Sequence record: PZ445432.1
Direction: 5' to 3' (one strand)
Length of the DNA stretch: 64,000 bases
Source of the DNA: a phage
Shown here: positions 1 through 64,000 of the stretch, one piece after another
Layout: every line of letters starts with the position of its first letter
Position numbering within the stretch: the first letter of the stretch is position 1
Translations under genes and position numbers: made by a program
Notes under the pieces: model-generated
Seen by the model: the letters and a program-made list of their open reading frames with translations, nothing else
Databases searched by the model: none
Told to the model about the DNA's origin: nothing

Positions 1-215
1 ATTACTAAACGTGGTATCCATACTGGAACATATTGTATGTCCAAACTAGGATCGTTTGTAAACTTGTATTCGGCATAATTTCGTAGACTTAAAATTCCTA
101 GATATTCTGCCAGTTGTCTATTAGACAATTTATTTGGATTATCAACTATTGTTGATTCGTTCAAAATGAATGAGGAACCGACCAATAATTGGTGAGCATC
201 AGGCTCTGTAAGCAT
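1..215 (-). CDS. hypothetical protein, N-terminal part only (gene runs off window start)
   Basis: Minus-strand ATG at 215 opens a frame with no stop before position 1; preceded by a promoter-leader cassette at about 300-345. Start codon uncertain. Confidence 0.3.
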   Translation of the reverse strand, partial: MLTEPDAHQLLVGSSFILNESTIVDNPNKLSNRQLAEYLGILSLRNYAEYKFTNDPSLDIQYVPVWIPRLV

Positions 216-303
216 TCTTTTGAATAGCTTAATAATTAGGTCGGAATTTCCTCTAGCTAGTAAGTATAGCTTTTCATAATCGAAGAATTTAATTTTTGTT
301 TTC

Positions 304-333
304 TCCTCGAATTTATGTATATATTATACTAGA
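304..333 (-). promoter_or_regulatory. sigma70-like early promoter (approximate)
   Basis: Reverse complement reads TTGCTA-like -35, about 17 nt spacer, TATAAT, then the ATAAATTCGAGGAG leader shared by other cassettes in the window. Confidence 0.4.
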
Positions 334-435
334 TTTCGAGAGAATTTAGCAACTAAAATTTTTATTTTTCTGCTTCGGACTTTCTTATCAATCCGAAACT
401 TTCTCTCTCAAATTTATGTGTATATTATACATCAT

Positions 436-1788
436 TTATAAGCTGTTGCCAAATGCAATTTTAGCTAATTGAACTGCTTTCTCCGGAGTCATAGTAATAG
501 TTTTCCACCCGTTGTTACGATATACTGCCATACGTCCAGAAGCCTGTCTTAGTCCAGTGCCACCTTTCATAATTAGATCTACAACAATAGGGTCGAGTTT
601 ACCATCGACAATACGTTGAACACGACCTGCAAGCTGTTCAATGAGAGATTCATTATTAATAAGACTCCCAGTTATTAAACAAGACAGCTCGTTAAGTGAA
701 ATACCTTCAGAGAAGATGCTTTGAGCTGCTGCAAGCACACACGGCCCGCCTTTTGCTATATCTTCCTGAATTTTTAATCGGTCATCTAAGTGGGTTGCTC
801 CTATAATTTCATATGTTGTAACACCACGCTGTGTAAGAGCTTCTAGTACTATTTGGATTAACTCTGTTCTATCACTTACAATGAGTACTTTATGCCCCAT
901 ATTCACATATAAATGCGCTAGGTTTATAATAGTCTCTCGATATTCGGGGTGATTATACACATCGTTAGCACGTAATGCCCACGGTACGTTTTGATTTCCT
1001 GATAGCTCAACAGGCACGGAGTACCTATGAATTGTAGGTGCAACAGTATTATTAACAGGCGGGCTAAAGATCTTATATCCAAAGAAATCTTTGAACATAA
1101 CTTGTAGACCATCTTTACGTTTTAATGTTCCAGATAGTCCAATTTTATAGCGCGCACAGGATATTTCTAGGAAATTAGTGAAAGTTGTAGCCACACAATG
1201 GTGAACTTCATCAACTATAACAGTGCCGAATACTTTAGAAAGATTATTCGCATGTTTATTCACTGTTTGAATATTACTAACTACAATTGGTGGATCAATA
1301 TTGTATTTCCCAGAACCTATGATGCCCGGTTCAAACCCAAACCATTTACGAACTTCTGCCGCCCACATCTCACGAATAGATGTGTTAGTACAAATTACCA
1401 GGGTTTTCTGGCCAAATTTATACGCAAGTGCGAGGGCTAGGATAGTTTTGCCAAATCCAGGCTTACCATTAATAATACAGGTATCATCACACTCTTCATA
1501 TATTGGGAGCTGGTCTTCTTCACGCAGCTTGAACTTAGGTTTTGGTATATCTACCGGAGCTAATGTGCGTTTATCGACTAATTCGTATTTTATTCCTTTA
1601 GCATCTAATAAGTCCAGACGCGTAATAGGAATCCACTTAATCTCTTTGGCAACAACACCACTATTCTTATACATAATAGGGTATTTACTGGTCATTGTCT
1701 CTATGTGATAAGTGGTTTGCTTACTACAATAATCCCAAAGTTCATCATCGGGCTTGAAATAGGCTTTATTAGATATAACAACCTTCAT
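436..1788 (-). CDS. SF2 DExH-box ATP-dependent DNA helicase (T5 D10-like)
   Basis: Walker A GKPGFGKT and DEVHH box in a 450-aa ORF, sitting directly downstream (as transcribed) of the DNA polymerase. Confidence 0.75.
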   Translation of the reverse strand: MKVVISNKAYFKPDDELWDYCSKQTTYHIETMTSKYPIMYKNSGVVAKEIKWIPITRLDLLDAKGIKYELVDKRTLAPVDIPKPKFKLREEDQLPIYEECDDTCIINGKPGFGKTILALALAYKFGQKTLVICTNTSIREMWAAEVRKWFGFEPGIIGSGKYNIDPPIVVSNIQTVNKHANNLSKVFGTVIVDEVHHCVATTFTNFLEISCARYKIGLSGTLKRKDGLQVMFKDFFGYKIFSPPVNNTVAPTIHRYSVPVELSGNQNVPWALRANDVYNHPEYRETIINLAHLYVNMGHKVLIVSDRTELIQIVLEALTQRGVTTYEIIGATHLDDRLKIQEDIAKGGPCVLAAAQSIFSEGISLNELSCLITGSLINNESLIEQLAGRVQRIVDGKLDPIVVDLIMKGGTGLRQASGRMAVYRNNGWKTITMTPEKAVQLAKIAFGNSL

Positions 1789-2282
1789 AATTTTATTCTA
1801 AGTCTAGGAATTTCAGGCTCCTCTTGATGGACTTGATAAATAACAGGGCTATTATTTACCAGAATATAGCTTATATAAGCTGGAACATAGGATAATACAA
1901 ATGGATAAGGGACTTTAGCCACATAGCATTGGTATTTTCCATTATAAATTCTAGCTGAATGCAAAACTTTAGAGGTGACAACATCATAAAACGTAGTTTT
2001 CTTCCAATTAATAAGATTTCCATCAGAATCTATAAACTGGTTACGCTTTGACCCAACTAATTGAGACAACATTGATATTCTACCCCTAATAGGATAGAGC
2101 TTGTATGGTAATTCTTTCCGTTTCTCAAATAGAATAAGCCTACGTTGAGAAAACGTGCCAGGCAACTTCCTGTTATCTAGCACATATTTATTATATCTTG
2201 TTGTAATTACGGAATAATCACCTTCTTGCTCAATTGATACAAACGCCCGTAACGCATAGACGGGCAATTTGAAATTAAGCAC
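1785..2282 (-). CDS. hypothetical protein
   Basis: 165-aa ORF whose start overlaps the polymerase stop and whose stop overlaps the helicase start; no recognisable motif. Confidence 0.5.
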   Translation of the reverse strand: MLNFKLPVYALRAFVSIEQEGDYSVITTRYNKYVLDNRKLPGTFSQRRLILFEKRKELPYKLYPIRGRISMLSQLVGSKRNQFIDSDGNLINWKKTTFYDVVTSKVLHSARIYNGKYQCYVAKVPYPFVLSYVPAYISYILVNNSPVIYQVHQEEPEIPRLRIKL

Positions 2283-4842
2283 CGAGAATCCTTTTCACGT
2301 TATCCAGATCTTTACATATAGCAATAAACTTATCGTCCTTGTACTTGCTATGATCTGGATGCTCTTTATCCATTGCAGCTAATTTCTTATACTCGAACTC
2401 TGCATCAAGTAATACACCCTTGACATAGCGAGTATATTCATCATCATCAATACAAGCGATTGATGGGTGCTGTTTCTTCATCTTACCACAAGAATAGTCA
2501 CGAGAACCTCCAGCTTCAGAATCTGAATCAATACCAATCGGACAGCCAGGAATACTGATACCACGGTCTTTCTGAATATTACGAATCAGGATTTCATTGT
2601 ATTGGTCGATTAAGTCTTCACGAACAATAGCAACTACGGAGTCATGAACCAGCATAACAATCTTCATCTCTTGCTCTAGGCCAAGAGAAATGATCTCATT
2701 ATCTGCATCTACAGCACCTAAAAGGAGACTATCAGAAGAAGCAGACTGAATGATTGCGTTAAATCCAGAACGAATTTCTTCCCCCTGAACGCCACGATCT
2801 TCAGAATGGATATTATGCAGACGACGTTTACGACCAAAGTGACTATAGATAAATCCATGATTCTTGATCTGATCGTGGCACTTATCGATCCAACGCTTAA
2901 GCTGTGGGAATTGACCAAAGTAAGTCTCAATGTACTCTTTAGCATCTGCAACAGTACACTCTACAAACGGTTCCCCAGTTTTAGCTGCTTGTTCGAGCAA
3001 TGCTTCGTTAACAGAATGTGCTACTTTAGCTGGGCCAGAACCATACAGAATACCAAAGGTGATTGCTTTAGCTGCTTGACGCAGAGCTGGGAATAACTTT
3101 TTAACATCACGAGGTTCGCATTGGAGCTTAAATACCATGTGTGCGATGTTAGAGTGGAAGTCAGGGTATTTATCAGGTTCATTTCTCATGTTGATAAATA
3201 CTTGTTGCATATTTCTATCACCAGATAGAGCAGCAGCATAATAAACTTCCGCAGTTGTTAAGTCCCACGCGATTACACGATACCCAGGAGGAGCTACTAC
3301 ACAACCCTTGATAATAGATTCATCACGAGGTAACTGTTGCAGGTTCAGTTTACCAGAAGAACTCAGACGACCAGAAGTGGTCATATGTTCATGGAAACCA
3401 GTACGAATGCACCCATCTGCATCAATACTCAGAAGAATCTTCTCAACATAAGTAGAGATTAGCTTAGTCAGCTTACGAATCTCTAGCAGAGTTTTAGCAA
3501 TTGGATGCTGCGTAGCCAGTTCATTCAGAGCTTCTGCATCCGTAGAATCTGCACCAGTATCTGTTAACTTACCAGTTGGAGTCAAACCAACATAATCGAA
3601 CAGAAGAACACGAAGTTGTTTAACAGAGTTCGGGTTAAATGCTTCATTCTGATCTTGTTCTAGCTGTTTAACTTCTGGATAAGTGTACAGTTTCTCACGG
3701 GCTTTATTCAGGTTATGGGTTAACTGATACTGAGCTTCTTTCAAACGATCAATAGAGATAGGTACGCCACGATCTTCGACACGTTGTAAGAATACGCAAC
3801 CAGGCATCAAAACATCGTAATACAGACTACAAAGTTTTTCATTCTTCTCAATCTTTGGTAAGAAGAAGTTGTGTAAACGTAGGGTAGCATCTGTATCTTT
3901 CGCAGCATATGGCCACATAATATCAAATGGAATTAAATCATAGGTGAAATCTTCTTTCTTGATTTTATGTGCTTTGCAGTAATCATCTTTGAACTTATCT
4001 AGTTCGAAGTCATAGTCACCCATATCGGTATACTTCATTGCTAGGGATTTCAAGCCATGAGTACCCCGACGTTCGTCTAGAACATAGTGCTGCAACATGG
4101 TATCATGGAGCCTGCGTTCTTTATGTGCTTTATCAAAAGTAAGCCCCAGATGGTACTTATAAAAGTGCATATCAAACTTTAAGTTGTGAAAAACAATAGT
4201 GTGGTTTTCACTATCTAGAATTTTCTGGAGATAATATACTGCAACCTCTGTGAGACAATCAGAATCGATATATACACCCTGATATTCTTGGTGAGATATA
4301 GAAACACCAAGCAGATAACCATCTCGACAGTATAGTGCTGAGGTTTCGGAGTCGAATGCGACGGGTCCGATAACCATATTATACACCATCTTGATATATT
4401 CTTCCGCCTCGTCAGGGTCAGTAATAGGACGGTAATCACCAGCTTTTGCAATCTTCTCACGACCATTGATAATATCGTGGATATTCTCTACTGTTGCATC
4501 AAAAACTGGTTTCATTTCAGGCTTAAAGTGTAACTGGGCTGGGCTGATACTCGCAATCCAGTTAGCATATCCATTATATTCTACACGTTTACCAGTATAG
4601 TCACCAATGCCTTTCTTACCTGCGAAATACAGGAAAGGTTCAGCACCTACTAGTATAACAAAATCATAATCATTCGGATCAAACGGGTTTTCTGGTGTTC
4701 CAATAGTAATGTGCTTTTTAAGCAAACGACCAGATAACTTCTCGTTACACATATGGAATACATCAACTTCCTCGCCGTATAGCTGGAAATGTTTATCGTA
4801 ACGAGTGTTACTTAGAGCTTTATCAACTACTGCGATTTTCAA
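2275..4842 (-). CDS. DNA polymerase, family A, with 3'-5' exonuclease domain
   Basis: 855-aa ORF with Pol A motif B (RQAAKAITFGILYGSG) and motif C (LVHDSVV); N-terminal exonuclease-like region. Confidence 0.95.
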   Translation of the reverse strand: MKIAVVDKALSNTRYDKHFQLYGEEVDVFHMCNEKLSGRLLKKHITIGTPENPFDPNDYDFVILVGAEPFLYFAGKKGIGDYTGKRVEYNGYANWIASISPAQLHFKPEMKPVFDATVENIHDIINGREKIAKAGDYRPITDPDEAEEYIKMVYNMVIGPVAFDSETSALYCRDGYLLGVSISHQEYQGVYIDSDCLTEVAVYYLQKILDSENHTIVFHNLKFDMHFYKYHLGLTFDKAHKERRLHDTMLQHYVLDERRGTHGLKSLAMKYTDMGDYDFELDKFKDDYCKAHKIKKEDFTYDLIPFDIMWPYAAKDTDATLRLHNFFLPKIEKNEKLCSLYYDVLMPGCVFLQRVEDRGVPISIDRLKEAQYQLTHNLNKAREKLYTYPEVKQLEQDQNEAFNPNSVKQLRVLLFDYVGLTPTGKLTDTGADSTDAEALNELATQHPIAKTLLEIRKLTKLISTYVEKILLSIDADGCIRTGFHEHMTTSGRLSSSGKLNLQQLPRDESIIKGCVVAPPGYRVIAWDLTTAEVYYAAALSGDRNMQQVFINMRNEPDKYPDFHSNIAHMVFKLQCEPRDVKKLFPALRQAAKAITFGILYGSGPAKVAHSVNEALLEQAAKTGEPFVECTVADAKEYIETYFGQFPQLKRWIDKCHDQIKNHGFIYSHFGRKRRLHNIHSEDRGVQGEEIRSGFNAIIQSASSDSLLLGAVDADNEIISLGLEQEMKIVMLVHDSVVAIVREDLIDQYNEILIRNIQKDRGISIPGCPIGIDSDSEAGGSRDYSCGKMKKQHPSIACIDDDEYTRYVKGVLLDAEFEYKKLAAMDKEHPDHSKYKDDKFIAICKDLDNVKRILGA

Positions 4843-4903
4843 ATTTAATCTCCTCTTGGTAAGTAAGTATAACTTCAGTGTTTCTTCTCTAACTTACCAA
4901 TAT

Positions 4904-4933
4904 ATTATACCAAATCTTTAAGCGATTCAGCAA
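4904..4933 (-). promoter_or_regulatory. sigma70-like promoter upstream of the DNA polymerase gene
   Basis: Reverse complement gives TTGCTG, 18 nt, TATAAT; lies inside the 3' end of the primase ORF. Confidence 0.45.
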
Positions 4934-5795
4934 CTAAAATTTCAATACGTTTTGCTAACATATCAATTTCATCTTTGTTTAAATCACCTGGATCCTTGCC
5001 TTCTGGCAGAAGAAAGTTAGCCACTACAGGTGTTAAACGCGTTTTTGTACGAATTAGCTTGGCCAATGCTTGTGCAGCTTTATTACCAGAAGCATCATTA
5101 TCTAGTAAGATAACAACAACTTTTACACCGGCAATAATATAAGGACTGAACTTATCTGCAATGTTATCCGAAGTAAACTGATGGGTACCAAAGCAGCAAG
5201 AAGCATAGTCTATACCATTATCCTCTAGGTTCAGCATATCAAAGATGCCTTCAACTAGAATAAGAACTGGAGTATTATATCGTACAGGAAAAATTGGCGG
5301 TGAAACTTGTTTTGGTTTTACTAAGTATTTAGGAGGGGCAGAACTGTTTATAGAACGACCCAAAAATAGGATATTGCGTCCAACAGCATCTGTGATTGGG
5401 AATACAATTCTGCCTTCCCAGCTCTCTTGGTGTTGGAAAGCAAAATATTTCTTCAAGGTCTTAGAACTGATACCTCGGAAATCACCTTCGAAAAGGCAGG
5501 CAGACTCAGGTATTGCAAGATTCATAGATCCATTTCTAATTTCTGAAATCTTTTTTCGTACCTGTGATAGTCTTGGGGACTGTCGGTACTGAGCCTCATT
5601 AAAATAATGGTAAATGCTCGGTATACCTTTACCGAAGCCACAACTCAAGCAGTGCATGACCCCTGACTCGGGGTCAATACGTAGACTTGGATGTTTATCA
5701 TCATGTTCAGGATTCAGGCAGCATATAAGAATATCCCCGCCTGTATCCTTGTACTCAATTCCTTTTAGATCAAGTAGTTCTGTTATTCTACTCAT
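4905..5795 (-). CDS. DNA primase (CHC2 zinc finger plus TOPRIM)
   Basis: CCLNPEHDDKHPSLRIDPESGVMHCLSCGFGKG zinc finger, then a TOPRIM-like acidic region (VEGIFD ... LLDNDASG). Confidence 0.85.
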   Translation of the reverse strand: MSRITELLDLKGIEYKDTGGDILICCLNPEHDDKHPSLRIDPESGVMHCLSCGFGKGIPSIYHYFNEAQYRQSPRLSQVRKKISEIRNGSMNLAIPESACLFEGDFRGISSKTLKKYFAFQHQESWEGRIVFPITDAVGRNILFLGRSINSSAPPKYLVKPKQVSPPIFPVRYNTPVLILVEGIFDMLNLEDNGIDYASCCFGTHQFTSDNIADKFSPYIIAGVKVVVILLDNDASGNKAAQALAKLIRTKTRLTPVVANFLLPEGKDPGDLNKDEIDMLAKRIEILVAESLKDLV

Positions 5796-7258
5796 ATATC
5801 GCTGGCCTGTTCACCTGTTGAATTTTCAGTTTTATCTTTCTTAGCACGTTTAGATTGAGCTGGCTTATCCTTTTCAATAGGGATAATGAACTCAGCTTCC
5901 ATTTGAGATATATCTTCCATTGCTAGGTTGGTAGTGTTATCCATCCGCAGAGTTTCCCAGTTCATCTTAGGCATAAACTTCACGCTACCAGAAGAACGGG
6001 TCTTAACGAAGTCAAACATAATAGCACCTTGACCATTATCAGCTTTTGCAGCATTAAGATTAGCAGCCATGTCTGCGGAATCAAGAATCCCCTTTGACAT
6101 ACGTGTTCTACCATCTTGATCGATCTGGTAAGGAGCTACGCCAGCCACGTTATGTTTCTGGCAGATAGATTTGAAAGACGAGCTAACAACCATCTGTTCT
6201 TTCCAGTCATACATATCAATGGTTTTAGAATCTGGAAGTCGGGTTTGGTTAATATAGTCAAGTAAAGCTACTGTAACCTTATCCCCATATCTAGCAACTA
6301 ATTTATTTAACTCTACGTCAACTGTTGTAATAGACAGCTCAGGGTCATAAACAATAATCATAGGAGTATGTAGCTCATATCCTTCTATTAGCTTACTTTC
6401 CATATCGTAGAAATCACTCATCTTAGCCATTGTGTACTGTTTAACGAAGTTATCGAAAAGCTCTTCACCACCATTAAACATTCTAGCTCTAGTTCTGGCT
6501 AATCTCAACAGAGCTGCACCTTCTAGAGTATTATTACGCATTGCTAATGCTGATACACCAGCTAACATGGCTAGATTACGTCTAAATACTTCATGTTCTT
6601 TCATCTCAATTGAGAAGTATGGAGCAATATCCCCATTCAAATATTGCTGAACCTGTATGTTTGAACAGATAATGGATTTACCAGTACCACGCCAACCACC
6701 AAGCAGTAACGTTTCTGTGCGAGCTAAACCAATTTGAGCGTCGAACTCATTACAAATACCAAGAGCGATTAAATTCAGTTTGGTATCTTCTTCTCTCTGG
6801 AAAATACGCATGTTATCTGCGTTGAATACTTTCCCAGTATTCGTTACTTTCTCTTCTAATTTTAAGTGAAGGGAGGCAACTCGGTTAAGAATTTCTCCCT
6901 GATCCAGCATTGTTAAATCTTGAAGCACGTCTGTTTCTAGAAGCTTCAGGAATAAATCCTGTGTATACTCGGCCTCTAGGACTTCAAGTGCCTGTTCCAT
7001 GCTAACTTCTGGAATTTGAGTGTTAGCTAAAACGACTAGAGCTTGAGAAAGGCGGGCGTTCCTATTAGCCTCAAGCATCAGTGCGTCAATGGACGGCATT
7101 GTGTTATATTTTTTATAATAATTCTGGACGGCTTGGTAAATTGAGGAGAAAGCGTCATTAAAATGATCTTTATGCAGTTTTGAGAATGTTTCCAATGCTA
7201 TTTGCTTCTGTTCGGAAGCTAGAAGCATCTTCAACACTACAGCTTGCACGTTAAACAT
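5792..7258 (-). CDS. DnaB-like replicative helicase / RecA-fold ATPase
   Basis: 488-aa ORF with Walker A GGWRGTGKS; translationally coupled to the primase ORF. Confidence 0.65.
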   Translation of the reverse strand: MFNVQAVVLKMLLASEQKQIALETFSKLHKDHFNDAFSSIYQAVQNYYKKYNTMPSIDALMLEANRNARLSQALVVLANTQIPEVSMEQALEVLEAEYTQDLFLKLLETDVLQDLTMLDQGEILNRVASLHLKLEEKVTNTGKVFNADNMRIFQREEDTKLNLIALGICNEFDAQIGLARTETLLLGGWRGTGKSIICSNIQVQQYLNGDIAPYFSIEMKEHEVFRRNLAMLAGVSALAMRNNTLEGAALLRLARTRARMFNGGEELFDNFVKQYTMAKMSDFYDMESKLIEGYELHTPMIIVYDPELSITTVDVELNKLVARYGDKVTVALLDYINQTRLPDSKTIDMYDWKEQMVVSSSFKSICQKHNVAGVAPYQIDQDGRTRMSKGILDSADMAANLNAAKADNGQGAIMFDFVKTRSSGSVKFMPKMNWETLRMDNTTNLAMEDISQMEAEFIIPIEKDKPAQSKRAKKDKTENSTGEQASDI

Positions 7259-7832
7259 TATTTAGCAACTCCTCTGTAAAGTTATCCGCTATATTCTGCG
7301 GTTTAACCCTCTCTATATCTAGAGCATCTAGGGCTGCGAAATCTCCGTACAAGGCTAAAAGCAGCTTATCTCTATACCACAGAGCTTCTCCTAGAGTTTT
7401 TAGGGTTTTTCTAAATACTTTGGAGTTTTTAGATATGGTTACTTTAAATGTGTTATTTTTTGTTACTTCTATGTTACGAATGCCTAGCTTGTTACCTATA
7501 AAGCTATTAGCGGAATTTTGAGAGGAAGTAACTTCACGTAAGTTATTCCAAGTATTATCAGTTTTAATTCTATTTTTATGATCAACCTTGTCAGGGATTT
7601 CTCCTTCCATATATAGAAAGGCCCACCTATGCGCTCCCATAGATTTTTGTATACCTGACTCTAAGGTTATCTTTATGTAAATATAGCCTGATGAATGCAT
7701 ATAGCCTGCAGGTTTGTTAGCGTGCTTAGCATTGAACGCAGGATTATTTTCTCTAGGTAGCCAGTAGAAATTTCCAGTATCAGGCTCATATCTTAATAAT
7801 GTTTTAAGATACTGCTGGGTAATCTCCCCCAT
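7251..7832 (-). CDS. HNH homing endonuclease
   Basis: VDHKNRIKTDNTWNNLREVTSSQNS HNH motif; one of four paralogs (also 26080, 33761, 54277). Confidence 0.8.
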   Translation of the reverse strand: MGEITQQYLKTLLRYEPDTGNFYWLPRENNPAFNAKHANKPAGYMHSSGYIYIKITLESGIQKSMGAHRWAFLYMEGEIPDKVDHKNRIKTDNTWNNLREVTSSQNSANSFIGNKLGIRNIEVTKNNTFKVTISKNSKVFRKTLKTLGEALWYRDKLLLALYGDFAALDALDIERVKPQNIADNFTEELLNNV

Positions 7833-7844
7833 TATGTAGCCTTC

Positions 7845-7878
7845 TAATATACAAGAAAGGAGAACCGAAGTTCTCCTT
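7845..7878 (-). terminator. rho-independent terminator (minus strand)
   Basis: GGAGAAC-CGAA-GTTCTCC hairpin followed by a T-run on the minus strand, downstream of the 7892-8659 ORF. Confidence 0.5.
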
Positions 7879-7891
7879 ATCTGCCTTCTAA

Positions 7892-8659
7892 TTATTCAGC
7901 AGCCGCAGCTTTTGCATCCAGTTTAGCACGCTTAGCGGCACCATCATAGTCCTTAGCAACCAGACCACGACGAGACAGCATAGATTTAACACCGCGCTCA
8001 GACTTACCAGTTTTCTCAGCGATCTCAGCAACAGTCATGTTAACCAGATCCAGACCTTCTAACAGATCTTCACGAGTTTTAGCACTTGAGGTTTCCTGTA
8101 CCGGCATAGCAGCGATACGACCTTCACGAAGCAGACTCAGAGCTTTACCACGGATCTGTTTGATATTACGACCGAAGTGAGCAGCGATAGCTTCAATAGT
8201 AGCCCCAGCAACAACCTGATTAACAAAGTCAGTTTCTTCATCCGGAGTGAAGGAACGAACAGCAGCAGTTTTTTCGGTTGGTTTAACAGAAGCGGTCATT
8301 TCCAGACTCAGGATCTTACCCTGTACCTGTTTAGCACCGAACTGACCACCAGCCACAGCAGCAGCGATTTCAGCATAAGTATACTGACCAGCATGAGCGT
8401 TCAGGAAATCAACCAGTTCAGCTTCCTGCTCAGGAGTCCACGGGGATTTCTGTACTTCGTTAGCTTTCTGTACTTCAAAACCTTCTTTACGCAGTTTAGA
8501 GCCAACAGAGCGAGCAGTAACATCTTTGCCAGTTTCAGCAGCCAGTTCAGCGGCGATAGCAGCTACTTGTTCTTGAGAGATTACATCAACACCCAGAGCA
8601 GTGGCTTTTGCTTTCAGAGACTCGGTTACACCTTCTACGTTCCAGTTCAGTTTAGACAT
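7892..8659 (-). CDS. putative abundant DNA-binding protein (T5 D5-like)
   Basis: 255-aa Ala/Lys/Glu-rich ORF with host-optimal codon bias; assignment is by position and composition only. Confidence 0.45.
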   Translation of the reverse strand: MSKLNWNVEGVTESLKAKATALGVDVISQEQVAAIAAELAAETGKDVTARSVGSKLRKEGFEVQKANEVQKSPWTPEQEAELVDFLNAHAGQYTYAEIAAAVAGGQFGAKQVQGKILSLEMTASVKPTEKTAAVRSFTPDEETDFVNQVVAGATIEAIAAHFGRNIKQIRGKALSLLREGRIAAMPVQETSSAKTREDLLEGLDLVNMTVAEIAEKTGKSERGVKSMLSRRGLVAKDYDGAAKRAKLDAKAAAAE

Positions 8660-9434
8660 TATTATTTTTCTCCAATAGTTCTTTAATCGACAGGATTTCT
8701 ATCCCATTCGTTTCGGCTTTCTTATAAGATGAGGAAGAACGCTTCGATTCATCCTCACAGATTAGGTATTTGACGTCTTTGGTAACGGATTTCTTAACCG
8801 TATATCCTAGACCTTCTAAATAGTTTGTTGCATCCGTTCTATTTGCAAAATCTTGCAAAGATCCGGTAATACATACCGCGATTCCATTTGGCTGGGCAGC
8901 TAATTCATCCGTAGTGATAATATTAGCTTTAGTGCCCTTAATACCAGTTGAGAATTTCCACGGTAGTTCGATAACATCCTTGCCTTGTGGGGAATTTAGC
9001 CAGGCTTTGTAATTTTCTCCAGCCTTGCCGTCAGCCTTCACATCATGGAAGCTAGTGCAATTTTGGGATAATTTCTTTGCTGCAACCTCTCCAATTAGAG
9101 GGATTCCTAAAGAACCGAGAACTGAACCAAAGTCAATGTCTCCGCGAACTTTAGTATTTAATTCGCTAGTTAACTTAGCGGCAACCTTGCTACCCACGGC
9201 TCTAACCAAATCTTCTTCGGTTAGGTAAAATAGTTCTGAAATCTTCGTCAGCTCCAGCTTCTCAATAGTTTTTGGGCCAAAGCCCTTTAACTTCATTTTT
9301 GAACAGAAGTTCTCAATTAACTTGCTTGATTGCGCTGGACAGTTGGACTTATTACGACAGAATAATTGTCCGTTGACAAGATCTAGCTTAGAACCACAAG
9401 AGGGACATTGTGTTGGAATTTCGATTTTCATCAA
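8652..9434 (-). CDS. ligB: NAD-dependent DNA ligase, C-terminal subunit (Zn finger, HhH, BRCT)
   Basis: CPSCGS ... C ... CPAQ zinc-finger pattern typical of LigA, HhH-like region, BRCT-like AVCITGSL. Confidence 0.8.
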   Translation of the reverse strand: MMKIEIPTQCPSCGSKLDLVNGQLFCRNKSNCPAQSSKLIENFCSKMKLKGFGPKTIEKLELTKISELFYLTEEDLVRAVGSKVAAKLTSELNTKVRGDIDFGSVLGSLGIPLIGEVAAKKLSQNCTSFHDVKADGKAGENYKAWLNSPQGKDVIELPWKFSTGIKGTKANIITTDELAAQPNGIAVCITGSLQDFANRTDATNYLEGLGYTVKKSVTKDVKYLICEDESKRSSSSYKKAETNGIEILSIKELLEKNNNV

Positions 9435-9461
9435 ATTTCTTCCTTATCAATTTATATAAAT

Positions 9462-9490
9462 ATTATAGCAAGTATTTAAGCATTTAGCAA
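9462..9490 (-). promoter_or_regulatory. sigma70-like promoter between the two ligase ORFs
   Basis: Reverse complement gives TTGCTA, 17 nt, TATAAT, followed by the leader cassette. Confidence 0.5.
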
Positions 9491-9633
9491 CTACAATTTT
9501 AATTAACTTTGCTTACCCTCGCCATAACTTTCTATCCCTCAACTGAATGATAATAGTATATACCTAAGCGGCGAAAATGTCAATAACCACTTTATAATTC
9601 CGATATGGTAGATGGGTAGCAAAGGGTTATGTA

Positions 9634-10605
9634 TTAATCGTATACTCGCTCTACTATGCACGGGATTACACCACCAGCACGAATCACTCGAATCTGGCAA
9701 CCGATCTCTAGATCGAGAGAGTTAATATAATCAACGTTATTAAGAGTTGCTTTAACAATTGTAGCATCATCAATAATTACCGGTTCAAAATAACCAACTG
9801 GAGTTACTTTACCCGAAGCCCCCACCTGCCATTCAACTTTAGTAAGAGTTGTAATCTCGCCTTCTTCATCCTCTTTAATAGCGAATGCTCCACGAGGGAA
9901 TTTATTAGTCCAGCCTTCACGGAAGAATTTGTTGTTATCATTAATACGAACAACTTTACCGTCCGTCGGAATCCATTTAAAGAAGGAACGCACATTAACA
10001 ACTGTTAAGAAGTTCTCATTCTCCAGCCAAAGCATATCTTTTAAGTATGATTCTGTAATACCTACAGATTCAGCAGAACACTGGATACCATATGCAACGA
10101 AGATTAAACCACCTTCCCCAATGCGTTGTACGAAATCATCACTATCTTTGAGGTTAATAGCACCAGAGGCAAAGTTACGTTTATTTTCTACTTCTTTTGT
10201 AATTAGAACTTCACCAGTTATTTGAGTAGGTACTTTTTGGGAAATCTTTTTAGGAATATTCAGCAATCTTACGTTGCTTGTGACATCATTCCCTAGAATA
10301 CCGTTACCACGAGTTAGTGCTTGAACAAATTCGCCGTTAATATACAGCAGAGAAATTGCACAACCATCTAACTTATCGGTTTCCACCTGACCTAAAGGAT
10401 TGAATGGTGGTTTATCACCACGGTTATAGTAAACTTTCTGTAAAGAATACATACGATATAGATGTGGAATATCACCCTTAGGCCCGATCTCTTCCTCTAA
10501 TGGGAAGCGTTTTACCAGACGATCATATTCTTCATCAGAGATTAAAGACATTCCCTGGTAATATGCTTCTTGGCAACGTTTAATAAAGTCTTTTACATTA
10601 GTCAT
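9634..10605 (-). CDS. ligA: NAD-dependent DNA ligase, N-terminal adenylation/OB subunit
   Basis: KLDG adenylation motif (KLDGCAISLLY) and an OB-fold-like C-terminus (IRVIRAGGVIP). Confidence 0.8.
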   Translation of the reverse strand: MTNVKDFIKRCQEAYYQGMSLISDEEYDRLVKRFPLEEEIGPKGDIPHLYRMYSLQKVYYNRGDKPPFNPLGQVETDKLDGCAISLLYINGEFVQALTRGNGILGNDVTSNVRLLNIPKKISQKVPTQITGEVLITKEVENKRNFASGAINLKDSDDFVQRIGEGGLIFVAYGIQCSAESVGITESYLKDMLWLENENFLTVVNVRSFFKWIPTDGKVVRINDNNKFFREGWTNKFPRGAFAIKEDEEGEITTLTKVEWQVGASGKVTPVGYFEPVIIDDATIVKATLNNVDYINSLDLEIGCQIRVIRAGGVIPCIVERVYD

Positions 10606-10878
10606 TTATTCTGCCTCATAGTACGTGGGTTGTCTGGTAGATCCGTGCCACGTATAATTTTTGCAAAGATGCAAATATGTAGTTTTTACTAGCCTATCCG
10701 ATAATGGAGAGTATATTTCAGCTATTAATACTTCTTTTTCGTAATAAAGTGAAATCAGTTTATACCCAGCTCTAGTTTTAGTATACTTTTCCCCATTAAT
10801 CTTTTCCTCCCACATGAGTATGAGAGGCTGTCCGATATATGGAAAAGGTTTAAGTGTACTTATATGTATCTTTTTCAC
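10606..10878 (-). CDS. hypothetical protein
   Basis: 90-aa ORF immediately upstream of, and co-directional with, the ligase adenylation ORF. Confidence 0.45.
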   Translation of the reverse strand: MKKIHISTLKPFPYIGQPLILMWEEKINGEKYTKTRAGYKLISLYYEKEVLIAEIYSPLSDRLVKTTYLHLCKNYTWHGSTRQPTYYEAE

Positions 10879-10908
10879 TTTGCAACCCTCTCATTAATTT
10901 ATATAAAT

Positions 10909-10937
10909 ATTATATAACAAAACTGAGTTGAAAGCAA
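10909..10937 (-). promoter_or_regulatory. sigma70-like promoter
   Basis: Reverse complement gives TTGCTT, 17 nt, TATAAT, then the ATAAATTAATGAGAGG leader. Confidence 0.5.
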
Positions 10938-10964
10938 ATACATTTATAAAGAAAAAGCCAAGAA

Positions 10965-11273
10965 CTAGGCATTCTTGGCTTTGAGTTCTTCAGCTCGTTT
11001 CTGTACTTCATGTAAAACCTCAGATTCGCTAAGAATCTGTGTAAACGCATAGAAAAGCTGTGATGTTGTTTCTAGGGTGTAAGGAAAAGAGAAGCCAGAT
11101 TTCGTTGGAAACCATTCATCATTAATATCAAGAAGCCAGTAACGAATACCCATGTATAGATTCCCACGAAATTCAGATACTGTTAATCTTACTTGTTCCC
11201 CCTCCCTCTCCCAAAGTATGATGGACTGGTCATCAACGTGTCCTTCATAGTTTTGATTTACCTGTTCGCTCAT
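10965..11273 (-). CDS. hypothetical protein
   Basis: 102-aa ORF; a terminator-like hairpin overlaps its 3' end. Confidence 0.45.
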   Translation of the reverse strand: MSEQVNQNYEGHVDDQSIILWEREGEQVRLTVSEFRGNLYMGIRYWLLDINDEWFPTKSGFSFPYTLETTSQLFYAFTQILSESEVLHEVQKRAEELKAKNA

Positions 11274-11289
11274 TTACATATCCCAAATA

Positions 11290-11315
11290 CACAAAAAGCC
11301 CCATATAGGGGCTAA
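11290..11315 (-). terminator. rho-independent terminator (minus strand)
   Basis: AGCCCC-TATAT-GGGGCT hairpin followed by a T-run on the minus strand. Confidence 0.5.
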
Positions 11316-11323
11316 TTGTTTTC

Positions 11324-11620
11324 TTATCGGCCTACTGGAGAAGCACGATCTAACTCTGATTGGAGGCTAGTCACACGACGAACTTTCTCAACAGGAATAA
11401 AACGGAAGCTATCATTAGTACGAGAGAAGACAAGGATTTCGTCATCTTTTGGTTGACGGATACGTTCGCGTTTAATACGCTCCGCCAGATATTTATCTTG
11501 GGCCGGATCAAATTCCATTGTACCCTGAAGATATGTGGTTCCTTTCTGACGAAGTTTCTCGTAATGAAGATAAAACTCACCAAATTTTTCACACTGTGCA
11601 ATAATTTCAGCTTTAGTCAT
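11324..11620 (-). CDS. hypothetical protein
   Basis: 98-aa ORF. Confidence 0.45.
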   Translation of the reverse strand: MTKAEIIAQCEKFGEFYLHYEKLRQKGTTYLQGTMEFDPAQDKYLAERIKRERIRQPKDDEILVFSRTNDSFRFIPVEKVRRVTSLQSELDRASPVGR

Positions 11621-11656
11621 AGCTATAGTTCCTTTTGTTGGTGGATTTATCTAAAA

Positions 11657-12067
11657 TTATTTAGTGATGGCTCGAATTGCTTCTGCCAGATGAGCAGCCG
11701 CTTTACCGGTCAGTTTGTCGATAATTGCATCATCCAGAAAATCTGGTGCTAAGCCAGCGTCAGAGAATGCTGAGCGAAGGTCAGCATGAGCTTGGGCTTT
11801 GGAGGTACGAGAACCACCAGAGGCTTTTTCTGCAGTAGATGCGCTAGATTTAGAAGCAGAGCCAGCAGCTTTCTTGATATACACACCTGCTTTAGTCAGC
11901 TTCATACGAAAACCGTTCGGAGTTACACCATTTTCCTGGGCAATTTCGCTAACAATTTCCATGCTAACATTCGGACGTTCATCCTCTGGGAATTGCTCCA
12001 TACGAGCAACGTATTCGGAAGACATTTTTTCGAACAGTTCATCAGTCCACTGAGTTGGAGTAGTCAT
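11657..12067 (-). CDS. hypothetical protein (Ala/Ser-rich C-terminus)
   Basis: 136-aa ORF downstream of the promoter at 12125-12153. Confidence 0.45.
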   Translation of the reverse strand: MTTPTQWTDELFEKMSSEYVARMEQFPEDERPNVSMEIVSEIAQENGVTPNGFRMKLTKAGVYIKKAAGSASKSSASTAEKASGGSRTSKAQAHADLRSAFSDAGLAPDFLDDAIIDKLTGKAAAHLAEAIRAITK

Positions 12068-12124
12068 ATTTTATATTTCCTTAATTAAGAATTAAACAGA
12101 ATAGTTCTTTCAAACTATGAGAAT

Positions 12125-12153
12125 ATTATATCAAGAATTATAGGATTAAGCAA
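12125..12153 (-). promoter_or_regulatory. sigma70-like promoter
   Basis: Reverse complement gives TTGCTT, 17 nt, TATAAT. Confidence 0.5.
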
Positions 12154-12170
12154 CTGAAATTTTTAAGTAG

Positions 12171-12446
12171 TTACTCCACCAGGCCAACAGCGAGCATATC
12201 ATCAATGCTGGCAACCTCCCAATCGTCCGCAATAGCTTCGCATACTGTTAATGAAACAACCTCGCTATATGGATAGTTACCGGCTACCCAGGTATGCTGA
12301 GTAGCTACATCTGAGTCAGCATCTAAAGTTAATAACACTAAGCCGTTATTATCGTTATCCCAGCTTCTACGATATAGCGTTTTTACTTCCCCATCTTTAA
12401 GTAAATCAGTTAGTCTACTCACTACGTTTTCCTTTTTCTTTATCAA
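12171..12446 (-). CDS. hypothetical protein
   Basis: 91-aa acidic ORF. Confidence 0.45.
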   Translation of the reverse strand: MIKKKENVVSRLTDLLKDGEVKTLYRRSWDNDNNGLVLLTLDADSDVATQHTWVAGNYPYSEVVSLTVCEAIADDWEVASIDDMLAVGLVE

Positions 12447-13119
12447 GTTTCAAGGCAGCCTTAACAGCTTCGTTAATCAGTGTGATAACTTCTTCCCGGG
12501 ACCATTTATACCCCAGAGATTTTACGTCTACCCCCAGCTTTTCCAGATGCTTTACAGAAGCCAATTCATAATTCATATAATGAACGTTCTGTTGTTTGCC
12601 TTCTGATAGAAGCCATACACGGTAGCAACCAACAGGATTATCCATTGCTTTTTTGATTTCACCGATACACTGGTATCCAGGAACCCAAACAAGCTCACCT
12701 ACCTCAAATTCTTCTGCTACAGCATCATCAGGAATAATTGGTGGATTCAATGGATCTACAATATCATTCAAACGAAGCAGAGCACCATATCGTTCCAGAA
12801 CAGATTTAACCATTGCTACAGAGCGGTAATTACGATCGGCAATCTCTTCAAAAGAATCGCCAGATAGATACTGTTCAATAACGTTGGCTAACTCAATACC
12901 TTCAATGAGTGTACCACGTTTCTTTTTCTTCATTTCGGCAACTTGAATCTGGCGGTCTTGCCACTCTTCAATCATCCTTTCCATAGTTGGATTGGATGAT
13001 ACACCGAGCATTTCACATGCTGCTTTCTTAGTACCACCGTTCTCCAGATGCTCTATAACTTTTTTAAAGACTTCATCCGGGATTTCATGGATGTGTTTCT
13101 TTCTGCGAGAACCAGCCAT
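12415..13119 (-). CDS. HTH-domain DNA-binding protein
   Basis: N-terminal helix-turn-helix-like segment (GGTKKAACEMLGVS); 234 aa. Confidence 0.5.
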   Translation of the reverse strand: MAGSRRKKHIHEIPDEVFKKVIEHLENGGTKKAACEMLGVSSNPTMERMIEEWQDRQIQVAEMKKKKRGTLIEGIELANVIEQYLSGDSFEEIADRNYRSVAMVKSVLERYGALLRLNDIVDPLNPPIIPDDAVAEEFEVGELVWVPGYQCIGEIKKAMDNPVGCYRVWLLSEGKQQNVHYMNYELASVKHLEKLGVDVKSLGYKWSREEVITLINEAVKAALKLDKEKGKRSE

Positions 13120-13150
13120 ATTTAAACTCCTCTCTCAAATTTATGAATCT

Positions 13151-13179
13151 ATTATACAGAAAAATTTTCCTGAAAGCAA
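13151..13179 (-). promoter_or_regulatory. sigma70-like promoter
   Basis: Reverse complement gives TTGCTT, 17 nt, TATAAT. Confidence 0.5.
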
Positions 13180-13188
13180 ATAAATTTT

Positions 13189-13431
13189 TTATGATTCTTT
13201 GAGCAAAGAAGAAAGTTCAGCATATACTTTATCTAACTCAAACCCTATGCGAAGAGATACGTTAGTCCTCCGTTGTTTAAGTAACCACTCGGATATGTTA
13301 GGGATGCCAGCTAGTCTAGCAGGAACCACCCTACATAGCTTCTCCGAAGTATCATAAACAGGGACTTTACGTTCTTTTACTGGAAACTTCCTTGTTTCCC
13401 ATTTTTTATTCTTCACTGTCATTTCTAGCAC
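13189..13431 (-). CDS. hypothetical protein
   Basis: 80-aa ORF overlapping the stop of the large ATPase gene. Confidence 0.4.
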   Translation of the reverse strand: MLEMTVKNKKWETRKFPVKERKVPVYDTSEKLCRVVPARLAGIPNISEWLLKQRRTNVSLRIGFELDKVYAELSSLLKES

Positions 13432-16195
13432 CTAGCTCTGACATTGCTTCTTCTGCCATAGCCTTCTCTTCCTCTGTCATGAATTTGAAAGGAATTGGCA
13501 TACACTCGATTTTACAATAGGTTCTGTACCAGTCTACGATATTCTCCGTGTTCATATCTTTACCAATACCCATCATACCAAGATACATTCTAGCATATTT
13601 TGGGTTAGCACTCTGGCCTGTTTTAAGGAAGAAATCCTTTTTCTTACCTTTTAGAGCTTCTATGAATGGTTTAATGGTTACATTTGAACACTTCTTAATG
13701 TCTTCCCAGAACATCTCGTGCATCTTATGAAAGAATGCAGCTCGATCATTTGGTTTATCTTTGATATATTGTTCAACATGCTCAACTGTTACATCTTTAA
13801 TAGACTCAAGATGATAATAGCGAACAATAAGTAGTTTAGCTTCATACGCATCAGCATGACGTGGAGCACAATAATCCGGAGTTGAATGTAGAATAGCTTT
13901 GATTCGCTCTTCTGTGTACTCTTTACCAGCACCTTCAATAGTTCCCCAGCTTTCACTGAAAATATCAATAGTTGCACCCTGATCAAGCAAGTAATAACGT
14001 AAAGTACTAGTATAGTTCCTAGATTCCAGCTCCCTGCGACGTGCGTATAATTGCTGTGCTAACTCCAGCCAACCCTCATCAATGTTATACTGTTCAGAAC
14101 CTGCGGAGAATCCACTCGTAGATTTATCAATAAAATAATAAATGTTCTGAGCGCCACGGTCGCGCCTGATTGCTTGGAAACGCATGTTTGGCGCTTGATT
14201 ACTGGTTCTAGTAATAACAAATACGTTATCAAAATAGTTGAAGTCAACTCCACTCGTTACGGATGGACTACATAATAAGCAATCAATTTGTTGATCAATT
14301 AGCTCATTAGTTGTGTAATCCAGAATACGTCTAATATCCACATCTGATGTGGAGTTTGAGTGGATTTCCTTAACTAACGCACCAGTATTACGACGTAGTG
14401 CCATGCCCTTCTCATTCAGCTCATCAGGGCCACAATCAGATACTAGAATAGATTTCTCACCCATCTCTAGAGAAGTCTGAAGTGCAACCCAAATACTGGA
14501 TTCATCGGGGAACTCATAAGCGTGAGCTTTTGACAGCATTTTACGGTGATGATTATAAAATGCTACTGGTTTATCGAACTCAATCAAAGAACCATATGCT
14601 TCAATTGTTTCAGCACTAATATCACCATCGGATAGTATAATGATTTTTGCAGTTGCAAGAATATCACGAAGAACCTGAATACACTCGCGACGTTGCTTAA
14701 CAACTGGGGCGAATAATAGGTCATTCATTACTGCATCACATTCATCGATAAAGATTGCATCAATTTGACCAATAAAACTCTTAAACTTATGTAAAGAGTG
14801 GATAGTTGTGGACATACGGTCAATAGCACCACGCTTAAAATTAAGCATATCTACAGACTTATCATATTGTCCTGCACTAAATTTCTTGGCATTTGAAGAC
14901 ACCAGTGCCCTAGTATTGGTAATTGCTAAGAAATTACCTTTAATAACTCCTGAATCTAACCAACGCACAACTGCCGTGGTTTTACCTGTACCTAGACTTG
15001 CTTTTACAAAAGTCATATAACCTTCTGGTGGTACAGTGTTTAATTTCAAGAAGTTATCAGTTTCTAGAGAATTAGTTTCTAATTTTTTAAGTGGAACACC
15101 TTTTAATACTTCTGGGATCTCACGCTTAGAGTTATTAACAAAGGCTTTTAATGCCTGTTTTCGACCGTTATTAAAATAATCTTGAATATTACGACTATTA
15201 TCTTTAGTTGCAATATACTCAGATAAAGCTGGGCGGATCTCCTTCTCTAGCCAACCAAAATCTACACCATCCTCTAACGCTCGGTGATATAGCTTTGGAA
15301 TAATACGTAGATATACACCATCCTCAGCCTCTTCTAACTCGCTAATGGTTTCTTCTACTTTATCAGAAGCAATCTTTTTGCCTTTAATTTGATCGAGTAA
15401 AGAGTAGAATTCCTCTTTAAACTCCCCTCTAGTTGTTTCATAGTCAACCAGATTATTAGGTAAATTTACTTTAGAACCCTTAACAAATACCAGACGTGAA
15501 GCACCCTCCGCTTTAAACGGATCAACTATACCATCAGTAAATAAAGGATCTGCAAAGTAATGGAGCTGTACGGAAGAGTAATAAGCTAAGTCGGCAATAT
15601 CAAAGCCATACTTTTGTCTACTACTTTCATTGATAGATGTAAATAAGAACTTGATCTGACCCTGTGTAACTTTAACATTAGATTCTAGTATTAAGTGCAT
15701 TCGGATACCTGGTTTTAGTCCAGCCGAAGACGATGCATGAGCAATAAACCCTGCATCAAGAGGAAACATATCCTCACTAATACTATTCAACATTCTAATA
15801 ATATGACGCGCCATGCCAACAAGATCAAACTTGTTACAACCTCCTGTATCTACAATACCATCCACGTCCATTGCAATTATATGACTTGGGTTAGATACAT
15901 TAAAGTTGTCCTTCTTACGCCGCACATTATTTTTAGGTGCAAGACATCGACCTCGTACCGCAACGATATGGGGGTCAGACGTTAAACGTCTCATAAGAGG
16001 GAGCATTTCTACTAGGGTTTGAGGATCAACTTCATCAATTACATCAAACTTGAAGGGCATTGAAGCTGGTTTACCTTCAGGATGCTTTGAGGAAAATCTT
16101 TTAGCAAAAAGATAATCTTCTGCTTTAACTTCTCGCCAATTGCCCGTGGCTAAATCGCGATGAAATCCTGCATGACCTTGTAGGATTGAGAACAC
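13406..16195 (-). CDS. large P-loop ATPase, putative replication-initiation/helicase-like protein
   Basis: Walker A ASLGTGKTT and Walker B FIDECD. Start set at a GTG preceded by AGGAG; the track ORF extends to 16393 and an internal ATG lies at 16060. Confidence 0.6.
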   Translation of the reverse strand: MFSILQGHAGFHRDLATGNWREVKAEDYLFAKRFSSKHPEGKPASMPFKFDVIDEVDPQTLVEMLPLMRRLTSDPHIVAVRGRCLAPKNNVRRKKDNFNVSNPSHIIAMDVDGIVDTGGCNKFDLVGMARHIIRMLNSISEDMFPLDAGFIAHASSSAGLKPGIRMHLILESNVKVTQGQIKFLFTSINESSRQKYGFDIADLAYYSSVQLHYFADPLFTDGIVDPFKAEGASRLVFVKGSKVNLPNNLVDYETTRGEFKEEFYSLLDQIKGKKIASDKVEETISELEEAEDGVYLRIIPKLYHRALEDGVDFGWLEKEIRPALSEYIATKDNSRNIQDYFNNGRKQALKAFVNNSKREIPEVLKGVPLKKLETNSLETDNFLKLNTVPPEGYMTFVKASLGTGKTTAVVRWLDSGVIKGNFLAITNTRALVSSNAKKFSAGQYDKSVDMLNFKRGAIDRMSTTIHSLHKFKSFIGQIDAIFIDECDAVMNDLLFAPVVKQRRECIQVLRDILATAKIIILSDGDISAETIEAYGSLIEFDKPVAFYNHHRKMLSKAHAYEFPDESSIWVALQTSLEMGEKSILVSDCGPDELNEKGMALRRNTGALVKEIHSNSTSDVDIRRILDYTTNELIDQQIDCLLCSPSVTSGVDFNYFDNVFVITRTSNQAPNMRFQAIRRDRGAQNIYYFIDKSTSGFSAGSEQYNIDEGWLELAQQLYARRRELESRNYTSTLRYYLLDQGATIDIFSESWGTIEGAGKEYTEERIKAILHSTPDYCAPRHADAYEAKLLIVRYYHLESIKDVTVEHVEQYIKDKPNDRAAFFHKMHEMFWEDIKKCSNVTIKPFIEALKGKKKDFFLKTGQSANPKYARMYLGMMGIGKDMNTENIVDWYRTYCKIECMPIPFKFMTEEEKAMAEEAMSELGARNDSEE

Positions 16196-16791
16196 AACAA
16201 TACTCCTGTGTTGGAAATGAAATAAGTTTTCTTTAGGACTATTCAGAAAGAATAGAACAACTGTTACTGTCAATTTCTCAACAATTAATCGCAAATACTG
16301 AAGTGGGGTGGCAACTTCCACTTTCACGCTGCGCTGCTGCCTCATTATACCGCACAAATCCTTGAGGATGGCCGCTAAGCCGGATTTGCTCACCTAATGC
16401 TTCATATACTAGCTCATACTAGATGCAATATAACTTACAGAATCACGTCTCGGTAGTTTTTCACTCCTCCCATCTCACTTCACAACCACCTCATACTAGG
16501 TTGCTTCGAGGCCTTACCAGGGTTCCTATGGGACGCAGATCGCTAAGTATTCTATTAACTATTTGTTTAAAAACTAACACGTAACAGTTAAAACAACCCT
16601 TAATGGGGCAGCCTAACTGTTCCGTATCGCGGATTGTAAACAAGAAAAAACTTTTTCGTAAAGCTCTAGCAACGTACCTTATGCAGCTATTTACGGGTCA
16701 TCGATTCCTCTCGCCGTAAATCCATTGTCAGCTTCACTAAGAAAAATTAGCAAAATCAATTTTTACTAATGTCTCTCAATTCAATATAAAT

Positions 16792-16820
16792 ATTATAGCA
16801 AGATTTTGAGCATCATGCAA
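16792..16820 (-). promoter_or_regulatory. sigma70-like promoter
   Basis: Reverse complement gives TTGCAT, 17 nt, TATAAT; would give a leader of roughly 400-600 nt before the large ATPase gene. Confidence 0.45.
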
Positions 16821-16896
16821 GTAAATTTTTAAGGAGAATGCTATCAGTGTCTTTGAGCACAGTGAAAACCGAGCCAAAATGACTCGGTTATGTGGA

Positions 16897-17091
16897 TTAG
16901 ACACTTAAAATACTTCTAATCTCTTCTATATACTTATCTACTTTTTTAGCATCTATTTTACTTAGTTTTCCTATATCAAAATCAGGATCAGTCAAATATC
17001 TTGCCATAAATTTTACTTGTTTAGCTGAAAGTTGACCCTTATTCCACTTTTTAATTTTACCATAACATACCCAATATTCTTTATTCATCAT
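16897..17091 (-). CDS. hypothetical protein
   Basis: 64-aa basic ORF. Confidence 0.4.
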   Translation of the reverse strand: MMNKEYWVCYGKIKKWNKGQLSAKQVKFMARYLTDPDFDIGKLSKIDAKKVDKYIEEIRSILSV

Positions 17092-17473
17092 TTAGTCCCG
17101 AAACATAAATCCCAACACGGTTTAATTGTTCTTTGGCTTCTTTGAGAATATCTGGAGTGTACTCCCAAATATCATCTTCCACCTGTAAAAGATGGGGCGA
17201 ACAACCGTCATCGGGCACACGACATATGGCCAAACCACGTGGATGGAACAAAGAGAAATTTAGTGCAACAATTAAACCCATAGCAGACAACTCATTCCAA
17301 TCCAATTCCCATTCCCTAGCGTAGCCTGATAGGAAAACACCAATACAGGGATCGTCTATTTGCTGCTCCGGAAAAGTAAAGGAGGCTTGTCTTACCCCCA
17401 ACCAACGTTGTAGCAGCTTCTCCGCACGCTTCACCAAACTAGGATCAATCTGACGCCAATATACTTGTTCCAT
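17081..17473 (-). CDS. hypothetical protein, paralog A of a tandem pair
   Basis: Shares PCIG ... W.ELD.MGL..ALN..LF.P with the adjacent 17483-17911 ORF. Confidence 0.5.
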   Translation of the reverse strand: MEQVYWRQIDPSLVKRAEKLLQRWLGVRQASFTFPEQQIDDPCIGVFLSGYAREWELDWNELSAMGLIVALNFSLFHPRGLAICRVPDDGCSPHLLQVEDDIWEYTPDILKEAKEQLNRVGIYVSGLNDE

Positions 17474-17482
17474 TGTGCCACC

Positions 17483-17911
17483 TTAGGCAGTTAAACCAGG
17501 AATTTGATAACCAAAACGACGAAGTTTCTGGATACCATCATTTACTTCTTCCGGTGAGTAAGACCAACCGTAATGTTCATCAACTTGAAAGCCAGGAGAT
17601 TCACTGGTTTTATAGTTAACAACAATACGGTGTTTATTGGGCATAAATAGCTTATAGTTTAATGCAAAAACCAACCCCATTTCATCCAGCTCTTTCCAGC
17701 CGACAATCTCTTCCAGACCATCCTCTACCTGCACAACTAGACCAATACACGGGGCCTCATCAATATCATCTTTAAAAGCAAAGGAGATTTCATTATTTTC
17801 ACACCATATTTTCAAGGAGTTAATAGTCTCATTATACAGGCTAGCTGGGAGAGTACGCCAGAAGTTAACCAAAATTGGATTAGCTTCTTTAGAGAATACA
17901 TTATTGAACAT
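17483..17911 (-). CDS. hypothetical protein, paralog B of a tandem pair
   Basis: Same conserved blocks as the 17081-17473 ORF. Confidence 0.5.
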   Translation of the reverse strand: MFNNVFSKEANPILVNFWRTLPASLYNETINSLKIWCENNEISFAFKDDIDEAPCIGLVVQVEDGLEEIVGWKELDEMGLVFALNYKLFMPNKHRIVVNYKTSESPGFQVDEHYGWSYSPEEVNDGIQKLRRFGYQIPGLTA

Positions 17912-17913
17912 AT

Positions 17914-18420
17914 TTACACCTTAAGTTGTTGTAGGGCTTTACACATTTCAAGATCTGGACTAAATTCTAGCATATAGCTAACAGCCATTAAATCTTGAAG
18001 GTTTATTCCAGTTCTACCGTTGACTATAACCGTTGGATACTGGTACATCATAGCACCAGCGTCATCCAGCACACACCAATGTTTGAGCTTATGCTTTTCA
18101 ACGAAGCGAAGAACAGAATTACCCCTAGATAGCCCACCACCAGTAAAATCCGTTGTACCAAGAAAACGATCAATAAGATCTAATCTGGTCATAATCTGAA
18201 CGTTCTCCATCTCATTCCTGACAGAGAACCATGAAGATACCCCAACAATCATTATTGGAGAAGGACGAATAAAGTCCTGAAAAGCCTTGAGAAGCGGCTT
18301 AAAAACCCAGTCACTTCCAAAGAAAATCTTTTCATCATCAGGTGCATGATGGTGGGAGATGCTCGAATTAAGCACCCCATCGATGTCTAGAAAAATAATT
18401 GGAGTATTACTTATTTCCAT
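17914..18420 (-). CDS. HAD-superfamily phosphatase-like protein
   Basis: N-terminal FLDIDGVL (HAD motif I, DxDx[TV]) and a later LDDAG segment. Confidence 0.55.
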   Translation of the reverse strand: MEISNTPIIFLDIDGVLNSSISHHHAPDDEKIFFGSDWVFKPLLKAFQDFIRPSPIMIVGVSSWFSVRNEMENVQIMTRLDLIDRFLGTTDFTGGGLSRGNSVLRFVEKHKLKHWCVLDDAGAMMYQYPTVIVNGRTGINLQDLMAVSYMLEFSPDLEMCKALQQLKV

Positions 18421-18589
18421 TTCTGTTCCTTTCTAAGAACGTATCATACTCAACCGTATCAACATATATGACACCATAGTCATCGGATTTATAGTCCATT
18501 TCCCATAGCTCACATCGATAGCACCAACTACCATCCGCCCATACAAATATATCATCGGGATGTGTATACACAGATTTAACTATGGACAT
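18407..18589 (-). CDS. hypothetical protein
   Basis: 60-aa ORF overlapping both neighbours. Confidence 0.35.
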   Translation of the reverse strand: MSIVKSVYTHPDDIFVWADGSWCYRCELWEMDYKSDDYGVIYVDTVEYDTFLERNRNGNK

Positions 18590-19404
18590 ATTTGTTTTCC
18601 CGGCATATAAGGTCTACCCTCTAGATGAGCTTCTACACGAGCAATAAAACCAGGATCACTGAAAGCATCTACTGCACCTTTACTCCAGTAAGGAATACCA
18701 CGATCTTCCAGTTGGTACATATCACTACGAGTCATACCTTGATAGCCTGGTTTCGACGCTAGGGCACTATCATAGTAGTTAACTACCATAAGTTTCGCAG
18801 CAGTCCGATTAAGAACAGGGAATAGTTCCCAGTAGAAGTTAATTACTTGGTTAGAGCAACCAACTACAACGATCATATCTTGACTGGTAATACCATCAAA
18901 AATATTGTACATTTCTGCGTACGCTGGAGCATGCTCACCAAAAAAGATTACATTAGGTTTAACCCATTTATAATCATCTGGGTCAATAGAGTTATACCCA
19001 ACATCAATAACCCGTTTATTACTACTATTGTAGCTATCAGCTACAACAACCTCTTTTAAATATCCGTGAATGTGCAGAATATCACTATGTGGAACGCCAG
19101 CACGCTCAATAAGGTCATCAACGTTGGTAGTCAAGTTTACTACTTGACCCGGATATTTCTTATACCATTCACCAATACGCAAGTGTGCAAGATTAGGTTC
19201 AACAGTTTCTAACTCTTCACGCCGCTTGTTGTAAAACATATGGGTTTTATGATAAAAGTTACCACGAAAGGCGTGAATATTACATACTTCTTCTAGATCA
19301 TAATCATCCCACAGTGCTTTACCACTAGCAGTATCGGTACGAAAAGCTCGTACACCACTTTCAACGCTCAAACCTGCACCGCTAATAATAATTAATCTAC
19401 GCAC
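18580..19404 (-). CDS. Sir2 (sirtuin)-family NAD-dependent enzyme
   Basis: SGAGLSVESGVRAFR, TTNVDDL, HG and PNVIFFGE sirtuin motifs; no zinc-ribbon CxxC pairs seen. Confidence 0.7.
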   Translation of the reverse strand: MRRLIIISGAGLSVESGVRAFRTDTASGKALWDDYDLEEVCNIHAFRGNFYHKTHMFYNKRREELETVEPNLAHLRIGEWYKKYPGQVVNLTTNVDDLIERAGVPHSDILHIHGYLKEVVVADSYNSSNKRVIDVGYNSIDPDDYKWVKPNVIFFGEHAPAYAEMYNIFDGITSQDMIVVVGCSNQVINFYWELFPVLNRTAAKLMVVNYYDSALASKPGYQGMTRSDMYQLEDRGIPYWSKGAVDAFSDPGFIARVEAHLEGRPYMPGKQICP

Positions 19405-19598
19405 TATACGATTCCTCGCTTAAATCCTTCGATAATATTTCGGAGTAAAATTGCTTCCTCCGGGCGTACCTTCTCTTGCTTAATAAGCATATCCAATCCA
19501 GCAATACAACTAGTTACACCAGCATTATAACCAGAGTTCCATTGCTCAATGAGCATGTTTTCTAGATTACTTTTTAGATTCTGATTCAAGAAGTCCAT
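19404..19598 (-). CDS. hypothetical protein
   Basis: 64-aa ORF. Confidence 0.4.
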   Translation of the reverse strand: MDFLNQNLKSNLENMLIEQWNSGYNAGVTSCIAGLDMLIKQEKVRPEEAILLRNIIEGFKRGIV

Positions 19599-19791
19599 AA
19601 AGTTTCTCCTCTAGTCCCATAATACGATTTTCATAAGAAGCACGCAACTTTTCAATTGCCAGCGCACGCACTGTAACCTCATTAGAATTAATAGCTAACT
19701 GGGCCAGATCTTCTGTTTCCATACGTCCGTTGTAAATTAAGCGATATTTAAGGTGTTTCACATTCTTGGTCATTATTAAACTCCACTGCAA
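19567..19791 (-). CDS. hypothetical protein
   Basis: 74-aa ORF. Confidence 0.4.
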   Translation of the reverse strand: MQWSLIMTKNVKHLKYRLIYNGRMETEDLAQLAINSNEVTVRALAIEKLRASYENRIMGLEEKLYGLLESESKK

Positions 19792-20146
19792 CTGTTTCTA
19801 GGTCTTCGTCAAAAAAACTAGAGTATGTATCTTTAAGATACTGTTTAATACTCCAAGTAATATCTTCGTATCCATCTGGACTACGTTGGTATACTTTTAA
19901 CACTCTATTATACACAAATTCAAGATTACATTTTACTTCATCTCTGTCTTCATCAAACAAGCAATATGGGTTATATGGCGATACATCTAGATTTGTTTCC
20001 ACCCAATCACCAATAACGGTGGGGTATCCAGCACCATCTATATGAGAGTAATCACCTGTGGCAGCAAAGACAGCCTCAGCAATATCATCCACGCCCAGAT
20101 GGAAATCACCACATGTAGATTCAACTATATAGGGCTTTAATTCCAT
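19748..20146 (-). CDS. hypothetical protein
   Basis: 132-aa acidic ORF downstream of the promoter at 20175-20203. Confidence 0.45.
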   Translation of the reverse strand: MELKPYIVESTCGDFHLGVDDIAEAVFAATGDYSHIDGAGYPTVIGDWVETNLDVSPYNPYCLFDEDRDEVKCNLEFVYNRVLKVYQRSPDGYEDITWSIKQYLKDTYSSFFDEDLETVAVEFNNDQECETP

Positions 20147-20174
20147 ATCTTTCTCCTCTCAAATTTATAAATCT

Positions 20175-20203
20175 ATTATACATAAATTTTTAGCTGAAAG
20201 CAA
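20175..20203 (-). promoter_or_regulatory. sigma70-like promoter
   Basis: Reverse complement gives TTGCTT, 17 nt, TATAAT. Confidence 0.5.
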
Positions 20204-20211
20204 ATAAAATA

Positions 20212-20242
20212 AAAGCCAGGTCGACTAGCAACCCGGCTGATT
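20212..20242 (-). terminator. rho-independent terminator downstream of nrdD
   Basis: GCCGGG ... CCTGGC hairpin followed by TTTTATTTT on the minus strand. Confidence 0.5.
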
Positions 20243-20245
20243 AGC

Positions 20246-22072
20246 TTACTTAAGATTTAAGTGTTTTACTCTACCAAGAACTTCTTTTTGTTTCCCAGAA
20301 TTGAAAGGCCTACTGCTAGGGGATCCCAAGTACCCGCAAACCCTACGTGTAACCTCTATTTCTTCAGACCCACAACTCGGACATACAAACCCACGTTCAG
20401 AGGCAACAGATTCACCCATATACCCACAGTTGAAGCACTCATCAATTGGTATATTAACACCAATATAATGGCTACATTCTAGCCCCTTATCCACCACATA
20501 CTCAAGAGCTTTGTGGAACTTTTTCATTTGAGGTAGTTCCACAAATGATATATTACCACCATTAGCTATTTTGGTAAAATGAGCCTCGTACTCAAATTTA
20601 GTATCTGGGGCTACCTTCTCTCTTACGTCCAAATGGTGACTATTAGTGAGATAGCCTTTATCTGTTAGCCAAGAATACTCTGGGAATCTACGTTCTAGTA
20701 ATTTATTAAAACGATTACATAGAGACTCACTAGGAGTAGCGTATAAGCTAAATCCAAGATTAGTCTCATTAGCTTTAACTTCGCAACGATTTTTTAGGTG
20801 AGTAAGAACTTCTTCTGTAAATTCAATACAATCCCTATGGGTTTGTGGTAGACCAAACATTATTTGGCACATCTCATAGACCCCAATGTATCCAAGAGAT
20901 ACAGAAGATCTACCCTCAAAAATAGGCCATACATACTCTTCCCCATCTAAACGCACACCAAAACCACCGTGCATATAAAGAATAGGGGCTTGTTTAGCCT
21001 TAACTTTCTTCAGTCTGTTTAAGAAGAAGTCATGCGCTTCAAAAGCCTCATCCACATATTTGTCTAGAATATCCCAGAAATCTTCAAAAACCCCATCTGC
21101 CTCAGCAGCAACCATAGGTAGATTAATAGACACTACACCTAAATTATTGCGCCCTGCAATTTCTCCGGAGGGGATAGCAGATAAAAAGCTACGACAACCC
21201 ATAGGTGCTTTAAAATCACCAGTAACAGCTACAACTTTCTCATAGCTTAAATAGTCCGGGTACATACGGGTAGCAGAACACTCAAGTGCTAGCTGTTTTA
21301 TATCGTAGTTAGGATCGCCTGGATTTTTATTTAACCCTTCTTTAACTGAGAATACTAGTTTAGGGAAGATAGGGGTTGACTCAGCAGCACCTAAACCTTT
21401 AATACGGTTTTGGAGGATGGCTTTCTGAATCATCCTTTCCTCCCACTCCTGTCCTAGCCCAAAGCCAAGCGTAACAAAAGGAGTCTGTCCATTAGAGTTA
21501 AATAATGAATTAGTTTCATACTCTAGGGCTTGGAATGCGTCATAACACTCTTTTTCAGTGAGTTCAGTAGCATATACAGCAGCTTTCCTTTCATCCTTGA
21601 GCCAACGTAGACCACGACCCAGGTGCTTATCATAAGACTTTCTGACATAAGGGGCTAAAACCTCATCGATACGATCAATAGAAGTGCCACCATACTGAGC
21701 ACCAGATACTTGGGCAATAATCTGAGCAGTGATTGCACATGCAGTAGTTATGGATTTAGGAGTTTCAATATTTGCATTACCAATTTTAGTACCATTCTTC
21801 AGCATGCCACCAAGGTCTACTAAACAACAGTTAGTGTATCCCTGTGCCCTGTAATCCATATCATGGATGTGTATTTTACCTAGATTATGGGAGTCTAATA
21901 GATGTTTAGGTAATTCTTGTGCTACTAAATACTTGTTGATTTCTCCAGCTAATAAGTCTCTTTGGGTATGGAACATCTCACTAGGCTTATTAGCATTATT
22001 ATGTTGTAAGTCCTTATCAGCAGTTAGAGTGAGCAGGCCTTTGCAATTCTCAATTAATTCATTCTCTGTCAT
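20246..22072 (-). CDS. nrdD: anaerobic ribonucleoside-triphosphate reductase
   Basis: 608-aa ORF with a C-terminal glycyl-radical motif (RVCGYLG) and C-terminal CxxC zinc site. Confidence 0.85.
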   Translation of the reverse strand: MTENELIENCKGLLTLTADKDLQHNNANKPSEMFHTQRDLLAGEINKYLVAQELPKHLLDSHNLGKIHIHDMDYRAQGYTNCCLVDLGGMLKNGTKIGNANIETPKSITTACAITAQIIAQVSGAQYGGTSIDRIDEVLAPYVRKSYDKHLGRGLRWLKDERKAAVYATELTEKECYDAFQALEYETNSLFNSNGQTPFVTLGFGLGQEWEERMIQKAILQNRIKGLGAAESTPIFPKLVFSVKEGLNKNPGDPNYDIKQLALECSATRMYPDYLSYEKVVAVTGDFKAPMGCRSFLSAIPSGEIAGRNNLGVVSINLPMVAAEADGVFEDFWDILDKYVDEAFEAHDFFLNRLKKVKAKQAPILYMHGGFGVRLDGEEYVWPIFEGRSSVSLGYIGVYEMCQIMFGLPQTHRDCIEFTEEVLTHLKNRCEVKANETNLGFSLYATPSESLCNRFNKLLERRFPEYSWLTDKGYLTNSHHLDVREKVAPDTKFEYEAHFTKIANGGNISFVELPQMKKFHKALEYVVDKGLECSHYIGVNIPIDECFNCGYMGESVASERGFVCPSCGSEEIEVTRRVCGYLGSPSSRPFNSGKQKEVLGRVKHLNLK

Positions 22073-22262
22073 TGATTATTTCCTCAATAAACTTTATAGC
22101 TACTTTTGGTTCAATATTGAAGAATTCCGTAGCGCCGTCAAAATCTTTGTACTGGCAATTCTGCTCTTTAAAGTAGTTATGGGCTAATTTTTCTATTCGA
22201 ACTGCACTACTATATTCTCCAATTTCAAATACTTTAATTTTTTCGGCATTACTCTTCTCCAC
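22059..22262 (-). CDS. hypothetical protein
   Basis: 67-aa ORF overlapping the nrdD start. Confidence 0.4.
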   Translation of the reverse strand: MEKSNAEKIKVFEIGEYSSAVRIEKLAHNYFKEQNCQYKDFDGATEFFNIEPKVAIKFIEEIINDRE

Positions 22263-22443
22263 AGAATTTTCACACCTATTATACTAAACATTATCCACTA
22301 TGTCAATTAAAATTTTCTTTCGCCACCTAATACTGTAATATTCCGCGTATAAATAAATGATTATCTAATACCATACATTTCCCGTTAAAAGCAAGCAAAT
22401 TTTTTATTTAAATGCAATATCATAGGCTTATTTAAAATTGTAG

Positions 22444-22472
22444 TTGCTTTTTACTGCATATACTGGTATAAT
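22444..22472 (+). promoter_or_regulatory. sigma70-like promoter upstream of phoH
   Basis: TTGCTT, 17 nt, TATAAT. Confidence 0.5.
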
Positions 22473-22548
22473 ATATTTGTAAGTTGATAAACAAGATCTC
22501 TTTGTTGATCCTCTGTTAGAAGCGAAGTACACTATAGGAGTGTTATGT

Positions 22549-23301
22549 ATGGGAAAAGCACGTCAAAAAAGAGAGAACCGCAATGGTTCAAGAAAGCGTG
22601 GCAACAAATATGAGAATAACGTAATTCAGGCTGATTTTTCTAATGATTACGCTAACCCAGTTGCTAAATCCCTAGTAGGTAAAAACCGAGAGCAAAAATC
22701 ATATATCAATATGATCAAGAACAACACAGTGACTGTGGGTATCGGTGAGCCAGGTACAGGTAAAACCTTTATCCCGTCTGTTCTTGCAGCTCAGGAACTC
22801 GTAGACATTCACTCAGATATTGAGCAAGTGATCCTCGTACGTCCTAATGAACCTCTAGGTAAGTCTCTTGGTATGCTTCCTGGTGATCTAGCAGAAAAGC
22901 TAGAGCCTTGGTTGGAGCCAATAGCTGATGGTATGAAATGGGCCATCGGTGATCATGCCTATAGGGGATACGTCGAACGTCAGAAAATTAAATTTTTGGC
23001 TATCGAACATGCTCGTGGCAGAACTTTCAACAACTCCTATGTAATTGTCGATGAAGCTCAGAATATTTCCGTTGAGGCAATGATTTGTCTCCTAACTCGT
23101 GTAGGACAAGACTGCCGTTTAATTATCTGCGGAGATATAGCTCAGAAAGACATTAAAGGTGACTCAGGTCTAGCACTCCTTATGGAAGTCTATGAGAAAT
23201 ACGAAAATGCCCCCTTCTCAATGATCGAATTGATTGATAACGTTCGTTCTGCTGAGTCTAAAGCATTCTACGATATTTTTAAAGACATGGGGAAGGTGTA
23301 A
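22549..23301 (+). CDS. phoH: PhoH-like ATPase
   Basis: Walker A GEPGTGKTF; ATG at 22549 preceded by AGGAG (the track ORF starts at a GTG at 22540). Confidence 0.8.
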   Translation: MGKARQKRENRNGSRKRGNKYENNVIQADFSNDYANPVAKSLVGKNREQKSYINMIKNNTVTVGIGEPGTGKTFIPSVLAAQELVDIHSDIEQVILVRPNEPLGKSLGMLPGDLAEKLEPWLEPIADGMKWAIGDHAYRGYVERQKIKFLAIEHARGRTFNNSYVIVDEAQNISVEAMICLLTRVGQDCRLIICGDIAQKDIKGDSGLALLMEVYEKYENAPFSMIELIDNVRSAESKAFYDIFKDMGKV

Positions 23302-23302
23302 T

Positions 23303-23500
23303 ATGGGAGACGTTGTACATCTACACCGAAAAACTAAAATACATCGTACTTCACTGAGTGCTGCTAATATGATTACACGTAAGGAAGGGGAAGAAAGTCC
23401 TAAGACTACCCTAGCGTGGAAAATTGTAACCTCAAATCCAAATCGGCCCTTCAATTATAACGAACTAAGTACCTCAATAGATATTCTGCTGAGAACTTAA
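23303..23500 (+). CDS. hypothetical protein
   Basis: ATG preceded by GGAAGGTG, directly after the phoH stop. Confidence 0.4.
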   Translation: MGDVVHLHRKTKIHRTSLSAANMITRKEGEESPKTTLAWKIVTSNPNRPFNYNELSTSIDILLRT

Positions 23501-23644
23501 GTGGCCAAAAACTAGACTGACAACACAGAAGGCCTGGGTATGAAAGTACTCGGGCCTTTTCTATCAGAAAATTTTATTTGCCAAATGACTGAGAATAAAG
23601 TAAACTATTTCCTAAATCCTGATAACTATAAAAAGGAAAGCCAA

Positions 23645-25978
23645 ATGAGCCATCGCATTGAAAAGGTAATTAAACGTGACGGTACTGTAGAAGACTTTGC
23701 TCCTGAAAAACTCAATGGTTGGGCAGAGTATGGTTGCAAAACAGTTGATGTAAGTTGGTCTGCCATTACTATGGCTGCTCAAAAAACTCTGCCTAAAGGG
23801 GTTGTAGATTCCGACACTCTGATGGATGCGTTAATTAAAGCTGCTGAAAGTCTTATCAAAGATAATCCAGCATACGACGTGCCAGCAAAGGAATTACGTC
23901 TTGCGCAGATGCGTAAACGCCTTTATGATTCCTTTGAACCACCTTCTCTACGCTTCTTCCACGATCATATGGTTAGTGTAGGTGCATGGGAAGACATGAG
24001 TGCATGGATTACCGATGAGCAATTTGAAGCTCTGAATCAGGTTATCGACCATGATCGTGACCGTCTTTTCACTAGTGGAGGACTGAAACAATTCTTTGAT
24101 AAGTATTCCCGTCGTAACATAGCCACCGGTGAAATTTATGAAACCCCGCAGTTTGCCTACATGGGTATGGCAATGGCGATGCTATCTCAACCTAACTGGA
24201 CAATTCTCGATGCAATCGACCTATACAACGCAATGTCACTCCACAAAATCAACGTTCCTACGCCGCCACTGGTTGGTCTGCGCTCTAGTGATCGTGGATT
24301 TGCTAGTTGTTGCCTCGTTGATTCCACTGACACATTGGATTCAATCGACACAGCCGAGCACATCGTTTTTAAAATGGTCGCAGCCAGAGCGGGAATCGGG
24401 TATCATCTTGAAAGCAGATCAATTGCTGATCCGGTGCGAAATGGGGCATTCCCGCATTCCGGAAAACTGCCATATTATCGACACATTGACCGCTCAGTAA
24501 AGGCCAACACTCAGCAAACTCGTGGTGGTTCTGCTACAGTGTCTTATCCATACTTTGATCCTGAAATCATTCAGTTGATGCAGGTTAAGCAACAACGTGC
24601 TACAGACGAGAATAAAATCGATAAGATGGATTATTCTCTGAGCTTCAACAATCTTTTGTTAAAACGTTATCTTAAAAATGAAGATATTACGCTAATGTCA
24701 TACTTCTATGCTCCGGAAGTTCATGAAGCGTTTTATAGTGATGACGAGGCTAAATTTGAAGAAATCTATGTGGCAGCGGAGAAACGTGTGGCATCTCTTA
24801 CAAAGATCGACCACGAAGGAAAAACAGTTCCAGCAGCTCCTAAAGTCTCTGCAAAAGAAATCCTAGATACTTGGCTGCGTATCCGAATGGAAACAGGACG
24901 TATGTATGCCCACCACATTGGGGAATCTAATCGTCACGGTAACTTCCTTGATCCGATCCGTATGACAAACCTTTGTGTTGAAATTACTCAGCCTACACGC
25001 CCGTTCCATCATATCACGGAACTGTATAAAACGAAAGAGCAGCTTGACCAAATGAAGCCGGAGGATATTGGGGAAGTATCTCTATGTAACTTAGGTGGTG
25101 TTGTACTAGGACGCATGGAATCTCTAGCTGAGTGGGAAAAAACTTGCTACATCCTCCTGAAATTCGTTGATACAATTATTGAAATTCAGGATTATCCGTT
25201 CCCAACTATGGAATATACGGCTAAGAAACGTCGTAATGTTGGTATTGGCCTGATGAACGCAGCAGGTGCAATGGCAGCAGAAGGTCTGGCTTATGAAGGT
25301 ATTGAAGCCCGTAACTGGATTCACCGTGAGGCTGAAAAACTGTCTTACTTCCTGCATAAAGCCTCTGTACGCCTAGCTAAAGAACAGGGTGCATGTGAGT
25401 GGTTTGATCGTACTAAACCATCTAAAGGAATTCTGGTAATCGACACATACAAGAAAACTGTTGATGAGCTGGTATCCGTAGGTCTAGAAATGGATTGGGA
25501 ATCTCTGCGTGCAGATATTCTGAAATACGGTATGCGTAACTCTGTTCTGACTGCGCAGATGCCTGGAGAAAGTTCCTCTGTACTATTGGGTGTTACCAAC
25601 TCAATTGAGCCACCTCGTAGGATTGTATCTATCAAGGGTAGTGCAGTGAATAAAGTAATTGCAATTGCTCCGGGTGCAACTGATTGGGATACTCTCATGA
25701 GCTATAAACTGGCCTATGATATTGATCGCACTGAGTGGATCAAATGGAACGCCGTTTACCAAAAATTCTTGAGCCAGTCATCAAGTTTCCAGATGTATTA
25801 TGATTACTCTAAATTCGAGAATGAAATCATTCCTGGCCCAGTAGTAGTTCGTGACTTTATGACTGCGGTTAAGTATGGTATAAAGACCTGGTATTATGCT
25901 AACTTTAACACTGCGAATGGTGGAGGAGCTGGTGAAGAGGCGGCAACAGGTTGTGCATCAGGCGGTTGTCAGTTATAA
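23645..25978 (+). CDS. nrdA: ribonucleoside-diphosphate reductase, large subunit
   Basis: ATP-cone N-terminus (KVIKRDGTVEDF) and class I RNR core; start at an internal ATG with RBS (track ORF starts at 23540). Confidence 0.85.
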   Translation: MSHRIEKVIKRDGTVEDFAPEKLNGWAEYGCKTVDVSWSAITMAAQKTLPKGVVDSDTLMDALIKAAESLIKDNPAYDVPAKELRLAQMRKRLYDSFEPPSLRFFHDHMVSVGAWEDMSAWITDEQFEALNQVIDHDRDRLFTSGGLKQFFDKYSRRNIATGEIYETPQFAYMGMAMAMLSQPNWTILDAIDLYNAMSLHKINVPTPPLVGLRSSDRGFASCCLVDSTDTLDSIDTAEHIVFKMVAARAGIGYHLESRSIADPVRNGAFPHSGKLPYYRHIDRSVKANTQQTRGGSATVSYPYFDPEIIQLMQVKQQRATDENKIDKMDYSLSFNNLLLKRYLKNEDITLMSYFYAPEVHEAFYSDDEAKFEEIYVAAEKRVASLTKIDHEGKTVPAAPKVSAKEILDTWLRIRMETGRMYAHHIGESNRHGNFLDPIRMTNLCVEITQPTRPFHHITELYKTKEQLDQMKPEDIGEVSLCNLGGVVLGRMESLAEWEKTCYILLKFVDTIIEIQDYPFPTMEYTAKKRRNVGIGLMNAAGAMAAEGLAYEGIEARNWIHREAEKLSYFLHKASVRLAKEQGACEWFDRTKPSKGILVIDTYKKTVDELVSVGLEMDWESLRADILKYGMRNSVLTAQMPGESSSVLLGVTNSIEPPRRIVSIKGSAVNKVIAIAPGATDWDTLMSYKLAYDIDRTEWIKWNAVYQKFLSQSSSFQMYYDYSKFENEIIPGPVVVRDFMTAVKYGIKTWYYANFNTANGGGAGEEAATGCASGGCQL

Positions 25979-25987
25979 TAAAAACAA

Positions 25988-26010
25988 GGAGATCTTCGGG
26001 TCTCCTTTTT
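25988..26010 (+). terminator. rho-independent terminator after nrdA
   Basis: GGAGATC-TTCG-GGTCTCC hairpin followed by TTTTT. Confidence 0.6.
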
Positions 26011-26024
26011 CTTTGAAATTTTAC

Positions 26025-26053
26025 TTGCTAATCGCTACCAGATTTGCTATAAT
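26025..26053 (+). promoter_or_regulatory. sigma70-like promoter
   Basis: TTGCTA, 17 nt, TATAAT. Confidence 0.5.
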
Positions 26054-26079
26054 ATCTCCATTAGTTAAGGAGATTAGTT

Positions 26080-26595
26080 TTGATAACACAAGATGAATTA
26101 AAAAGGATTCTGGAGTATAATCCAGATGAAGGAACATTTACTTGGTTAAATAACCAGGAAGTACACAATAAAGTAAGGGGACTACCTGCTGGCTGTTTAA
26201 AACCCCACTCAGTAGATCCTAACCGAAAAGACTTAGTAATACAAATCAAGGGTAAGAAGTATCCCGCACAAAATATTGCTTTCCTGTACATGACAGGAAA
26301 CTTACCTAAAGTTATGGTTGACCATATAGATGGAGATTCACTAAACTATAAGTGGGCTAATCTAAGAGAAGCAGACTGGCAGTTAAATAGTCAAAATAGA
26401 AAAACTAGTAAAAACAATATATTGGGTACTAAGAATATTCGGAAGAAAGGGTCTGGATTTCAAGTTAGAAAATCCATTAACGGAAAAGAATATGTGAAAA
26501 CTCTCCCAACTCTAGAAGAGGCGATAGAGTATCGAGATTCTTTAATCCTCTCTATAACCAAAGATCCAACACTACTTAGAAACACAGATAAATAG
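26080..26595 (+). CDS. HNH homing endonuclease (between nrdA and nrdB)
   Basis: VDHIDGDSLNYKWANLREADWQLNSQN HNH motif; TTG start preceded by AAGGAG. Confidence 0.75.
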   Translation: MITQDELKRILEYNPDEGTFTWLNNQEVHNKVRGLPAGCLKPHSVDPNRKDLVIQIKGKKYPAQNIAFLYMTGNLPKVMVDHIDGDSLNYKWANLREADWQLNSQNRKTSKNNILGTKNIRKKGSGFQVRKSINGKEYVKTLPTLEEAIEYRDSLILSITKDPTLLRNTDK

Positions 26596-26603
26596 GAGAA
26601 CTA

Positions 26604-27749
26604 ATGACAACTTTACTTAACTTAAACTGGGATCATACCAATAAAGATCTATTTCTCGGTGATTCTCTTGGTATTGCAGATTATGTACGAGTAGCCCATC
26701 CAGAGCTGGAAAGGCTGGCGTTATTAGCTCGCTCTCAATTCTGGACTGAAACTGAAATCAGTCTGGAAGCAGATAAGAAACAATGGCCTAATCTCCCACG
26801 AGAAATTCAGGAAATTACCCTCCTGAATTTAGCATGGCAGACTCAAACTGATTCCTTTATCAGTCGAGCGCCTGAAGCAGCTATTATGCCACTTGTAAGT
26901 CGTCCAGAATTGGAAGGTATGCTAAAGCAGTGGAGCTACTTCGAAGACCTGCATAGTCGCGCCTATAGCAATATTATTCGTAATGTGCTGACTGATCCAG
27001 CAGAATTTATTGATTCTGTAACCAAAAACCAGGAAGCATTCGCACGCATCGCTGATTCTGTTGAACTGTTCGATGAACTGTATCAGTTAGGTCAGTATTT
27101 CCTCGCAGTACGCGATCATCGTGGTGACAATACATATCCAGAAACTGAGTTCCCTGAAGTTAAACGTGAAACTCAGGCTAAACTATTAGACGCTTACTTT
27201 GCGATCTATGGTCTGGAAGCAATGCAGTTTTACGCATCCTTTGCATGTACTTTTGCTCTAGCAGAGAACGATATTCTGCAAGGTATTGCTAAGAACCTGC
27301 AATTAATCGCTAAAGATGAGGCTCTGCACACCCAGATGTCTAAAGCAATCATCCAGATTATGTTCCAGCAGTTTGACAAAGATCTGGTAGATGAAGCAGT
27401 GGCTAAAGCACCAGCACAGCTCCTGAAAACTCTGAAAACTGAAATTGAATGGGGTCATTTCATTTTCAAAGGTCGTAGTCTGATTGGCTTGAATGCAGAA
27501 CTTCTAGAAGAATATCTGTACTTTGTGGGGCGTAATGCATTTATGCACATCGGTGTAGAATGGCCTAGTCATTTACCAGTAATCACTAAGAACCCCATTC
27601 CGTGGATCATGAACTGGCTGGATACCACTTCTTTACAGCCTGCTCCACAAGAAATCCAGATTGGTGCAGCCTACCGTGTAGGTCAGGTAACTGAGACCTC
27701 TACTGATACTCTGAAAGATCTGGGTAATGAATTTGGAGATTTCTTATGA
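26604..27749 (+). CDS. nrdB: ribonucleoside-diphosphate reductase, small subunit
   Basis: 381-aa ORF with ferritin-like E..H segments, immediately following nrdA and the HNH ORF. Confidence 0.8.
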   Translation: MTTLLNLNWDHTNKDLFLGDSLGIADYVRVAHPELERLALLARSQFWTETEISLEADKKQWPNLPREIQEITLLNLAWQTQTDSFISRAPEAAIMPLVSRPELEGMLKQWSYFEDLHSRAYSNIIRNVLTDPAEFIDSVTKNQEAFARIADSVELFDELYQLGQYFLAVRDHRGDNTYPETEFPEVKRETQAKLLDAYFAIYGLEAMQFYASFACTFALAENDILQGIAKNLQLIAKDEALHTQMSKAIIQIMFQQFDKDLVDEAVAKAPAQLLKTLKTEIEWGHFIFKGRSLIGLNAELLEEYLYFVGRNAFMHIGVEWPSHLPVITKNPIPWIMNWLDTTSLQPAPQEIQIGAAYRVGQVTETSTDTLKDLGNEFGDFL

Positions 27750-28276
27750 TTACAGCAATGTATGCAGTTGGGCCGAATGGAGAGTTCGGCCTCCGAGGTA
27801 AACTTCCCTGGGGTTCCTTCAAAGAAGAGTTAGATGCTTTCTATTCTCAACTGGACGTGTTGAATCCAGATAACATCATCATTGGTGCGGGTACTTATTT
27901 AGCACTTCCAGAAGTTGTTAGGCAACGTATGATTGGAGAATCCGACCTCTTTATTCGTGCTGACCGACCTCTGGCTGATAGCATCAAAGAAACTTACACT
28001 GCCATATCAAGGATAGGTGATACACTACCTACTTTCCTAAAAGATCAGCAAACAGTAGTTCTAGGCGGAGCTAATCTTCTCCTAGAAATGTATCAGCATG
28101 GGCATATAGAAAGTGCTTTTGTATCTACAATCTTTAGTGAGCAGAAGCTAGAGGCAGATACATACCTAGATAGTATGATACTGGATTATAACTATGAATC
28201 CACTCGATTAGTCTATGCAGTTGGCGCAAACAGTGATAACAGCCTGCGATTTGTACAGGAATTGGTTACTTATTAA
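27746..28276 (+). CDS. dihydrofolate reductase
   Basis: N-terminal MYAVGPNGEFG..GKLPW DHFR-like motif; overlaps nrdB stop and thyA start. Confidence 0.7.
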   Translation: MITAMYAVGPNGEFGLRGKLPWGSFKEELDAFYSQLDVLNPDNIIIGAGTYLALPEVVRQRMIGESDLFIRADRPLADSIKETYTAISRIGDTLPTFLKDQQTVVLGGANLLLEMYQHGHIESAFVSTIFSEQKLEADTYLDSMILDYNYESTRLVYAVGANSDNSLRFVQELVTY

Positions 28277-29115
28277 TGCAACAATACTTAAAAATTTTGA
28301 CAGATGTAATTTTACTAGGTGAACCCCGTAATGACCGTACAGGAACAGGCACAGTTTCAATTTTTGATTCCTATGCTAAGTTCGATCTACGTGAGGGATT
28401 CCCTGCCGTAACCACTAAACGTCTAGCCTGGAAATCAGTAGTAGGAGAACTTTTATGGTTCTTGTCTGGTTCCACAAATCTTCATGATCTACGTGTATTC
28501 ACATTTGGGCGTGACGAAGGACAGTGGACCATCTGGACTCCAAATTATGAAGACCAAGCTATAAGTATGGGGTATGATAAGGGTAATCTAGGACCGGTAT
28601 ATGGTAAACAGTGGCGTAACTTTGGTGGGCGAGATCAGATTCTAGAACTTATTGAAGGACTCAAGAATAATCCTCATGGCCGCAGACATCTAGTTTCTGC
28701 ATGGAACGTAGCTGAACTTGATAAAATGGCATTACCGCCCTGCCACTACGGCTTCCAGTGCTATGTAAGTAACGATGGATACCTAGATCTTAAATGGACA
28801 CAACGTTCTGTAGATTGTTTCCTCGGTTTACCCTTCAATATTGCTAGTTATGCTTTATTAACGCATATATTAGCAAAACTGACAGGATTAAAACCTCGTT
28901 ATCTCATCTTTAGTGGTGGAGATACTCATATCTATAATGACCACATGGAACAGGTAGAAGAACAGGTAAAACGCAAGCCACGCCCTCTACCAACTCTAGT
29001 AATGCCAGAGTTTGTAGATCTTTACGATTTATTAGAAAATAATACGGCAGCTTGGTCCTTCCAGCTTGAAGGATATGATCCGCATCCGGCTCTTAAAGCT
29101 AAAATGTCTTCCTAA
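28276..29115 (+). CDS. thyA: thymidylate synthase
   Basis: Active-site PPCHYGFQCYV and a DRTGTGT-type N-terminal motif. Confidence 0.9.
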   Translation: MQQYLKILTDVILLGEPRNDRTGTGTVSIFDSYAKFDLREGFPAVTTKRLAWKSVVGELLWFLSGSTNLHDLRVFTFGRDEGQWTIWTPNYEDQAISMGYDKGNLGPVYGKQWRNFGGRDQILELIEGLKNNPHGRRHLVSAWNVAELDKMALPPCHYGFQCYVSNDGYLDLKWTQRSVDCFLGLPFNIASYALLTHILAKLTGLKPRYLIFSGGDTHIYNDHMEQVEEQVKRKPRPLPTLVMPEFVDLYDLLENNTAAWSFQLEGYDPHPALKAKMSS

Positions 29116-29121
29116 CTCAAA

Positions 29122-29145
29122 TAGCCCTTCGGGGCTATTATATTT
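29122..29145 (+). terminator. rho-independent terminator after thyA
   Basis: TAGCCC-TTCG-GGGCTA hairpin followed by a T-rich tract. Confidence 0.6.
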
Positions 29146-29154
29146 AAATTTCAT

Positions 29155-29183
29155 TTGCTTATTTAGTGAAATTTAAATATAAT
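29155..29183 (+). promoter_or_regulatory. sigma70-like promoter
   Basis: TTGCTT, 17 nt, TATAAT. Confidence 0.5.
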
Positions 29184-29208
29184 ATATTTTATAAATTGGA
29201 GGTATATA

Positions 29209-29490
29209 ATGATTTCAGCCAAAGAAGCTCAAGAACTTGCAGGATTAACAGAAGTACCCGCATTCCTAAAGTTTATAGAAGAAAAGATTGTAGAAGCTGC
29301 TAAGTCTGGAAATACAGAAGTAATTATTCGAGATAATCCTTACGCTAGGTGGCTATATAATCCTAGAGAAATGCCAGGAGCAGCTAAATCGGTACTAAAA
29401 ACCTTATCGGATAAGGGGTATCACCTCTCACAATACTACCGAGAAGCCGCCTTTGTAGACATGGGTCTTAAAATTAGTTGGGAGGTATAA
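29209..29490 (+). CDS. hypothetical protein
   Basis: 93-aa ORF with RBS GGAGG upstream. Confidence 0.5.
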   Translation: MISAKEAQELAGLTEVPAFLKFIEEKIVEAAKSGNTEVIIRDNPYARWLYNPREMPGAAKSVLKTLSDKGYHLSQYYREAAFVDMGLKISWEV

Positions 29491-29966
29491 TGTCGGTTTT
29501 CCACATTTACACAGATGGTGCTTGTAAGTCTAACCCAGGTCCAGGTGCTTGGGGTTTTATTGTCTATAATGATAACGACGATCGTTTAGGTTCTAAATCT
29601 GGTTATAATCCTAAAACTACAAATAATGAGATGGAACTCACAGCTATTGTAGAAGCTCTACGTTGGTCTGTTAAAAAAGATAATAGACCAATTGCTATCT
29701 ATACTGATTCTGCTTATTGCAAAAATGGCATGGAAAGTTGGATGTTTTCTTGGCAAAGGAAAGGCTGGAAGAAAGCAGATGGTGAAGTTCCCCTTAATCT
29801 AGAACTTTGGCAGGAAGCATTTAAATTAACACAGCAGTATATCAACTTTCATAATATTAACCCTACTTTTATTAAGGTTAAAGGACATTCTGGTATTAGT
29901 GGTAATGAAGCTGTAGACGCCTTATGTAACACAGTTATTACTGAGCAAGAACTTGCCGAGATGTGA
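29490..29966 (+). CDS. rnhA: ribonuclease H
   Basis: HIYTDGAC ... E ... IYTDS ... GHSG..GNE..D RNase HI pattern; ATG overlaps the upstream stop (TAATG). Confidence 0.8.
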   Translation: MSVFHIYTDGACKSNPGPGAWGFIVYNDNDDRLGSKSGYNPKTTNNEMELTAIVEALRWSVKKDNRPIAIYTDSAYCKNGMESWMFSWQRKGWKKADGEVPLNLELWQEAFKLTQQYINFHNINPTFIKVKGHSGISGNEAVDALCNTVITEQELAEM

Positions 29967-29986
29967 TAAGTAAATTAAAAATTCAA

Positions 29987-30015
29987 TTGCTTAAAGCCCT
30001 CTAATTTAGTATAAT
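29987..30015 (+). promoter_or_regulatory. sigma70-like promoter
   Basis: TTGCTT, 17 nt, TATAAT. Confidence 0.5.
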
Positions 30016-30042
30016 ATTCGTATTGAAAGTGAGGAGGGCTTT

Positions 30043-30327
30043 ATGAGAATTTATAACTCAAATTCATTAGGATTTAAACCATTGAGAAAACGTGCACAAT
30101 CACCTCGTCAAATAAGAAAGGCTAATATTGGTGAACCAGAAACACGTCTTCCACCTCCTCCAGAACAACGTTTAGTTTATCTGGACGAAGAATTAGCGGA
30201 ACGCGAAAGAAAAGCTCAAGAAGAGATTAAGCATAAGAAAATGTGTACTGCTCCAGCCTACTCCAAAGGGGCTTATCAATATATCTATACAGCCGAGGAG
30301 GCTAAAGATGCGGGGCGTAAAAAATGA
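30043..30327 (+). CDS. hypothetical protein
   Basis: 94-aa basic ORF with RBS GAGGAGGG. Confidence 0.5.
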   Translation: MRIYNSNSLGFKPLRKRAQSPRQIRKANIGEPETRLPPPPEQRLVYLDEELAERERKAQEEIKHKKMCTAPAYSKGAYQYIYTAEEAKDAGRKK

Positions 30328-30773
30328 AGATTACTGAATTTAAAGGTACTTATAGTTTTTTATCTAACTTTTATTTATCACCAATTACTTTCGAATATCT
30401 AAATGAGATATGGCATGCTGATACTGTAGAACATGCTTTTCAGGCTATGAAATCCGACCAAAAAGATGATGTAGCTCATGTGCTGCGCTCCCTAAATGCA
30501 GGAGTTGCCAAACGTAGAGGACGTAAATTAACTCTGCGCTCTGACTGGGATAAGGTAAAAGATGATGTAATGTTAGAGCTTTTACGGTTAAAGTTTGCAA
30601 TCCCTGATTTGAGGGACAAACTGTTAGCAACAAAAAATGCAACTTTGATCGAAGGAAATACCTGGGGAGATACATACTGGGGTGTTTGCCGAGGCATCGG
30701 GGATAATACTTTAGGAGTTCTTTTGATGCAGGTAAGGTCTGAAATTAAAAGAAGTTTACAGTTAATAAATTAA
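30324..30773 (+). CDS. NADAR-domain (YbiA/DUF1768-like) protein
   Basis: FLSNFY, HAFQAMK, GN.WGD..WG and LG..LM..R blocks as in YbiA/NADAR proteins. Confidence 0.65.
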   Translation: MKITEFKGTYSFLSNFYLSPITFEYLNEIWHADTVEHAFQAMKSDQKDDVAHVLRSLNAGVAKRRGRKLTLRSDWDKVKDDVMLELLRLKFAIPDLRDKLLATKNATLIEGNTWGDTYWGVCRGIGDNTLGVLLMQVRSEIKRSLQLIN

Positions 30774-30781
30774 AAATTCAT

Positions 30782-30810
30782 TTGCTAAACGCTTCAAATT
30801 CTAGTATAAT
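30782..30810 (+). promoter_or_regulatory. sigma70-like promoter
   Basis: TTGCTA, 17 nt, TATAAT. Confidence 0.5.
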
Positions 30811-30848
30811 ATACTTCATAAATTGATAAACAAAAAGGAAAATAAATA

Positions 30849-31364
30849 ATGGCTAAGCAGAAAAACGCAAAAACTCAAGCAGCAACTACAGTTAAAACTT
30901 TCCCTCAGACTGAGGCTAACCGCAAAGCTCGTCTGGAACGCCACCTGCGCAAGCATCCTACTGATGCTCAAGCTGCACAGGCACTGAATCGTCCGGCTCC
31001 GATTCGTCAAAAGCCGAAGGCTAAGAATGCTACTCGTTCTGTAACCCGCCTTGTGACCTATGTACAGGGTTATGGCCACAAATCTGTTCCAGTAACACTG
31101 AGTTTCAATGCTGGAGCTGAATTGTTCCCTCGTAATGGCATGGCCATGAAAGATTACGAGAAAGCAGTTAACCAGAAACGCAAGCCAACGGCAGATGTGC
31201 TTCGTGACACTCATGGACAGTTTGGCTCTGTTAAGCCAAATATCTTTGGCGTAGAGTATAGTAAAGATAGTGTTCGTGCTCTGTGTTACGGTGTAGGCAT
31301 TAAGTTCACTGGTGATTCTGCTCGTAAATCTGCTAAACCAGCTCGTAAACGTAAAGCGAAGTAA
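30849..31364 (+). CDS. hypothetical basic protein
   Basis: 171-aa Lys/Arg/Ala-rich ORF with host-optimal codon usage (CGT, CTG). Confidence 0.5.
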   Translation: MAKQKNAKTQAATTVKTFPQTEANRKARLERHLRKHPTDAQAAQALNRPAPIRQKPKAKNATRSVTRLVTYVQGYGHKSVPVTLSFNAGAELFPRNGMAMKDYEKAVNQKRKPTADVLRDTHGQFGSVKPNIFGVEYSKDSVRALCYGVGIKFTGDSARKSAKPARKRKAK

Positions 31365-31405
31365 TAGATAGGAGGGGCGAAAGCCCCTCATATTTTGGAG
31401 AAACT

Positions 31406-31642
31406 ATGCGTAATTTTGTAGTAAAGAATGATTTTAACCGTGCTAGCACCCATAAGTCCGCTAGAGATTATACACGACTTTCTAGTCATGAGGTAATGGA
31501 TACCTGTTATGAAGAGCTGGAAGATAACTGGAATGAATGGCCAGACTTTTCTATGGAAGAAAACTGGGATGTTAGTGAAGATATGCTTCCTGGTTTTAAA
31601 GACCCCAAGAAGTGGGAGTCTATTAAAGAGACAGCTCTTTAA
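31406..31642 (+). CDS. hypothetical acidic protein
   Basis: 78-aa ORF. Confidence 0.45.
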   Translation: MRNFVVKNDFNRASTHKSARDYTRLSSHEVMDTCYEELEDNWNEWPDFSMEENWDVSEDMLPGFKDPKKWESIKETAL

Positions 31643-31670
31643 TAGTTTTCTACACAATAAAGGATAAGTT

Positions 31671-32372
31671 ATGAAAGTAAAACCATTTGGTATGCTAGAT
31701 ATTGAATCTCTAGGAACTCCGGGGGATTGTGGTACTACTCATATCGCAATGCCTTCTTTCGCTTTTGTGGCTATGCATGGGATTGATAAAGACCCTGACT
31801 TAGTATTTGCTACTTTGGATGTGCAGGATCAGCTTAATTCTGGTGCCAAAGTTACAGCATCTACTCTAGCATTCTGGATGGATCAAGCTAAAAATAGCCC
31901 GTCTGCTATTCACATTATGGAAGCTATGAAGGAACGTAATCCAAAACTGATTGCCTTCCAAAATGGTAAACATCATTGCACTACTAAATTAGGCTCAAAC
32001 TATGCTGCCTTCTCTATGGCTCAAAATATTATGGAGTTGGCTCTAGGCGAAAATGCTTTGTATTATGGCAATGGCCCAGAGTTTGATATGACTATCTACT
32101 CTGCAAACACGTTCCATGCTGGAACCAATGAAGAGGTAGTTCCGTGGAAATTCTGGAATTTAGGCAATGTTCGATCTCTTCGTAATCTCTGGATGCAAGC
32201 GGGTTATAGTTACAAAGATCTAGAGGCTGAAGGTATTAGCTGGGCAAAAGCTAAAATGGAGAAGATGGACACCATTCGTTATGGGATCTATCCGGTTAAG
32301 CACGACCCAGCATTCGATGCCCTAGTTGAGGGCTATTGTGTTGCAGCTATGATCGAAAAAATGAAAATTTGA
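31671..32372 (+). CDS. hypothetical protein
   Basis: 233-aa ORF; an N-terminal LDIES segment resembles a DEDD exonuclease motif but this is unsupported. Confidence 0.45.
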   Translation: MKVKPFGMLDIESLGTPGDCGTTHIAMPSFAFVAMHGIDKDPDLVFATLDVQDQLNSGAKVTASTLAFWMDQAKNSPSAIHIMEAMKERNPKLIAFQNGKHHCTTKLGSNYAAFSMAQNIMELALGENALYYGNGPEFDMTIYSANTFHAGTNEEVVPWKFWNLGNVRSLRNLWMQAGYSYKDLEAEGISWAKAKMEKMDTIRYGIYPVKHDPAFDALVEGYCVAAMIEKMKI

Positions 32373-32443
32373 TTTGCTTCCGGCTCCAAAATTCTGTATA
32401 ATATATTTATAAATTTGAGAAAACAATAAAAGGAAAAACAAAT

Positions 32444-32626
32444 ATGCCAGTATCTAAAAATGTTCGTAAAAATGGTAAGAAAGCTACTCGTAATCTGGGT
32501 ATCCGTCGTATGGCCGAACGTCAATCAGGTGTCCAGAAAATCTTTGATCTGTTAAATCGTGCTAATCCTAAAATTGATAACAGTAATGATACTGTTCTGC
32601 GCACTCTGCTGGCAATTGGTCTGTAA
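32444..32626 (+). CDS. hypothetical small basic protein
   Basis: 60-aa ORF downstream of a promoter-leader cassette. Confidence 0.45.
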   Translation: MPVSKNVRKNGKKATRNLGIRRMAERQSGVQKIFDLLNRANPKIDNSNDTVLRTLLAIGL

Positions 32627-32679
32627 TAGATCAAATTTAAACAAATTCAAATCTCAAACTTCATATAAGGAAGCAAATA

Positions 32680-33318
32680 ATGACTACTCGTATTTCTAAA
32701 ACTCGCGCTCTGGCAACTATCAAATCTCTGGAAGCTAAAATCCGTAAAGCTGCTGAACAGCAGGTTCTGATCGCTGTTGGTGAAGGTAAGGATAAAAATA
32801 AGGTTGTAGTTGGCGCTGCAATCGAAGTAGACGATCTGTCCGCCCGTATTAAGGCAGATTTCCAATCTCTCCTGGATATGATGTCCCAGCGTGATCGTAT
32901 CAAAGCTGCTCTGATTAAGAGCAATGCGGAAACAATCGTTGAGATTGGCTCTCGTAAGATGACTGTTGCGGAAGCAATTGAAGCTAAGCGTTCTATGGAA
33001 CTTAAAGCCCAACTGCTGGCTAACATGCGTAAGCAGTTCCAAGCCGCTACGGCTAAGTTTAATACGCAGAAAGCACAGTTTGATGCTAAATATGAGCGTT
33101 TGCAGGATAGCATGGCTACCCGCGATAAGAAAACTTCCGAAGATGAAGTTAAAATGCAGCTCAACCTGCTGGAACTCAAGAATACTCCATTCTTGATTGA
33201 TCCGCTGGAACTGGAGAAGCTGATTAAGCAGCATGACGAGGAATACCAGGACTTTGCAACAAATGTTGACTTTGTTCTGTCCGAGTCTAACGCCTCTACC
33301 TTCATTGAAGTAGAGTAA
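32680..33318 (+). CDS. hypothetical coiled-coil protein
   Basis: 212-aa ORF with host-optimal codon usage and heptad-like Ala/Lys/Glu/Gln-rich sequence. Confidence 0.5.
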   Translation: MTTRISKTRALATIKSLEAKIRKAAEQQVLIAVGEGKDKNKVVVGAAIEVDDLSARIKADFQSLLDMMSQRDRIKAALIKSNAETIVEIGSRKMTVAEAIEAKRSMELKAQLLANMRKQFQAATAKFNTQKAQFDAKYERLQDSMATRDKKTSEDEVKMQLNLLELKNTPFLIDPLELEKLIKQHDEEYQDFATNVDFVLSESNASTFIEVE

Positions 33319-33760
33319 TAATTTAAAAGCTAGTAAATCGGTAGACGAAAGCCCAAGCATCTTACCTCGCAGCAGCGGTTGAAATACGAGGTTAAATAAG
33401 ACCGCTGACCATACTATAAAGTATAATCTATTGGAGATTATGTTTATTACATCAGACATTTAATCTGACACGTAAAAACAAAGCGTCGTTGATATTACCG
33501 ACACAACTTCAAAGATCAACATTTAAGTATGAAAGCTGAAAAGTTTAAAGAACTCAAACTTCTAAACTTCTAAAGCTAAAAGATGCAAAGTATTCGTTGA
33601 TGATTCAAACCCTAGATCAAAGGTACATGGCTCATAAGATATGGCCTGTGGCGCCTCTAGGCTGTTTATCGGTTTACTAGTTTCACAATTTAAAAATGTA
33701 TTTGCTAATTTATTAAGTTATCTGTATAATATATTTTTAAATTGATGAAACGAGGCTATT

Positions 33761-34582
33761 ATGGGTAAATTACAAAAACAAATACTACCATATATAGATT
33801 ATATCCGAGAAATTATAGAGTATAATCCCTATACTGGTAAATTATTCTATAAGCCTAATAAATATAAGAATAAAACTTGGCATACTTTATATGCTGGGAG
33901 AGAAATATGTAGTAAGAACTCTGATGGGTACATCAGAGTTAGTTTGCTCTTAGATAATAAACCCACAATTATTTATGGACACCGAATAGCGTGGCTCCTT
34001 CACTATGGGGAGGAACCACCTGCTATGATTGATCATATAAATACTATACCGTGGGATAATAGAATTATTAACCTAAGAGAGACAAATTTTAAGTTAAACA
34101 GACTTAATACTAACAAAACGGTAGGTGTAGAGCTGCTGCCAGAAGGATTTGTGTACAGCATTACATTAGGTGAAAAGTTTTTTGTATCCCCCGGCTTCCC
34201 CACTTTCGAACAAGCTAAAGTGGAAAGAGAAAAACTAGTAAATGGTTTATGTAATGCAGAAATTGGGAAGCAGACCAATATTCTAATAGACGATGTTAGA
34301 GATTTACCTGAAATGTCCATTATTTGTCGTACAGTTATAGGTGCGCTGGAACTATCAGATGTGTTTAGTTTCACAGGATCCTATTTATTTATGGACTCAG
34401 ATTTAGGAGATTCAGAGGTACAAGGAAAAGATTTATTAGATCATATACTATTATTAGGTCAAAGACCCCTAAAAGTGATTCTAGTAACATCTAATCCTGT
34501 TGACGCAGAGTACATGAGAGGTACTCTTACGTCTTATGGATACCGAGAAAATCCCAATAGATTAGAATATGATCTATTTTAA
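33761..34582 (+). CDS. HNH homing endonuclease
   Basis: GHRIAWLLHYGEEPPAMIDHINTIPWDNRIINLRETN HNH motif. Confidence 0.7.
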   Translation: MGKLQKQILPYIDYIREIIEYNPYTGKLFYKPNKYKNKTWHTLYAGREICSKNSDGYIRVSLLLDNKPTIIYGHRIAWLLHYGEEPPAMIDHINTIPWDNRIINLRETNFKLNRLNTNKTVGVELLPEGFVYSITLGEKFFVSPGFPTFEQAKVEREKLVNGLCNAEIGKQTNILIDDVRDLPEMSIICRTVIGALELSDVFSFTGSYLFMDSDLGDSEVQGKDLLDHILLLGQRPLKVILVTSNPVDAEYMRGTLTSYGYRENPNRLEYDLF

Positions 34583-34594
34583 GGAGTAAAAAGA

Positions 34595-35044
34595 ATGAAG
34601 GCAGCTTTGCTTTTAGTAGCTGCCCTTACCTTCAGCTTCAATAGTCATGCGACCTACGACTCAAAGCAGATTGATTGCATTGCAAAAAATATCTACTTCG
34701 AAGCACGAGGTGAGGGCATAAAGGGAATGACGGCGATTGCACACGTTACTAAAAACCGTGTTAACTCTGGTACTTTTCCTGATTCTTACTGTAAAGTAGT
34801 ATATCAGTCTAACCAGTTCTCTTGGGTATCTAAGAGACCAAAAGTTGATAAAACTGATGAGGCTTGGAAAACCGCCAAGAATTTAGCTAGAGTGATATAC
34901 TACGTTGATTCACCACAAGATCCTACACATGGAGCGTTATACTTCCATAGTGGTAAAGATAAACCGCGCTGGACAAAGAAGTTTAAGAAAACAACTAAGA
35001 TTGAGGGACATACATTTTATAAGCCTGTTGTCACTAAAACTTAA
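34595..35044 (+). CDS. secreted cell-wall hydrolase (SleB/Hydrolase_2-like)
   Basis: Signal peptide MKAALLLVAALTFSFNSHA, then NIYFEARGEG ... AHVTKNR ... YCKVVYQ.NQFSW blocks. Confidence 0.55.
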   Translation: MKAALLLVAALTFSFNSHATYDSKQIDCIAKNIYFEARGEGIKGMTAIAHVTKNRVNSGTFPDSYCKVVYQSNQFSWVSKRPKVDKTDEAWKTAKNLARVIYYVDSPQDPTHGALYFHSGKDKPRWTKKFKKTTKIEGHTFYKPVVTKT

Positions 35045-35052
35045 AAATTTAT

Positions 35053-35081
35053 TTGCTTAAATACTTAAACTTCTGTATAAT
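35053..35081 (+). promoter_or_regulatory. sigma70-like promoter
   Basis: TTGCTT, 17 nt, TATAAT. Confidence 0.5.
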
Positions 35082-35112
35082 ACTTTCATAAATTAATGAG
35101 AGGAAGCGAAAT

Positions 35113-35283
35113 ATGAAAAACTTGATCGTCATTGGTGTTAACACTCGCGGTATTCGTACTACGAAAACTGTTAAAACTTCTAACGTTGCTGAGATCACTA
35201 CGAACCCTAAAAAGTTTGATTTCGCCAAAGTCTCAGCAGTTATGACAGAACAATCTTTTAACCAAGCGTTAGGAATGAAATAA
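35113..35283 (+). CDS. hypothetical small protein (56 aa)
   Basis: ATG preceded by GAGAGGAAG; stop overlaps the next start (TAATG). Below the track's size cut-off. Confidence 0.4.
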   Translation: MKNLIVIGVNTRGIRTTKTVKTSNVAEITTNPKKFDFAKVSAVMTEQSFNQALGMK

Positions 35284-35726
35284 TGGGAGAGAATATTTTA
35301 GATGTTTTGCGTAGAGCTTTGCAGGATTCTAAGTTTAATGGTTCTGATAAAGAAGTCGCTAAAAGCTATCAGACCATAATCGGGGATCTTCAGCGTATTG
35401 ATAAAGATTTCATCACTTCTGAACAATTTGTGTCTTATCTCAAAGCTCAACTAAAAAGCATTAACCAGATGAAAGCTAAACTTCATGGTCAAGATCTTGA
35501 TAGTTATAGCTTGCAGTCCGCTCAGTATGAATACATTCTAAATAAGTGGTTGCAGGAGTATCTGCCTCCTCAGTTATCTGATACTGAGATTCGTAAATAC
35601 TTTGCAGAATTAGTTAAGCTAAACCCTGGAATTACAAAAGGTATGCTGATGAAAGCGATTAAGGAAGAATTTCCTGGGCGTTATGATGGTGGTACTGCTG
35701 CTCAGATTGCTGGCGAATTTAATTAA
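35283..35726 (+). CDS. GatB/YqeY-domain protein
   Basis: 147-aa ORF with the YqeY-like pattern (YLP..LS..E ... G..KG..M ... DG..A) next to the tRNA cluster. Confidence 0.55.
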   Translation: MGENILDVLRRALQDSKFNGSDKEVAKSYQTIIGDLQRIDKDFITSEQFVSYLKAQLKSINQMKAKLHGQDLDSYSLQSAQYEYILNKWLQEYLPPQLSDTEIRKYFAELVKLNPGITKGMLMKAIKEEFPGRYDGGTAAQIAGEFN

Positions 35727-35734
35727 AAATTTAT

Positions 35735-35763
35735 TTGCTAAATGCCTATAAATTCTGTATAAT
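35735..35763 (+). promoter_or_regulatory. sigma70-like promoter facing an ORF-free RNA region
   Basis: TTGCTA, 17 nt, TATAAT. Confidence 0.5.
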
Positions 35764-35769
35764 ATATTA

Positions 35770-36559
35770 ATAAATTAGAGAACAGCGGGCCGATTACGCT
35801 GAGTGCAGAATCCAAACCGGAGTGCATTGAATAGAGTCGGTGGGTTAGTTGTAAAACTAGTACACAGTGGGCGGCAATCCCGGTTAGTGGCTAGAACGTG
35901 TAAAATGGGGCGTCTGAAACCTCTCCCCTAAACTCTTCTCTAGTTTATAAATAGTGGGGTGTGGAAATCACTTATGTAGTAACACTGCCGATCTAGTATA
36001 AACGGTATTATCAAGCCGTAACTGGTGGAAGATGTAGGTTCGAATCCTACGATCGGTAAGAACTGGATAACTGGTGCTTTTAACGTAAAAGCTTCCGAGG
36101 TTAGTTGCGCACTGCCTAAACCACGCGGTAGTTGGTTCCAGACTAACCAACCAGTCTGCTGAATAGTTTTATTACGATTTAACTATGTCCAGGCTAAAGA
36201 AGAACTTTAGAAGGTATTCTAGGTGGTGAAGTTTTTCCTCCATATCGGAGTAGTTTTTCAAGCTACCAACAAAGTGGGAAATGCTGACATGAGAGATGTC
36301 ACTAATGGTGCACAATAGCACAGGTAATTCGCGATAACTCCTGTTGAGTAGCAGCAAAAGGCGGGAAGTCATGACCCCAAGCCTAACCGAGTCCTCAATA
36401 TACCGCAGGACATAACCACTAAGTCACCCTGACTTAAACTGGAAAATAATAGACGTTACTGTATTTTGTCTTGAAATACTTAATGAGTGAGACTTATGAC
36501 TCTCCCGGTATCGTCTGTATTTTTAAGAGTTTTTACGAGAGTTCTTAAAAATACTTAAA
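35770..36559 (+). ncRNA. ORF-free transcribed region, possible stable small RNAs
   Basis: About 800 nt with no plus-strand ORF, downstream of a consensus promoter; contains several hairpins and tRNA-like fragments. Confidence 0.3.
35987..36058 (+). tRNA. tRNA-like element (possible pseudo-tRNA)
   Basis: Acceptor stem GCCGATC/GATCGGT and T-arm GTAGG-TTCGAAT-CCTAC are intact, but no canonical D or anticodon stem could be folded by hand. Confidence 0.3.
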
Positions 36560-36634
36560 CGGGGTGTAGTCTAAGGGAGAGGCAGGAGTCTTCTAAATTC
36601 CTTTATGCAGGTTCGAATCCTGTCACCTCGGCCA
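36560..36634 (+). tRNA. tRNA-Arg (anticodon TCT)
   Basis: Acceptor CGGGGTG/CACCTCG, anticodon stem GGAGT/ATTCC with loop CTTCTAA, T-arm GCAGG-TTCGAAT-CCTGT, encoded CCA. Confidence 0.6.
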
Positions 36635-36668
36635 ATTTTATTAACTGTAACTAAAACAAAGGAAATAT

Positions 36669-37616
36669 ATGTTTAATACTAAAAATATGAAAGAACTGAC
36701 TTCTGAGCAAAAAGTAATTCGCACTATTAAACGTTGGGGTATTGGTTCTGTAGTTGGTTTAGCAGGTTTAATCCTAGCTTTTAATTCATATACTATTGTT
36801 TCTGATGGTACAGTTAAAACCCAAACATTTCTGGGTAAAGTAGATCCTAACCCAGTATTACCTGGTTTCCATCTTGTAAACCCATTTGCATCTTTCGATA
36901 CTTTTAGTACAAAAGATATTGCTGTAAAATTAGATAAACTTCAGGTTCCTAGCCAGGATAAGTTTAAATCCACTGTTGACCTGACTGTTATGTTGCAGTT
37001 TGATGGTTCTAAGGCACCGATCAACCGTATTAATGCAGGTACTCAGGATCAGGCGTTAGACAAATATGTTACTGAAAAATTACTGTCTACCATCCGTGAG
37101 TTTGGTAAGTCTGTACCTAAAGCACAAGATTTGTTTGATGCTAAAATTCAAGCACAATTACAAACTGCAATTCAACAGGAAGTTGAAGAGTATGCACGCC
37201 CTTATGGTTACACAGTTAAGCAAGTGTTCCTTCAGGATATTACATTGCCACCGGTAATTATGGAACAGGTACAGAATACCAAAGTTCGTGAAGAACAAGT
37301 TAATGCTGCGAAAGCTGAATTGGCTCGTGTTGAACAAGAAGCACAGCAGAAGGTTAAACAAGCAGAAGCAGATCGTGAAGCTCGTAACAACCAAGCTATT
37401 GCAAACGAACGTGATGCAGATGCTAAACTGTATGCAGCTAAGAAAGAAGCCGAAGCTAACGCCGCTCTGCAACGTACTATTACTCCTGAGATGATTCGCT
37501 GGAAACAACTAGAAGTTGAAATGACTCGTGCTCAGAAGTATCAAGGTGGTGTGCCTCAGACTGTAGTAGGTACTGGTTACGATGGTCAAATGATCATGGA
37601 TATGCGTAACAAGTAA
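36669..37616 (+). CDS. SPFH/band-7 (prohibitin/HflC-like) membrane protein
   Basis: N-terminal transmembrane segment, then a long Ala/Glu/Gln-rich coiled coil typical of SPFH proteins. Confidence 0.5.
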   Translation: MFNTKNMKELTSEQKVIRTIKRWGIGSVVGLAGLILAFNSYTIVSDGTVKTQTFLGKVDPNPVLPGFHLVNPFASFDTFSTKDIAVKLDKLQVPSQDKFKSTVDLTVMLQFDGSKAPINRINAGTQDQALDKYVTEKLLSTIREFGKSVPKAQDLFDAKIQAQLQTAIQQEVEEYARPYGYTVKQVFLQDITLPPVIMEQVQNTKVREEQVNAAKAELARVEQEAQQKVKQAEADREARNNQAIANERDADAKLYAAKKEAEANAALQRTITPEMIRWKQLEVEMTRAQKYQGGVPQTVVGTGYDGQMIMDMRNK

Positions 37617-37639
37617 TAGTTACACGTAATCTTCGAAGT

Positions 37640-37680
37640 AAGCCCTGTGTTCCCTGGAGAGCGCAGGGCTTTTCTGTTTT
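37640..37680 (+). terminator. rho-independent terminator
   Basis: AGCCCTG ... CAGGGCT hairpin followed by TTTTCTGTTTT. Confidence 0.55.
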
Positions 37681-37842
37681 AAGGTAGAGGATAAGTGTGT
37701 CTCTTTGGTCACTCAGCTATGACAAATACTTTACACTATATCACATTGAAAATCAAGTGGGGATAACAATTTTGGGGTCTATCCACTTACCTGCTACCCT
37801 TAAGCATCCTGTTATTTTCCTCTAAAAAGTTAAAAAATTCAA

Positions 37843-37871
37843 TTGCTTGAATGCTAAATTCTCTGTATAAT
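37843..37871 (+). promoter_or_regulatory. sigma70-like promoter
   Basis: TTGCTT, 17 nt, TATAAT. Confidence 0.5.
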
Positions 37872-37903
37872 ATACTTATAAATTTGAGAGAGAGGAATCT
37901 AGT

Positions 37904-38422
37904 ATGACTGTTGATGAACTAACAGAACATCTCTTATCTAGAGGGTTTGATACAGATAAGTATCATTGCTGGTTAAGTCCGGAAGGATGGCTAACAGTCC
38001 CGTTGTATGACTTCTCTGGGATGTTGAGAGGCTATCAGACTTATAATCCTTCTGCTCCAAAAGGTCATGGTAAGTGCCCCTTTGAAGCTAAATATTTTAC
38101 TTATTCAACTACACAGTGTGTATGGGGATTAGAAACTCTCAATGGAGATGAAAAAGTAGTATTGATTGCTGAATCTGTATTTAAGGCAGTTGCGTTACAT
38201 AACGCTGGTTATCCAGCCCTGGCAATGTTGGGTTCTTCCCCCGGAAAAGCATTGTTAAAGCAATTGAAATTATTACCTTTTAAATTGGTAGCTGTCGGAG
38301 ATAATGATCCTGCGGGTGAAAAATTTGCTAGAAAATTAAACGGCTTTGTTTCTCCTGTAGATGTAGATGAGATGTCTACCGAAAACTTGAAAAATTTTCT
38401 TGCTATGAAGCTAAATTTCTAA
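37904..38422 (+). CDS. Toprim-like domain protein
   Basis: VVLIAESVFKAVALHNAGYPALAMLG ... VAVGDNDPAGEKFARKL resembles a TOPRIM fold. Confidence 0.45.
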   Translation: MTVDELTEHLLSRGFDTDKYHCWLSPEGWLTVPLYDFSGMLRGYQTYNPSAPKGHGKCPFEAKYFTYSTTQCVWGLETLNGDEKVVLIAESVFKAVALHNAGYPALAMLGSSPGKALLKQLKLLPFKLVAVGDNDPAGEKFARKLNGFVSPVDVDEMSTENLKNFLAMKLNF

Positions 38423-38442
38423 TATAATATATTTATAAATTC

Positions 38443-38531
38443 GGAAGAATAGCATAACGGTATTGCAGCAGATTGCTAATCTGTCGGTTTGAAATATAGC
38501 CTTGTGGGTTCGATTCCCACTTCTTCCGCCA
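38443..38531 (+). tRNA. tRNA-Ser (anticodon GCT), type II
   Basis: Acceptor GGAAGAA/TTCTTCC, 3-bp D stem, anticodon loop TTGCTAA, long variable arm, T-arm GTGGG-TTCGATT-CCCAC, encoded CCA. Confidence 0.7.
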
Positions 38532-38537
38532 AATTCT

Positions 38538-38615
38538 GGTTCTCAAGCTCATATGGTATGAGCACCCAGCTCATAACTGGAAGGTACGTAGGTTCGAATC
38601 CTCGGGGAGCCACCA
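38538..38615 (+). tRNA. tRNA-Met/Ile2 (anticodon CAT)
   Basis: Acceptor GGTTCTC/GGGAGCC with G-U pairs, D stem GCTC/GAGC, anticodon loop CTCATAA, TTCGAAT T-loop, encoded CCA; T stem has mismatches. Confidence 0.5.
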
Positions 38616-38634
38616 AATTAAATAAGGACAACTA

Positions 38635-38823
38635 ATGGAATTATTCATAGTTTCTGTTAAATTTGCACAAGATAGAGAACGTTCGGATGAGTTTAAACAA
38701 GGGTACAGACTAGTAAAGGCTACATCTGAACTCCATGCTATGGACAAAGTAGTAGACTATATGTATAATGTAGAAGATGTTTACTACGTCAATGCTTTAG
38801 AAGCCTCAAAAGTAATTGACTAA
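38635..38823 (+). CDS. hypothetical protein
   Basis: 62-aa ORF with RBS AAGGA. Confidence 0.45.
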   Translation: MELFIVSVKFAQDRERSDEFKQGYRLVKATSELHAMDKVVDYMYNVEDVYYVNALEASKVID

Positions 38824-38832
38824 GGAGACTAT

Positions 38833-39018
38833 ATGTCTAAGTTTCAAGAACTCAAGCAAGAGCTAGAAGAATGTGCCTGCCCTGAGTGTAGAGGAATTGG
38901 TGAAAGTTCTGATGCAGAAGCAGTGGATACTTTTTGCAATATCTGGGTTTGCCCAAATTGCAAGGGTACAGGTATTAATCCTAACTGTGGTATTTCTCTA
39001 GATATTGAAAGAGGATAA
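38833..39018 (+). CDS. hypothetical zinc-ribbon protein
   Basis: CPECRG ... CPNCKG double CxxC; RBS AAGGAG. Confidence 0.45.
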   Translation: MSKFQELKQELEECACPECRGIGESSDAEAVDTFCNIWVCPNCKGTGINPNCGISLDIERG

Positions 39019-39120
39019 TACCTGTGAAACTAAAAGATTATTATATTGGTTGGTTTGTGGGACTAGTAGTAGGATTTTCACTAGGCTATAATATGTATCA
39101 ACTAATAAACTGATTACATG

Positions 39121-39193
39121 GGGGTGTAATCGAATTGGCATAGGTACTGTACTTAAAATTCAGGTTTTGTGGGTTCGAATCCCAGCGAGGCGT
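39121..39193 (+). tRNA. tRNA-like element (anticodon-like loop TAA; acceptor stem does not pair)
   Basis: Good T-arm (GTGGG-TTCGAAT-CCCAG) and anticodon-like hairpin CTGTA-CTTAAAA-TTCAG, but no 5'/3' acceptor pairing found; a -10 TATAAT lies upstream. Confidence 0.25.
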
Positions 39194-39241
39194 AACTGCC
39201 TGGTGTGATAGAGGCATCATTCCACTAATATTGGAAAACTA

Positions 39242-39472
39242 ATGAAACGAAAATTAAAAAAATCTTATATAATTAAGATAAATAAGCTAAGAAGTAGGGC
39301 AAAAGGATGGCCACTTCGGATATTAATTGCGGATAACCATATTAGATACCATGCGGAACAACGTCATTATAAACAGTGGGAGTCATACTGCCGCTCAAAA
39401 GCAGGTCGTTTAGATGGATCTTATGAGTTTCTATTTGGTAAGAAGCCTACTAGAGTAGCTTTAGGTAATTAA
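39242..39472 (+). CDS. hypothetical basic protein
   Basis: 76-aa ORF. Confidence 0.4.
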   Translation: MKRKLKKSYIIKINKLRSRAKGWPLRILIADNHIRYHAEQRHYKQWESYCRSKAGRLDGSYEFLFGKKPTRVALGN

Positions 39473-39477
39473 TACTT

Positions 39478-39568
39478 GGAAGAGCAAATCGAATTGGCGA
39501 CGAAAACCGCTTGGAAAGTGGCTGACCGGTAAAACGGCTTGAGAGTTCAAATCTCTCCTCTTCCGCCA
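39478..39568 (+). tRNA. tRNA-Ser (anticodon GGA), type II
   Basis: Acceptor GGAAGAG/CTCTTCC, anticodon loop TTGGAAA, long variable arm, T-arm GAGAG-TTCAAAT-CTCTC, encoded CCA. Confidence 0.6.
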
Positions 39569-39580
39569 AACAATTTATAT

Positions 39581-39675
39581 GGTAGGTCAATCCAACGGCT
39601 GGCGCTGGACTCCGACTTGAAATCGGTTGATCGTAGTGATACGGTGTAAGGGTTCGATCCCCTTACCTACCTCCA
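39581..39675 (+). tRNA. tRNA-Ser (anticodon TGA), type II
   Basis: Perfect acceptor GGTAGGT/ACCTACC, anticodon loop CTTGAAA, variable-arm hairpin CGTA-GTGA-TACG, T-arm AAGGG-TTCGATC-CCCTT, encoded CCA; D-loop unusually long. Confidence 0.5.
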
Positions 39676-39812
39676 AATCTTGAAGTATGCCGGAATCGGT
39701 AGACGGGGCTGCCTAAAAGGTTTATAGGGAACATCCACTCCCTGCAACATACCTCATAAAGCGGCTGAGATAAATGGTCTATCTCGTGAAGGTTCAAGTC
39801 CTTCTGCTTCTT
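39676..39812 (+). other. tRNA-like or structured RNA region, unresolved
   Basis: Contains a T-arm-like hairpin GAAGG-TTCAAGT-CCTTC and D-loop-like AATCGGTAGA, but no acceptor pairing could be found. Confidence 0.2.
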
Positions 39813-39927
39813 GATACATCTATGGCTCAAAGTGTAACGGTGCTATTTGATGCTCTTGGTAAGACTTCCCCGACATGCGTTCGGGAGTAAGCTGCTAAGA
39901 CTAGAGTAGAAGAGTTTCTGAGAGCCG

Positions 39928-40046
39928 CCACAATTGAAAATTCGTACTCGTCTTGAGCTGCGTGCAATAGGAGATAACTTGATTAGTATTCTAGAACATG
40001 CTAATTGAGGATGGTTTCGCTAACCCTGCGAGTTTTCAATTGTGGC
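39928..40046 (+). repeat. 13-bp perfect inverted repeat bracketing a 93-nt spacer
   Basis: CCACAATTGAAAA at 39928-39940 and TTTTCAATTGTGG at 40034-40046; the right arm overlaps the tRNA-His 5' end. Confidence 0.6.
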
Positions 40047-40117
40047 TATATCATAATTGGTTAATGATCCTGATTGTGAATCAGGCCTATGTGGATTCGA
40101 ATTCCACTAGCCACCCC
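40042..40117 (+). tRNA. tRNA-His (anticodon GTG)
   Basis: Acceptor GTGGCTA/TAGCCAC, D stem TCAT/ATGA, anticodon stem CCTGA/TCAGG with loop TTGTGAA, T-arm GTGGA-TTCGAAT-TCCAC, encoded CCA. Confidence 0.7.
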
Positions 40118-40143
40118 AAATTAACTTAAATAGGAAATAAAAT

Positions 40144-40341
40144 ATGGCTGATTTCTGCAAACAATGCTCCATTGATATGTGGGGCAGAGATACTGGTGAT
40201 CTTTCTGGTTTGATTACAGAAGCCGAAGTCAAAGAAGGTTATGGTGCAGTTGTGGTTTGCGAAGGATGCGGAGTTATTCGAGTAGATCATGAAGGCAAAC
40301 GTTTAGAAGAACCGGAAAATTTAGGAGAAACAAATGAGTAA
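40144..40341 (+). CDS. hypothetical zinc-ribbon protein
   Basis: CKQC ... CEGCG motif; RBS AGGAAA. Confidence 0.45.
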   Translation: MADFCKQCSIDMWGRDTGDLSGLITEAEVKEGYGAVVVCEGCGVIRVDHEGKRLEEPENLGETNE

Positions 40342-40570
40342 TGCTTTAATTAGTGAAATTATGTTAACACGTCTTGCAGAACTGCAAACTCTTCGAGATG
40401 AATCTCAGAATAACTTATCCTACCATAAACAGATGGTAGATACTCTTACTACTCGTATTGAAACTTACGAGCGTGATATTGCAGCATTACAAGCTCTTTT
40501 CTCCGTATCAGCACCAGATACGTTAGAACAGCCTGCTGTATCTCAGCCAGTAGAGACAGCATCTAGTTAA
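40334..40570 (+). CDS. hypothetical protein
   Basis: 78-aa ORF with RBS AGGAGA. Confidence 0.45.
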   Translation: MSNALISEIMLTRLAELQTLRDESQNNLSYHKQMVDTLTTRIETYERDIAALQALFSVSAPDTLEQPAVSQPVETASS

Positions 40571-40579
40571 TAGCATTTT

Positions 40580-40655
40580 TGGAGTGTAGATCAATTGGCA
40601 GATCGTCGGCCTCTGACTCCGAAGGTTCCTGGTTCGATCCCAGGCACTCCAGCCA
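40580..40655 (+). tRNA. tRNA-Gln (anticodon CTG)
   Basis: Acceptor TGGAGTG/CACTCCA, D stem GATC/GATC, anticodon loop CTCTGAC, T-arm CCTGG-TTCGATC-CCAGG, encoded CCA. Confidence 0.6.
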
Positions 40656-40661
40656 AATAAT

Positions 40662-40737
40662 TGGAGAGTAGTGTAACGGTTAGCACAACGGCCTTTGACT
40701 CCGTTAATGGTAGGTTCGATTCCTCCTTCTCCAGCCA
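40662..40737 (+). tRNA. tRNA-Gln (anticodon TTG)
   Basis: Acceptor TGGAGAG/TTCTCCA, anticodon loop CTTTGAC, T-arm GTAGG-TTCGATT-CCTCC, encoded CCA. Confidence 0.6.
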
Positions 40738-40744
40738 AAATAAT

Positions 40745-40819
40745 GCGTGATTAGTTCAGTGGCTAGAACAACTGGCTTCCAACCAGTAGACACGAGTTCG
40801 ACTCTCGTATCCCGCACCA
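40745..40819 (+). tRNA. tRNA-Gly (anticodon TCC)
   Basis: Acceptor GCGTGAT/ATCCCGC (one mismatch), D stem GTTC/GAAC, anticodon stem ACTGG/CCAGT with loop CTTCCAA, T-arm ACGAG-TTCGACT-CTCGT, encoded CCA. Confidence 0.65.
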
Positions 40820-40833
40820 AATAAGGAATCTCT

Positions 40834-41085
40834 ATGCACGTTTTTGAGTTTCGTAATAAAAGTACCAATAAACGAGTTATTGTTATTGGGGAAACATATC
40901 GAGCATATGAACAAACTGACGGCTCTGTTATCTTGAATGATGAGAAAGGGGGTTTTAGCTTTTATCCAGAAGAACCTTATGAAGAGTTTCGAAAACAATT
41001 TAACCTAGACTGGAGAAAGCATTTAAACACTGTTGCTTCATCTGTAGTACTGCCAACTACCAGTACTGTACTATCTAATGGCTGA
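40834..41085 (+). CDS. hypothetical protein
   Basis: 83-aa ORF with RBS AAGGAA. Confidence 0.45.
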   Translation: MHVFEFRNKSTNKRVIVIGETYRAYEQTDGSVILNDEKGGFSFYPEEPYEEFRKQFNLDWRKHLNTVASSVVLPTTSTVLSNG

Positions 41086-41242
41086 TAACCTAAAAGTCAA
41101 GATCGACAAACAAAAGAAACGTGTAGAAGTAGAGATTGGTGAAGAACGTGTAGCCTTCACCTTTGAATTTCTACAACAAATGGCAATGACAGTTATGACT
41201 GATAAGTCTCCTGTTATTGAAAAAGAAATCCCGTTGAAATAA
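41078..41242 (+). CDS. hypothetical small protein (54 aa)
   Basis: ATG overlapping the upstream stop; below the track's size cut-off. Confidence 0.3.
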   Translation: MADNLKVKIDKQKKRVEVEIGEERVAFTFEFLQQMAMTVMTDKSPVIEKEIPLK

Positions 41243-41250
41243 CGGGTTCT

Positions 41251-41337
41251 GCTGGGTTGGCAGAATGGTTGAATGCACCTGATTTGTAATCAGGAGGAGT
41301 AATCCCGTTGCAGGTTCGAATCCTGTGCCCAGCACCA
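41251..41337 (+). tRNA. type II (long variable arm) tRNA, anticodon reads TGT (Thr?)
   Basis: Acceptor GCTGGGT/GCCCAGC, 3-bp D stem, perfect anticodon stem CCTGA/TCAGG with loop TTTGTAA, variable-arm hairpin GGA-GTAA-TCC, TTCGAAT T-loop, encoded CCA. Confidence 0.5.
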
Positions 41338-41351
41338 ATTTAAGGACTATT

Positions 41352-41519
41352 ATGTTTAAACTGTTAGTAGTTATCTGGTATAGTCAATCAAATAGAGCGA
41401 ATACCTCCCACGTTATAGACTTTACTACTAAAAATGAAGCTGAAAAAGCATATGCTAATTTAATAGAACGCAATAAAGAATCTCGTAGTATAGTTTATGA
41501 AGTGACTAAACTTTATTAA
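41352..41519 (+). CDS. hypothetical protein
   Basis: ATG with RBS AAGGAC just after the tRNA; the track ORF begins earlier, inside the tRNA. Confidence 0.4.
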   Translation: MFKLLVVIWYSQSNRANTSHVIDFTTKNEAEKAYANLIERNKESRSIVYEVTKLY

Positions 41520-41527
41520 AAATTCAT

Positions 41528-41556
41528 TTGCTTTCCCTCTTATTTATTGTTATAAT
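41528..41556 (+). promoter_or_regulatory. sigma70-like promoter
   Basis: TTGCTT, 17 nt, TATAAT. Confidence 0.5.
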
Positions 41557-41586
41557 ATTTATATAAATTAATGAGAGGGAAACCAA

Positions 41587-41877
41587 ATGAAACGTTATCT
41601 TTCTGTTATGTTCCAAACCGGCGGCCAAAGATACACCTATGAATTTCCACCTTCCTGGAAAATCAGGGAAGGTGATCAAATAGTTGTGTTGACACCGCGT
41701 GAAGAATATAAAGTAGTGACGGTTAAACAAGTATTTCCAAAAGATCATGAACCAGCTATAGGCATCCGATATAAGATGATTCATGGCGTGGTTCGTCAAG
41801 TACCACGAACTGAGGTAGAAGTAGATAATACTGGAGAAACTAAATTCCATTATACTTCTTACTTAGACAGTGTGTGA
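41587..41877 (+). CDS. hypothetical protein
   Basis: 96-aa ORF directly after a promoter-leader cassette. Confidence 0.5.
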   Translation: MKRYLSVMFQTGGQRYTYEFPPSWKIREGDQIVVLTPREEYKVVTVKQVFPKDHEPAIGIRYKMIHGVVRQVPRTEVEVDNTGETKFHYTSYLDSV

Positions 41878-41892
41878 TGTAAATATTTTAAT

Positions 41893-41969
41893 GCTTCGGT
41901 AGCTTAGCGATCTAAAGCACTCGGCTGATAACCGAGAGATCAGGGGTTTAAATCCCTCCCGGAGTACCA
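41893..41969 (+). tRNA. tRNA-Ile (anticodon GAT)
   Basis: Acceptor GCTTCGG/CCGGAGT, D stem GCTT/AAGC, anticodon stem CTCGG/CCGAG with loop CTGATAA, T-loop TTTAAAT, encoded CCA. Confidence 0.65.
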
Positions 41970-42065
41970 AATCTAGGAATTAAGACTATGCGTCCAGGAA
42001 AGTTTAAAAAAGCTAGTTGGTCTAAAGAGTACAAAGAATACTTACTTAGCCTAGTAAAACGTAAT

Positions 42066-42141
42066 AGTTAGTTGGCAGAGTGGTTATGCGCCTCCTTCAT
42101 ACGGAGCGACTACAGTGGTTCAAATCCACTACTAACTACCA
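42066..42141 (+). tRNA. tRNA-Met/Ile2 (anticodon CAT)
   Basis: Acceptor AGTTAGT/ACTAACT, anticodon loop TTCATAC, T-arm AGTGG-TTCAAAT-CCACT, encoded CCA. Confidence 0.6.
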
Positions 42142-42154
42142 AACAGGAGATCTA

Positions 42155-42523
42155 ATGAAAGCGTATCAAAATCTTAAATCTGGCGTAATTAATATTGTTC
42201 ATAATAATCAGATTATTCAACTGTACTCTAAAGATGGTGAACTTAAACAAAAGGTTCTAGTTGAAGATCTAGATGGTATCACACCTCATTTTGACCCAGA
42301 ATCCTTTCGTGAAGTCAAAGTGGAAGTCGCCCCTCAAATTGAAGGTGGTCAACACCTAAATGTCAATGTGTTAAGTCGTGATCAGCTTTTGGATGCGCAG
42401 AAACATCCTGAAAAATACCCTCAATTAACTATCCGTGTTTCAGGGTACGCTGTGCGTTTTAACGCACTGACGCGTGAACAGCAGAACGACGTTATTAGTC
42501 GTACATTTACTCAGGCGATGTAA
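42155..42523 (+). CDS. grcA: autonomous glycyl-radical cofactor (GrcA/YfiD-like)
   Basis: C-terminus [12 protein letters not shown] ... [37 protein letters not shown] closely matches the GrcA/pyruvate formate-lyase glycyl-radical domain; RBS AGGAGA. Confidence 0.8.
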
Positions 42524-42604
42524 TGGGGCTTGGATACGGTTTCTACGAACTACGTAAGGTAGTCGAGCAAACTCCATTTATCTCCCAAGTTTTAGGAGAA
42601 ATGT

Positions 42605-42919
42605 GTGGATCGAGCATTAAGACGTCATCACCGGCAACGTGTAAAGAACAACCGCAAGAAGTATTGGACAGTCTTCCCACATGAAGAAAGCCCTAAACGG
42701 TTAGGTATTATCACTACTACTCCTTGTATCTGTTCTTGTTGGATGTGCGGGAACCCTCGCAAACACTTTAAGAATAGTAAAGCAGGGATGAAAACCTCGG
42801 AGATTAGGAAAATGGAAGCAATGATTACGGATATTTCAAATGATGAATTTGATGGCTTCGTAGGATTCGGGGAAGATATTAGCTCGGACTGTTTCGAAGA
42901 TGAGCTCCCAGGTCTATGA
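42605..42919 (+). CDS. hypothetical protein
   Basis: GTG start 6 nt after AGGAG; basic N-terminus and a CxCxC segment. Confidence 0.4.
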   Translation: MDRALRRHHRQRVKNNRKKYWTVFPHEESPKRLGIITTTPCICSCWMCGNPRKHFKNSKAGMKTSEIRKMEAMITDISNDEFDGFVGFGEDISSDCFEDELPGL

Positions 42920-42928
42920 TTAATAACA

Positions 42929-42966
42929 AACCCCAGCTATTGAATAAGTAGTCTGGGGTTTTTCTG
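42929..42966 (+). terminator. rho-independent terminator
   Basis: ACCCCAG ... CTGGGGT hairpin followed by TTTTTCTG. Confidence 0.55.
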
Positions 42967-43040
42967 TATACAGGTAGATAATTTATGTATAATAAAATTC
43001 ATCCACATTAGGTTAATTCAAAAGACTTAATGGAGGTAAT

Positions 43041-43388
43041 ATGAGCCGTACTTATCGTAGACAAACTGGTGATCAGTGGTGGAAGTCTAAAGCTAATTAC
43101 ACCCAGGGATATACTTTCCTCAAAGCAAGTGACTACTACATTCGTGTTACTTATGCTAAATCCTGGGATGAGGTAGAACAGGAAATGGAAGAAGCAACCA
43201 TTCGTAATGAGAAAAAGGATGGTTATAGCTGGAATTCTGTTAGTAAGAATGTTAAGTGGCATTCTAATAAAATGGTTCGTCAAGGAAATCGTCAAGAACT
43301 CCACCGCGTGATGAAAGACCCAGAAAATTACGACTATAATCGCGATCATGACATGCGTAAGCGTGGGTTACGGTGGTGCTATGACTAA
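43041..43388 (+). CDS. hypothetical protein
   Basis: 115-aa ORF with RBS GGAGG. Confidence 0.45.
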   Translation: MSRTYRRQTGDQWWKSKANYTQGYTFLKASDYYIRVTYAKSWDEVEQEMEEATIRNEKKDGYSWNSVSKNVKWHSNKMVRQGNRQELHRVMKDPENYDYNRDHDMRKRGLRWCYD

Positions 43389-43405
43389 ATTCTGAAATAA
43401 TTCAT

Positions 43406-43434
43406 TTGCTAAACCTCTCTTTTCTTGCTATAAT
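43406..43434 (+). promoter_or_regulatory. sigma70-like promoter
   Basis: TTGCTA, 17 nt, TATAAT. Confidence 0.5.
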
Positions 43435-43464
43435 ATATTTATAAATTGATGAGAGAGGTTTGAA

Positions 43465-43746
43465 ATGAAAACTCGTCTAGACTGTGCTGTTCATGTTCTT
43501 GAACATGATGTTGTGGGAACCTGTATGTCTTATCACGAAGCAGGTCGTTTAATTAAAGAACGTGTGGCAGATGTATGTGGGTTGAAGATTACTGCTGAGG
43601 AAGCTGATGATCTTCTAGACCAGGCACTGGGGAAAACAGAAATATTCCTCTGCGATTCCTGCTCCTGGTGGTGTGAAGCTCACGAACATTCCTTCAACGA
43701 TTATGATGTATGCCGTGACTGTAATGAGGGGGACCATGATGAATAA
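43465..43746 (+). CDS. hypothetical Cys-rich protein
   Basis: 93-aa ORF with CDSCSWWCEAH and CRDCNEGDH segments. Confidence 0.45.
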   Translation: MKTRLDCAVHVLEHDVVGTCMSYHEAGRLIKERVADVCGLKITAEEADDLLDQALGKTEIFLCDSCSWWCEAHEHSFNDYDVCRDCNEGDHDE

Positions 43747-44038
43747 GTTTATTGTTGCACTGATGGTTTCAGCAGTTAGTTTCGGTTCTCTAGCATCTAC
43801 CAAAGTTTTTATGAAAAACGGTAATGTTAGGGTACAACAGAATGGTATTATTACCGAGTATGGTAAAGTGCGTGATATTAAAGAACGTAATGGCAAAGTA
43901 GAAATATATACTAATAAAAACTTCTCTACTCCAGCCGTTACTGTTAGCAAACGCGGTGAAATAACCACTCAACGTACTAATAGCTCTAGTTCTTTTACTT
44001 GTCGTTATGATTGCGACTTTGAAGGTGAAGATGAATAA
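43736..44038 (+). CDS. hypothetical secreted protein
   Basis: Internal ATG after GAGGGGGA followed by a signal peptide (MMNKFIVALMVSAVSFGSLAS); the track ORF starts earlier. Confidence 0.45.
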   Translation: MMNKFIVALMVSAVSFGSLASTKVFMKNGNVRVQQNGIITEYGKVRDIKERNGKVEIYTNKNFSTPAVTVSKRGEITTQRTNSSSSFTCRYDCDFEGEDE

Positions 44039-44381
44039 TTTAGATCCTAGAATTAAATTTGCAATTACAGAAATCCAAGATCAAATTGATGAAGACTTCA
44101 CTGTTTGGTCAAGGTCCGGTAACGGGGAATACTGCCAGCTTTATAGCATGAAAATGGGTATCTCAATTGAGCTTAATATCAACTCTGAAGGTAGAGTAGA
44201 AGCCCAACCCATGTTCAGTGTTCCAGGCTTCTCTGGATTTGTTGCAGGTATGAAATTGTGTCTACCAAATAACCATCTTCATCGAGTTATTTGTCAACTA
44301 GAGACTATTAAACACTTCTTGCCAGAAGGTAATATTAATGACTACTACCATGAAGTTGTAGCAGCTCATATGATGAAATAA
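44031..44381 (+). CDS. hypothetical protein
   Basis: ATG preceded by GAAGGTGAAG and overlapping the upstream stop. Confidence 0.4.
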   Translation: MNNLDPRIKFAITEIQDQIDEDFTVWSRSGNGEYCQLYSMKMGISIELNINSEGRVEAQPMFSVPGFSGFVAGMKLCLPNNHLHRVICQLETIKHFLPEGNINDYYHEVVAAHMMK

Positions 44382-44403
44382 TGCAAACGTCGGAGAGAAG
44401 AAC

Positions 44404-44700
44404 GTGAAAAGACTAAACATCAACAGCACAGTGCAGATTCCAGCAACTAAGGATATTTTAACCTTCCTACGGAGTGAAAACGCTCAGTTTTGGCATGATC
44501 ATGTTGTAAAGAACGGTAGTACTCCAGATGTAGTTGCCTTTGCTAAAAAACGTATCGAGGAGTACAAAGATCCAGAGATTAAAGATGGTATGATTACTAT
44601 GCAGTTGTGGGTAGCTATGCAAACCTTTGGCCCCACCATGTGTTTAGGAAATACTCCATTATTTACAAATATTTTAATTAATGAAAAGGATTTGAAATGA
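44404..44700 (+). CDS. hypothetical protein
   Basis: GTG start preceded by GGAGAGAAG. Confidence 0.4.
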   Translation: MKRLNINSTVQIPATKDILTFLRSENAQFWHDHVVKNGSTPDVVAFAKKRIEEYKDPEIKDGMITMQLWVAMQTFGPTMCLGNTPLFTNILINEKDLK

Positions 44701-44981
44701 TTGTTTCTCCATTTGCTCTTTGGTTCGTCATTGGGTCTATAGTTGCTATTTATAGTCTAATAGATGATTTATTCATCTCCAAGAATAAAGATGTGTTCTT
44801 ATATGTTGCACACAAAACACGCCCATCAGACCTAGCACCTCTTGATGATAAAACGCTACTAAGATGTGCTAGAGCTGCAATATTTATTATGGATATTCTG
44901 CTAGGACCAGCATCTGTATTTTTCTATTACCGAAAAACTCGTAATATGAAAAAATTTAAAGCAGAAATGCAGAATAACTAA
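44697..44981 (+). CDS. hypothetical membrane protein
   Basis: 94-aa ORF with two hydrophobic segments. Confidence 0.4.
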   Translation: MIVSPFALWFVIGSIVAIYSLIDDLFISKNKDVFLYVAHKTRPSDLAPLDDKTLLRCARAAIFIMDILLGPASVFFYYRKTRNMKKFKAEMQNN

Positions 44982-45091
44982 AGAACTCGCGTAGGACCGA
45001 GTTGCGTCACCTGCAACTGTTACGGATAAGGGAGTCGTGCCCCTTAGTGCGGTAAGTGGTGAGTTGGTCGCTGACCCTAACTGGAGATGAT

Positions 45092-45436
45092 ATGACTATA
45101 TTACTAATTCTTGTTACTACCTGGTTTTTAATCGGTGCTGGATATGCAATAGCTATTATTAGACATTTGGATGAACATTCTGCTGAATGGTTTGTTAAAT
45201 ATCTACGTATAGACAACAAGGATCACGAGTTTAAAGATGAAAAGCAGAAAAAAGCAGTTGAAGAAATGACAGGCGAAGAATGTTTATTCTATATGCGTGC
45301 AATAGGATTCTTAGGATTATTTAGTGCTGGCCCACTAGGTTTTACCATAGCTCCTTATAAAGAAACAGTAGACGATATTAAGTTATGGAGAAATGCAGGG
45401 GTACTACGCAAAGCTAGAGAAACTAATATTACATAA
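45092..45436 (+). CDS. hypothetical membrane protein
   Basis: ATG after GGAGATGA; N-terminal transmembrane helix (ILLILVTTWFLIGAGYAIAII). Confidence 0.4.
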   Translation: MTILLILVTTWFLIGAGYAIAIIRHLDEHSAEWFVKYLRIDNKDHEFKDEKQKKAVEEMTGEECLFYMRAIGFLGLFSAGPLGFTIAPYKETVDDIKLWRNAGVLRKARETNIT

Positions 45437-45480
45437 GATTGACACTAAGTCAGCTTACTAGCAAAAGCAAATAATGACAA

Positions 45481-45516
45481 AGCCCAGCCTGCACTTTTGC
45501 AACTGGGCTATTTTTA
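45481..45516 (+). terminator. rho-independent terminator
   Basis: AGCCCAG ... CTGGGCT hairpin followed by ATTTTT. Confidence 0.55.
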
Positions 45517-45590
45517 TAATAAAATTTTAGTTGCTTAGATGCCCAAACTTTTGTATAATATGTTTATAGATTGAGGCAAGAGGATTAAAT

Positions 45591-46271
45591 ATGAGGATTA
45601 TTTCTAAGTTCGCCGATGTGTATGATCTGCAGAACAGTTTGTTTGACCCAGATCGTGTGTGGGAACGTAAAACTGAAGAGCTAACAATAAAAGCCCCAGA
45701 TGATGACAACTATACGATCATGCAAGAACGTAGGATTGCTCGTATTGAGGGAAAGATTGGTTACTTTAAAATTTTGCCTTTCTTCCTAGCTGGGGAGATT
45801 TACTGGTTATACCACATTGATGTACTGGATACCCAAGTAAAAACCTTCAGTTTGGACGAGGCGTTAGAAATTTTGGAGGAGAAGGGATGGTCAACAGGGT
45901 TTTCTTTGCTAGACATAAATAGGGGGAAGCCAAAAGAGTCTATCTTAGCATGGCAAGAAGAAGTTACCCCCAAAGCTAAAGAAGCCTTAACTGAGTTAAG
46001 AGTACCCTTAGCAATTCTAGACTCAGTAGTTCCAAATGATAAAGATAACAATAAATACTTCAAGGTTATAACTAATCCACGCCTACACCTATCAGGAATA
46101 CCGTGGCAGAGTGTGGAACCTAACTTATATCGACTGCACCAAAGAATCGAGCAGTATATTTGGGGTGTACTAGGAACTGGTGAGCCTGATATGATTACTG
46201 TGTCAGATAAAGACCGCCTAGCAGCACATGGATTTGATACGGTTACGTCATTCAGGAATATGAAAAGATGA
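45591..46271 (+). CDS. hypothetical protein
   Basis: 226-aa ORF downstream of a promoter-leader cassette. Confidence 0.5.
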   Translation: MRIISKFADVYDLQNSLFDPDRVWERKTEELTIKAPDDDNYTIMQERRIARIEGKIGYFKILPFFLAGEIYWLYHIDVLDTQVKTFSLDEALEILEEKGWSTGFSLLDINRGKPKESILAWQEEVTPKAKEALTELRVPLAILDSVVPNDKDNNKYFKVITNPRLHLSGIPWQSVEPNLYRLHQRIEQYIWGVLGTGEPDMITVSDKDRLAAHGFDTVTSFRNMKR

Positions 46272-46711
46272 TAAAAAACTTTATTAGTTCTCTATGGCAA
46301 GGTAAATGGTATATCCTGGGAGCAGGTCTAGCGATAGGCATCGGATTCGGTGCTTATCACTTAGTAGATAAAGTGGAGACTTTAGCAGGAGATCTTGCGG
46401 TAGCTACTAAAAAGATTTCTTCCCTAGAAACTTCCCTCAATAAGGTGAAAGCTGAAAGCGAACTTCGTGAGACTAGAATGAATCAGTATTTCACAATGAA
46501 TAATATTTCGCAAGCAGATCTAGACAAAAAGATTAAGCAGTTAGATAAAGCTCTTAGTCGCCAAGATATTATAGCTGCAAAGCCTGGATTGGTAACATTA
46601 ATTGCTAAAAAGCAGAGTAAAGAATTTGAGGAGAGATTAGCATGTCTTTCTGGAAGTGTGGAATACTGCTCGCAGCCGCAATCACAATCACAGGCTGTGC
46701 ACAAGAAATAA
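46268..46711 (+). CDS. putative i-spanin
   Basis: N-terminal transmembrane helix then a coiled-coil periplasmic domain; the next ORF is embedded in its 3' end in another frame. Confidence 0.45.
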   Translation: MIKNFISSLWQGKWYILGAGLAIGIGFGAYHLVDKVETLAGDLAVATKKISSLETSLNKVKAESELRETRMNQYFTMNNISQADLDKKIKQLDKALSRQDIIAAKPGLVTLIAKKQSKEFEERLACLSGSVEYCSQPQSQSQAVHKK

Positions 46712-46995
46712 AGCCAGAGCCCTCTCATGAGCTACCAACAGCTCACGTAGATTGGCCTAAAGGACTTCAACCTTGTAGCTTTGACTTTAAGTTTGAAAAG
46801 AAAGTAGCTACAAATGGAGAAGAGGGCGTAGTAGTTGTTGTACCATATAAAGATTGGAATATGTTGGCAAAATGCCGTGAGGCAGAATATTCCTTTATTT
46901 CACGACTGACTAGTATGGTTTGCTTCTATCGCCAAGATTTACAAGAAAAACGTTGCTTAATTTACTATCCACCCATTAACAGTAGGAAAGATTAA
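46642..46995 (+). CDS. putative o-spanin (lipoprotein)
   Basis: Signal peptide with lipobox ITGC (MSFWKCGILLAAAITITGCAQE); overlaps the preceding ORF. Confidence 0.45.
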   Translation: MSFWKCGILLAAAITITGCAQEIKPEPSHELPTAHVDWPKGLQPCSFDFKFEKKVATNGEEGVVVVVPYKDWNMLAKCREAEYSFISRLTSMVCFYRQDLQEKRCLIYYPPINSRKD

Positions 46996-47747
46996 TGTCA
47001 GTATTAGTAGGTTTACATGGCGAGGCAGGTGCAGGAAAAGATACCGTTGCAAAATTAATTATCGATTGGTGTAATGACACGTATCCAACGTGTTTACCAC
47101 GTCGTTACAGTTTTGCTAAACCAGTTTATGAGCTTGCATCCGTAATCCTCGGGGTAACTCCAGAGTTTCTAGGAGAGCGCAGGGGAAAAGAAATTGACCA
47201 ATGGTTTACGGTCACACAATCTCAATTGGAGCGAGCTAGAGACGTATGGTTTAAATATGGTATCGATAAGTTTGAAGACTTCTCGTACGTTTGGCCGATT
47301 TTTGAGGAAAAATATCTTAATCCTCAACAACTTATCTCAGAGAATAAAGAAGACGGACTTTATAGTTTATTTATTTCTCCGAGAAAAATGTTACAGCTCG
47401 TAGGAACAGAGCTAGGAAGGCAGCTGGTACATGAACGCATTTGGCTCATAATTCTGGAGCAATCCATCGCTAAAGACGACCCAGATGTCGCCGTAATAAC
47501 AGATGTGAGATTCCCCAATGAAGGAGAGTTACTCAGAGAAACGAACCATTTAGATATGGATTCTTTACTAATAAATGTAGTGCCCGCTGAGCAGAAGTTC
47601 ACTATTAAATCAGATCATCCATCTGAAAGTGGTATTCCTACAAAATATATCACTCACGAATTAGTTAATAAATTCGATGGTATCAATAACCTTAAACTAG
47701 AAGTGTATAACTTCTGTGACTTAGAGCTAGAACCACTAGTTGGATAA
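46995..47747 (+). CDS. dnk: deoxynucleoside monophosphate kinase
   Basis: N-terminal P-loop GLHGEAGAGKDT in a 250-aa ORF; family assignment is an inference. Confidence 0.6.
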   Translation: MSVLVGLHGEAGAGKDTVAKLIIDWCNDTYPTCLPRRYSFAKPVYELASVILGVTPEFLGERRGKEIDQWFTVTQSQLERARDVWFKYGIDKFEDFSYVWPIFEEKYLNPQQLISENKEDGLYSLFISPRKMLQLVGTELGRQLVHERIWLIILEQSIAKDDPDVAVITDVRFPNEGELLRETNHLDMDSLLINVVPAEQKFTIKSDHPSESGIPTKYITHELVNKFDGINNLKLEVYNFCDLELEPLVG

Positions 47748-47759
47748 TCAAGGATTGCT

Positions 47760-48353
47760 ATGGCTAATAAAAAAGAAGAAAAGACTAACCTGTTTCACTC
47801 CATTCGCCAATCTAACGAGTATACCTTTTTCTTTGATGAAGAACTTGGTCCGCCTGATGAATACCGTGATTTATCAATGGTACTTATGCAGGCAAATGAG
47901 GACGACGAAATTAATCTGATGATTAATGGCCCTGGTGGCTATGTTGATACCGCTGCACAGTTATCTAACTTAATTGCCAATTGCCGTGGAACAGTTATAG
48001 GACATCTGATTGGTCCTAGTGCTTCTGCTTATTGCACAATTTTCCTATCCTGTCATAGATGGGTAGTACATCCACATGCTACGCTAATGGGACACACGTT
48101 CTCTGGCGGATTCTGTGAGAAAGGTCAAGAAATCAAGAAAGCCTATGAATCTTACAACAAGTTTGTAGAAGATATGATGCTAGATGTCTACTATCCGTTC
48201 TTCTCAATAGATGAAATCGACGAGATGGTAAAAGACAACAAAAATATCTATCTAGATAGCAAGGAAATTCATAAGCGTATTGAAATCTTGGCAAAATATC
48301 GATCTGAGCAATATAATAAAGCCCAGTTACCTCAATCCTGGGGGCACAACTAA
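47760..48353 (+). CDS. ClpP-like serine peptidase
   Basis: LMINGPGGYVDTAAQL resembles the ClpP INSPGG segment; catalytic triad not confirmed. Confidence 0.45.
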   Translation: MANKKEEKTNLFHSIRQSNEYTFFFDEELGPPDEYRDLSMVLMQANEDDEINLMINGPGGYVDTAAQLSNLIANCRGTVIGHLIGPSASAYCTIFLSCHRWVVHPHATLMGHTFSGGFCEKGQEIKKAYESYNKFVEDMMLDVYYPFFSIDEIDEMVKDNKNIYLDSKEIHKRIEILAKYRSEQYNKAQLPQSWGHN

Positions 48354-48369
48354 GAGTAAGTAGTTTTAA

Positions 48370-48400
48370 GCCAGGGTTTAACGACCCTGGCCTTTCTTTT
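48370..48400 (+). terminator. rho-independent terminator
   Basis: GCCAGGGT-TTAACGA-CCCTGGC hairpin followed by CTTTCTTTT. Confidence 0.6.
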
Positions 48401-48516
48401 ATCTAAAATTCTTCTTGACAACGACATAATTTTGTGCTCCAAGTGTAACGTTTAAAAACCAATTGAAATTTTCCTCCAAAATTAGTATAATGGTACTGGT
48501 TAGAGGAGGTTACAAA

Positions 48517-49173
48517 TTGGAAAAGTTCTTACAATTATTAACAGTACTGCTCCAAGAAGCGAAAGACCCAGCATCGCTTCTTAAACGTCTGCTAACTATC
48601 TTAGTTGCTGTCATTATTTTCTTATTTGTTAGTAATACTAGTGAGGTGATGTCATTCTTAAAGACTTTCTCCACGTCTGCGGTTCTACAGGATGTTCAAA
48701 CTCAAAGGATAAGTAATTTTCCTAACGTAGCTAGAGAAAAGAGCATGGTGCTTTTTTCCCAAACGGGTGCGGATGCTGTTTTTGTAGTCAAGTATAAACC
48801 CGATGCCATTAATGATTATTCTAACATTATTGCATGGGAAAGCAATGCGCAATTAGATAGGGCTGACTTGGCTGATAAAGCGGTAAATAAGACGTCTGAG
48901 CTATATAGACGTCACTTAGACGGCTTTAACTACGCATCGGATTTAAGTGTAAAAGTAAATAAATACATGGGGTTAAATATACCTGCGTTTAAGAACGTTA
49001 CTTTTAATTACATATACACTTGTCCGTATTTCAATCTAAACAATATCTATGCTGGATATATTGGTATTGCTTGGAAAGATAATCCTGTAGATACAGCTGA
49101 TTCTGAACAGTTCAAGGAATATTTAGCAAAGCTCTGTTCCCCACAACAGAGATCTTTAGGTAGGTCAATATGA
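48517..49173 (+). CDS. putative holin
   Basis: TTG start 7 nt after GAGGAGG (the track's ATG at 48463 lies upstream of the -10 at 48486-48491); one transmembrane segment; immediately precedes the endolysin. Confidence 0.55.
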   Translation: MEKFLQLLTVLLQEAKDPASLLKRLLTILVAVIIFLFVSNTSEVMSFLKTFSTSAVLQDVQTQRISNFPNVAREKSMVLFSQTGADAVFVVKYKPDAINDYSNIIAWESNAQLDRADLADKAVNKTSELYRRHLDGFNYASDLSVKVNKYMGLNIPAFKNVTFNYIYTCPYFNLNNIYAGYIGIAWKDNPVDTADSEQFKEYLAKLCSPQQRSLGRSI

Positions 49174-49583
49174 GTTTTAAATTTAGTAAAAGAAGTTTAG
49201 ATAGATTAAAGGGTGTTCATCCAGATTTAGTAAAAGTAACTCATAGAGCTTTAGAATTAAGCCCATATGATTTTACTATTACAGAAGGATTACGTTCCTT
49301 AGAACAAAGCGCCCAAAATATTAAGAATGGAACCTCGTTTTTAAAAGACCCGAGCAAGTCAAAACACGTACAAGGGCTGGCTGTTGACTTTGCTCCTCTT
49401 AAAAATGGGGAGATTGATTGGAATGATTTAGAATCATTCAAATTAGTGGCAGATGCCTTCTTTAAGGCAGCAGAAGAGCTAGGAGTAAAGATTAGATGGG
49501 GTGGTGATTGGAACCAGAACGGAAGTTATAAGGATGAAATCCAACGTGGTACTTTTGATGGCCCACATATAGAATTGATTTAA
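49170..49583 (+). CDS. endolysin, L-alanyl-D-glutamate peptidase (M15-like)
   Basis: 137-aa ORF with H ... D ... H zinc-peptidase-like residues (KHVQGLAVDF ... GPHIEL); assignment by resemblance to T5-type endolysin. Confidence 0.75.
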   Translation: MSFKFSKRSLDRLKGVHPDLVKVTHRALELSPYDFTITEGLRSLEQSAQNIKNGTSFLKDPSKSKHVQGLAVDFAPLKNGEIDWNDLESFKLVADAFFKAAEELGVKIRWGGDWNQNGSYKDEIQRGTFDGPHIELI

Positions 49584-49592
49584 GTAAAATAC

Positions 49593-49615
49593 GGCGGGAA
49601 TACTCCCGCCTTTTT
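49593..49615 (+). terminator. rho-independent terminator after the endolysin
   Basis: GGCGGGA-ATACT-CCCGCC hairpin followed by TTTTT. Confidence 0.65.
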
Positions 49616-49658
49616 AGGCAAAGGGGGCTTTAATAACTTTTGAAGATAGGAGAAAGCC

Positions 49659-50075
49659 ATGTTTGCAGAACTATTCACTACGATGCTGCTAGGTATCTGG
49701 AAAATAAGTCTAGTAGTATTCGTTTTAATAATAGTCTTTACTATCCTTGCACTAACTACCAGAAATATCTTATTAATAAAGATTACTCATGGACTAGAGT
49801 ATATAATTATGGGTTCATTCGGCGTTTGTAAATGCAATTGCCATAGAGATACGAAATATTGTTGGTTATGGATGGAACTAGAGAATCCTATATCCATAGC
49901 TTTGGCTGTTTCATTCGGTATGATTCTTATGGCCCTTACTCTAGCATTAATACCTTTGATGTTAGCTGGGGGAGTTACAGCGTATTTCACCCTTTTATCC
50001 CCGATACTTATGTACTCAATTTACCCAATAACTATGTATCTAGTTAGGAAAAGATTTATACATGCAGTAGATTAA
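49659..50075 (+). CDS. hypothetical multi-pass membrane protein
   Basis: 138-aa ORF with three or four hydrophobic helices; RBS AGGAGA. Confidence 0.5.
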   Translation: MFAELFTTMLLGIWKISLVVFVLIIVFTILALTTRNILLIKITHGLEYIIMGSFGVCKCNCHRDTKYCWLWMELENPISIALAVSFGMILMALTLALIPLMLAGGVTAYFTLLSPILMYSIYPITMYLVRKRFIHAVD

Positions 50076-50088
50076 GATAAAAAAGTAG

Positions 50089-50117
50089 TTGACTTTTAGC
50101 CCTAGTTATTATATAAT
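50089..50117 (+). promoter_or_regulatory. sigma70-like promoter (TTGACT -35)
   Basis: TTGACT, 17 nt, TATAAT. Confidence 0.5.
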
Positions 50118-50150
50118 ATATACATAAATTAGTTAAGAGAGGTATATATT

Positions 50151-50558
50151 ATGTCTGATCGTTTCTATACTCAAATGGCGGAACATTATAACATGGCTCC
50201 ATATGAGTTGAACATCGCATTACGTGACCTCGATTCACCAGAGCGTAAAAAACTTGAGAAGAAGGCAGGAACTACTATGTCTAAAGGCAAAAAGTTAACT
50301 CGTCTTGATCTTAATAAAATTTTAACTGAACTTTTGGGTACTGATATTGAAGGTGCTAAATTACCGCTTCTTGTACTAGAGACTATGATTAAAAAGGTCA
50401 AAAATAAAGAATATAAGAAGGTAGAAGTCCCAGAAGGCAGATTAAAGGCTCCTTATCAGGAAGCATTAACCGAGTGTTTGGGTGTAAATCTTGATCTGAG
50501 CACCGCAACCGTAAAAACTATGAAAAACTTCTTAGAGGCCATTAATAACTATGAGTAA
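50151..50558 (+). CDS. hypothetical protein
   Basis: 135-aa ORF after a promoter-leader cassette. Confidence 0.5.
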   Translation: MSDRFYTQMAEHYNMAPYELNIALRDLDSPERKKLEKKAGTTMSKGKKLTRLDLNKILTELLGTDIEGAKLPLLVLETMIKKVKNKEYKKVEVPEGRLKAPYQEALTECLGVNLDLSTATVKTMKNFLEAINNYE

Positions 50559-50841
50559 ATTAGTATATCTATTAAAAGGTTCCACGTGTCGTCCTTGTGC
50601 TCTTTTCGAGCCAGTATTTGATAAAGTAGTCAATGAGTATAATTTGGAAGTCCATAAAGAGACTGATAATACAGAATTAATGCAGAAATTTGGCGTACGC
50701 CAAGTTCCTGTAGTAGTTCTGGCGGATCGCTTACCTAATGGTCGAGTAGAAGCTAATCATATTTTGATTGGACGTCAGCTTCGTAAAGAAACTATGCACG
50801 AAGCTATTAAAAATTTCCTGGATGATAATCCAGAAGGTTAA
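50551..50841 (+). CDS. thioredoxin/glutaredoxin-like protein
   Basis: CRPC (CxxC) motif near the N-terminus of a 96-aa ORF. Confidence 0.45.
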   Translation: MSKLVYLLKGSTCRPCALFEPVFDKVVNEYNLEVHKETDNTELMQKFGVRQVPVVVLADRLPNGRVEANHILIGRQLRKETMHEAIKNFLDDNPEG

Positions 50842-50846
50842 TAAAC

Positions 50847-50880
50847 CAAGCCTGATCTTAGCGGATCAGGCTTTTATTTT
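50847..50880 (+). terminator. rho-independent terminator
   Basis: AAGCCTGATC-TTAGCG-GATCAGGCTT hairpin followed by TTATTTT. Confidence 0.6.
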
Positions 50881-50968
50881 ACTTGCTTTTTGCTAAAAAT
50901 TTTGGTATAATACTTATATAAATTGATAAGAAGGCTATCTACGCACTACAAAAAATAGGAGTATTCCA

Positions 50969-51346
50969 ATGAACTATGCATATCTAATTATTAATAATAA
51001 CGTAGTTTGTGGTACTCGCGCTGTTGAGATGGGTATTACAGAAGAAGAGTATAAGTCACTTCCAGAAAAGGAACAACAATATTATGTTGAAGAAGCTGCT
51101 TGGGAGTATGCTGAGGTTTATCCCGAACAACGTGAAGATCGCGTTACTATTGTTGTTTCTTTGGGGCTGGTTGGCTGTGATACCGAAGTTGATACAGACC
51201 TAGAGACTTTAGAGGAGTGGGAAGAGTTAGATATTTCAGCTAAAAACTCCTTAATCCGTGAAGCCTTTTGGGAAGCTGTAGATTGCCACGTAGTATTTGA
51301 GCCTAATGATGAAGAGGCTGAAAAACATACTAACCATTGGAGATAA
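50969..51346 (+). CDS. hypothetical acidic protein
   Basis: 125-aa ORF with RBS AGGAG. Confidence 0.45.
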   Translation: MNYAYLIINNNVVCGTRAVEMGITEEEYKSLPEKEQQYYVEEAAWEYAEVYPEQREDRVTIVVSLGLVGCDTEVDTDLETLEEWEELDISAKNSLIREAFWEAVDCHVVFEPNDEEAEKHTNHWR

Positions 51347-51350
51347 TTAA

Positions 51351-51596
51351 ATGTTAGCAGAGCGAGCAAAACGTTTAGCTAGGGTTAATAGAGCTGCTCT
51401 TCTCAAGAGCAGGAAGAAATCATATAAGTATGTTAAAAGACGGATTATAGCTTCTGTAGAGGCTGGAGGTTCTTATGTGCAGTTTAACCGTGACGAAATT
51501 AGTTATGAAGCTATAAAAGCCCTCAATAAAGATGGTTATACTCTCAAACTATCTAATGAGTATGGCACAACTATTTTAACTGTTATTTGGGAATAA
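51351..51596 (+). CDS. hypothetical protein
   Basis: 81-aa ORF with RBS GGAGA. Confidence 0.45.
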   Translation: MLAERAKRLARVNRAALLKSRKKSYKYVKRRIIASVEAGGSYVQFNRDEISYEAIKALNKDGYTLKLSNEYGTTILTVIWE

Positions 51597-51598
51597 TT

Positions 51599-52450
51599 AT
51601 GAAAAAAGAATTTAATGTACATAAAACTCTAGTAGTGCCAGATGATGCCAACTTGTTTTTCGTTGGTGATATTCATGGGTGCAACGATTTGCTAGAAGAT
51701 GCACTACAATTAGCTGGCTATAACGGCAAGAAAGATTGCGTTGTATGCGTAGGGGATTTAATTGACCGAGGCACGCAGAACCTACAAGTTTTAGCCAAAT
51801 TCCTGTATAATCCACGCTTTATCAGTGTCCGTGGTAATCATGACCAATTTATGATTGTGGGAGATTGGGCTAACTGGATGTATAACGGTGGTATGTGGGC
51901 TATGAATGAACTAGATGCAGATACCATTAAAAATATTGCCGAAGACATGGCTGAAAAAATGCCAGTATTCCTAACTGTTAAACATCGTGGCAAGAAGTAT
52001 GGTGTTGTTCACGGTGCGGTTCCCTACAGGCATAAAGGGGATAATAACATATCTAAAATCCCAAATTGGGACACTCTTATTCTGGAGGCAGAGCAGGCCA
52101 AAGGGCTTGATTTAGCAGATATTATAGACGATGCTCTATGGGATAGGGATGTGATCCAAGATGTATTTTCCCATATGTCTGAGGATGCTGACCACCCGTA
52201 TTTTCAAAGATATGCTGGACTTCCAGAAAACTTAATTAATCACATTCCTAAGGTAGAAGGAGTAGAATTCGTATTTCACGGGCATACTGGAGTTCCTTAC
52301 CCAATATTATATAAGAACCGTGTCTATCTTGATACTGGCGGTGTTTTCAACGGGCAGTTGACGGTTGCGCAGGTTAATGATGAAACTGGCAAAATCACCA
52401 CATTTACCACAGACAAAAATGATAGCTGCGGTGTACAGAGGGTTCTTTAA
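51599..52450 (+). CDS. PPP-family Ser/Thr protein phosphatase (lambda-PPase-like)
   Basis: GDIHG, GDLIDRG and GNHD metallophosphatase motifs; ATG directly after the upstream stop. Confidence 0.75.
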   Translation: MKKEFNVHKTLVVPDDANLFFVGDIHGCNDLLEDALQLAGYNGKKDCVVCVGDLIDRGTQNLQVLAKFLYNPRFISVRGNHDQFMIVGDWANWMYNGGMWAMNELDADTIKNIAEDMAEKMPVFLTVKHRGKKYGVVHGAVPYRHKGDNNISKIPNWDTLILEAEQAKGLDLADIIDDALWDRDVIQDVFSHMSEDADHPYFQRYAGLPENLINHIPKVEGVEFVFHGHTGVPYPILYKNRVYLDTGGVFNGQLTVAQVNDETGKITTFTTDKNDSCGVQRVL

Positions 52451-52737
52451 TGAATGATAGAATGAAAGAAGTACAAGAAGAGTTACGAGCAATGCGTATT
52501 GATGCCCTTCGTTGGAGGGCATTAGTTAATGCTTTCGTAAAAGGAGATACCGGAGTAATATATTCTGGAATAGCAGTCAATTTTTGTTTTAATTCTCCTG
52601 CTGAAATAGAGATAGAAACAAGGCTTACTACCTTCCTTAATGAGGTAGACCTTAAGGAAGGAGAGACTCCCGAGGAGTTTAAAACTAGAGTATTAACTAC
52701 CTGGGTTGATAATTTAATACAAAAAAGGAGTAAGTGA
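52450..52737 (+). CDS. hypothetical protein
   Basis: 95-aa ORF. Confidence 0.4.
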   Translation: MNDRMKEVQEELRAMRIDALRWRALVNAFVKGDTGVIYSGIAVNFCFNSPAEIEIETRLTTFLNEVDLKEGETPEEFKTRVLTTWVDNLIQKRSK

Positions 52738-53327
52738 TGAGGGTTAAATTCTGGTCAGACTTGCACTTAGACCACCCTGGAGCACTACGTTTCCGTCCGT
52801 GGTTTAAGAACATGAAAGAGCACGATGAGTATATTCTAGATACTTTGTCCAAGCATATTGGTAAACGAACAAAACTTATTTTGCTAGGAGATATTGCAGT
52901 AGGTCGTGAAGGTCTGGCCAAATTAAAGTCGGTTATCCACAATGTCCCTAATCAACTCATTATGGGTAATCATGATGCGGAGCGTCAAGGACTGAGTATT
53001 AGGGACTTAGCGGAAGTTTATGACGATATTCAAGCTCTAGGCAAACAGACTGGAGGTGGCAAAAAGTTTTGGCTATCTCATTGCCCTTTGCACCCCAATG
53101 AGCTTCGGGGCAAATTAAATATTCACGGACACGTACATGCTACTTCTATACGTGACCCTCGTTACATCAATGTCTCATTTGAAATGAGCAAAACTCCTAT
53201 TCCTCTAGAAGATATTGTATCAGGTAAGTTTACTAGCTATGATAGAGTAGTTAATTGTACTACTGGCGAAGTATTACAAATAGGGGAAGATGTAGCTGCT
53301 GTATTACGTGGCGATATAAATGTCTAA
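52737..53327 (+). CDS. calcineurin-like metallophosphoesterase
   Basis: SDLHLD, GD, GNHD and HGHVH motifs; ATG 6 nt after AAGGAG. Confidence 0.6.
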   Translation: MRVKFWSDLHLDHPGALRFRPWFKNMKEHDEYILDTLSKHIGKRTKLILLGDIAVGREGLAKLKSVIHNVPNQLIMGNHDAERQGLSIRDLAEVYDDIQALGKQTGGGKKFWLSHCPLHPNELRGKLNIHGHVHATSIRDPRYINVSFEMSKTPIPLEDIVSGKFTSYDRVVNCTTGEVLQIGEDVAAVLRGDINV

Positions 53328-53435
53328 GTATATAGCTGGGGCTATAATTAAACGAGTCATACAAGCAGTAGCAATACTTATAATCATTTGTATTGCTATT
53401 GGTACAGGACTAGGCATTTTAATTAAAAGTTTTAT

Positions 53436-53464
53436 TTGCTAAAATGCCTAAGTTTCTGTATAAT
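53436..53464 (+). promoter_or_regulatory. sigma70-like promoter
   Basis: TTGCTA, 17 nt, TATAAT. Confidence 0.5.
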
Positions 53465-53494
53465 TACTTTATAAATTGATGAGAGGGAAACAAA

Positions 53495-53926
53495 ATGAAC
53501 AAAGTAGATAAAGCTCTAGTTTTTGCAGCAGCAGATAAGTTTGAACAAGTTAAAGCTACTTTCCGAACCCTGTTCCAGTCTTACGTTCAGGATAAGTCTA
53601 ATCCTATTTCTGAACGCTTGATGGTTTGGGAGTGTCATGCTTGCAATGCCTTGCTAATTGCTGATTACCGTAGTGATATAGATAAAGATCTTTGTGAAAT
53701 CCTTATCCCCGAGGAAGCAGAACGTTATCAGTTAATCTCTTTTCAAGATTTAGCAGAACAGATCATCCCTGATGATCTTTGGGACAAGTATTATGGTGAT
53801 CCTGAAGACGAAGGAATGACTCCAGAAGCATGTATTGAACTGATCTGCAAAGATCATCCTGAAATTGCAGAAAAATTTGAGAAAGTTTTTGTTTCTGAGT
53901 TCTCCGGTGTTGTTAACGATTGGTAA
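53495..53926 (+). CDS. hypothetical protein
   Basis: 143-aa ORF after a promoter-leader cassette. Confidence 0.5.
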   Translation: MNKVDKALVFAAADKFEQVKATFRTLFQSYVQDKSNPISERLMVWECHACNALLIADYRSDIDKDLCEILIPEEAERYQLISFQDLAEQIIPDDLWDKYYGDPEDEGMTPEACIELICKDHPEIAEKFEKVFVSEFSGVVNDW

Positions 53927-54004
53927 GTAATTAAAAAATTCAGTTGCTTCAAGCCTTAAAATTCTGTATAATAAGTTCATAAATTAATGAGAGAGGAAAT
54001 TCTA

Positions 54005-54283
54005 ATGGAAAACATGACTAAAGACTTCGACGCCTCTAACCTTACCAAGACTGAAATGGCCAATGTATTAGCAATTCTCCTCGACATGCAAGGATTTGAG
54101 GGGCAACTGATGAAAATGTCTATTCCGGCGATGAAGAAGATGTATGATTCTCTTAACAAGAACGCCATGGCCTTTAACTTAGCAAAACAAGAGGCACGCT
54201 TTGCTAAGGAGCACCAAGCAGTGGCAGAACGCCGAGCAGCTAGCTTTGAGCGTGAAGTTAAGCAATTAAAGAAAAAATGCTAA
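54005..54283 (+). CDS. hypothetical protein
   Basis: Start moved to the ATG after the GAGAGG leader; the track's ATG at 53987 lies inside the conserved leader. Confidence 0.45.
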   Translation: MENMTKDFDASNLTKTEMANVLAILLDMQGFEGQLMKMSIPAMKKMYDSLNKNAMAFNLAKQEARFAKEHQAVAERRAASFEREVKQLKKKC

Positions 54284-54813
54284 CACAAGAAAGATTAAAA
54301 GAGCTATTTGAATACCGCCCGGAAACGGGCGAGTTTATTAGATTAGTAAGTATAGGTAATCAAAAAGCTGGTAGTACTGCTGGCTGTCTAAGAAAGACTG
54401 GGTATATAGAAATAAGAGTAGATAAAGTAGGCTACAAAGCACATCGACTAGCCTTCCTCTATATGGAAGGTTATATTCCCGAAGTAATAGACCACGTAAA
54501 TCGTATACGGAGTGATAATAGGTGGGCTAACCTTAGAGAATCTAATAACCAAGAAAATTCTAGAAATAGAACAGCAAGGAGCAAATCATGGTATTTGGGA
54601 ATCTTTTGGCATAAACAAAAGCAAAAATGGGAAGTAAGGGTTGTAGATTCGTACAAAAAGTTAGTGCATGGTGGGTATTTTGATTTTCTAGATCTAGAAT
54701 TAGCGGTTCAAAGAGCTAATGAACTACGTTTAGAACTACATGGGCCTAACGCTGTTATAGAAACTTTTGATCATACAAAACCCTTACCTACTTTAGAGGA
54801 ATTAAATAAATGA
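54277..54813 (+). CDS. HNH homing endonuclease
   Basis: IDHVNRIRSDNRWANLRESNNQENS HNH motif. Confidence 0.75.
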   Translation: MLTQERLKELFEYRPETGEFIRLVSIGNQKAGSTAGCLRKTGYIEIRVDKVGYKAHRLAFLYMEGYIPEVIDHVNRIRSDNRWANLRESNNQENSRNRTARSKSWYLGIFWHKQKQKWEVRVVDSYKKLVHGGYFDFLDLELAVQRANELRLELHGPNAVIETFDHTKPLPTLEELNK

Positions 54814-55091
54814 TTACAGAAATTCTTATTGGGTTACTAGTTCTTACTACACTAGTAGCGATTGGCGGAGTTATTGGGATTGTGAATGCACGAAAAAACA
54901 TGGAAAATATGCTCATTACTAATGATGGGCTACACCACCGCTTGCTAGAGCAAGAGCAGGATATTGAACTAGCACAGAGACGCTCAGATATTCTTAAAGA
55001 AAAATTAAATAATATAGAAGCAATAGTTGGGAATAATAAATTACCTGCTAAAGTAATGCGTACACAGATAATTACGGAGATTAAAAAATGA
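54810..55091 (+). CDS. hypothetical membrane protein
   Basis: 93-aa ORF with an N-terminal transmembrane helix. Confidence 0.4.
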   Translation: MITEILIGLLVLTTLVAIGGVIGIVNARKNMENMLITNDGLHHRLLEQEQDIELAQRRSDILKEKLNNIEAIVGNNKLPAKVMRTQIITEIKK

Positions 55092-55330
55092 TGTTTATTC
55101 TAGCGTTTTATTTGATTGTGGTAGGAGTTCTGGTTACTAAGTACCATACATGGGCACCAAAGAATGTAGCTAAGGTAGCACTATTTGTTATCCCAGTTCC
55201 ACTTATTATACTTTCTATGTTACTGGTGATGTTAATCGGTAAAGTGACGAAGACCGATATTAAGCGCATTGCTGACGAATTGCAACAGTCCTGTGATATG
55301 ATTGAGGATATTATTAAAGATGAAACTTAA
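55088..55330 (+). CDS. hypothetical membrane protein
   Basis: 80-aa ORF with two hydrophobic helices. Confidence 0.4.
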   Translation: MMFILAFYLIVVGVLVTKYHTWAPKNVAKVALFVIPVPLIILSMLLVMLIGKVTKTDIKRIADELQQSCDMIEDIIKDET

Positions 55331-55646
55331 TTTCAATGAGTTAAATACCTTGCATGAGCTGTTACAGTTTGTAAATAATAATATTAGTATTCCAGCTGAC
55401 ACACTAGAAGTTCTCACGGTAATCGAGAAAAAGGTAGGAATTGAAATTGAGGACTCTTGGAAACCACTTTCTGTATTAACGCCACTCAATATGAAAGTGA
55501 TTGTTAAAAATATCAATACCGGAGAAGAACGTGAGATGGTTCGTACAGAACTGGCTGATAGTTACTCTCCAACGTCTGTAGTGATGCAACATGATGGTGT
55601 TTCTGAAGTTCTACAGACAGCTAATTACGTATGGCGTCTCCCATGA
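55302..55646 (+). CDS. hypothetical protein
   Basis: 114-aa ORF with a non-ATG start. Confidence 0.35.
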   Translation: MRILLKMKLNFNELNTLHELLQFVNNNISIPADTLEVLTVIEKKVGIEIEDSWKPLSVLTPLNMKVIVKNINTGEEREMVRTELADSYSPTSVVMQHDGVSEVLQTANYVWRLP

Positions 55647-55745
55647 TTGATCTAGTACCAATTACTGCGGGACTAATAGCACTATTAGTGCTCGCAGTTT
55701 TCATTATTGTGGAGCAGGCCAAAGTAATAAGGAGACTTAAAAACA

Positions 55746-55946
55746 ATGATAAAACGTCTTGTTTATCAGACACCAAAGATTGTAACTGAGTATTTTGTAT
55801 TACTGCCTCAAATTGTATTTCTAACAGCATTATTTAATATACTTTTTCGACATCTAGGAATAACAGAAAATATATTCTATACTTCTGGGTTACTTCCTTT
55901 TATGTACGAAGGCATCATTATGGCGATTAACGGGGTTCGTAAATGA
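55746..55946 (+). CDS. hypothetical membrane protein
   Basis: 66-aa ORF with RBS AGGAGA. Confidence 0.4.
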   Translation: MIKRLVYQTPKIVTEYFVLLPQIVFLTALFNILFRHLGITENIFYTSGLLPFMYEGIIMAINGVRK

Positions 55947-56410
55947 CAGCGCTACAACAACTACAGAATTACTGGTTTGATAACCAATTTAACGATCTTT
56001 TCATCCAGTTGTTTGTCGAAACGAACGGACGCTTCAACTACCGATTCTTTAATAAGTTTCATGAAACAAAATTCTCACATACAGAAATTAATGCAGCGAT
56101 CCAAGACCTAACTGGTTCTAAAGTAATTCAATATCGCGAAGTAGACTTTACACCAGATTGTTTTGGGTTTGAATTGTTTAAGAAAGCATATAAGTTTGGT
56201 AAGTTTGAAGATGCTCGTCAATGGGTTCACGATTTTTGGTATAACACCGATATTGTTCCTAGTCGCGTGCTGATTCTTAACTGGATTGCTAAGCAACATC
56301 CACCTAAAATGCAATCATCCTTCTTACCGACTGCCACAGGAAACCTCTACCATGACAGAAAAGAAGAATCCATTATTGGAGCAGATGAAGGAGTGGGAGA
56401 GCAATATTGA
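55943..56410 (+). CDS. hypothetical protein
   Basis: 155-aa ORF. Confidence 0.45.
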   Translation: MTALQQLQNYWFDNQFNDLFIQLFVETNGRFNYRFFNKFHETKFSHTEINAAIQDLTGSKVIQYREVDFTPDCFGFELFKKAYKFGKFEDARQWVHDFWYNTDIVPSRVLILNWIAKQHPPKMQSSFLPTATGNLYHDRKEESIIGADEGVGEQY

Positions 56411-56723
56411 ATCTGGTCTAATAGACGGTGAAGATATTGTTAATTCCATGTTAGAAGTAACAGTAGATAATATTAATCCTATTTTGGAGGGAGAAACCTC
56501 AGATCTTATAGGACTCTCTAGCACATTTGATTCTTTGGCTAAATTAGCTTTAGACGATGAAGAGATAACCAAAGAAGATCTCGCTACAGCTATGAATATG
56601 GCTATTAATGCTTACATCGGTAAACGTACTGATGAACTTGGTAAACAGATCAAAAAGCGTGATGCTACGCTAGGTCTTATGGAAACGGCCACTATGTTAC
56701 GAAGTGGTAAACAACTTCATTAA
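56352..56723 (+). CDS. hypothetical acidic protein
   Basis: Internal ATG with RBS AGGAAA; the track ORF starts at 56286 and overlaps its upstream neighbour. Confidence 0.4.
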   Translation: MTEKKNPLLEQMKEWESNIESGLIDGEDIVNSMLEVTVDNINPILEGETSDLIGLSSTFDSLAKLALDDEEITKEDLATAMNMAINAYIGKRTDELGKQIKKRDATLGLMETATMLRSGKQLH

Positions 56724-56731
56724 TTTTAGGG

Positions 56732-56765
56732 GGCCAGGGCTTAACTGTTCTGGCCTTTTATGTTT
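56732..56765 (+). terminator. rho-independent terminator
   Basis: GGCCAG ... CTGGCC hairpin followed by TTTTATGTTTT. Confidence 0.5.
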
Positions 56766-56779
56766 TCAAGGAAATTCAA

Positions 56780-56983
56780 ATGCAAGTATATGTCCTTACT
56801 AGAGATATAAATGAGTATAATCAGGATGGTGAGTATTTTGTAAAAGTATTCGCTGAAAAGCCAAGTAAACAACAATTATTAGATGTTGGAGTACCGGAAG
56901 ACCAGGCTAAGTGTTTATTACAGGATAAAGAGTTTACTGGAGATGCTTACGAATGTTTCCACCTTAGCTGTGAGACTATTTAG
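56780..56983 (+). CDS. hypothetical protein
   Basis: 67-aa ORF. Confidence 0.4.
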   Translation: MQVYVLTRDINEYNQDGEYFVKVFAEKPSKQQLLDVGVPEDQAKCLLQDKEFTGDAYECFHLSCETI

Positions 56984-56984
56984 T

Positions 56985-57431
56985 ATGAGAGAAAAAGTAA
57001 ATGAATTATTAATCGAGGAAGCTAACAACTTTCCAATAAATAGGTTCGTCAAATCAGATGGGTCTATTAATAGAACTAAGATTAAGCAGCTACACCCCGA
57101 CTTCCAGCAAGAAGCGCTAAACCTTATCTTTATCAAGAAAGCCATTGCAGCTCACGGGGCTTTCTTTGGGTATGAGCGTGTAAATTATAAAACAATGCAG
57201 CAGCAAGTCGAGATCTATTGTCCAGACCATGATGGTTATTACTGGCAAACTGCTAGATCTCATTTAGAAGGGCATGGATGTCGACTGTGCGCACACAAGG
57301 TTGTGCAGCGTGTCACGGATTATGGAACTTATACCGTACCAGCATGTTACCATAAATTTGTAATTGACGATAATCACATAGTTTGGTATAATAAGTTTTC
57401 AAAGTTAAGAATGGAGATAAGTAGTGAGTAG
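56985..57431 (+). CDS. hypothetical protein
   Basis: ATG directly after the upstream stop; the track ORF starts at 56883 in overlap. Confidence 0.4.
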   Translation: MREKVNELLIEEANNFPINRFVKSDGSINRTKIKQLHPDFQQEALNLIFIKKAIAAHGAFFGYERVNYKTMQQQVEIYCPDHDGYYWQTARSHLEGHGCRLCAHKVVQRVTDYGTYTVPACYHKFVIDDNHIVWYNKFSKLRMEISSE

Positions 57432-57714
57432 CTATATTGTATGGTCAAACCCACTAGCAGCACTTAGTAACAAACTATTTAAAACAACGTGGGGGTATAA
57501 TGAAATAGACTTAGGTAGTCACCCAATACCAAACAAACATCCCTTAGTTCCAGAGCTGTATAGGGTAGTGATAAATGGCGCGGAGTATTTGGTTGATAAA
57601 TTTGACAGAAAACGTTTACTAGAGGGTATCTACGATAATTCTACATCAATAAATGAATTAGTAGAACATGCCCAAATATATGATAAAAGCTGGATGTTAA
57701 TATGGAGATCATAG
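57424..57714 (+). CDS. hypothetical protein
   Basis: 96-aa ORF. Confidence 0.4.
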   Translation: MSSYIVWSNPLAALSNKLFKTTWGYNEIDLGSHPIPNKHPLVPELYRVVINGAEYLVDKFDRKRLLEGIYDNSTSINELVEHAQIYDKSWMLIWRS

Positions 57715-57926
57715 TAATTATTTTAGCAGTTATGTTGTTTATTGTAACATTTGTATCATTTGCTATTATGCGCAGAGCTAGAGAACTAGCGGAAGATATA
57801 ACAAAATTACGTGGTGAGTTGGCTGCCCTTAAACTACAGCGCGAGGCTTTAAAGTTATTTGTGGTTCAAGTAGCGTGGAGCATACAACAGAAGACTTCAT
57901 CACGTATCTCAAACATTACATGGTAA
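57702..57926 (+). CDS. hypothetical membrane protein
   Basis: 74-aa ORF with an N-terminal transmembrane helix. Confidence 0.4.
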   Translation: MEIIVIILAVMLFIVTFVSFAIMRRARELAEDITKLRGELAALKLQREALKLFVVQVAWSIQQKTSSRISNITW

Positions 57927-57933
57927 TTAAATA

Positions 57934-58119
57934 ATGGAAACTCTTTTTCTTTTAATGCTTGTAGGTTCCCTGCTAGTCATATTAGCACTTCTACTAATCT
58001 GCAATATTCTTAATAATAAGAATTTAGAGTTAAAGTGTGAGAACCAAATCCTTAATCGTGAACTTAAACAATATAATCTAGCAGCTCATAAACTGCTAGA
58101 CAAACTGGAGAATAAATAA
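57934..58119 (+). CDS. hypothetical membrane protein
   Basis: 61-aa ORF with an N-terminal transmembrane helix. Confidence 0.4.
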   Translation: METLFLLMLVGSLLVILALLLICNILNNKNLELKCENQILNRELKQYNLAAHKLLDKLENK

Positions 58120-58727
58120 TGTTTACACAACAACCTATTCAAGTAGTACCAGATCATGAACTGAATACATGGGATTATAGCTTTAAAGATTTAACTGCTA
58201 CTGTACAATTCAAATCTATGAAGCTAACCTTTGCACACACTAATATTAAAGCATGTAAAGATTTTGAAGGTAGGCTCAACAACGCTCGTAAGATTTTTGG
58301 TACGGCTCGGATTCCAGCTGATAACCTTATTAACGCATTAATAGATGCGGGCTATAAACTCGTGAAGGCTGAGGTGAACCGCCCTAGTACTCCAGTAACT
58401 GTTAGTGATCCGTGGCAGTCAGGGCCAATTATAAGGTGGAACAGTCCTAAAATAACGTCGGATTTGCACAATGTTCCATGCGGTGGTGCGCTGTCGTCTA
58501 ATCAGTCCTATCGAGTTGGGGAAGATTATGGGCCTTCTGCACAGTTGAAACATACTCAAGAAGCTTTTGAATCTGACATGAAAAGCGTAGCACCTGCAGA
58601 TGCTGGAGTTTCTAGGAGTTCTGTTTGTACTATTCATTTTAATAATCCTAGTAAACATGGAAGTCTAGAAGATGCTATTATGGGGGCGTTGGGAGCTGCT
58701 CTTAATGAAGATAAGAGAGGTAATTAA
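58119..58727 (+). CDS. hypothetical protein
   Basis: 202-aa ORF. Confidence 0.45.
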   Translation: MFTQQPIQVVPDHELNTWDYSFKDLTATVQFKSMKLTFAHTNIKACKDFEGRLNNARKIFGTARIPADNLINALIDAGYKLVKAEVNRPSTPVTVSDPWQSGPIIRWNSPKITSDLHNVPCGGALSSNQSYRVGEDYGPSAQLKHTQEAFESDMKSVAPADAGVSRSSVCTIHFNNPSKHGSLEDAIMGALGAALNEDKRGN

Positions 58728-59452
58728 TGAGTATTAAAAAGAATTTAGCAGAGATTATTAAATTAGCTAGAGCTTGTAATGGAAAATGTGTTTCTCAACT
58801 TAATGAACTAGAGGCACATGCAGTAGCGTTTTGTGCAGAGTTTTATCCTGCATATATTAACGCTAGTGGACAGCCGAAATATAATAAAGATGCAGAAGAA
58901 GTTACGTTAGCTCCTTCGTATATTAGTATACGTCGTCTGATTCAAACTGTTGACCCTAATATTAAAGGATTTTCAGCAGATTCATTCCATGTTTTTGCGG
59001 ATAAAGAACTCCCACATTTTAAAGAAGGAAGTGCAAAGACAGCCCTAGAATGTTATCCTAATATTTTGATGATTCCACCTAAGCAATGTAAGTATGATCA
59101 TCTTCCTAGACTTACAAAGAAAGTAGAACCACCTTATTCTTCTCTATCTGAATTAAAGCTAGGAATTGTATCTACACTTGCGCAGGTTCATCTAAGTATA
59201 GTTGACGACTCAACAACATCTAATCCAGTCTTAGATGCTGCACATTATGAAATTTTACGTGACCCTGAACAGGCTAGAAAAGTTGCGAAGTCTGTTAAGT
59301 TTGACATCTCAACAATTCTTGATACGATGCAAGATACGAGACCTAGAGGAAGTGTAGATTATTCTGCGCTAAATTCCGAGTCATCTTACCTAGCAACATT
59401 CCTTTTCATGGCATCGAAGGGAATCATACTCAAAGTCAATCACGATGTATAA
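58727..59452 (+). CDS. hypothetical protein
   Basis: 241-aa ORF; last plus-strand gene before the repeat-rich region. Confidence 0.45.
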   Translation: MSIKKNLAEIIKLARACNGKCVSQLNELEAHAVAFCAEFYPAYINASGQPKYNKDAEEVTLAPSYISIRRLIQTVDPNIKGFSADSFHVFADKELPHFKEGSAKTALECYPNILMIPPKQCKYDHLPRLTKKVEPPYSSLSELKLGIVSTLAQVHLSIVDDSTTSNPVLDAAHYEILRDPEQARKVAKSVKFDISTILDTMQDTRPRGSVDYSALNSESSYLATFLFMASKGIILKVNHDV

Positions 59453-59468
59453 ACGTTAACAAAATCTT

Positions 59469-59497
59469 CTTGACATTATTTGAGCTGTATGTTATAA
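59469..59497 (+). promoter_or_regulatory. consensus sigma70 promoter (TTGACA-17-TATAAT) facing the ORF-free repeat region
   Basis: Exact TTGACA at 59469-59474 and TATAAT at 59492-59497 with a 17-nt spacer. Confidence 0.6.
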
Positions 59498-59852
59498 TAA
59501 TCTCATAGATTAAAAACATCAACTTGTTTTTACCTCTAGGCCGTAGATTTACATCATTCCTCGTAGGAAAACACTTGATGACGGTTCTGTTCGCAGGTTC
59601 TCGTCAATTGTTCTTCCTCCCCGAGACTCAGGAGGATGTATCAAATCGCACGCGCCTAGAGGGGCTAACTCTCATGAAATGGGGGTATATTAACTTTTAA
59701 ATAACTGATAAATATTTAAAGGCAATATCTGTGTTCAAGATGATACACCTGTTGCCGCTCATCTGCTAGGATGGCACAACACTTTCTTCTAGACTCCTAA
59801 GTTTCTAGGAAATTGATAAGCACAAATTCTAGAGATCGCACAAAAATATTCA

Positions 59853-60631
59853 TCGGATTTGCACATATTCTAGGAAATTGATAAGTACAAAAATATTCAT
59901 CGGATTTGCACATATTCTAGGGCAGTTTCTCTCAAACGTTACACATACTAGGCGGTTAATATAGGGCGGTTATAGGGAGGGCGGTTATTTCTAGGAGACA
60001 TTTTTTGAAAACACATTTCTGGATTTTACTGTCGGATTTGCACACTGCATTTCTAGAAATTTATGGTCGGATTTGCACAAACGCCTAAGTTTTTAGGAAC
60101 ATATAATCTCTTGAAAATGGCAGCATTATTTCGGGCCGAAGGCCCATGATTGCCTGAGTTTTTAGAGCCACAGGAATTTTCACTTGTCAAGCTATTTTGC
60201 CCCATTTTGCTAATAAAATTTTACTTTTTCTGCACCTATCTCAAATTTCCCCAAATTATCTCAACTCTTCCCCAAAACCCCGCAAATCAGGTGCTCCGCA
60301 CCAATCCTGCGCCCACACCATTCTAGCCTCCCAAATTTCTCTCGCTCTCTCATCTTCTCCTCAAACCTATACAATCACACACCCTCTCATCGAAGTCACA
60401 AAAATTTCATCGGATTCGCACAAATAAACCCATGTCGGATTTGCACATATTCTAGCTAATTCCACAGGATTGATGCGCAGCATCGGATTGCTGGAGTTTT
60501 TGGGAAAATTCGTCGTCGGATTCGCACATCACAAAAGTTTTTAGGGTCGGATTTGCACACTACCAAAAATTGTCGGATTCGCACATACACGCCCGCACGT
60601 AACACCCGTGGAGCAATGTCGGATTTGCACA
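59853..60631. repeat. dispersed array of about 10 copies of TCGGATT(T/C)GCACA
   Basis: Copies start near 59853, 59900, 60032, 60067, 60410, 60435, 60516, 60547, 60573 and 60619, all in the same orientation, often followed by ATATTCTAG. Confidence 0.7.
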
Positions 60632-60636
60632 AAAGC

Positions 60637-60654
60637 GCAGGGCAATTGCCCTGC
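60637..60654. repeat. 18-bp perfect palindrome GCAGGGCAATTGCCCTGC
   Basis: Read directly; could act as an operator or form a hairpin. Confidence 0.6.
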
Positions 60655-60661
60655 GACTTTG

Positions 60662-60680
60662 AATGAGAATCATTATCATT
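60662..60680. repeat. 19-bp near-palindrome AATGAGAATCATTATCATT (left boundary element)
   Basis: Near-identical palindrome recurs at 61216-61234, so the pair brackets the iteron/DnaA/LexA block. Confidence 0.55.
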
Positions 60681-60891
60681 TAAGAAGTGGAATGCAAATG
60701 ATAATTATTCTCATTTAAGAAGTGGAATGATTCTCATTTAATAAGTGGAATGCAAATGATAATTATTCTCATTTAAGAAGTGGAATGAGAACTATTCAAG
60801 AAGTGAAACGATTCTCATTAAAGAAGCGAAACGATTCTCATCCTAGAAAGGGAATGCAAATGATAATGATTCTCATTTAAAAACGGAAGTG
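60676..60891. repeat. iteron-like direct repeats (about 8 copies of a 21-bp unit TCTCATTTAAGAAGTGGAATG)
   Basis: Copies start near 60676, 60709, 60732, 60767, 60792, 60813, 60836 and 60871; some are separated by CAAATGATAATTAT spacers. Confidence 0.7.
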
Positions 60892-60910
60892 AGAAACACT
60901 GTTATTTAAG

Positions 60911-60992
60911 TTATCCACAGACTTATTAACAGCACGATTTGACTTGACAGAATCCTAGCCATTTTGAGGCGTTATCCACAGACTTATCCACA
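60911..60992. promoter_or_regulatory. three consensus DnaA boxes (TTATCCACA)
   Basis: Exact TTATCCACA at 60911-60919, 60972-60980 and 60984-60992, all in the same orientation. Confidence 0.65.
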
Positions 60993-61000
60993 GCTTATTC

Positions 61001-61020
61001 TACTGTATAAATATACAGTA
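61001..61020. promoter_or_regulatory. LexA/SOS-box-like palindrome TACTGTATAAATATACAGTA
   Basis: Matches CTGT-N8-ACAG with flanking TA; 20-bp palindrome immediately after the DnaA boxes. Confidence 0.55.
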
Positions 61021-61215
61021 TTCCTACGCAGTGAATAATTCTAATATAGGCCTAAAACGTCCTGAATCGCATTCTAGCGCGTTTTATTTTGGCGGGGATA
61101 CTAAAACAAGGGCAAAACTGGAGGAGGCTTAGAAATTAGTTAGCTCGCTAACGATCACACAAGGCGACACGTAACACCCTAATCATTAGCAGGCTAACCA
61201 TCGCGGGCGCGGTCA

Positions 61216-61234
61216 AATGAGAATCATTCTCATT
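61216..61234. repeat. 19-bp perfect palindrome AATGAGAATCATTCTCATT (right boundary element)
   Basis: Partner of the 60662-60680 element. Confidence 0.55.
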
Positions 61235-61275
61235 TGAGGATTGGGGGCACTTCCTGATAATTGCCCCCGTGATTA

Positions 61276-61470
61276 TTAGTCCGGTAATTGATGCGTGATC
61301 TTCTCCTCTTCCCCGTAGGAATCGACTAAATGCTGATAATAACCATCATGATCATAAATGACTTTATCATATTCGCCCAGCTCGACCGCTTGCCGGTTTT
61401 CCGGAGTATCGGGCACATAAAAAACGTCAACCATTGTGGTAGTTTTGGTCACAATAATTTTATCGCTCAT
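61276..61470 (-). CDS. hypothetical protein
   Basis: 64-aa acidic ORF; first of a minus-strand block with a shared upstream motif. Confidence 0.4.
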   Translation of the reverse strand: MSDKIIVTKTTTMVDVFYVPDTPENRQAVELGEYDKVIYDHDGYYQHLVDSYGEEEKITHQLPD

Positions 61471-61485
61471 AATAACGCCCCGTTA

Positions 61486-61767
61486 TTAGTTGACTATCTC
61501 AAAGATAGCGTTCTCAAGTGTCGCCCTTAGGATCCCATCGCGCCCTACTACGGAATACTTGAGATCAGGTATTTTGTAACGCTCAATTGCTTTGAGTAAT
61601 TGATCTTTTTGGGCTTTATATTTTTGCCCTTCTCGCGCTATCGTGTCGCCTTCGGCTTTAATGCAAATCAGTGTAACCATAATAATCCCCCTAGTAAATA
61701 TATTTTTGCCAATAGCGGCGAACGTTATCGCCACCAGCGGAATCATTAGCTGCCTTACTATTACCAA
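61486..61767 (-). CDS. hypothetical protein
   Basis: 93-aa ORF. Confidence 0.4.
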   Translation of the reverse strand: MVIVRQLMIPLVAITFAAIGKNIFTRGIIMVTLICIKAEGDTIAREGQKYKAQKDQLLKAIERYKIPDLKYSVVGRDGILRATLENAIFEIVN

Positions 61768-61962
61768 CGAAAATATATAATCTCATTAGTATTATTTTCC
61801 CCGCATTAATTTATACATAACTAACATCCCGCAAAACTGACCTAAGATAGTGCAGACAACAAGGGATAACACAATATTGCCTATGGTGTTATAAGTAACC
61901 ACACCAACAATAAGGGATAATGCATACCCTAGCAGGGCAATATAAACAGCCATATTATTTAC

Positions 61963-62313
61963 CTATTTTCGAAACGCTGTTTCAATACTATCAGCCGTGG
62001 ATTGAATATACGCGCCTTTCATTATCAGGCGCTCGGTGCATACTTTGCGAAAAATATTAATAAAATCATCTTCATTTTCTGCGATTAACGCCTCCCCCAT
62101 GACCTGAATATCACACGATGCAAAGGTCAAAAATTGAAACGCTAGTTCACGGGCGACGACCGCATTAATTTTATAATGCGCCTTTCCATCGTAAATATTA
62201 ACAACGCCCTTATATTCAGGCGAAAGCTGATTTAAGTAGTTTGCTAATAATCCCGGGCGGCAATTAGTAACAAAGCGATTCCCTTCATAAATTACCATTT
62301 TATAACCTCCCAA
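61963..62313 (-). CDS. hypothetical protein
   Basis: 116-aa ORF. Confidence 0.4.
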   Translation of the reverse strand: MGGYKMVIYEGNRFVTNCRPGLLANYLNQLSPEYKGVVNIYDGKAHYKINAVVARELAFQFLTFASCDIQVMGEALIAENEDDFINIFRKVCTERLIMKGAYIQSTADSIETAFRK

Positions 62314-62421
62314 TCAGATAGCCAGATAAAAGCATAAAAATCCCCAGCGAACTAGGGTCATTCTTAAACAAGGTGGCGGTAAAACCGCCAACCATTGCAA
62401 GGATAACAACAATAACGCTTT

Positions 62422-62634
62422 TCATAGTACCCCACGAAACGCAGCGTAAAAGGTGGCAAAGTGTCTAACCGTTTCAGCTATCACGTTGCCGCGCTTATCG
62501 AATTTTTTCTCGGTAACACGAAAGGCGTTTTTATTCCGTGCTACATATTCGATTTTACAATCTTCCCGCTCGAACGTGTTAACGTCCACCAGCTTAAAGC
62601 CTTTGGAACGAGCAAGGGAAACATTACGAATCAT
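62422..62634 (-). CDS. hypothetical protein
   Basis: 70-aa ORF. Confidence 0.4.
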   Translation of the reverse strand: MIRNVSLARSKGFKLVDVNTFEREDCKIEYVARNKNAFRVTEKKFDKRGNVIAETVRHFATFYAAFRGVL

Positions 62635-62636
62635 TT

Positions 62637-62825
62637 TTATTCTCCTTTACTATTCATGCAGCCCAGCAGATAAGAAAATACAGCGACACCCGCGCCAATA
62701 ATAACCATAGGTTTAGTATTTGCTAAACTGCAATAAGAATCCTGAATACCATAAGCGGTGGCGAAAAGAGTCAAAATAGCGCCCAAGATACCTGCTAAAA
62801 AAGCCCGAAAAATAACCATTTTCAT
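62637..62825 (-). CDS. hypothetical small membrane protein
   Basis: 62-aa ORF with two hydrophobic helices; RBS AGGAGA. Confidence 0.4.
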   Translation of the reverse strand: MKMVIFRAFLAGILGAILTLFATAYGIQDSYCSLANTKPMVIIGAGVAVFSYLLGCMNSKGE

Positions 62826-62865
62826 TCTCCTAGTTAGTGGGGCGAAAGTAGCGCCCCGTTATTAC

Positions 62866-63096
62866 TTACATTAAAACGATTTTGGCGGCTTGTTTTTTGG
62901 TGCAATGTTCTGCTTTCAGGGTATCCAGCAAAAAGCCCGCCGTTTGCTGATCGATTTGATCATTATCATAAAGCGCCTGAATGGTAGTGTAAGTTTTAGC
63001 AATGCCGTATTCTTGCACCATTTCTTGAATGATCCAGCGATTTGATACCCAGCCTTTTCCAGTGAAAAGATGACTAGCAGAAGAATAAGCAACCAT
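62866..63096 (-). CDS. hypothetical protein
   Basis: 76-aa ORF. Confidence 0.4.
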   Translation of the reverse strand: MVAYSSASHLFTGKGWVSNRWIIQEMVQEYGIAKTYTTIQALYDNDQIDQQTAGFLLDTLKAEHCTKKQAAKIVLM

Positions 63097-63214
63097 TATA
63101 AGCCTCCAAAATTTTTTGGGAAATTTTCAACCGTCCTCAAACGGTGTAAGGGCATTATAACAAAAAGGCCGCCATAATCGGCGACCTTTACAAAACTTTA
63201 CATTAGATTATTTA

Positions 63215-63769
63215 TTACTCGTTTTCGGTGTTAGTGGTAAAAGTAGAAATATCGATACCTTTTACCATTTCATCAATCATCTCAGCGATGTTAAAACTTT
63301 GCACCATTTCCAACATTGCCGCTTCCATAGCCGCTCCTGCTACCGCTTTCGCTTTCTGGTTATTCGGGGCGTACTGGTCAACCGCTACACTCAGCAGGTT
63401 AGCGATCACTACTCGACCGATCGGCGTATCAATATAGCCTTTAATCATAAATGGCGCTTTTTTAGCCGCTACTTTCGTGATTTGAGTTAGTGCAATTTTA
63501 CCCGCTTCCAGTTTTGCAGCATTTACAACAGCGGATTTATTAGCGGCAACGATGTTAGCGATCTTAGTCATGGTATTTTTTCCTTTGTTTTCAGTGGTTT
63601 GAGTGTTAACGCTTTGAGTGTTAGAATTTACAGCATGTTTTTCTATATTGTCAATAGGCTGATCTTCATCTTTCCAGAAAGAAAAGCCCGCGCTTTCTAT
63701 ATCCCCATCGTATACGTATGGGTATACTTCCGACGGTAGCAAAAAATTGCCATCATCATCAAAGGCCAT
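63215..63769 (-). CDS. hypothetical protein
   Basis: 184-aa ORF, acidic N-terminus and Ala-rich C-terminus. Confidence 0.45.
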   Translation of the reverse strand: MAFDDDGNFLLPSEVYPYVYDGDIESAGFSFWKDEDQPIDNIEKHAVNSNTQSVNTQTTENKGKNTMTKIANIVAANKSAVVNAAKLEAGKIALTQITKVAAKKAPFMIKGYIDTPIGRVVIANLLSVAVDQYAPNNQKAKAVAGAAMEAAMLEMVQSFNIAEMIDEMVKGIDISTFTTNTENE

Positions 63770-64000
63770 TACAGCCGCCAGACGATACCCGTCACCGATT
63801 GACCGATTCCAGCCAACTGATAAATAACGCCAAAATGAATCAAGAAAGTTTTCAACGTCATAAAGATCCTTATCATAAGGCTCATAATTTTCTATTGAAA
63901 AAACTTCTAAGCCCGCCCCAGCATCATAGGCTTTTACTGTGCTACCTTTTACGATTATGAAATCAGTGTCCGGCCCCCTACTAGTAAGCAGGTGATTATC

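Follow-up and report, generated by a model that had tools for sequence, protein, structure and literature searches.

The locus considered here raises two linked questions: what lies between the genes for tRNA-Ser(UGA) and tRNA-His in a phage tRNA cluster, and what role is played by an inverted repeat that runs into tRNA-His's 5' end. The locus forms part of a phage DNA of 64,000 nt (sequence record PZ445432.1), the whole of which is referred to as the window. A reading of the sequence alone had described positions 39676–40046 as a structured stretch poor in open reading frames (ORFs), and this description holds, the ORFs inside the interval all being short (≤55 aa). The interval is part of a T5-like phage tRNA cluster (Demerecviridae, Tequintavirus), and not a spacer. 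Over the 1.2 kb queried (39300–40500, to which these values apply), the DNA is 100% identical to Escherichia phage HildyBeyeler and hundreds of T5-like phages of Salmonella and Escherichia match it at 91–99% identity. The 366-nt gap between tRNA-Ser(UGA) and tRNA-His has no annotation in HildyBeyeler, and most other records either leave it blank too or place short “hypothetical protein” ORFs in it. The T5 reference record (AY543070, Ksenzenko laboratory) has three consecutive misc_RNA genes in this slot: rna1 (144 nt; “tRNA-like stable RNA with unknown functions”), rnaI (107 nt), and rnaIII (106 nt), the latter two each described as “stable RNA with unknown functions” and rnaIII abutting a 78-nt tRNA-His. 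The record of phage DT57C annotates rnaI and rnaIII likewise, rna1 being absent. Pairwise alignment with AY543070 spans rna1, rnaI, and rnaIII end to end, base for base, and synteny with T5 holds, with tRNA-Ser(UGA), rna1, rnaI, rnaIII, and tRNA-His following one another on a single strand. Read through this alignment, the interval is three RNA genes already known from T5, back to back, and not the single anonymous structured RNA that the sequence-only reading had envisaged. The genes and their neighbors are as follows, the frame helix being the long-range pairing described further below:

39581..39675, + strand: tRNA-Ser(UGA), the upstream neighbor (ARAGORN in pseudogene mode; annotated in MZ501074 and T5)
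39679..39823, + strand: RNA1, stable RNA of tRNA-like build, its body a type-II cloverleaf (counterpart of T5 misc_RNA rna1)
39824..39930, + strand: RNA I, a stable RNA shaped as a rod (counterpart of misc_RNA rnaI in T5 and DT57C, 107 nt)
39931..39934, + strand: CAAU spacer between RNA I and RNA III, within the frame helix (a 4-nt gap in the T5 and DT57C records)
39935..40040, + strand: RNA III, stable RNA (maps onto T5 and DT57C misc_RNA rnaIII, 106 nt; abuts tRNA-His)
40041..40118, + strand: tRNA-His(GUG), with G1 at 40042, T at −1 (40041), C73, and encoded CCA (ARAGORN; Rfam 59.9 bits)

The tRNA-Ser(UGA) gene was missed by ARAGORN at default settings and scored 38.3 bits in Rfam as tRNA-Sec, below threshold. 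Rfam searches of the window and five related loci, at both gathering and permissive thresholds, gave no match for RNA I, RNA III, or the alternative cassettes. Promoter and terminator scans of the region returned hits at chance level, the terminator scan yielding no more than two weak stems of 5 pairs; after the frame helix comes tRNA-His sequence, without the U-run of an intrinsic terminator. A metagenome scan with a tRNA-His D-arm pattern recovered mostly unrelated tRNAs, and eight T5-like contigs were used.

RNA1 has the parts of a tRNA, with the exception of its anticodon loop:

39682-39687/39805-39810, + strand: acceptor-like stem, with compensatory changes in relatives
39688-39692/39697-39701, + strand: D arm
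39707-39712/39761-39766, + strand: “anticodon” stem, bearing a 41-nt extension
39718-39720/39752-39754 and 39725-39730/39739-39744, + strand: helices of the extension
39767-39772/39780-39785, + strand: variable arm
39788-39792/39800-39804, + strand: T arm, GAAGG TTCAAGT CCTTC
39811-39823, + strand: 3' tail

The consensus of 31 distinct RNA1 sequences has a long variable arm, together with D and T loops resembling those of tRNA-Leu. In this set, 99.5% of cells are paired, versus 40–47% with the partners slid; double-sided pair changes number nine, versus 0–2 in the slid controls, and the covariation score was reached by none of 500 shuffles. The acceptor, D, and T arms and the T-loop are all present and covarying. 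The T-arm-like hairpin had been noticed from the sequence alone, and it is indeed there (39788–39804); the accompanying statement that it had no acceptor partner was wrong, since 39682–39687 pairs with 39805–39810. Far from being an orphan, the arm belongs to a complete tRNA-like fold, as indicated both by covariation and by ARAGORN with introns allowed, which recognizes a tRNA interrupted at 37/38 by an insert of 41 nt and draws a complete type-II cloverleaf once the insert is removed. RNA1 in the window had no match to the Rfam tRNA model (RF00005) at E up to 10; its homologue in phage polluks scores 25.1 bits with that model, versus a threshold of 29, and in the Klebsiella Sugarlandvirus homologue the fold is kept, most of the acceptor stem having been replaced.

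An intron-containing decoding tRNA was considered for RNA1 and rejected: the residues of the would-be anticodon loop vary (CTAAAA, CGAATA, CCAATA), and the stable form in the T5 record is 144 nt long. To our knowledge, bacteria lack the splicing endonuclease that excises tRNA introns of the 37/38 type in archaea and eukaryotes. Because the loop residues are unconserved and the stable RNA of the T5 record is the 144-nt form, RNA1 is, on comparative grounds, a tRNA mimic with a tRNA-Leu-like cloverleaf and not a spliced decoding tRNA. A seven-nucleotide anticodon loop is missing, a structured 41-nt extension stands in its place, and relatives have T, G, or C at position 33; with the loop replaced by this extended arm, RNA1 would therefore be unable to decode.

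RNA I shows 90–100% identity across 306 phage records, and its predicted stability is strand-asymmetric. It contains the following elements:

39824-39828/39922-39926, + strand: terminal stem, 5 bp
39869-39885, + strand: apical hairpin, CCCGA CATGCGT TCGGG

The apical hairpin is the second hairpin of the sequence-only reading, correctly recognized there and placed at about 39872–39890, where the pairing found here puts it at 39869–39885. Changes on both sides were seen at five pairs of RNA I, in an alignment of two divergent types whose central portion is uncertain. The 3' end is tRNA-like (GCCA), and its CCA is invariant in 30 distinct sequences. As a separate observation, the phages designated L018, L080, and L082 have extra cassettes between RNA1 and RNA I.

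For RNA III, 95–100% identity was found in 283 records. Most differences among its 14 variants fall in loops and in a single weak hairpin, and the RNA is too conserved for covariation. Folding gave z = −2.85 on the + strand versus +0.10 on the − strand, and RNA III is, in the folding model, a four-way-junction RNA with three internal hairpins:

39935-39946/40027-40038, + strand: terminal stem, 12 bp, with a 2-nt 3' overhang
39978-40009, + strand: the 12-bp hairpin among the three internal hairpins

The inverted repeat joins these RNAs to tRNA-His. Its perfect core of 13 nt comprises 39927–39939 and 40034–40046, the right arm covering G1–C5 of tRNA-His; perfection, length, and right arm had been correctly read from the sequence, and only the left arm had been misplaced (at 39928–39940). 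The repeat continues inward via two G.U pairs to 39946/40027, for a total of 20 bp, and this frame helix has the following arms:

39927..39946, + strand: 5' arm, made of the GCCA of RNA I, CAAU, and the first 12 nt of RNA III
40027..40046, + strand: 3' arm, made of the last 14 nt of RNA III, U−1, and G1–C5 of tRNA-His

Perfect inverted repeats of at least 13 nt with a loop of up to 150 nt number three in the window, versus 0.17 expected under a first-order Markov model; by itself this count is modest and does not exclude chance, and it is the comparative evidence that makes the repeat solid. Across 8 kb of the cluster, no long-range inverted repeat other than the frame repeat is near-perfect and encloses an RNA gene, and 39927–40046, with the frame arms included, folds with z = −6.67. 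The frame helix was found in all 42 T5-type loci with enough upstream sequence, and the same 42 of 42 have CAATT after the end of RNA I and AATT before tRNA-His, the CAAU spacer being invariant. Five unrelated inserts fill the slot between RNA I and tRNA-His in related phages, and the helix closes all five:

Insert 1: RNA III
Insert 2: a 63-nt RNA (atrejo, SuperGirl, S147)
Insert 3: a bare hairpin with a GCAA (GNRA) loop (L022)
Insert 4: a 133-nt RNA (L018, GSW6)
Insert 5: another RNA, of ~133 nt (polluks, saus176N, L073)

The ends of the inserts extend the invariant GCCACAAUU/AAUUGUGGC pairing in register, with bases that differ between inserts. In list order, the arm pairs are GAAAAUUCGUA / UGCGAGUUUUC; GAAGUCUUUAG / CUAGAGAUUUC; AAAGU / ACUUU; GAG.AUCAUUG / CAAUGGU.CUC (GSW6 having GAA/UUC); and GAGUAUUAUUAG / CUAAUAGUAUUC. 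Among 10 variants of the two 20-nt arms, drawn from the five unrelated inserts, 97.5% of cells are paired, versus 31–46% when slid; nine of the 20 pairs have changed on both sides, versus 0–2 when slid, none of 500 shuffles reaches the score, and G.U pairs are tolerated. Covariation in related genomes, whose absence the sequence-only reading had listed as counting against its proposal, speaks for the long-range pairing (97.5% of cells paired; 9/20 pairs changed on both sides). The outermost pair is missing in some phages (L031, L033).

Taken on this comparison of variants, the long-range frame pairing is real and kept by selection at the level of RNA, the latter because G.U pairs occur in it and its stability is strand-asymmetric. 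That the helix is kept without a cargo RNA, as in the bare hairpin of L022, argues that the frame helix itself matters, beyond closing RNA III. On the outer 5 bp (GCCAC/GUGGC), the CCA of RNA I and the tRNA-His sequence impose constraints of their own, and complementarity there could in part be coincidence.

The consequence for tRNA-His was addressed with a nearest-neighbor folding model, in which tRNA tertiary structure and proteins are ignored. In the unprocessed RNA (39824–40118), pair probabilities are ≥0.997 for the frame helix and ~0 for the acceptor stem of tRNA-His, and forcing the tRNA-His cloverleaf costs +12.5 kcal/mol. The frame helix is accordingly predicted to outcompete the tRNA-His acceptor stem in the precursor, leaving the 5' end sequestered; the earlier suggestion that the repeat sequesters the start of tRNA-His is thus supported in silico. 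With the 5' end sequestered in the folding model, a processing role is plausible. The earlier proposal of a processing or regulatory switch survives to that extent, and nothing points to a conditional switch as opposed to a constitutive helix.

The following course of processing is proposed. RNA1, RNA I, RNA III, and the flanking tRNAs would be co-transcribed into a single precursor, from which RNA-processing enzymes of the host would excise them. The frame helix would form once its 3' arm has been transcribed, ahead of the 3' acceptor strand of tRNA-His; as it can form before that strand exists, it would keep the tRNA-His acceptor stem from forming. An endonucleolytic cut within the frame helix would then simultaneously generate RNA III, RNA I with a 4-nt trailer, and tRNA-His's 5' end, and trimming would remove the CAAU trailer of RNA I down to its CCA. 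The enzyme most likely to make this cut is RNase III, because the annotated ends follow CAAU on both strands of the palindromic CAAUUG duplex. The ends of RNA III in the T5 and DT57C records (5' at 39935, 3' at 40040), which like the mature ends of RNA I and tRNA-His are the depositors' annotation, are two-fold symmetric and leave a 2-nt 3' overhang; RNase III accommodates ~22 bp and leaves 2-nt 3' overhangs (PMC6212723). The length of the frame duplex (20 bp; 17–21 bp in other cassettes and lineages) fits the ~20–22 bp taken as a criterion for a processing stalk. There is no G-C pair between the putative RNase III cuts, the pairs there being 39933-40040 (A-U) and 39934-40039 (U-A); in vivo, Escherichia coli RNase III usually has a G-C pair between the cuts, as a preference and not an absolute requirement (PMC6212723). 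Involvement of RNase III in tRNA maturation has been reported for phage T4 (PMC4810235). We favor the whole explanation (three RNA genes, with a frame helix that is cut in the precursor, most likely by RNase III), if without great assurance. The frame helix is probably a processing helix or stalk, and RNase III is a tentative candidate for its nuclease, which may well prove to be the wrong one.

The cut would also bear on the −1 position of tRNA-His. In bacteria, histidine identity resides in G−1 and C73, with G−1 positioning the critical 5'-phosphate (PMC9976931), and RNase P keeps G−1 only because of the G−1:C73 pairing (PMC3245924). The host histidyl-tRNA synthetase (HisRS) relies on G−1 and this phosphate along with C73 (PMC9976931; PMC3245924). 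The T5-type tRNA-His gene has a T at −1, facing C73, and no encoded G−1, a register that was checked against phage tRNA-His genes with encoded G−1; because T replaces G, RNase P could not be guided to keep −1 in this way. In the T5 record, tRNA-His has 78 nt, the first base being that T. One reading is that, in T5-type and some other phages, the frame helix supplies the −1 residue required by the host HisRS, a cut after CAAU (possibly by RNase III) leaving a 5'-phosphorylated U−1 on tRNA-His; such a cut would match the end listed in the T5 record.

The 5' ends of phage tRNAs were surveyed for comparable helices (1271 distinct tRNAs from all the loci collected, with the register set by a T-loop anchor, which mis-registered L121). 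The score was the longest uninterrupted helix that pairs position +1 with the 250 nt upstream, with a cut-off of ≥12. This score was attained in five of 24 tRNA-His lineages without G−1 (one of the five being a T5-like chimera), versus none of 31 with G−1 and 3/1185 non-His tRNAs, the non-His set being counted without collapsing into lineages; the enrichment in tRNA-His lineages without G−1 has Fisher p = 0.012 and 1e-7. Three of the positives have helices of unrelated sequence. In AV124 (Vequintavirinae), the 3' GCCA of tRNA-Gln and a spacer pair with a spacer and G1–C5 of tRNA-His; in Proteus phage 2 (Novosibvirus), a hairpin spans −1 to +3 of tRNA-His; and in L121, the ACCA of an upstream tRNA and a spacer pair with U−1–U5 of tRNA-His. 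These three helices have 17–21 bp, with 14–16 pairs upstream of +1. No relatives carrying the AV124 insert, from which covariation of its helix could be read, were found, and AV124 tRNA-His is 86% identical to that of T5. About 19 tRNA-His lineages without G−1 have no such helix, and a similar abutting hairpin is present at a T5-like tRNA-Tyr. The reading that the helix supplies −1 is supported by the 78-nt tRNA-His of the T5 record and by the enrichment of helices in lineages lacking G−1, and weakened by the helix-less lineages, the tRNA-Tyr hairpin, and the kinship of the AV124 and T5 tRNA-His; on account of the ~19 helix-less lineages, the tRNA-Tyr hairpin, and the caveats on AV124, we hold it to be doubtful. 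If true, it would constitute a third route to the −1 residue of tRNA-His, beside aberrant RNase P cleavage and addition by Thg1.

Other accounts of the helix and of the stretch were weighed against cutting of a processing stalk. The frame helix could be a terminal stem that shields RNA III or another cassette RNA from exonucleases, with conventional processing by RNase P and 3' exonucleases, the overlap with the 3' end of RNA I and tRNA-His's 5' end being a by-product of the palindromic junction GCCACAAUUGUGGC. This is a serious rival, in that nearly the same products could arise if RNase P cut at the 12-bp stem of RNA III and at tRNA-His, and at −1 RNase P favors U (PMC3245924 and its reference 12). 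It also accommodates the inner 12 bp, which the T5 annotation leaves within mature RNA III, the terminal stems of ~12 bp in other cassettes, and the separate constraint that its own RNA places on each of GCCA and GUGGC. However, the helix is kept where there is no cargo RNA to shield (the hairpins of L022 and Proteus phage 2), and the CAAUU/AAUUG spacer is invariant in 42/42 loci although it lies outside both mature neighbors. Moreover, analogous helices of unrelated sequence reach 3–5 nt into tRNA-His elsewhere, and such helices are rare at other tRNAs (3/1185); a mere terminal stem is consequently judged unlikely. The inverted repeat might instead belong to the DNA, as a cassette boundary at the palindromic CAATTG, whether through terminal inverted repeats and duplication of the target or through hot spots of recombination beside the homing endonuclease genes of the cluster. 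Five unrelated inserts with identical flanks and CAATTG on both sides would fit this, as would the HNH (homing) endonuclease genes of the T5 cluster and the mosaic make-up of the cluster (DT57C without RNA1; extra RNA1/RNA I cassettes in L018, L080, and L082). Yet G.U pairs are common in the helix, where DNA would have G.T mismatches, the compensatory changes are of the RNA type, stability is strand-asymmetric, the inner extensions vary in sequence between cassettes while keeping the register, and the helices of AV124, Proteus phage 2, and L121 lack CAATTG. As the explanation of the repeat, a DNA-level boundary has little probability; it is nonetheless compatible with an RNA-level helix, the two not being exclusive.

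A conditional switch, with the frame helix tuning maturation of tRNA-His to some signal, would draw on the predicted mutual exclusion of frame helix and acceptor stem, but the two are not balanced, the frame helix being overwhelmingly favored, and neither an alternative conserved pairing partner, nor a ligand-binding motif, nor a match to an Rfam riboswitch was found; we consider such a switch very improbable. That the stretch might be a group I intron or another structured, self-processing ribozyme family, as the sequence-only reading had allowed, could appeal only to its being structured and non-coding. Rfam at E up to 10 found no family besides tRNA in 39200–40300, neither intron nor ribozyme, and no such match in relatives; the region being three discrete annotated RNAs, the idea is effectively refuted.

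RNA1, RNA I, and RNA III are extremely conserved, yet no function has been given to them from their first annotation onward, and in most genome records they are overlooked or overlaid with spurious ORFs. The slot at tRNA-His, with swappable cassettes and always the same helix, offers a testable handle on how the transcript of the T5 tRNA cluster is processed. What appears to be new here is the evidence for the inverted repeat as a selected, cassette-independent precursor helix at tRNA-His's 5' end, and likewise the tRNA-His without encoded G−1, which exposes the puzzle of an E. coli phage tRNA-His that does not encode this identity element. Because phage tRNAs counter host defenses that target tRNAs (PMC11464382), the making of the T5 stable RNAs and a possible decoy role bear on phage–host conflict and on how phage genomes are annotated; it is speculation on our part that RNA1, RNA I, and RNA III could serve as decoys for tRNA-acting enzymes or toxins.

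Among known systems, the T5 stable RNAs themselves (AY543070/NC_005859, KM979354) have the same gene order as found here, lengths at most 1 nt apart, and rnaIII likewise abutting tRNA-His, with identities of ~85% for RNA1, 92% for RNA I, and 100% for RNA III. In T5, a small ORF (T5.063) separates tRNA-Ser(UGA) from rna1, whereas in this window the two adjoin; depositors of other genomes mostly leave the stretch blank or call short hypothetical ORFs in it. The tRNA cluster of phage T4 encodes small stable non-tRNA RNAs, rnaC and rnaD (“species 1 and 2”), which are processed together with the tRNAs and are dispensable in the laboratory. They are likened here, by description, to the T5 RNAs, both being small stable RNAs in a phage tRNA cluster; we know of no framing helix overlapping a neighboring tRNA for rnaC or rnaD. 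With intron-containing tRNAs that have their insert at 37/38, RNA1 shares a complete cloverleaf and the exact position of the insert (41 nt), but the loop residues flanking its insert are unconserved, and T5-type sequences have G or C instead of U33.

The −1 position of tRNA-His presents the same problem here as in the bacterial route, where RNase P is guided by G−1:C73, and the eukaryotic one, where Thg1 adds the residue, and the phage tRNA-His retains C73. Unlike in the bacterial route, the T5-type gene encodes T at −1, and the guiding G−1:C73 pair cannot form. Thg1 homologues are, as far as we know, reported in few bacteria, E. coli not among them. The frame helix itself compares with the RNase III stalks of rRNA operons (16S and 23S), in which flanking sequences likewise pair in the precursor to form a duplex of ~20 bp around a stable RNA. 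As at those stalks, the ends given by annotation lie 2 nt out of step and leave a 3' overhang, and cutting would release several products together. In contrast to the usual RNase III stalk, only A-U pairs lie between the putative cuts, and the putative stalk here consists in part of mature ends, namely the upstream NCCA and nucleotides 1–5 of tRNA-His.

All across the three stable RNA genes that precede tRNA-His (RNA1, RNA I and RNA III), the window contains short open reading frames (ORFs) encoding 38-55 aa, several of which are listed as hypothetical proteins in public records (e.g., PP407513):

39663-39830, minus strand, short ORF overlapping the RNA genes
39774-39890, plus strand, short ORF overlapping the RNA genes
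39827-39967, minus strand, short ORF overlapping the RNA genes
39998-40129, plus strand, short ORF overlapping the RNA genes

Because covariation is found at the RNA level, these ORFs are probably annotation artefacts. For the fourth T5 stable RNA, rna2H, there was no match in the window. Between RNA1 and RNA I, some T5-like phages have an additional structured cassette (~110-115 nt) that comprises several hairpins and has no match in Rfam; it was located in three of the related phage loci:

L018, ~1990-2100, minus strand, extra cassette between RNA1 and RNA I
L080, ~840-958, extra cassette between RNA1 and RNA I
L082, ~1040-1155, extra cassette between RNA1 and RNA I

Upstream of RNA1 lie two type-II tRNA-Ser genes, both of them annotated in MZ501074 (Escherichia phage HildyBeyeler) and in T5:

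39479-39569, type-II tRNA-Ser, GGA anticodon
39581-39675, type-II tRNA-Ser, UGA anticodon

Neither gene was reported when ARAGORN was run on the window with default settings, and in Rfam both fall under the gathering score, with 21.7 bits as tRNA for tRNA-Ser(GGA) and 38.3 bits as tRNA-Sec for tRNA-Ser(UGA). The T5 record (AY543070) remarks that tRNA-Ser(GGA) with a changed anticodon does not become a suppressor. Elsewhere, 38538-38612 is a tRNA by Rfam (38.2 bits) for which ARAGORN gives no call, and an odd tRNA-Ser with anticodon ACT (35986-36059) is called by ARAGORN and scores 39 bits in Rfam; several tRNAs of the cluster in the window are thus atypical or degenerate. The coordinates of tRNA-Ala and tRNA-Leu of MZ501074, when projected onto the window (upstream of 39242), fall on sequence that is not tRNA. 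This means either that window and HildyBeyeler differ from each other upstream of the compared stretch, or that these two annotations of MZ501074 are unusual.

At 29136-29184 and 60662-60738, the window has two further inverted repeats of 13 nt, both perfect and with a short loop. In L018, a 22-bp A+T-rich hairpin lies immediately upstream of a T5-like tRNA-Tyr(GTA) and pairs with its positions +1 to +3; therefore, abutting helices in the cluster are not confined to tRNA-His.

An 88-nt "tRNA-His" annotated in Escherichia phage SelmaRatti (L086, 601-691) is a chimera, of which nucleotides 1-47 are identical to T5 tRNA-His and the 3' half differs: its variable arm is long, and the 3' strand of the acceptor stem (TAGCAGC) is mismatched to the 5' strand. 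Upstream of this gene, RNA III and the frame helix, the 20-bp pairing that reaches into the tRNA-His 5' end, are both intact. In the T5-type tRNA-His gene, position -1 (window 40041), which faces C73, is T rather than G. This T is present in all 42 of the 42 T5-like loci examined, and the 78-nt tRNA-His of the T5 record starts with it as the first base.

Follow-up and report, generated by a model that had tools for sequence, protein, structure and literature searches.

Position and fold of the 87-nt tRNA gene

The window, a 64,000-nt stretch of phage DNA (sequence record PZ445432.1), carries on its plus strand at 41251–41337 an 87-nt gene that ARAGORN identified as tRNA-Thr, with the anticodon tgt at position 35. 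The gene matched the full length of the Rfam model RF00005 with 58.9 bits (gathering score 29, E = 4.7e-11). As a gene it is not new, being already labelled tRNA-Thr in the GenBank record MZ501074 (HildyBeyeler). The features of the locus are as follows.

41251–41337, plus strand: whole tRNA-Thr(UGU) gene with encoded CCA (ARAGORN; Rfam; MZ501074 annotation)
41251–41257, plus strand: 5' strand of the acceptor, GCUGGGU, with its partner GCCCAGC at 41327–41333; carries G1-C72, C2-G71, G4-C69 and G5-C68 (sequence)
41260–41276, plus strand: D arm with the 3-bp stem GCA/UGC plus G13·A22 and the loop residues A14, A15, U16, G18 and G19 (sequence; Rfam)
41278–41294, plus strand: anticodon arm CCUGA-UUUGUAA-UCAGG, 5 of 5 stem pairs formed; contains U36AAUC|A41 (sequence)
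41285–41287, plus strand: anticodon UGU (34–36), reading ACA (ARAGORN position 35; Rfam alignment)
41295–41309, plus strand: variable region AGGAGUAAUCCCGUU, 15 nt, with GGA at 41296–41298, the GUAA tetraloop at 41299–41302, UCC at 41303–41305 and an unpaired CGUU ending in U48
41310–41326, plus strand: T arm GCAGG-UUCGAAU-CCUGU (sequence; Rfam; alignment of homologues)
41334, plus strand: discriminator A73; A or U in all members of the lineage described below, never the G73 of tRNA-Ser
41352–41519, plus strand: 55-aa ORF (phrog_15108, unknown function; alignment with T5; PHROGs; annotated bas33_0123 in HildyBeyeler)

The acceptor, T arm, perfect 5-bp anticodon stem and variable-arm hairpin described in a sequence-only reading of this locus were all recovered from the sequence, by ARAGORN and by Rfam. 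The acceptor stem is 7 bp long and ends in a U7·G66 wobble pair. U8 and G9 separate it from the D stem, and A26 precedes the anticodon stem. Three Watson-Crick pairs in the D stem followed by a non-Watson-Crick 13–22 pair, and a variable region of more than 10 nt with a stem-loop (here 15 nt with a GGA-GUAA-UCC hairpin), are the hallmarks of class II tRNAs, among which tRNA-Sec is also counted. In reviews, the class II tRNAs are those for Ser, Leu and Tyr (PMC7609411, PMC9976931). The acceptor and T stems have the canonical 7/5 layout and not the 8/4, 9/3 or 9/4 layouts of allo-tRNAs and tRNA-Sec-like molecules. Minimum-free-energy folding of the 87-nt tRNA as a single sequence did not give a cloverleaf, which is common for unmodified tRNA sequences, and alignment-based folding was used instead.

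The 7-nt loop TTTGTAA had been read as placing TGT (Thr) at positions 34–36, and both ARAGORN and the Rfam covariance model, which aligned UUUGUAA to the anticodon loop, agree with this register. The same reading pointed out that GTA (Tyr) lies one nucleotide out of register. This is correct (G35-U36-A37) but uninformative, because every tRNA-Thr(UGU) with A37 contains UGUA, and E. coli thrU likewise has UUGUAA. A tRNA-Tyr with a shifted anticodon loop, in which GUA would be used one base 3' of the standard register or would cause frameshifting, would match the class II shape and A73 of bacterial tRNA-Tyr. With a 5-bp stem and a 7-nt loop, however, UGU can only be flanked by U33 and A37, and the covariance model likewise places UGU at 34–36. 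TyrRS uses A73, G34 and U35 (PMC9976931), and the window tRNA has U34 and G35, so that only A73 matches. A separate, normal tRNA-Tyr is encoded by T5, HildyBeyeler and PX29, and the body of the 87-nt tRNA is not close to any of these genes; alignment with the tRNA-Tyr of T5, HildyBeyeler, PX29 and E. coli revealed only the similarity of generic tRNA positions. A Tyr origin was rejected on these grounds, the shifted register is refuted by the covariance model, and a Tyr identity can be practically discounted.

A 10-nt direct repeat, AATCCCGTTG, occurs at 41227–41236, at the end of the upstream ORF, and at 41301–41310 in the variable arm. The upstream copy is part of a CCCGT/ACGGG hairpin (41230–41246) located 4 nt before the tRNA, and in the variable arm other T5-like alleles have CCCATT or CCCACT. 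It may be due to chance or be a footprint of recombination.

Conservation and covariation in phages and bacteria

The window is the DNA of a T5-like phage (Demerecviridae, Tequintavirus), and a segment of 801 nt around the tRNA is 100% identical to Escherichia phage HildyBeyeler (Bas33, MZ501074). Fifty-three phage records contain the 87-nt sequence itself without any difference (100% identity), and about 100 T5-like phages of Salmonella and Escherichia match it at 94% identity or higher, whereas across the 801 nt the flanks in the same phages are only about 95–96% identical. Identity of the tRNA in the face of diverging flanks indicates purifying selection and not a sequencing error. The possibility of a reading error at this locus, raised earlier, is thus dismissed by the identical sequence in dozens of independent phage genomes. 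The proposed comparison with tRNAs of related phages also revealed homologues with the same loop beyond the T5-like group. The T4-like Aeromonas phages PX29 and Ah1 carry an 85-nt homologue (77% identity), in which the stems show compensatory changes and the variable hairpin is CC-GAAA-GG.

At the same slot, T5 carries a 75-nt class I tRNA-Thr(UGU) (T5t03), and the sequences flanking it on both sides are identical in the alignment. This T5-type allele is present in about 310 phage records at 90% identity or more. In the window, the 87-nt tRNA and the 55-aa ORF stand in place of T5t03. The two tRNAs share the anticodon and the presumed role, whereas their bodies are unrelated and T5t03 has several stem mismatches. 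Some T5-like phages would have acquired the 87-nt tRNA and the ORF as a cassette that replaced the type I tRNA-Thr. The ORF gave no informative family match (in PHROGs, only phrog_15108). A search of 5,426 complete E. coli genomes by blastn with the 87-nt tRNA gave no match, and a host-derived origin was ruled out on this basis.

Compared with the HildyBeyeler genome as deposited, 5,041 bp are missing from the window. The junction (39170–39184) lies within a 15-nt repeat, GGGTTCGAATCCCA, common to two tRNA T arms, and was found in no phage record. The missing segment includes the annotated tRNAs for Tyr, Glu, Trp, Phe, Cys, Asn, Asp, Lys, Ala and Leu(UAG), to which ARAGORN adds a Pro. The tRNA-Leu(UAA) gene is truncated at the junction, leaving a chimeric tRNA-like remnant at about 39120–39196.

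Further members of the lineage were sought with a pattern in which UUGUAA had to lie at the appropriate distance downstream of a D arm of the Ser type; conservation of these two elements is therefore by construction, and only the other regions are independent. With strict patterns, IMG/VR yielded only isolate phages, and a first scan of bacterial genomes with a narrow pattern gave no match; metagenomes and bacteria came within reach only once the D arm was relaxed. The lineage pattern then matched 22 metagenome contigs, several with phage-like tRNA arrays, 9 viral contigs and 14 bacterial genomes belonging to Acetobacteraceae (including a Roseomonas isolate), Rhodospirillaceae, Eremiobacterota (including complete chromosomes) and Thermoleophilia. 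Among the 36 new metagenome and bacterial matches, 31 were called tRNA-Thr(tgt) of 80–87 nt by ARAGORN. The other five were two tRNA-Ser(UGA), one match without a tRNA call, and two (L134 and L140) with the window's own 87-nt sequence.

The Acetobacteraceae homologue is close to the window tRNA in the acceptor (GCUGGGG versus GCUGGGU), anticodon loop and T arm. One bacterial locus includes genes for CysRS, a SpoU methylase and a sigma factor, followed by tRNA-Thr(UGU), tRNA-Tyr and tRNA-Gly, an order that resembles the E. coli thrU-tyrU-glyT operon and places the long-arm gene in a thrU-like position. At another bacterial locus, IleRS and RibF are encoded near the long-arm tRNA-Thr(UGU). Judging by this housekeeping context, some bacteria use the long-arm gene as a chromosomal tRNA-Thr. 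The original puzzle was built on the statement that, in bacteria, only tRNAs for Leu, Ser, Tyr and Sec have long arms; for these chromosomes, that statement does not hold.

For the analysis of covariation, 24 distinct homologous sequences were aligned (alignment A3), and pairs were counted on the RNAalifold structure with the addition of the 15–48 tertiary pair. RNAalifold on its own predicted the acceptor, the 3-bp D stem, the anticodon stem, a 3-bp variable hairpin and the T stem. In this set, 98.9% of the cells pair, against 74% in shuffles, and in 19 of the 24 pairs both partners change. The covariation score was 0.647, as compared with 0.06–0.12 when the partners were slid by 1–3 columns, and none of 500 shuffles reached 0.647. 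All seven acceptor pairs are kept, six of them with changes on both sides, and the D-stem pair 12–23 covaries between A-U and C-G. The three pairs of the variable hairpin also all change on both sides, and its loops are mostly GAAA, GUAA and GCGA, which fit the GNRA tetraloop consensus. The 15–48 pair is A-U in T5-like phages and G-C in the remaining lineage members. The molecule is a five-arm cloverleaf in which every helix, including that of the extra hairpin, is kept by compensatory change.

The D arm of the window tRNA, UGGCAGAAUGGUUGAAUGCA, is of the tRNA-Ser type, in keeping with the earlier impression that a class II shape with a Thr anticodon looks derived. Class II tRNA-Ser(UGA) of bacteria and phages have nearly the same D arm (GGCAGAGUGGUUGAAUGC) with a 3-bp stem, a long variable hairpin and, in some members, a similar anticodon stem. 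They differ in having G2-C71, G73, a longer variable stem and UGA, whereas the window tRNA has C2-G71, A73, a 3-bp stem capped by a GNRA loop, and UGU. A scan of IMG/VR for GCARARTGGYTGAATGCA found mostly tRNA-Ser(UGA/GCU) and, in addition, long-arm tRNAs with Thr(UGU), Cys(GCA), Trp(CCA) and Tyr anticodons. Within this set, sharing the D-arm motif, the acceptor end was distributed as follows.

Ser anticodon: G2-C71 and G73 in 54 of 57
Thr(UGU) anticodon: C2-G71 and A73 in 6 of 6
Cys anticodon: U73 in 3 of 3
Trp anticodon: A1-U72 and G73 in 1 of 1

Because the acceptor end was absent from the search pattern, its association with the anticodon is independent evidence. Since the acceptor end changes with the anticodon, these genes represent coherent isoacceptors built on a class II core and not serine tRNAs with mutated anticodons. 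We infer that a tRNA-Ser-type core was either the ancestor of the scaffold or the form to which it converged. The tRNA-Ser genes of the phage itself were rejected as the source, as their D arms differ.

On sequence grounds, the lineage is defined by a core of the Ser type, acceptor determinants of the Thr type and a short variable hairpin with a GNRA cap, and it is common to phages and a few bacterial clades. No described long-arm tRNA-Thr was found in the open-access literature, a search that older subscription papers on T5 tRNAs could escape, and a review of non-canonical tRNAs mentions none (PMC7609411). The lineage of class II-shaped tRNA-Thr(UGU) is thus apparently undescribed.

Amino acid identity

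The bacterial Thr determinants are G1-C72, C2-G71, G4-C69, G5-C68, G35 and U36 (PMC9976931, Table 1), and the window tRNA has all of them. Among the 24 lineage members, C2-G71 is present in 24 and G1-C72 in 23, with A or U as N73. In the window tRNA, U36 is followed by A37, the context for t6A modification. E. coli thrU shares G1-C72, C2-G71, A73, U36-A37, the anticodon loop YUUGUAA (6 of 7 loop bases) and 4 of 5 pairs of the anticodon stem. It differs in being a class I tRNA of 76 nt: its variable loop has 5 nt, against 15 nt with a hairpin in the 87-nt tRNA; its D stem has 4 bp, against 3 bp in the Ser-type D arm of the 87-nt tRNA; and it has G15-C48 instead of A15-U48. Host ThrRS would be expected to charge the 87-nt tRNA with threonine, and the tRNA would decode ACA and probably also ACU and ACG through wobble. 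The gene is very likely a genuine elongator tRNA-Thr(UGU), predicted to accept Thr and to read ACA, with class II (long-variable-arm) architecture.

The Ser-type D arm, which in IMG/VR belongs mostly to tRNA-Ser(UGA/GCU), could alternatively mark a tRNA-Ser derivative still charged by SerRS, in which case ACA would be read as serine in a deliberate or tolerated mistranslation. The anticodon arm of the PX29 homologue differs by about 3 positions from that of a phage tRNA-Ser(UGA). Bacterial tRNA-Ser have variable stems longer than 3 bp, and the variable arm of the window tRNA, though present, has a stem of only 3 bp. SerRS ignores the anticodon and recognises G73, G2-C71 and the large variable arm, and C11-G24, another listed Ser determinant, occurs in the window tRNA (PMC9976931). 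Against charging by SerRS, the window tRNA has A73 in place of G73 and, in place of G2-C71, C2-G71, which is listed as an anti-determinant against SerRS (PMC9976931). Moreover, within the family sharing the D arm, a change of anticodon goes together with a change of the acceptor end, and bacteria keep the long-arm gene in the thrU position. Charging with serine is therefore considered highly improbable.

A class II body with A73 and A15-U48 might also be charged by LeuRS, as in nematodes, where tRNAs with Gly or Ile anticodons accept leucine. The spacing before G18 in tRNA-Leu differs from the three-base Ser type, and the window tRNA has three bases (A14, A15 and U16) before G18, as in tRNA-Ser. 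LeuRS determinants are A73, A15-U48, G18G19 and A20a, and E. coli LeuRS ignores the anticodon and the variable arm (PMC9976931). The window tRNA has the first three; position 20a is U and not A. In the lineage, A15-U48 and A73 are not conserved, as most members have G15-C48 and several have U73, and the window tRNA has the complete set of Thr determinants. A leucine tRNA thus appears extremely unlikely, and the occurrence of A73 and A15-U48, which are also LeuRS determinants, in the T5-like version is to be counted as a point against the predicted Thr identity.

The suggestion that the tRNA is identity-switched, with the anticodon and the charging in disagreement, is likewise not borne out, as the acceptor end has the bacterial ThrRS determinants and lacks those of SerRS. 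Nematode nev-tRNAs and bacterial allo-tRNAs are class II-like tRNAs with 'wrong' anticodons that are charged by LeuRS or SerRS regardless, and allo-tRNAs have 8/4 or 9/3 acceptor/T stems. The 87-nt tRNA shares with them the long variable arm and an anticodon outside Leu, Ser and Tyr, and differs in its canonical 7/5 stems and in acceptor determinants that match the anticodon; hence, no recoding is implied. Recoding by mischarging appears unlikely from the determinants present. The variable-loop side is the one from which class II synthetases approach tRNA, and ThrRS might be obstructed by the extra arm.

The lineage is a conserved, covariation-supported exception to the class II rule, with identity elements that match the anticodon. 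It offers a natural test of the tolerance of ThrRS, EF-Tu, the t6A enzymes and the ribosome to an extra arm, and suggests a route for re-assigning a class II core from Ser to Thr. For annotation, a long arm alone is no ground for re-assignment of the isotype.

Role in the phage and other extra-arm tRNAs

No other tRNA-Thr was found in the 64-kb window by ARAGORN and Rfam. In 40 long ORFs of the window (38.8% GC), ACA makes up 25.8% of the Thr codons and occurs at 13.5 per 1000, about twice its frequency in E. coli, and supply of this tRNA for ACA codons is a plausible role. From its sequence features, the most likely function of the 87-nt tRNA would be ordinary threonine decoding. Probably, it also takes over from host tRNA-Thr(UGU) after the host molecule has been destroyed by a defence nuclease, for instance AriB of PARIS.

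AriB cleaves U36AAUC|A41 in E. coli tRNA-Thr(UGU) (Belukhina et al. 2025, PMC12409363), and its second subunit has been modelled contacting U16-U17 of the D loop. In the same study, the Lys, Thr and Asn tRNAs of T5 together neutralised PARIS, and T7, which has no tRNAs, needed Lys and Thr. Bas33 encodes tRNA-Thr(UGU) and not tRNA-Lys(UUU), and T5 tRNA-Lys alone rescued it (PMC12409363). As indirect evidence, rescue by tRNA-Lys alone fits the 87-nt tRNA working as a tRNA-Thr under nuclease attack; the Bas33 stock used for the rescue may differ from the window, which is without 5 kb of the deposited genome. The word 'variable' is absent from the main text of that paper (PMC12409363).

The 87-nt tRNA keeps U36AAUC|A41, with the host-like UAAUCA, and U16, whereas T5t03 has G39 next to the AriB cleavage site. 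The 86-nt tRNA-Asn(GUU) of HildyBeyeler similarly keeps the host-like U36AAUC|C41. Two of the three main targets of AriB (Thr and Asn) are thus extra-arm tRNAs with unmutated sites in Bas33. Retention of U36AAUC|A41 and U16, which are the features AriB uses on the host tRNA, at a site mutated in the type I tRNA-Thr of T5 could mean that the molecule is a decoy, i.e. a poorly charged or uncharged tRNA-like RNA that mainly soaks up host tRNA nucleases instead of serving translation, and non-productive competition was raised as a possibility by the PARIS authors (PMC12409363). A decoy is at odds with the full acceptor and ThrRS determinants, the encoded CCA, the canonical T loop and the conserved tertiary pairs. 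It is also at odds with the 87-nt tRNA being the only tRNA-Thr of the phage and with bacterial homologues located in housekeeping tRNA operons. Hence, it is regarded as improbable.

A more speculative role, which we consider conceivable though rather doubtful, is that the GUAA-capped (GNRA) hairpin serves as architectural armour, by which the Toprim nuclease AriB, and perhaps other defence effectors that target tRNA, would be evaded through steric exclusion; the same would apply to the phage tRNA-Asn(GUU), as part of a general counter-defence strategy. Both tRNAs would keep the host-like cleavage sequence and remain substrates of host synthetases. The extra arm leaves the core immediately 3' of the cleaved strand, making steric protection conceivable. 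In favour of such armour, as circumstantial support, T5 alleles mutate the U36AAUC site that the Thr and Asn tRNAs of Bas33 keep, and Bas33 needs only tRNA-Lys. Against it, a housekeeping tRNA of bacteria is built in the same way. If true, class II-shaped versions of class I isoacceptors in the tRNA arrays of phages (Thr, Asn, Trp, Cys and a Lys with a D-loop hairpin) would be a strategy distinct from the point-mutation escape of T5. The PARIS nuclease has tRNA-Thr(UGU) among its prime targets, and a phage allele that keeps the target sequence and changes the architecture would allow a direct test of recognition by the nuclease outside the anticodon stem.

Several other tRNAs with extra arms were observed. 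The 86-nt tRNA-Asn(GUU) of HildyBeyeler (L001:2128–2213), located within the stretch deleted from the window, has G73 and an AUCC-GCAA-GGAU variable hairpin, and about 600 phage records contain extra-arm tRNA-Asn genes of 83–86 nt, among them those of T5-like phages and of T4-like phages of Klebsiella, Enterobacter and Aeromonas. Erwinia phage pEp_SNUABM_01 encodes an 87-nt tRNA-Trp(CCA) with D and T arms closely resembling those of the window tRNA, a GGG-GAAA-CCC variable hairpin, and the Trp-type A1-U72 and G73. The same phage encodes an 86-nt tRNA-Asn and an annotated 87-nt tRNA-Lys(UUU) with a GAC-GCAA-GUC hairpin in the D loop (set L012:2492–2578, 3755–3841 and 3904–3989). Viral and metagenome contigs with phage-like tRNA arrays (L054, L091, L098, L141 and L146), a sample biased by the search motif, include extra-arm tRNAs with Cys(GCA) anticodons and U73 and single examples with anticodons for Trp, Phe and Val. 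The reverse case is found in HildyBeyeler, in which tRNA-Leu(UAA) and tRNA-Leu(UAG) are 77 nt long without a long variable arm (L001:180–256 and 5142–5218), the former being the gene cut at the window junction; the tRNA-Leu(UAG) of T5 is 85 nt.

Elsewhere in the window, ARAGORN called a 74-nt 'tRNA-Ser(act)' at 35986–36059 (Rfam tRNA, 39 bits). The call is repeated in T5, inside the annotated stable RNA rnaX, and the locus probably encodes a tRNA-like RNA rather than a serine tRNA. Missed by ARAGORN were 39478–39568 and 39581–39675, which are annotated as class II tRNA-Ser genes in HildyBeyeler; for one of the two, the only Rfam match was to tRNA-Sec, at 38 bits and below threshold. A 75-nt tRNA at 38538–38612 (Rfam, 38 bits), also missed, is probably the tRNA-Ile(CAU) that T5 has beside tRNA-Ser(GCU).

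Follow-up and report, generated by a model that had tools for sequence, protein, structure and literature searches.

The closest described relatives of the gene reported here encode the phage T4 protein Y06I (Vs.6) and the E. coli protein YfiD (GrcA), which, as the work of Wagner et al. (2001) is recounted in PMC8683613, are autonomous glycyl-radical cofactors: the activase of pyruvate formate-lyase (PFL) places a radical on Y06I or YfiD, and the activity of oxygen-cleaved PFL is thereby restored (PMC8683613). No spare part other than these two has been validated (PMC8683613, PMC13450708). In vivo, the radical passes from G102 of GrcA to C419 of PflB (PMC12338860), an enzyme that uses Cys418 and Cys419 in catalysis (PMC13450708, PMC12338860). 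A role has been described for a beta-strand of the spare part that duplicates a PFL strand retained in cleaved PFL (PMC13450708, PMC8683613), while YfiD's N-terminal half matters for binding to cleaved PFL (cPFL) and for efficient activation (PMC8683613). Among phages, grcA has been listed as the conserved core marker gene of the Straboviridae (PMC12845203).

The gene described below comes from a T5-like phage. Genes of its kind have been described since 2001, related T5-like genomes already bear the annotation, and it is not new. In the literature on phage GrcA and T5-type proteins no experimental test of a T5-type protein was found, nor, in that on phage GrcA, an in vivo test of phage fitness. 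The present analysis considers how closely this gene matches the two validated spare parts, whether it is maintained by selection, how it is likely to be transcribed and which of several possible roles its conservation argues for.

Results

The gene occupies positions 42155..42523, stop codon included, on the plus strand of the window, the 64,000-nt stretch of phage DNA (record PZ445432.1) that was analysed, and encodes 122 residues between an ATG start codon and a TAA stop codon (42521-42523). From 41500 to 43500 the window agrees at every position with Escherichia phage HildyBeyeler (Bas33; Demerecviridae, Tequintavirus; MZ501074.1; 100% identity), where the gene is bas33_0127, and at ~96% with phage T5, where its counterpart is T5.056; window position 1 corresponds to position 32483 of MZ501074.1. 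A scan of viral contigs gave 30 T5-like loci, and in all 30 the ORF is intact at exactly 122 residues, the protein begins with MKAYQ and the ribosome-binding site keeps its GGAG core. In the window this site is the Shine-Dalgarno sequence AGGAG (42145-42149, plus strand), with the ATG beginning 5 nt downstream. A longer ORF that opens with GTG at 42080 was rejected as the gene because it runs through tRNA-Met (42066-42141) and because all 30 loci begin with MKAYQ. The gene is standalone, with tRNA-Met on its 5′ side and a separate, overlapping ORF on its 3′ side.

The names given to this gene in GenBank vary considerably. In HildyBeyeler it is a 'putative formate acetyltransferase', in T5 a 'pyruvate formate-lyase related protein', in DT57C and Gostya9 a 'putative autonomous glycyl radical cofactor GrcA' and in VAH1 an 'autonomous glycyl radical cofactor', and 'glycyl radical cofactor' is also in use. 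The first of these is a misnomer, since the PFL model TIGR01255 is matched only over the last 63 of its 744 positions (682-744; 86.3 bits, cutoff 994) and the protein, which is devoid of cysteine, is not an enzyme of ~760 residues. The misleading product name of the HildyBeyeler gene could be corrected.

The initial annotation had claimed that the C-terminal ~60 residues match the glycyl-radical domain of GrcA and PFL, RVSGY motif included, and this was borne out by alignment and by profile searches. The domain comprises residues 61-122 (42335..42520, plus strand), which correspond to PflB 698-759 and GrcA 66-127, and in ungapped alignment of these 62 residues 48 are identical in GrcA, 49 in PflB and 49 in T4 Vs.6. 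The protein matches the Pfam family Gly_radical (PF01228) with E = 3.8e-18 (66.4 bits; cutoff 22.2), and its top NCBIfam match is the GrcA equivalog TIGR04365 (E = 2.5e-35). A search of the PDB returned GrcA/YfiD (6owr, E = 2e-30, over residues 50-121 of the phage protein) and PFL (1h16, E = 4.7e-27, residues 61-122 against PflB 698-759). The match to phrog_1209, the T4 Vs.6-type family of PHROG, extends over the full length of the protein (residues 1-122 against 1-121 of 121, E = 6.9e-48).

The motif RVSGY itself spans residues 94-98; its radical glycine, Gly97 (codon 42443-42445, plus strand), is conserved throughout an alignment of 26 homologues. The heptad RVSGYAV (residues 94-100; 42434..42454, plus strand) is present exactly, and its columns are invariant in the same 26 proteins. 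This heptad is the minimal peptide substrate of the PFL activase (PFL-AE), its recognition sequence. The ten residues of a strand at positions 63-72 are the same letters in GrcA, PflB and T4 Vs.6, and the alignment of 26 GrcA-type proteins from phages and bacteria has 39 invariant columns, every one of which is present in the protein studied here. The host proteins differ from its C-terminus at 13-14 of the 62 residues, so that it may plausibly, but not certainly, be compatible with PflA and PflB of E. coli.

Against TIGR04365 the phage protein scores 121.5 bits, below the curated equivalog cutoff of 170 bits, which E. coli GrcA passes (233.9 bits) and T4 Vs.6 fails (153.3 bits). The cutoff is a threshold for bacterial annotation and not a biological criterion, since it excludes the validated T4 Vs.6.

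The N-terminal half (residues 1-60; 42155..42334, plus strand) has diverged and is homologous to the N-terminal halves of T4 Vs.6 and, more weakly, of bacterial GrcAs. Aligned to that of T4 Vs.6 it scores 50, compared with 22 +/- 4.5 for shuffled sequences (z ~6), and only 2 of 2000 shuffles reach that score; the similarity to the N-terminal region of E. coli GrcA (1-60 against 1-65) is weak (z ~3.2; 23 of 2000 shuffles reach it). Searched alone against PHROG, the N-terminal half gave no match. The idea that it is absent from bacteria was ruled out by Vibrio GrcAs from a large protein database, which align over 80-86% of the query, and the N-terminal half is therefore a diverged GrcA N-terminus and no invention of the phage.

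In the AlphaFold2 (AF2) model the C-terminal domain is predicted to form a helix, a beta-hairpin and a helix, for which the top Foldseek matches are YfiD (6owr) and PFL (2pfl). Confidence is low for residues 59-71 (pLDDT below 50), which cover most of the strand at 63-72. The N-terminal half is modelled as a beta-sheet with pLDDT ~80, and the predicted N-terminal domain has no significant fold match in the PDB (Foldseek). A phage-specific folded domain was considered for this half and is unsupported, as an E. coli-type GrcA run as a control gave the same sheet with pLDDT ~90. Since the sheet also appears in the control and the N-terminal half of GrcA/YfiD is disordered in solution by NMR (PMC8683613), no phage-specific structural claim is justified.

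Among the 30 T5-like loci there are 29 distinct alleles, which vary at 93 nucleotide sites; 71 of these sites fall in the third position of a codon. The dN/dS ratio is 0.069 for the whole gene, 0.111 for the N-terminal half (1-60) and 0.017 for the C-terminal half (61-122). Both halves are maintained by purifying selection.

The gene is also widespread. A tblastn search of 50,697 phage records found a homologue in 1586, with an identity of 80% or more in 435 of these. Most of the others are 50-70% identical and belong to T4-like phages (Straboviridae) and jumbo phages, whose hosts include Escherichia, Klebsiella, Salmonella, Yersinia, Aeromonas and others; T4 Vs.6 is among the phage homologues listed. 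Shorter glycyl-radical ORFs of 80-85 residues, of the GrcA2/GrcA3 type, occur in unrelated viral contigs (L040, 1-243; L043, 1429-1686), with the loop variants RVSGYAVNF and RVSGYCVAF. Spare-part genes are thus found in more phage groups than the T4-like and T5-like ones.

Among bacteria, the query has matches in every one of 5426 complete E. coli genomes (median, three places per genome), and the best of the matches listed are pflB or tdcE; grcA is present in all 5426. At the DNA level the phage gene is ~74% identical to the 3′ end of host pflB and no closer to grcA (no record above the 60-80% band), and it lies as far from GrcA as from PflB. An identity of ~74% marks the T5-type gene as an old, maintained, independent lineage and not as a recent pickup. 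A mixture of another kind was observed in the protein cluster P0113 (900 member sequences), in which a GrcA combines an E. coli-type N-terminal half with a PflB-type C-terminal tail (…TKEQQQDVITRTFTQSM). This tail suggests recombination between bacterial grcA and pflB, or else a chimera of assembly.

The grcA-like gene lies in a transcription unit that would begin at a sigma-70 promoter, TTGCTT-N17-TATAAT (41528..41556, plus strand), homologous to the annotated promoter P11 of T5 (NC_005859) and the probable start of the unit. The first listed member of this P11-like unit is an ORF at 41587-41877 (plus strand), followed by tRNA-Ile, tRNA-Met(CAU) (42066..42141, plus strand) and the grcA-like gene, whose coding sequence lies 13 nt downstream of tRNA-Met. 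In 27 of the 30 related loci, too, the nearest upstream tRNA is tRNA-Met. Downstream there are two small ORFs on the plus strand, one directly after the gene and overlapping it (42523-42684) and a second, the homologue of T5.055, at 42605-42919 (annotated as 42743-42919). The unit is closed by a rho-independent terminator (42928..42963, plus strand; -19 kcal/mol, z -4.9, then a U-run) homologous to an annotated terminator of T5. A generic promoter scan missed both promoter and terminator, which came to light through alignment with the T5 annotation and through folding. From this arrangement we infer that the grcA-like gene and the tRNA cluster are transcribed together, under a strong sigma-70 promoter that lies in what is annotated in T5 as the early region; its early expression would follow from the annotation of T5.

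The tRNA cluster differs in length between the window and its nearest relative. The window is without 5,041 bp of the cluster that are present in MZ501074.1 (~71667-76707), which is otherwise the identical phage, and ARAGORN places 10 tRNAs in it, where the annotation of the matching part of MZ501074.1 has 24. The junction (window 39164-39185) falls in a 14-nt microhomology, GGGTTCGAATCCCA, of a tRNA T-arm, where tRNA-Leu(TTA), reduced to its 5′ part, runs on into the 3′ end of a different tRNA-like sequence. Recombination between tRNA repeats seems to have deleted the missing segment, unless the two sequences are alternative assemblies, and the difference leaves the grcA-like finding untouched.

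A second glycyl-radical protein is encoded in the window, as the initial annotation had said. This is NrdD, the class III ribonucleotide reductase (20246..22072), which lies on the minus strand, matches PF13597 (E = 5.9e-158) and PF01228 (E = 8e-14) and has its own RRVCGY motif. The accompanying claim that the window encodes no recognisable NrdG or PflA activase likewise held, and it extends to the whole genome of 111.6 kb. With T4 NrdG and E. coli PflA as queries, tblastn against the window and against the reconstructed 111,607-bp genome gave nothing better than E = 0.9, compared with 5e-20 for E. coli pflA as the positive control, and there is no activase annotation in the GenBank record. 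The absence of an NrdG- or PflA-like activase from window and genome points soundly to a dependence on host activases. It also follows a published pattern, in which phages, T5 included, carry nrdD and nrdAB without nrdG, an arrangement that is common in phages (PMC3653736).

Two ORFs were considered as candidate activases and rejected. Among ORFs of at least 50 residues in the whole genome, CxxxCxxC occurs solely in the small T5.055 homologue (as the ORF 42596-42916), which combines a basic N-terminus with a cysteine cluster (CICSCWMCGNPRK) and has no Pfam match; at 58-104 residues it is too small for a radical-SAM activase, the queries being 156-246 residues long. The other, an ORF of 132 residues (19748-20146, minus strand), is situated immediately downstream of nrdD, where nrdG sits in many operons, but has neither a Pfam match nor a radical-SAM cysteine motif and belongs to phrog_11748, a family of unknown function. 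Downstream of nrdD there is also an accessory block beside nucleotide-metabolism genes (17081-17911, 17914-18420 and 18580-19404, all on the minus strand) that encodes a tandem pair of DUF7415 proteins, a protein with a HAD_SAK_2 domain (the 'Swiss Army Knife' type known from RNA repair) and a member of the Sir2 family.

Discussion

The interpretation put forward in the initial annotation, a GrcA-like spare part, is supported by these results, with the function of the T5-type protein assigned by homology. Its further proposal that the phage supports the anaerobic metabolism of the host by way of host activases is in keeping with that homology and with the known function of T4 Y06I/Vs.6 (PMC8683613), while placing this activity 'in the gut' is speculative. 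The gene most probably encodes an early-expressed spare part that is activated by host PflA and keeps host PflB working after damage by oxygen. In such a mechanism, Gly97 would receive a glycyl radical from host PflA by means of SAM and reduced flavodoxin, and the activated protein would dock on host PflB molecules whose C-terminal domain has been cut off by oxygen at Gly734, and possibly on TdcE as well. The radical would then be handed to Cys419 of PflB, so that pyruvate would once more yield acetyl-CoA and formate, and the ATP made by acetate kinase would be regained under fluctuating or low oxygen. The phage NrdD would depend in the same manner on host NrdG. What weighs against the PflB mechanism is the score below the GrcA equivalog cutoff, which the validated T4 protein misses too, the weak similarity to E. 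coli GrcA of the N-terminal half, which in YfiD serves binding and activation, and the 13-14 C-terminal residues in which the host proteins differ.

Early in T5 infection the host DNA is degraded and host gene expression is shut off. Because of this shut-off neither PflB nor host GrcA could be made again, and a spare part supplied by the phage would make the PflB already present last longer. If this is correct, the gene is an auxiliary metabolic gene with which a virulent enterobacterial phage sustains fermentative ATP and acetyl-CoA through fluctuations of oxygen after host shut-off.

The same features can be read in other ways, one of which starts from the presence of NrdD. A phage that has NrdD and no NrdG, and in which both NrdD and the small protein carry a glycyl-radical domain, might use the small protein as a spare radical domain for its own reductase, activated by the constitutive host PflA and so bypassing the missing NrdG, and spare parts for other glycyl-radical enzymes have indeed been speculated upon (PMC8683613). 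Such a role is very improbable here, because the radical domain is 79% identical to PflB and resembles the C-terminus of the phage NrdD only at the level of the motif (5/9, score 26), with RVCGY of NrdD standing in a different sequence context. Moreover, T4 has Vs.6 together with NrdD and NrdG, so the gene does not track the absence of NrdG; phages commonly have NrdD and no NrdG (PMC3653736); and what T4 Y06I rescues is PFL (PMC8683613). The occurrence of the grcA-like gene beside NrdD in one phage is suggestive and establishes no functional link, given that T4 combines Vs.6 with its own NrdG and that the T5-type C-terminal domain resembles PflB and not NrdD.

The divergence of the N-terminal half from that of host GrcA would also fit a decoy or inhibitor, one that soaks up host PflA or blocks PflB and in this way re-routes pyruvate or limits formate. 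A mere binder, however, needs neither the catalytic loop nor the strand, the residues of which are all invariant, nor a C-terminal half held at a dN/dS of 0.017. Together with the restoration of activity by the homologue from T4 (PMC8683613), this makes inhibition distinctly improbable. Names such as 'putative formate acetyltransferase' and 'pyruvate formate-lyase related protein' hint instead at a larger enzyme, of which the gene might be a decaying, non-functional fragment captured from host pflB or grcA. That origin is scarcely credible for a gene that is intact at 122 residues in all 30 loci, has most of its variable sites (71 of 93) in third positions at a dN/dS of 0.069, keeps its Shine-Dalgarno sequence and a full-length GrcA-type architecture, and at ~74% DNA identity to host pflB represents an old lineage that has been maintained. 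With selection acting on both halves, decay is effectively refuted, and a functional spare part for host PflB is the reading preferred here.

A variant of the preferred reading is that the T5-type protein has properties toward its partners, or in its regulation, that differ from those of a simple substitute for host GrcA. For example, it could dock on intact, non-activated PflB or TdcE, act independently of residues 696-733 of cPFL or bridge host PflA to another radical acceptor in a phage with no activase of its own. The variant draws on the long divergence of the C-terminal domain (~74% DNA identity, against 98.9% in T4) and on an N-terminal half that has diverged and is yet under selection (dN/dS 0.11), and we regard it as unlikely.

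With the T4 precedent dating from 2001 and homologues in ~1600 phages, the gene introduces no new principle. The enigmatic N-terminus of GrcA is where it may be of wider use, as the variation of this half among T5-type, T4-type and bacterial proteins could help to explain it.

Comparison with known systems

Of the described families, GrcA2 (NF008341) and GrcA3 (NF038360) share with the T5-type protein the radical domain, scoring 116.5 and 90.7 bits, respectively, over residues 61-122. These are proteins of ~80 residues that are without the N-terminal half of ~60 residues, and the T5-type protein falls below their cutoffs of 158 and 145. The corresponding part of PflB (698-759) and TdcE resembles it more closely, with 49 of 62 residues identical (PflB), the same radical loop and an end that reads TFTQAM in the phage protein and TFTQSM in PflB. 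Unlike this part of PflB, however, the phage protein does not belong to an enzyme of 760 residues and has no catalytic barrel with Cys418 and Cys419.

E. coli GrcA (YfiD; 6owr; TIGR04365) is likewise a small standalone protein, with 48 of 62 residues identical in the C-terminal domain, the same predicted C-terminal fold and a weakly homologous N-terminal half. It differs in that the T5-type protein is 5 residues shorter and is without the two-residue insertion 'EV' before the EGGQ strand, and in that the N-terminal halves can barely be aligned (z ~3.2).

The nearest relative is T4 Vs.6, with 120 residues compared with 122 in the T5-type protein. The two share the MKAYQ start, can be aligned over their full length (51.9% identity by tblastn, 61% over aligned columns) and fall together in phrog_1209, and RVSGYAV and the ten-residue strand are identical in both. 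The phages are alike as well, T4 also being a virulent coliphage with NrdD and without PflA, although T4 has NrdG whereas the T5-type phage has none, and the surroundings of the gene are different, in T4 the vs-regB region and in the T5-type phage a tRNA cluster. The two genes differ in their relation to the host. In T4 vs.6 the 5′ half is phage-like, while the 3′ half (L004, 3179-3363) matches E. coli grcA at 98.9% DNA identity and encodes an identical stretch of 60 residues at the C-terminus, which points to a recent mosaic or gene conversion with host grcA. The T5-type gene, in contrast, is only ~74% identical in DNA to the 3′ end of host pflB.

Follow-up and report, generated by a model that had tools for sequence, protein, structure and literature searches.

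Why does a phage carry two metallophosphatase genes almost next to each other, and do the two enzymes share a task? The question is raised by positions 51599-53327 of the window (the whole stretch of 64 000 nucleotides of phage DNA that was analysed, record PZ445432.1), where the sequence-only reading recognized two metallophosphatases about 300 bp apart with a small ORF between them, considered them unlikely to be redundant, and suggested that one of them could be a nucleotide or cyclic-nucleotide phosphodiesterase of relevance to cyclic nucleotide-based immunity. Over positions 50000-55000, the window shares 100% identity with Escherichia phage HildyBeyeler (NC_105119.1/MZ501074.1), that is, the BASEL phage Bas33, a T5-like Tequintavirus, and the locus corresponds to three annotated genes of this phage, bas33_0149 to bas33_0151, all on the plus strand. 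The two outer genes, hereinafter PP1 (bas33_0149) and MPE2 (bas33_0151), are both annotated as 'serine/threonine phosphatase' in these records. The ORFs are indeed arranged as described, with 286 bp between the stop of PP1 and the start of MPE2, and all the motifs quoted for the two proteins are present. The pair is the long-annotated T5.035/T5.034 of phage T5, and both genes are already known members of known families.

Both enzymes are encoded in an early transcription unit. Its probable upstream boundary is a terminator-like hairpin (50848-50873, plus strand; an 11-pair stem followed by a T-run), the T5 counterpart of which is annotated as a rho-independent terminator after T5.037, and its probable downstream boundary is the sigma-70-like promoter of the next unit, that of the T5.033 orthologue (53436-53464, plus strand; TTGCTA-17-TATAAT, 10/12 matches), which corresponds to the annotated promoter P-F30 of T5. 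Between these boundaries, all on the plus strand, lie bas33_0147 (51029-51346, with a longer ORF from 50969), an early gene that has no T5 counterpart at this position; bas33_0148 (51351-51596; 81 aa; phrog_7354), the first conserved gene of the operon and the orthologue of T5.036 (84% identity), immediately 5' of which the T5 annotation places a promoter; PP1 (51599-52450; 283 aa); bas33_0150 (52450-52737; 95 aa; phrog_14979); MPE2 (52737-53327; 196 aa); and bas33_0152 (53320-53442), an annotated 40-aa hydrophobic ORF that overlaps the stop codon of MPE2. The product of bas33_0147 is annotated as 'putative homing endonuclease', the Pfam scan gives DUF7167 alone, and the gene serves as an early-gene marker in RT-qPCR of Bas33 (bioRxiv 10.64898/2026.01.13.699316). 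With 0-1 RNA-seq reads, bas33_0152 is a doubtful gene; a counterpart is annotated in Bas31, Bas29 and Bas34 too.

Stop/start overlaps (TAATG and TGATG) join PP1, bas33_0150 and MPE2, the length of MPE2 being counted from the annotated ATG, with an in-frame GTG at 52734. In the published RNA-seq data for Bas33 at 20 min, PP1, bas33_0150 and MPE2 are represented by about 12 000, 1100 and 5000 reads, respectively, and when the second-step DNA transfer is blocked, the read counts of all three decrease 17-24-fold, which matches the expectation for early genes.

PP1, the T5.035 orthologue, is a metallophosphatase of the lambda phosphatase/NinI clade. It matches the Pfam Metallophos family (3.3e-15), PHROG 246, 'NinI-like serine-threonine phosphatase' (4.8e-89), and lambda phosphatase itself (1G5B; phmmer E 2.6e-30), which is also the closest fold to the structure model of PP1. 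The motifs GDIHG (aa 23-27; nt 51665-51679), GDLIDRG (aa 52-58; nt 51752-51772) and GNHD (aa 79-82; nt 51833-51844) are intact, and D24, H26, D53, D56, R57, N80, H81, H138, R183 and H229 are invariant among 50 homologues. Three of these invariant residues, H138, R183 and H229, are the equivalents of lambda His139, Arg162 and His186: H138 (VVHG) and H229 (HGHT) fall within stretches aligned to 1g5b, and R183 is equated with Arg162 on the basis of the WDR motif, which is conserved and lies in a segment outside the phmmer alignment. Among the NCBIfam models, PP1 best matches those of PrpA and PrpB, two protein phosphatases of E. coli. Equivalog status was rejected for both, with scores of 95.6 against the cut-off of 326 (NF008516) and 78.1 against 332 (NF007425), and by this sequence comparison PP1 is placed in the same clade as PrpA and PrpB, not as an equivalog of either.

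This complete lambda-type catalytic set and fold, together with PrpA and PrpB as the best matches, are the grounds for an explanation of the locus that is centred on PP1 alone. Under this explanation, PP1 would strip off the phosphates that host kinases, such as HipA-like toxin kinases or those of kinase-based defences, have placed on Ser, Thr, Tyr or His residues, or it would reset host regulators, whereas MPE2 would be unrelated and merely co-located. The target of PP1 is not known, its scores stay far under those required of a PrpA or PrpB equivalog (95.6 versus 326), and some 70 additional residues are located near its active-site face, so that this explanation appears fairly unlikely, a judgement to which the linkage of the two genes, discussed below, contributes.

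MPE2, the T5.034 orthologue, is a predicted phosphodiesterase of the aq_1665/COG4186 clade. Its scores are slightly under the Pfam gathering thresholds for Metallophos (20.4 versus 21.5) and Metallophos_2 (24.6 versus 27), but its membership in the superfamily is settled by the predicted structure together with the ligand set: D8, H10, D52, N78, H79, H115, H130 and H132, which make up the complete ligand set of the binuclear site (DxH, GD, GNH, H, GHxH), are invariant among 46 homologues. The motifs SDLHLD (aa 7-12; nt 52755-52772), GNHD (aa 77-80; nt 52965-52976) and HGHVH (aa 130-134; nt 53124-53138) are intact, and MPE2 also has WLSHxPxHPxELRG and RYINV, the signatures of the clade. MPE2 matches PHROG 547, 'phosphoesterase' (4.4e-57), and the profile of its family retrieves 1XM7, the structure of aq_1665, first (E 4.6e-21), with Mre11/SbcD next (near 6e-4); aq_1665 is the closest protein both by fold and by profile. 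The family is large, with 15 045 cluster representatives at E <= 1e-10 and 1392 phage records, and extends to staphylococcal, listerial, T4-like and Vi1-like phages and to mycobacteriophages.

A characterized member of this family is Gp66 of mycobacteriophage D29. The MPE2 profile aligns with Gp66 over 156 columns with 99.4% probability (hhalign E 3.2e-21; 30% identity), and the similarity is detectable by tblastn (E 8e-5). [quoted passage not shown] PMC12287305 describes two Cluster A metallophosphoesterases, Gp48 of A10ZJ24 and gp47 of Bxb1, as closely related to Gp66. In its account, phage DNA replication in M. tuberculosis depends on Gp48, an early phosphodiesterase/DNA nuclease, and replication also requires gp47, which acts as a recombination directionality factor and reportedly lacks phosphoesterase activity. 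With the roles of the relatives so disparate (cyclic nucleotide phosphodiesterase, DNA nuclease, recombination directionality factor), function may not transfer to MPE2. Two other identifications were rejected on their scores. As a candidate for PdeM or the Pseudomonas MPE ssDNA endonuclease (TIGR04123), MPE2 scores under the curated cut-off, and this is not its closest fold; with the class III cNMP phosphodiesterases (CpdA/Icc/Rv0805), it shows no similarity beyond the common superfamily fold. The original suggestion that the second enzyme is a nucleotide phosphodiesterase has support from homology, as seen in the alignment with Gp66.

PP1 and MPE2 are evolutionarily distant and are not paralogous duplicates. 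In a direct BLASTP comparison, only 45 residues align, around motifs II-III, with an E-value of 0.003, and the structure model of each protein scores about 9 against the clade of the other. The earlier judgement that the two enzymes differ is upheld: they belong to different clades and are no redundant copies of each other.

Despite this distance, the pairing of the two types of genes is not due to chance alone. Among 80 viral contigs that carry an MPE2 homologue, all the T5-like phages have the pair, and in four of the approximately 63 non-T5 loci, a lambda phosphatase-like gene is located within 6 kb of the MPE2 homologue, which shows that the pairing is not obligatory. In two of these four loci (L028 and L031), the genes are adjacent; both gene orders occur, and the four loci have almost nothing else in common with T5. 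When a fusion protein was used as the probe, both domains were found at one place and on one strand in about 417 phage records, which are essentially T5-like phages and Aeromonas Lahexavirus phages. The fusion protein itself (P0282, 431 aa; a cluster of 10 members from several samples) combines an MPE2-like N-terminal half with a lambda phosphatase-like C-terminal half (BLASTP E 1e-20 to PP1). Its gene lies in a metagenomic island (L094) that encodes eight metallophosphoesterase domains from three clades, among them three lambda phosphatase-like domains; nothing in the plasmid collection matched this island, and searches of the phage and plasmid collections yielded no true fusion. A WYL regulator and a HipA-type kinase are encoded within 10 kb in this island, in the company of the three lambda phosphatase-like domains, which speaks for a PP1-type enzyme that counters kinases. 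The domain fusion and the repeated adjacency argue the opposite, namely, linkage of the two enzymes rather than independence, and taken together, there is moderate evidence that the PP1 and MPE2 types work together.

In T5, T5.035 (NinI-like, 'orf5c') abuts T5.034 (phosphoesterase, 173 aa), and the middle ORF is missing, as it is in NR01 and Bas34. The spacer holds the 95-aa ORF in Bas33, an unrelated 122-aa ORF in Bas31 and three small ORFs in Bas29. Homologues of bas33_0150 were found in T5-like phages only, and the protein has no match in the Pfam, NCBIfam or PADLOC scans; most likely, it is dispensable and occupies a variable spacer. MPE2 itself varies too: two allele classes co-circulate in T5-like phages, one in Bas33, Bas31 (98% identity to the Bas33 allele) and Bas29 (92%), and the other in T5 and Bas34 (96.5% identity to T5.034). 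The genes that flank the pair are 84-98.6% identical between Bas33 and T5.

Such divergence raises the question of immunity. The proposal is that MPE2, alone or with PP1, protects the phage by destroying the cyclic mono- or oligonucleotide messengers on which CBASS, Pycsar, Thoeris or type III CRISPR rely. Divergence is concentrated at the locus, with MPE2 only 52.6% identical to T5.034 against 84-98.6% for the flanks, and with the variable spacer, a pattern typical of arms races; furthermore, PMC12287305 reports hydrolysis of cyclic nucleotides, cAMP included, by the family member Gp66. Bas33 and Bas34 are described, in the report on these phages, as resistant to type I CBASS, Bas33 broadly so, in a setting where close relatives are potently restricted, and its authors suspect anti-CBASS genes that are as yet unknown. 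The alleles of the locus do not track this resistance, however, and were rejected as its cause: the resistant Bas34 lacks the middle ORF and has the T5-type MPE2, the Bas33-type allele is found in Bas31 and Bas29, which are not among the T5-like phages named as resistant (their sensitivity rests on a general statement of the same paper), and nothing at the locus is specific to both resistant phages, Bas33 and Bas34. T5 has the orthologous pair, and yet Pycsar restricts it, with complete rescue by Apyc1 (PMC9117128). A screen of lysates for cyclic nucleotide degradation took in T5 along with VAH1, HASG4 and EASG3 (Bas33-type module), and in its text, T-even and SBSphiJ phages are the only ones for which degradation is mentioned. 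PADLOC gave no matches, the structure model of MPE2 shows no specific similarity to cNMP phosphodiesterases, and the genomic context of MPE2 homologues is replication, not anti-defence.

Neither does the pair resemble the known viral nucleases that cleave immune messengers. Acb1 has a 2H phosphoesterase fold. [quoted passage not shown] The suggested relevance to cyclic nucleotide-based immunity is not supported, considering the restriction of T5 by Pycsar, the alleles that do not follow CBASS resistance and the homologues that are found mainly in replication modules. The immune angle is speculative, with most of the evidence pointing away from it; nothing found ties the pair to the destruction of bacterial immune signals, and we consider such a role very unlikely.

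The replication context is seen outside the T5-like phages. The 63 non-T5 loci collapse into 39 lineages at 70% identity, and counts within 4 kb of the MPE2 homologue, made without a matched control, give DNA polymerase A in 15 of the 39 lineages, a 5'-3' exonuclease/FEN in 13 plus 2, an SSB-like protein in nine, a primase-helicase in seven, dCMP deaminase in five and PolB in three. At least one replication gene (PolA, FEN, SSB, primase-helicase or PolB) is present in 21 of the 39 lineages, and an MPE2 homologue on a Motiliproteus genome contig has a replication-gene context as well. This association may partly reflect the way early regions are built. Several MPE2 homologues contain intein-like insertions precisely at GNH|D or HGH|xH, that is, catalytic motifs III and V. 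Inteins at catalytic motifs are a typical pattern of conserved proteins of replication and nucleotide metabolism.

Within this framework, the explanation that we favour, at somewhat better than even confidence, is that the T5.035/T5.034-type pair consists of intact, distant metallophosphoesterases that are co-transcribed early, translationally coupled and act in succession. Judging from the sequence, PP1 would most likely be a phosphomonoesterase that depends on Mn2+ and has phosphoproteins as substrates, and by analogy with lambda phosphatase, which acts on bis-pNPP and 2',3'-cNMPs (PMC2190708), it may also be able to open 2',3'-cyclic nucleotides. MPE2, going by its family, would most likely cleave phosphodiesters of nucleotides or nucleic acids, for example, 2',3'-cyclic phosphates or DNA or RNA ends, and could thereby support phage nucleic-acid metabolism. 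On one class of substrates, MPE2 would act first and PP1 second, converting a diester to a monoester and then to free phosphate. We infer this succession of a diesterase and a monoesterase from the repeated adjacency of the two types and their fusion into a single protein, and it agrees with what has been published on 2',3'-cyclic phosphates as substrates of lambda phosphatase and Pnkp (PMC2190708). The location of the pair in T5-like phages counts against this explanation: there, it adjoins the genes for lysis, dNMP kinase and thioredoxin, outside the replication module.

A rival explanation assigns the pair to the healing of RNA ends, such that the 2',3'-cyclic phosphate or 3'-phosphate ends left by anticodon nucleases or HEPN abortive-infection RNases would be turned into 3'-OH and tRNAs or mRNAs would be rescued. 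Lambda phosphatase and Gp66 each open 2',3'-cyclic nucleotides, and T5-like phages have many tRNA genes, in line with such a function, but neither an RNA ligase nor a polynucleotide kinase turned up among the annotated genes of the window or among the nine unannotated or doubtfully annotated ORFs scanned. Moreover, Bas33 has a natural sensitivity to the tRNA-cleaving PARIS system that only a supply of tRNA overcomes (PMC12409363); this is weak evidence, given that the chemistry of AriB may differ. On balance, end healing is decidedly unlikely. A wider reading can be built on a conserved two-step module of lambda-type and aq_1665-type enzymes, fused in some elements and multiplied in the metagenomic island; this reading appears highly improbable.

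For the preferred reading, the recurrent adjacency and the fusion point to a team of a diesterase and a monoesterase. In the literature, no enzyme assay was found for T5.034, T5.035 or the Bas33 proteins, and T5.035 is mentioned in a single paper, as a phylogenetic marker. T5 is a classic model phage, and discovery of the substrate would reveal what a widespread family of phage genes does.

Several known systems bear comparison with the pair. The phosphatase module of Clostridium thermocellum Pnkp (PDB 4J6O) heals 2',3'-cyclic phosphate and 3'-phosphate ends, as is proposed for the pair, but is part of a kinase-phosphatase-ligase polypeptide, whereas no kinase or ligase partner was found for the Bas33 pair. 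The aq_1665 protein of Aquifex aeolicus (PDB 1XM7) is a structural-genomics protein of a cellular thermophile, in contrast to the phage-encoded MPE2, and, having no known function, adds no mechanism. D29 Gp66 resembles MPE2 as a small stand-alone enzyme of the same family, encoded in an early or replication region; it differs in its distant sequence, a host from another phylum and longer loops, and of the two, Gp66 alone has a documented activity. The likeness of A10ZJ24 Gp48 and Bxb1 gp47 to MPE2 comes through their described kinship to Gp66, and Bas33 reportedly does not degrade host DNA quickly. Compared with the lambda Ser/Thr phosphatase (NinI, PDB 1G5B; 221 aa), the 283-aa PP1 is about 60 residues longer because of helical insertions (about 70 aa), which follow the histidine of motif IV and the conserved arginine of WDR. 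In T5, T5.035 and T5.034 are found in the same order and on the same strand as their Bas33 counterparts, likewise in an early operon and after T5.036, with PP1 79.8% identical to T5.035 and MPE2 52.6% identical to T5.034 and extended by 23 aa at the C-terminus.

The gap between the gene for PP1 (bas33_0149), the lambda-type phosphatase, and that for MPE2 (bas33_0151), the predicted phosphodiesterase encoded downstream of it (window 52450-52737, and the equivalent positions in Bas31, L087, and Bas29, L088), is an insertion hot spot. This spacer is empty in T5, Bas34 and NR01, carries a 95-aa ORF in Bas33 and an unrelated 122-aa ORF in Bas31, and accommodates three ORFs, of 122, 68 and 32 aa, in Bas29, with a lipoprotein-like signal in the 68-aa product.

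Dissimilar metallophosphoesterases are paired repeatedly and in more than one combination, as a different metallophosphoesterase, of about 268 aa, is encoded less than 4 kb from an MPE2 homologue in seven viral loci from five lineages (among L023-L084). These additional enzymes are neither lambda-type nor MPE2-type, and Pfam returned no match for them at E 0.001. In Aeromonas phage LAh_9 (L003 1-3516), genes for NAD salvage, namely those for ribose-phosphate pyrophosphokinase and nicotinate phosphoribosyltransferase, precede the MPE2 homologue, and a lambda-type phosphatase and a primase/helicase are encoded just downstream of it.

Metallophosphoesterase genes also occur back-to-back, in an island found on two metagenomic Logan contigs (L094 1-8949, from SRR6924042, and L096 1-13010, from SRR25779739). 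The domains encoded in the island comprise three that are lambda-PP-like, two that are MPE2-like and three of a third clade, and a 431-aa fusion of MPE2 and lambda-PP domains is among its gene products. The island adjoins a gene for a DUF1173 protein, and a WYL-WCX regulator as well as a pair consisting of an HTH protein and a HipA-type kinase are encoded less than 10 kb away. A search of a plasmid collection with the island gave no match.

Several members of the MPE2 family (P0233 and P0266, and also P0248, P0290 and P0340; 466-514 aa) are interrupted by insertions of about 250-330 aa, located exactly after the HGH of motif V or the GNH of motif III. The insertions begin with Cys and end with Gly-Asn, which is followed by another Cys; they look like inteins. 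Pfam detected no intein domain in them at E 0.001.

The names given to the gene products at window 51351-51596 and 51029-51346 look like annotation errors: the former, an 81-aa early protein orthologous to T5.036, is named ‘major head protein' in PHROGs and in the RefSeq T5 genome, and the latter, bas33_0147, is labelled ‘putative homing endonuclease', its sole match being DUF7167. Both bas33_0149 and bas33_0151 are labelled ‘serine/threonine phosphatase', a designation that is unsupported for bas33_0151. The 40-aa hydrophobic ORF bas33_0152 (53320-53442), annotated in several T5-like phages, has 0-1 RNA-seq reads, compared with thousands in its neighbours; either this is not a gene or its reads were lost during counting. 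Salmonella phage SeKF_80, a member of the Grimontviridae that otherwise has few genes in common with the window phage, encodes an ‘NAD-dependent deacetylase Sir2' with which the Sir2-like protein bas33_0055 (about 18580-19404, minus strand) shares 58% identity across 259 aa.

Coordinate comparison with the deposited HildyBeyeler genome (NC_105119.1) shows that the window is not one contiguous slice of it. Window 5042-39184 corresponds to 37524-71666 of the deposited genome, and window 39164 onward corresponds to 76686 onward, so that about 71667-76685 of the deposited genome is absent, a deletion of about 5.0 kb. The deletion is flanked by 21-bp repeats, GGTTCGAATCC, that look like a tRNA T-arm; some 11 tRNA genes are lost through it and tRNA-Leu(taa) is broken, and ARAGORN found no tRNA at the junction (window 39164-39184). 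A laboratory stock of Bas33 is reported to have a bigger deletion in the same region (bioRxiv 10.64898/2026.01.13.699316).
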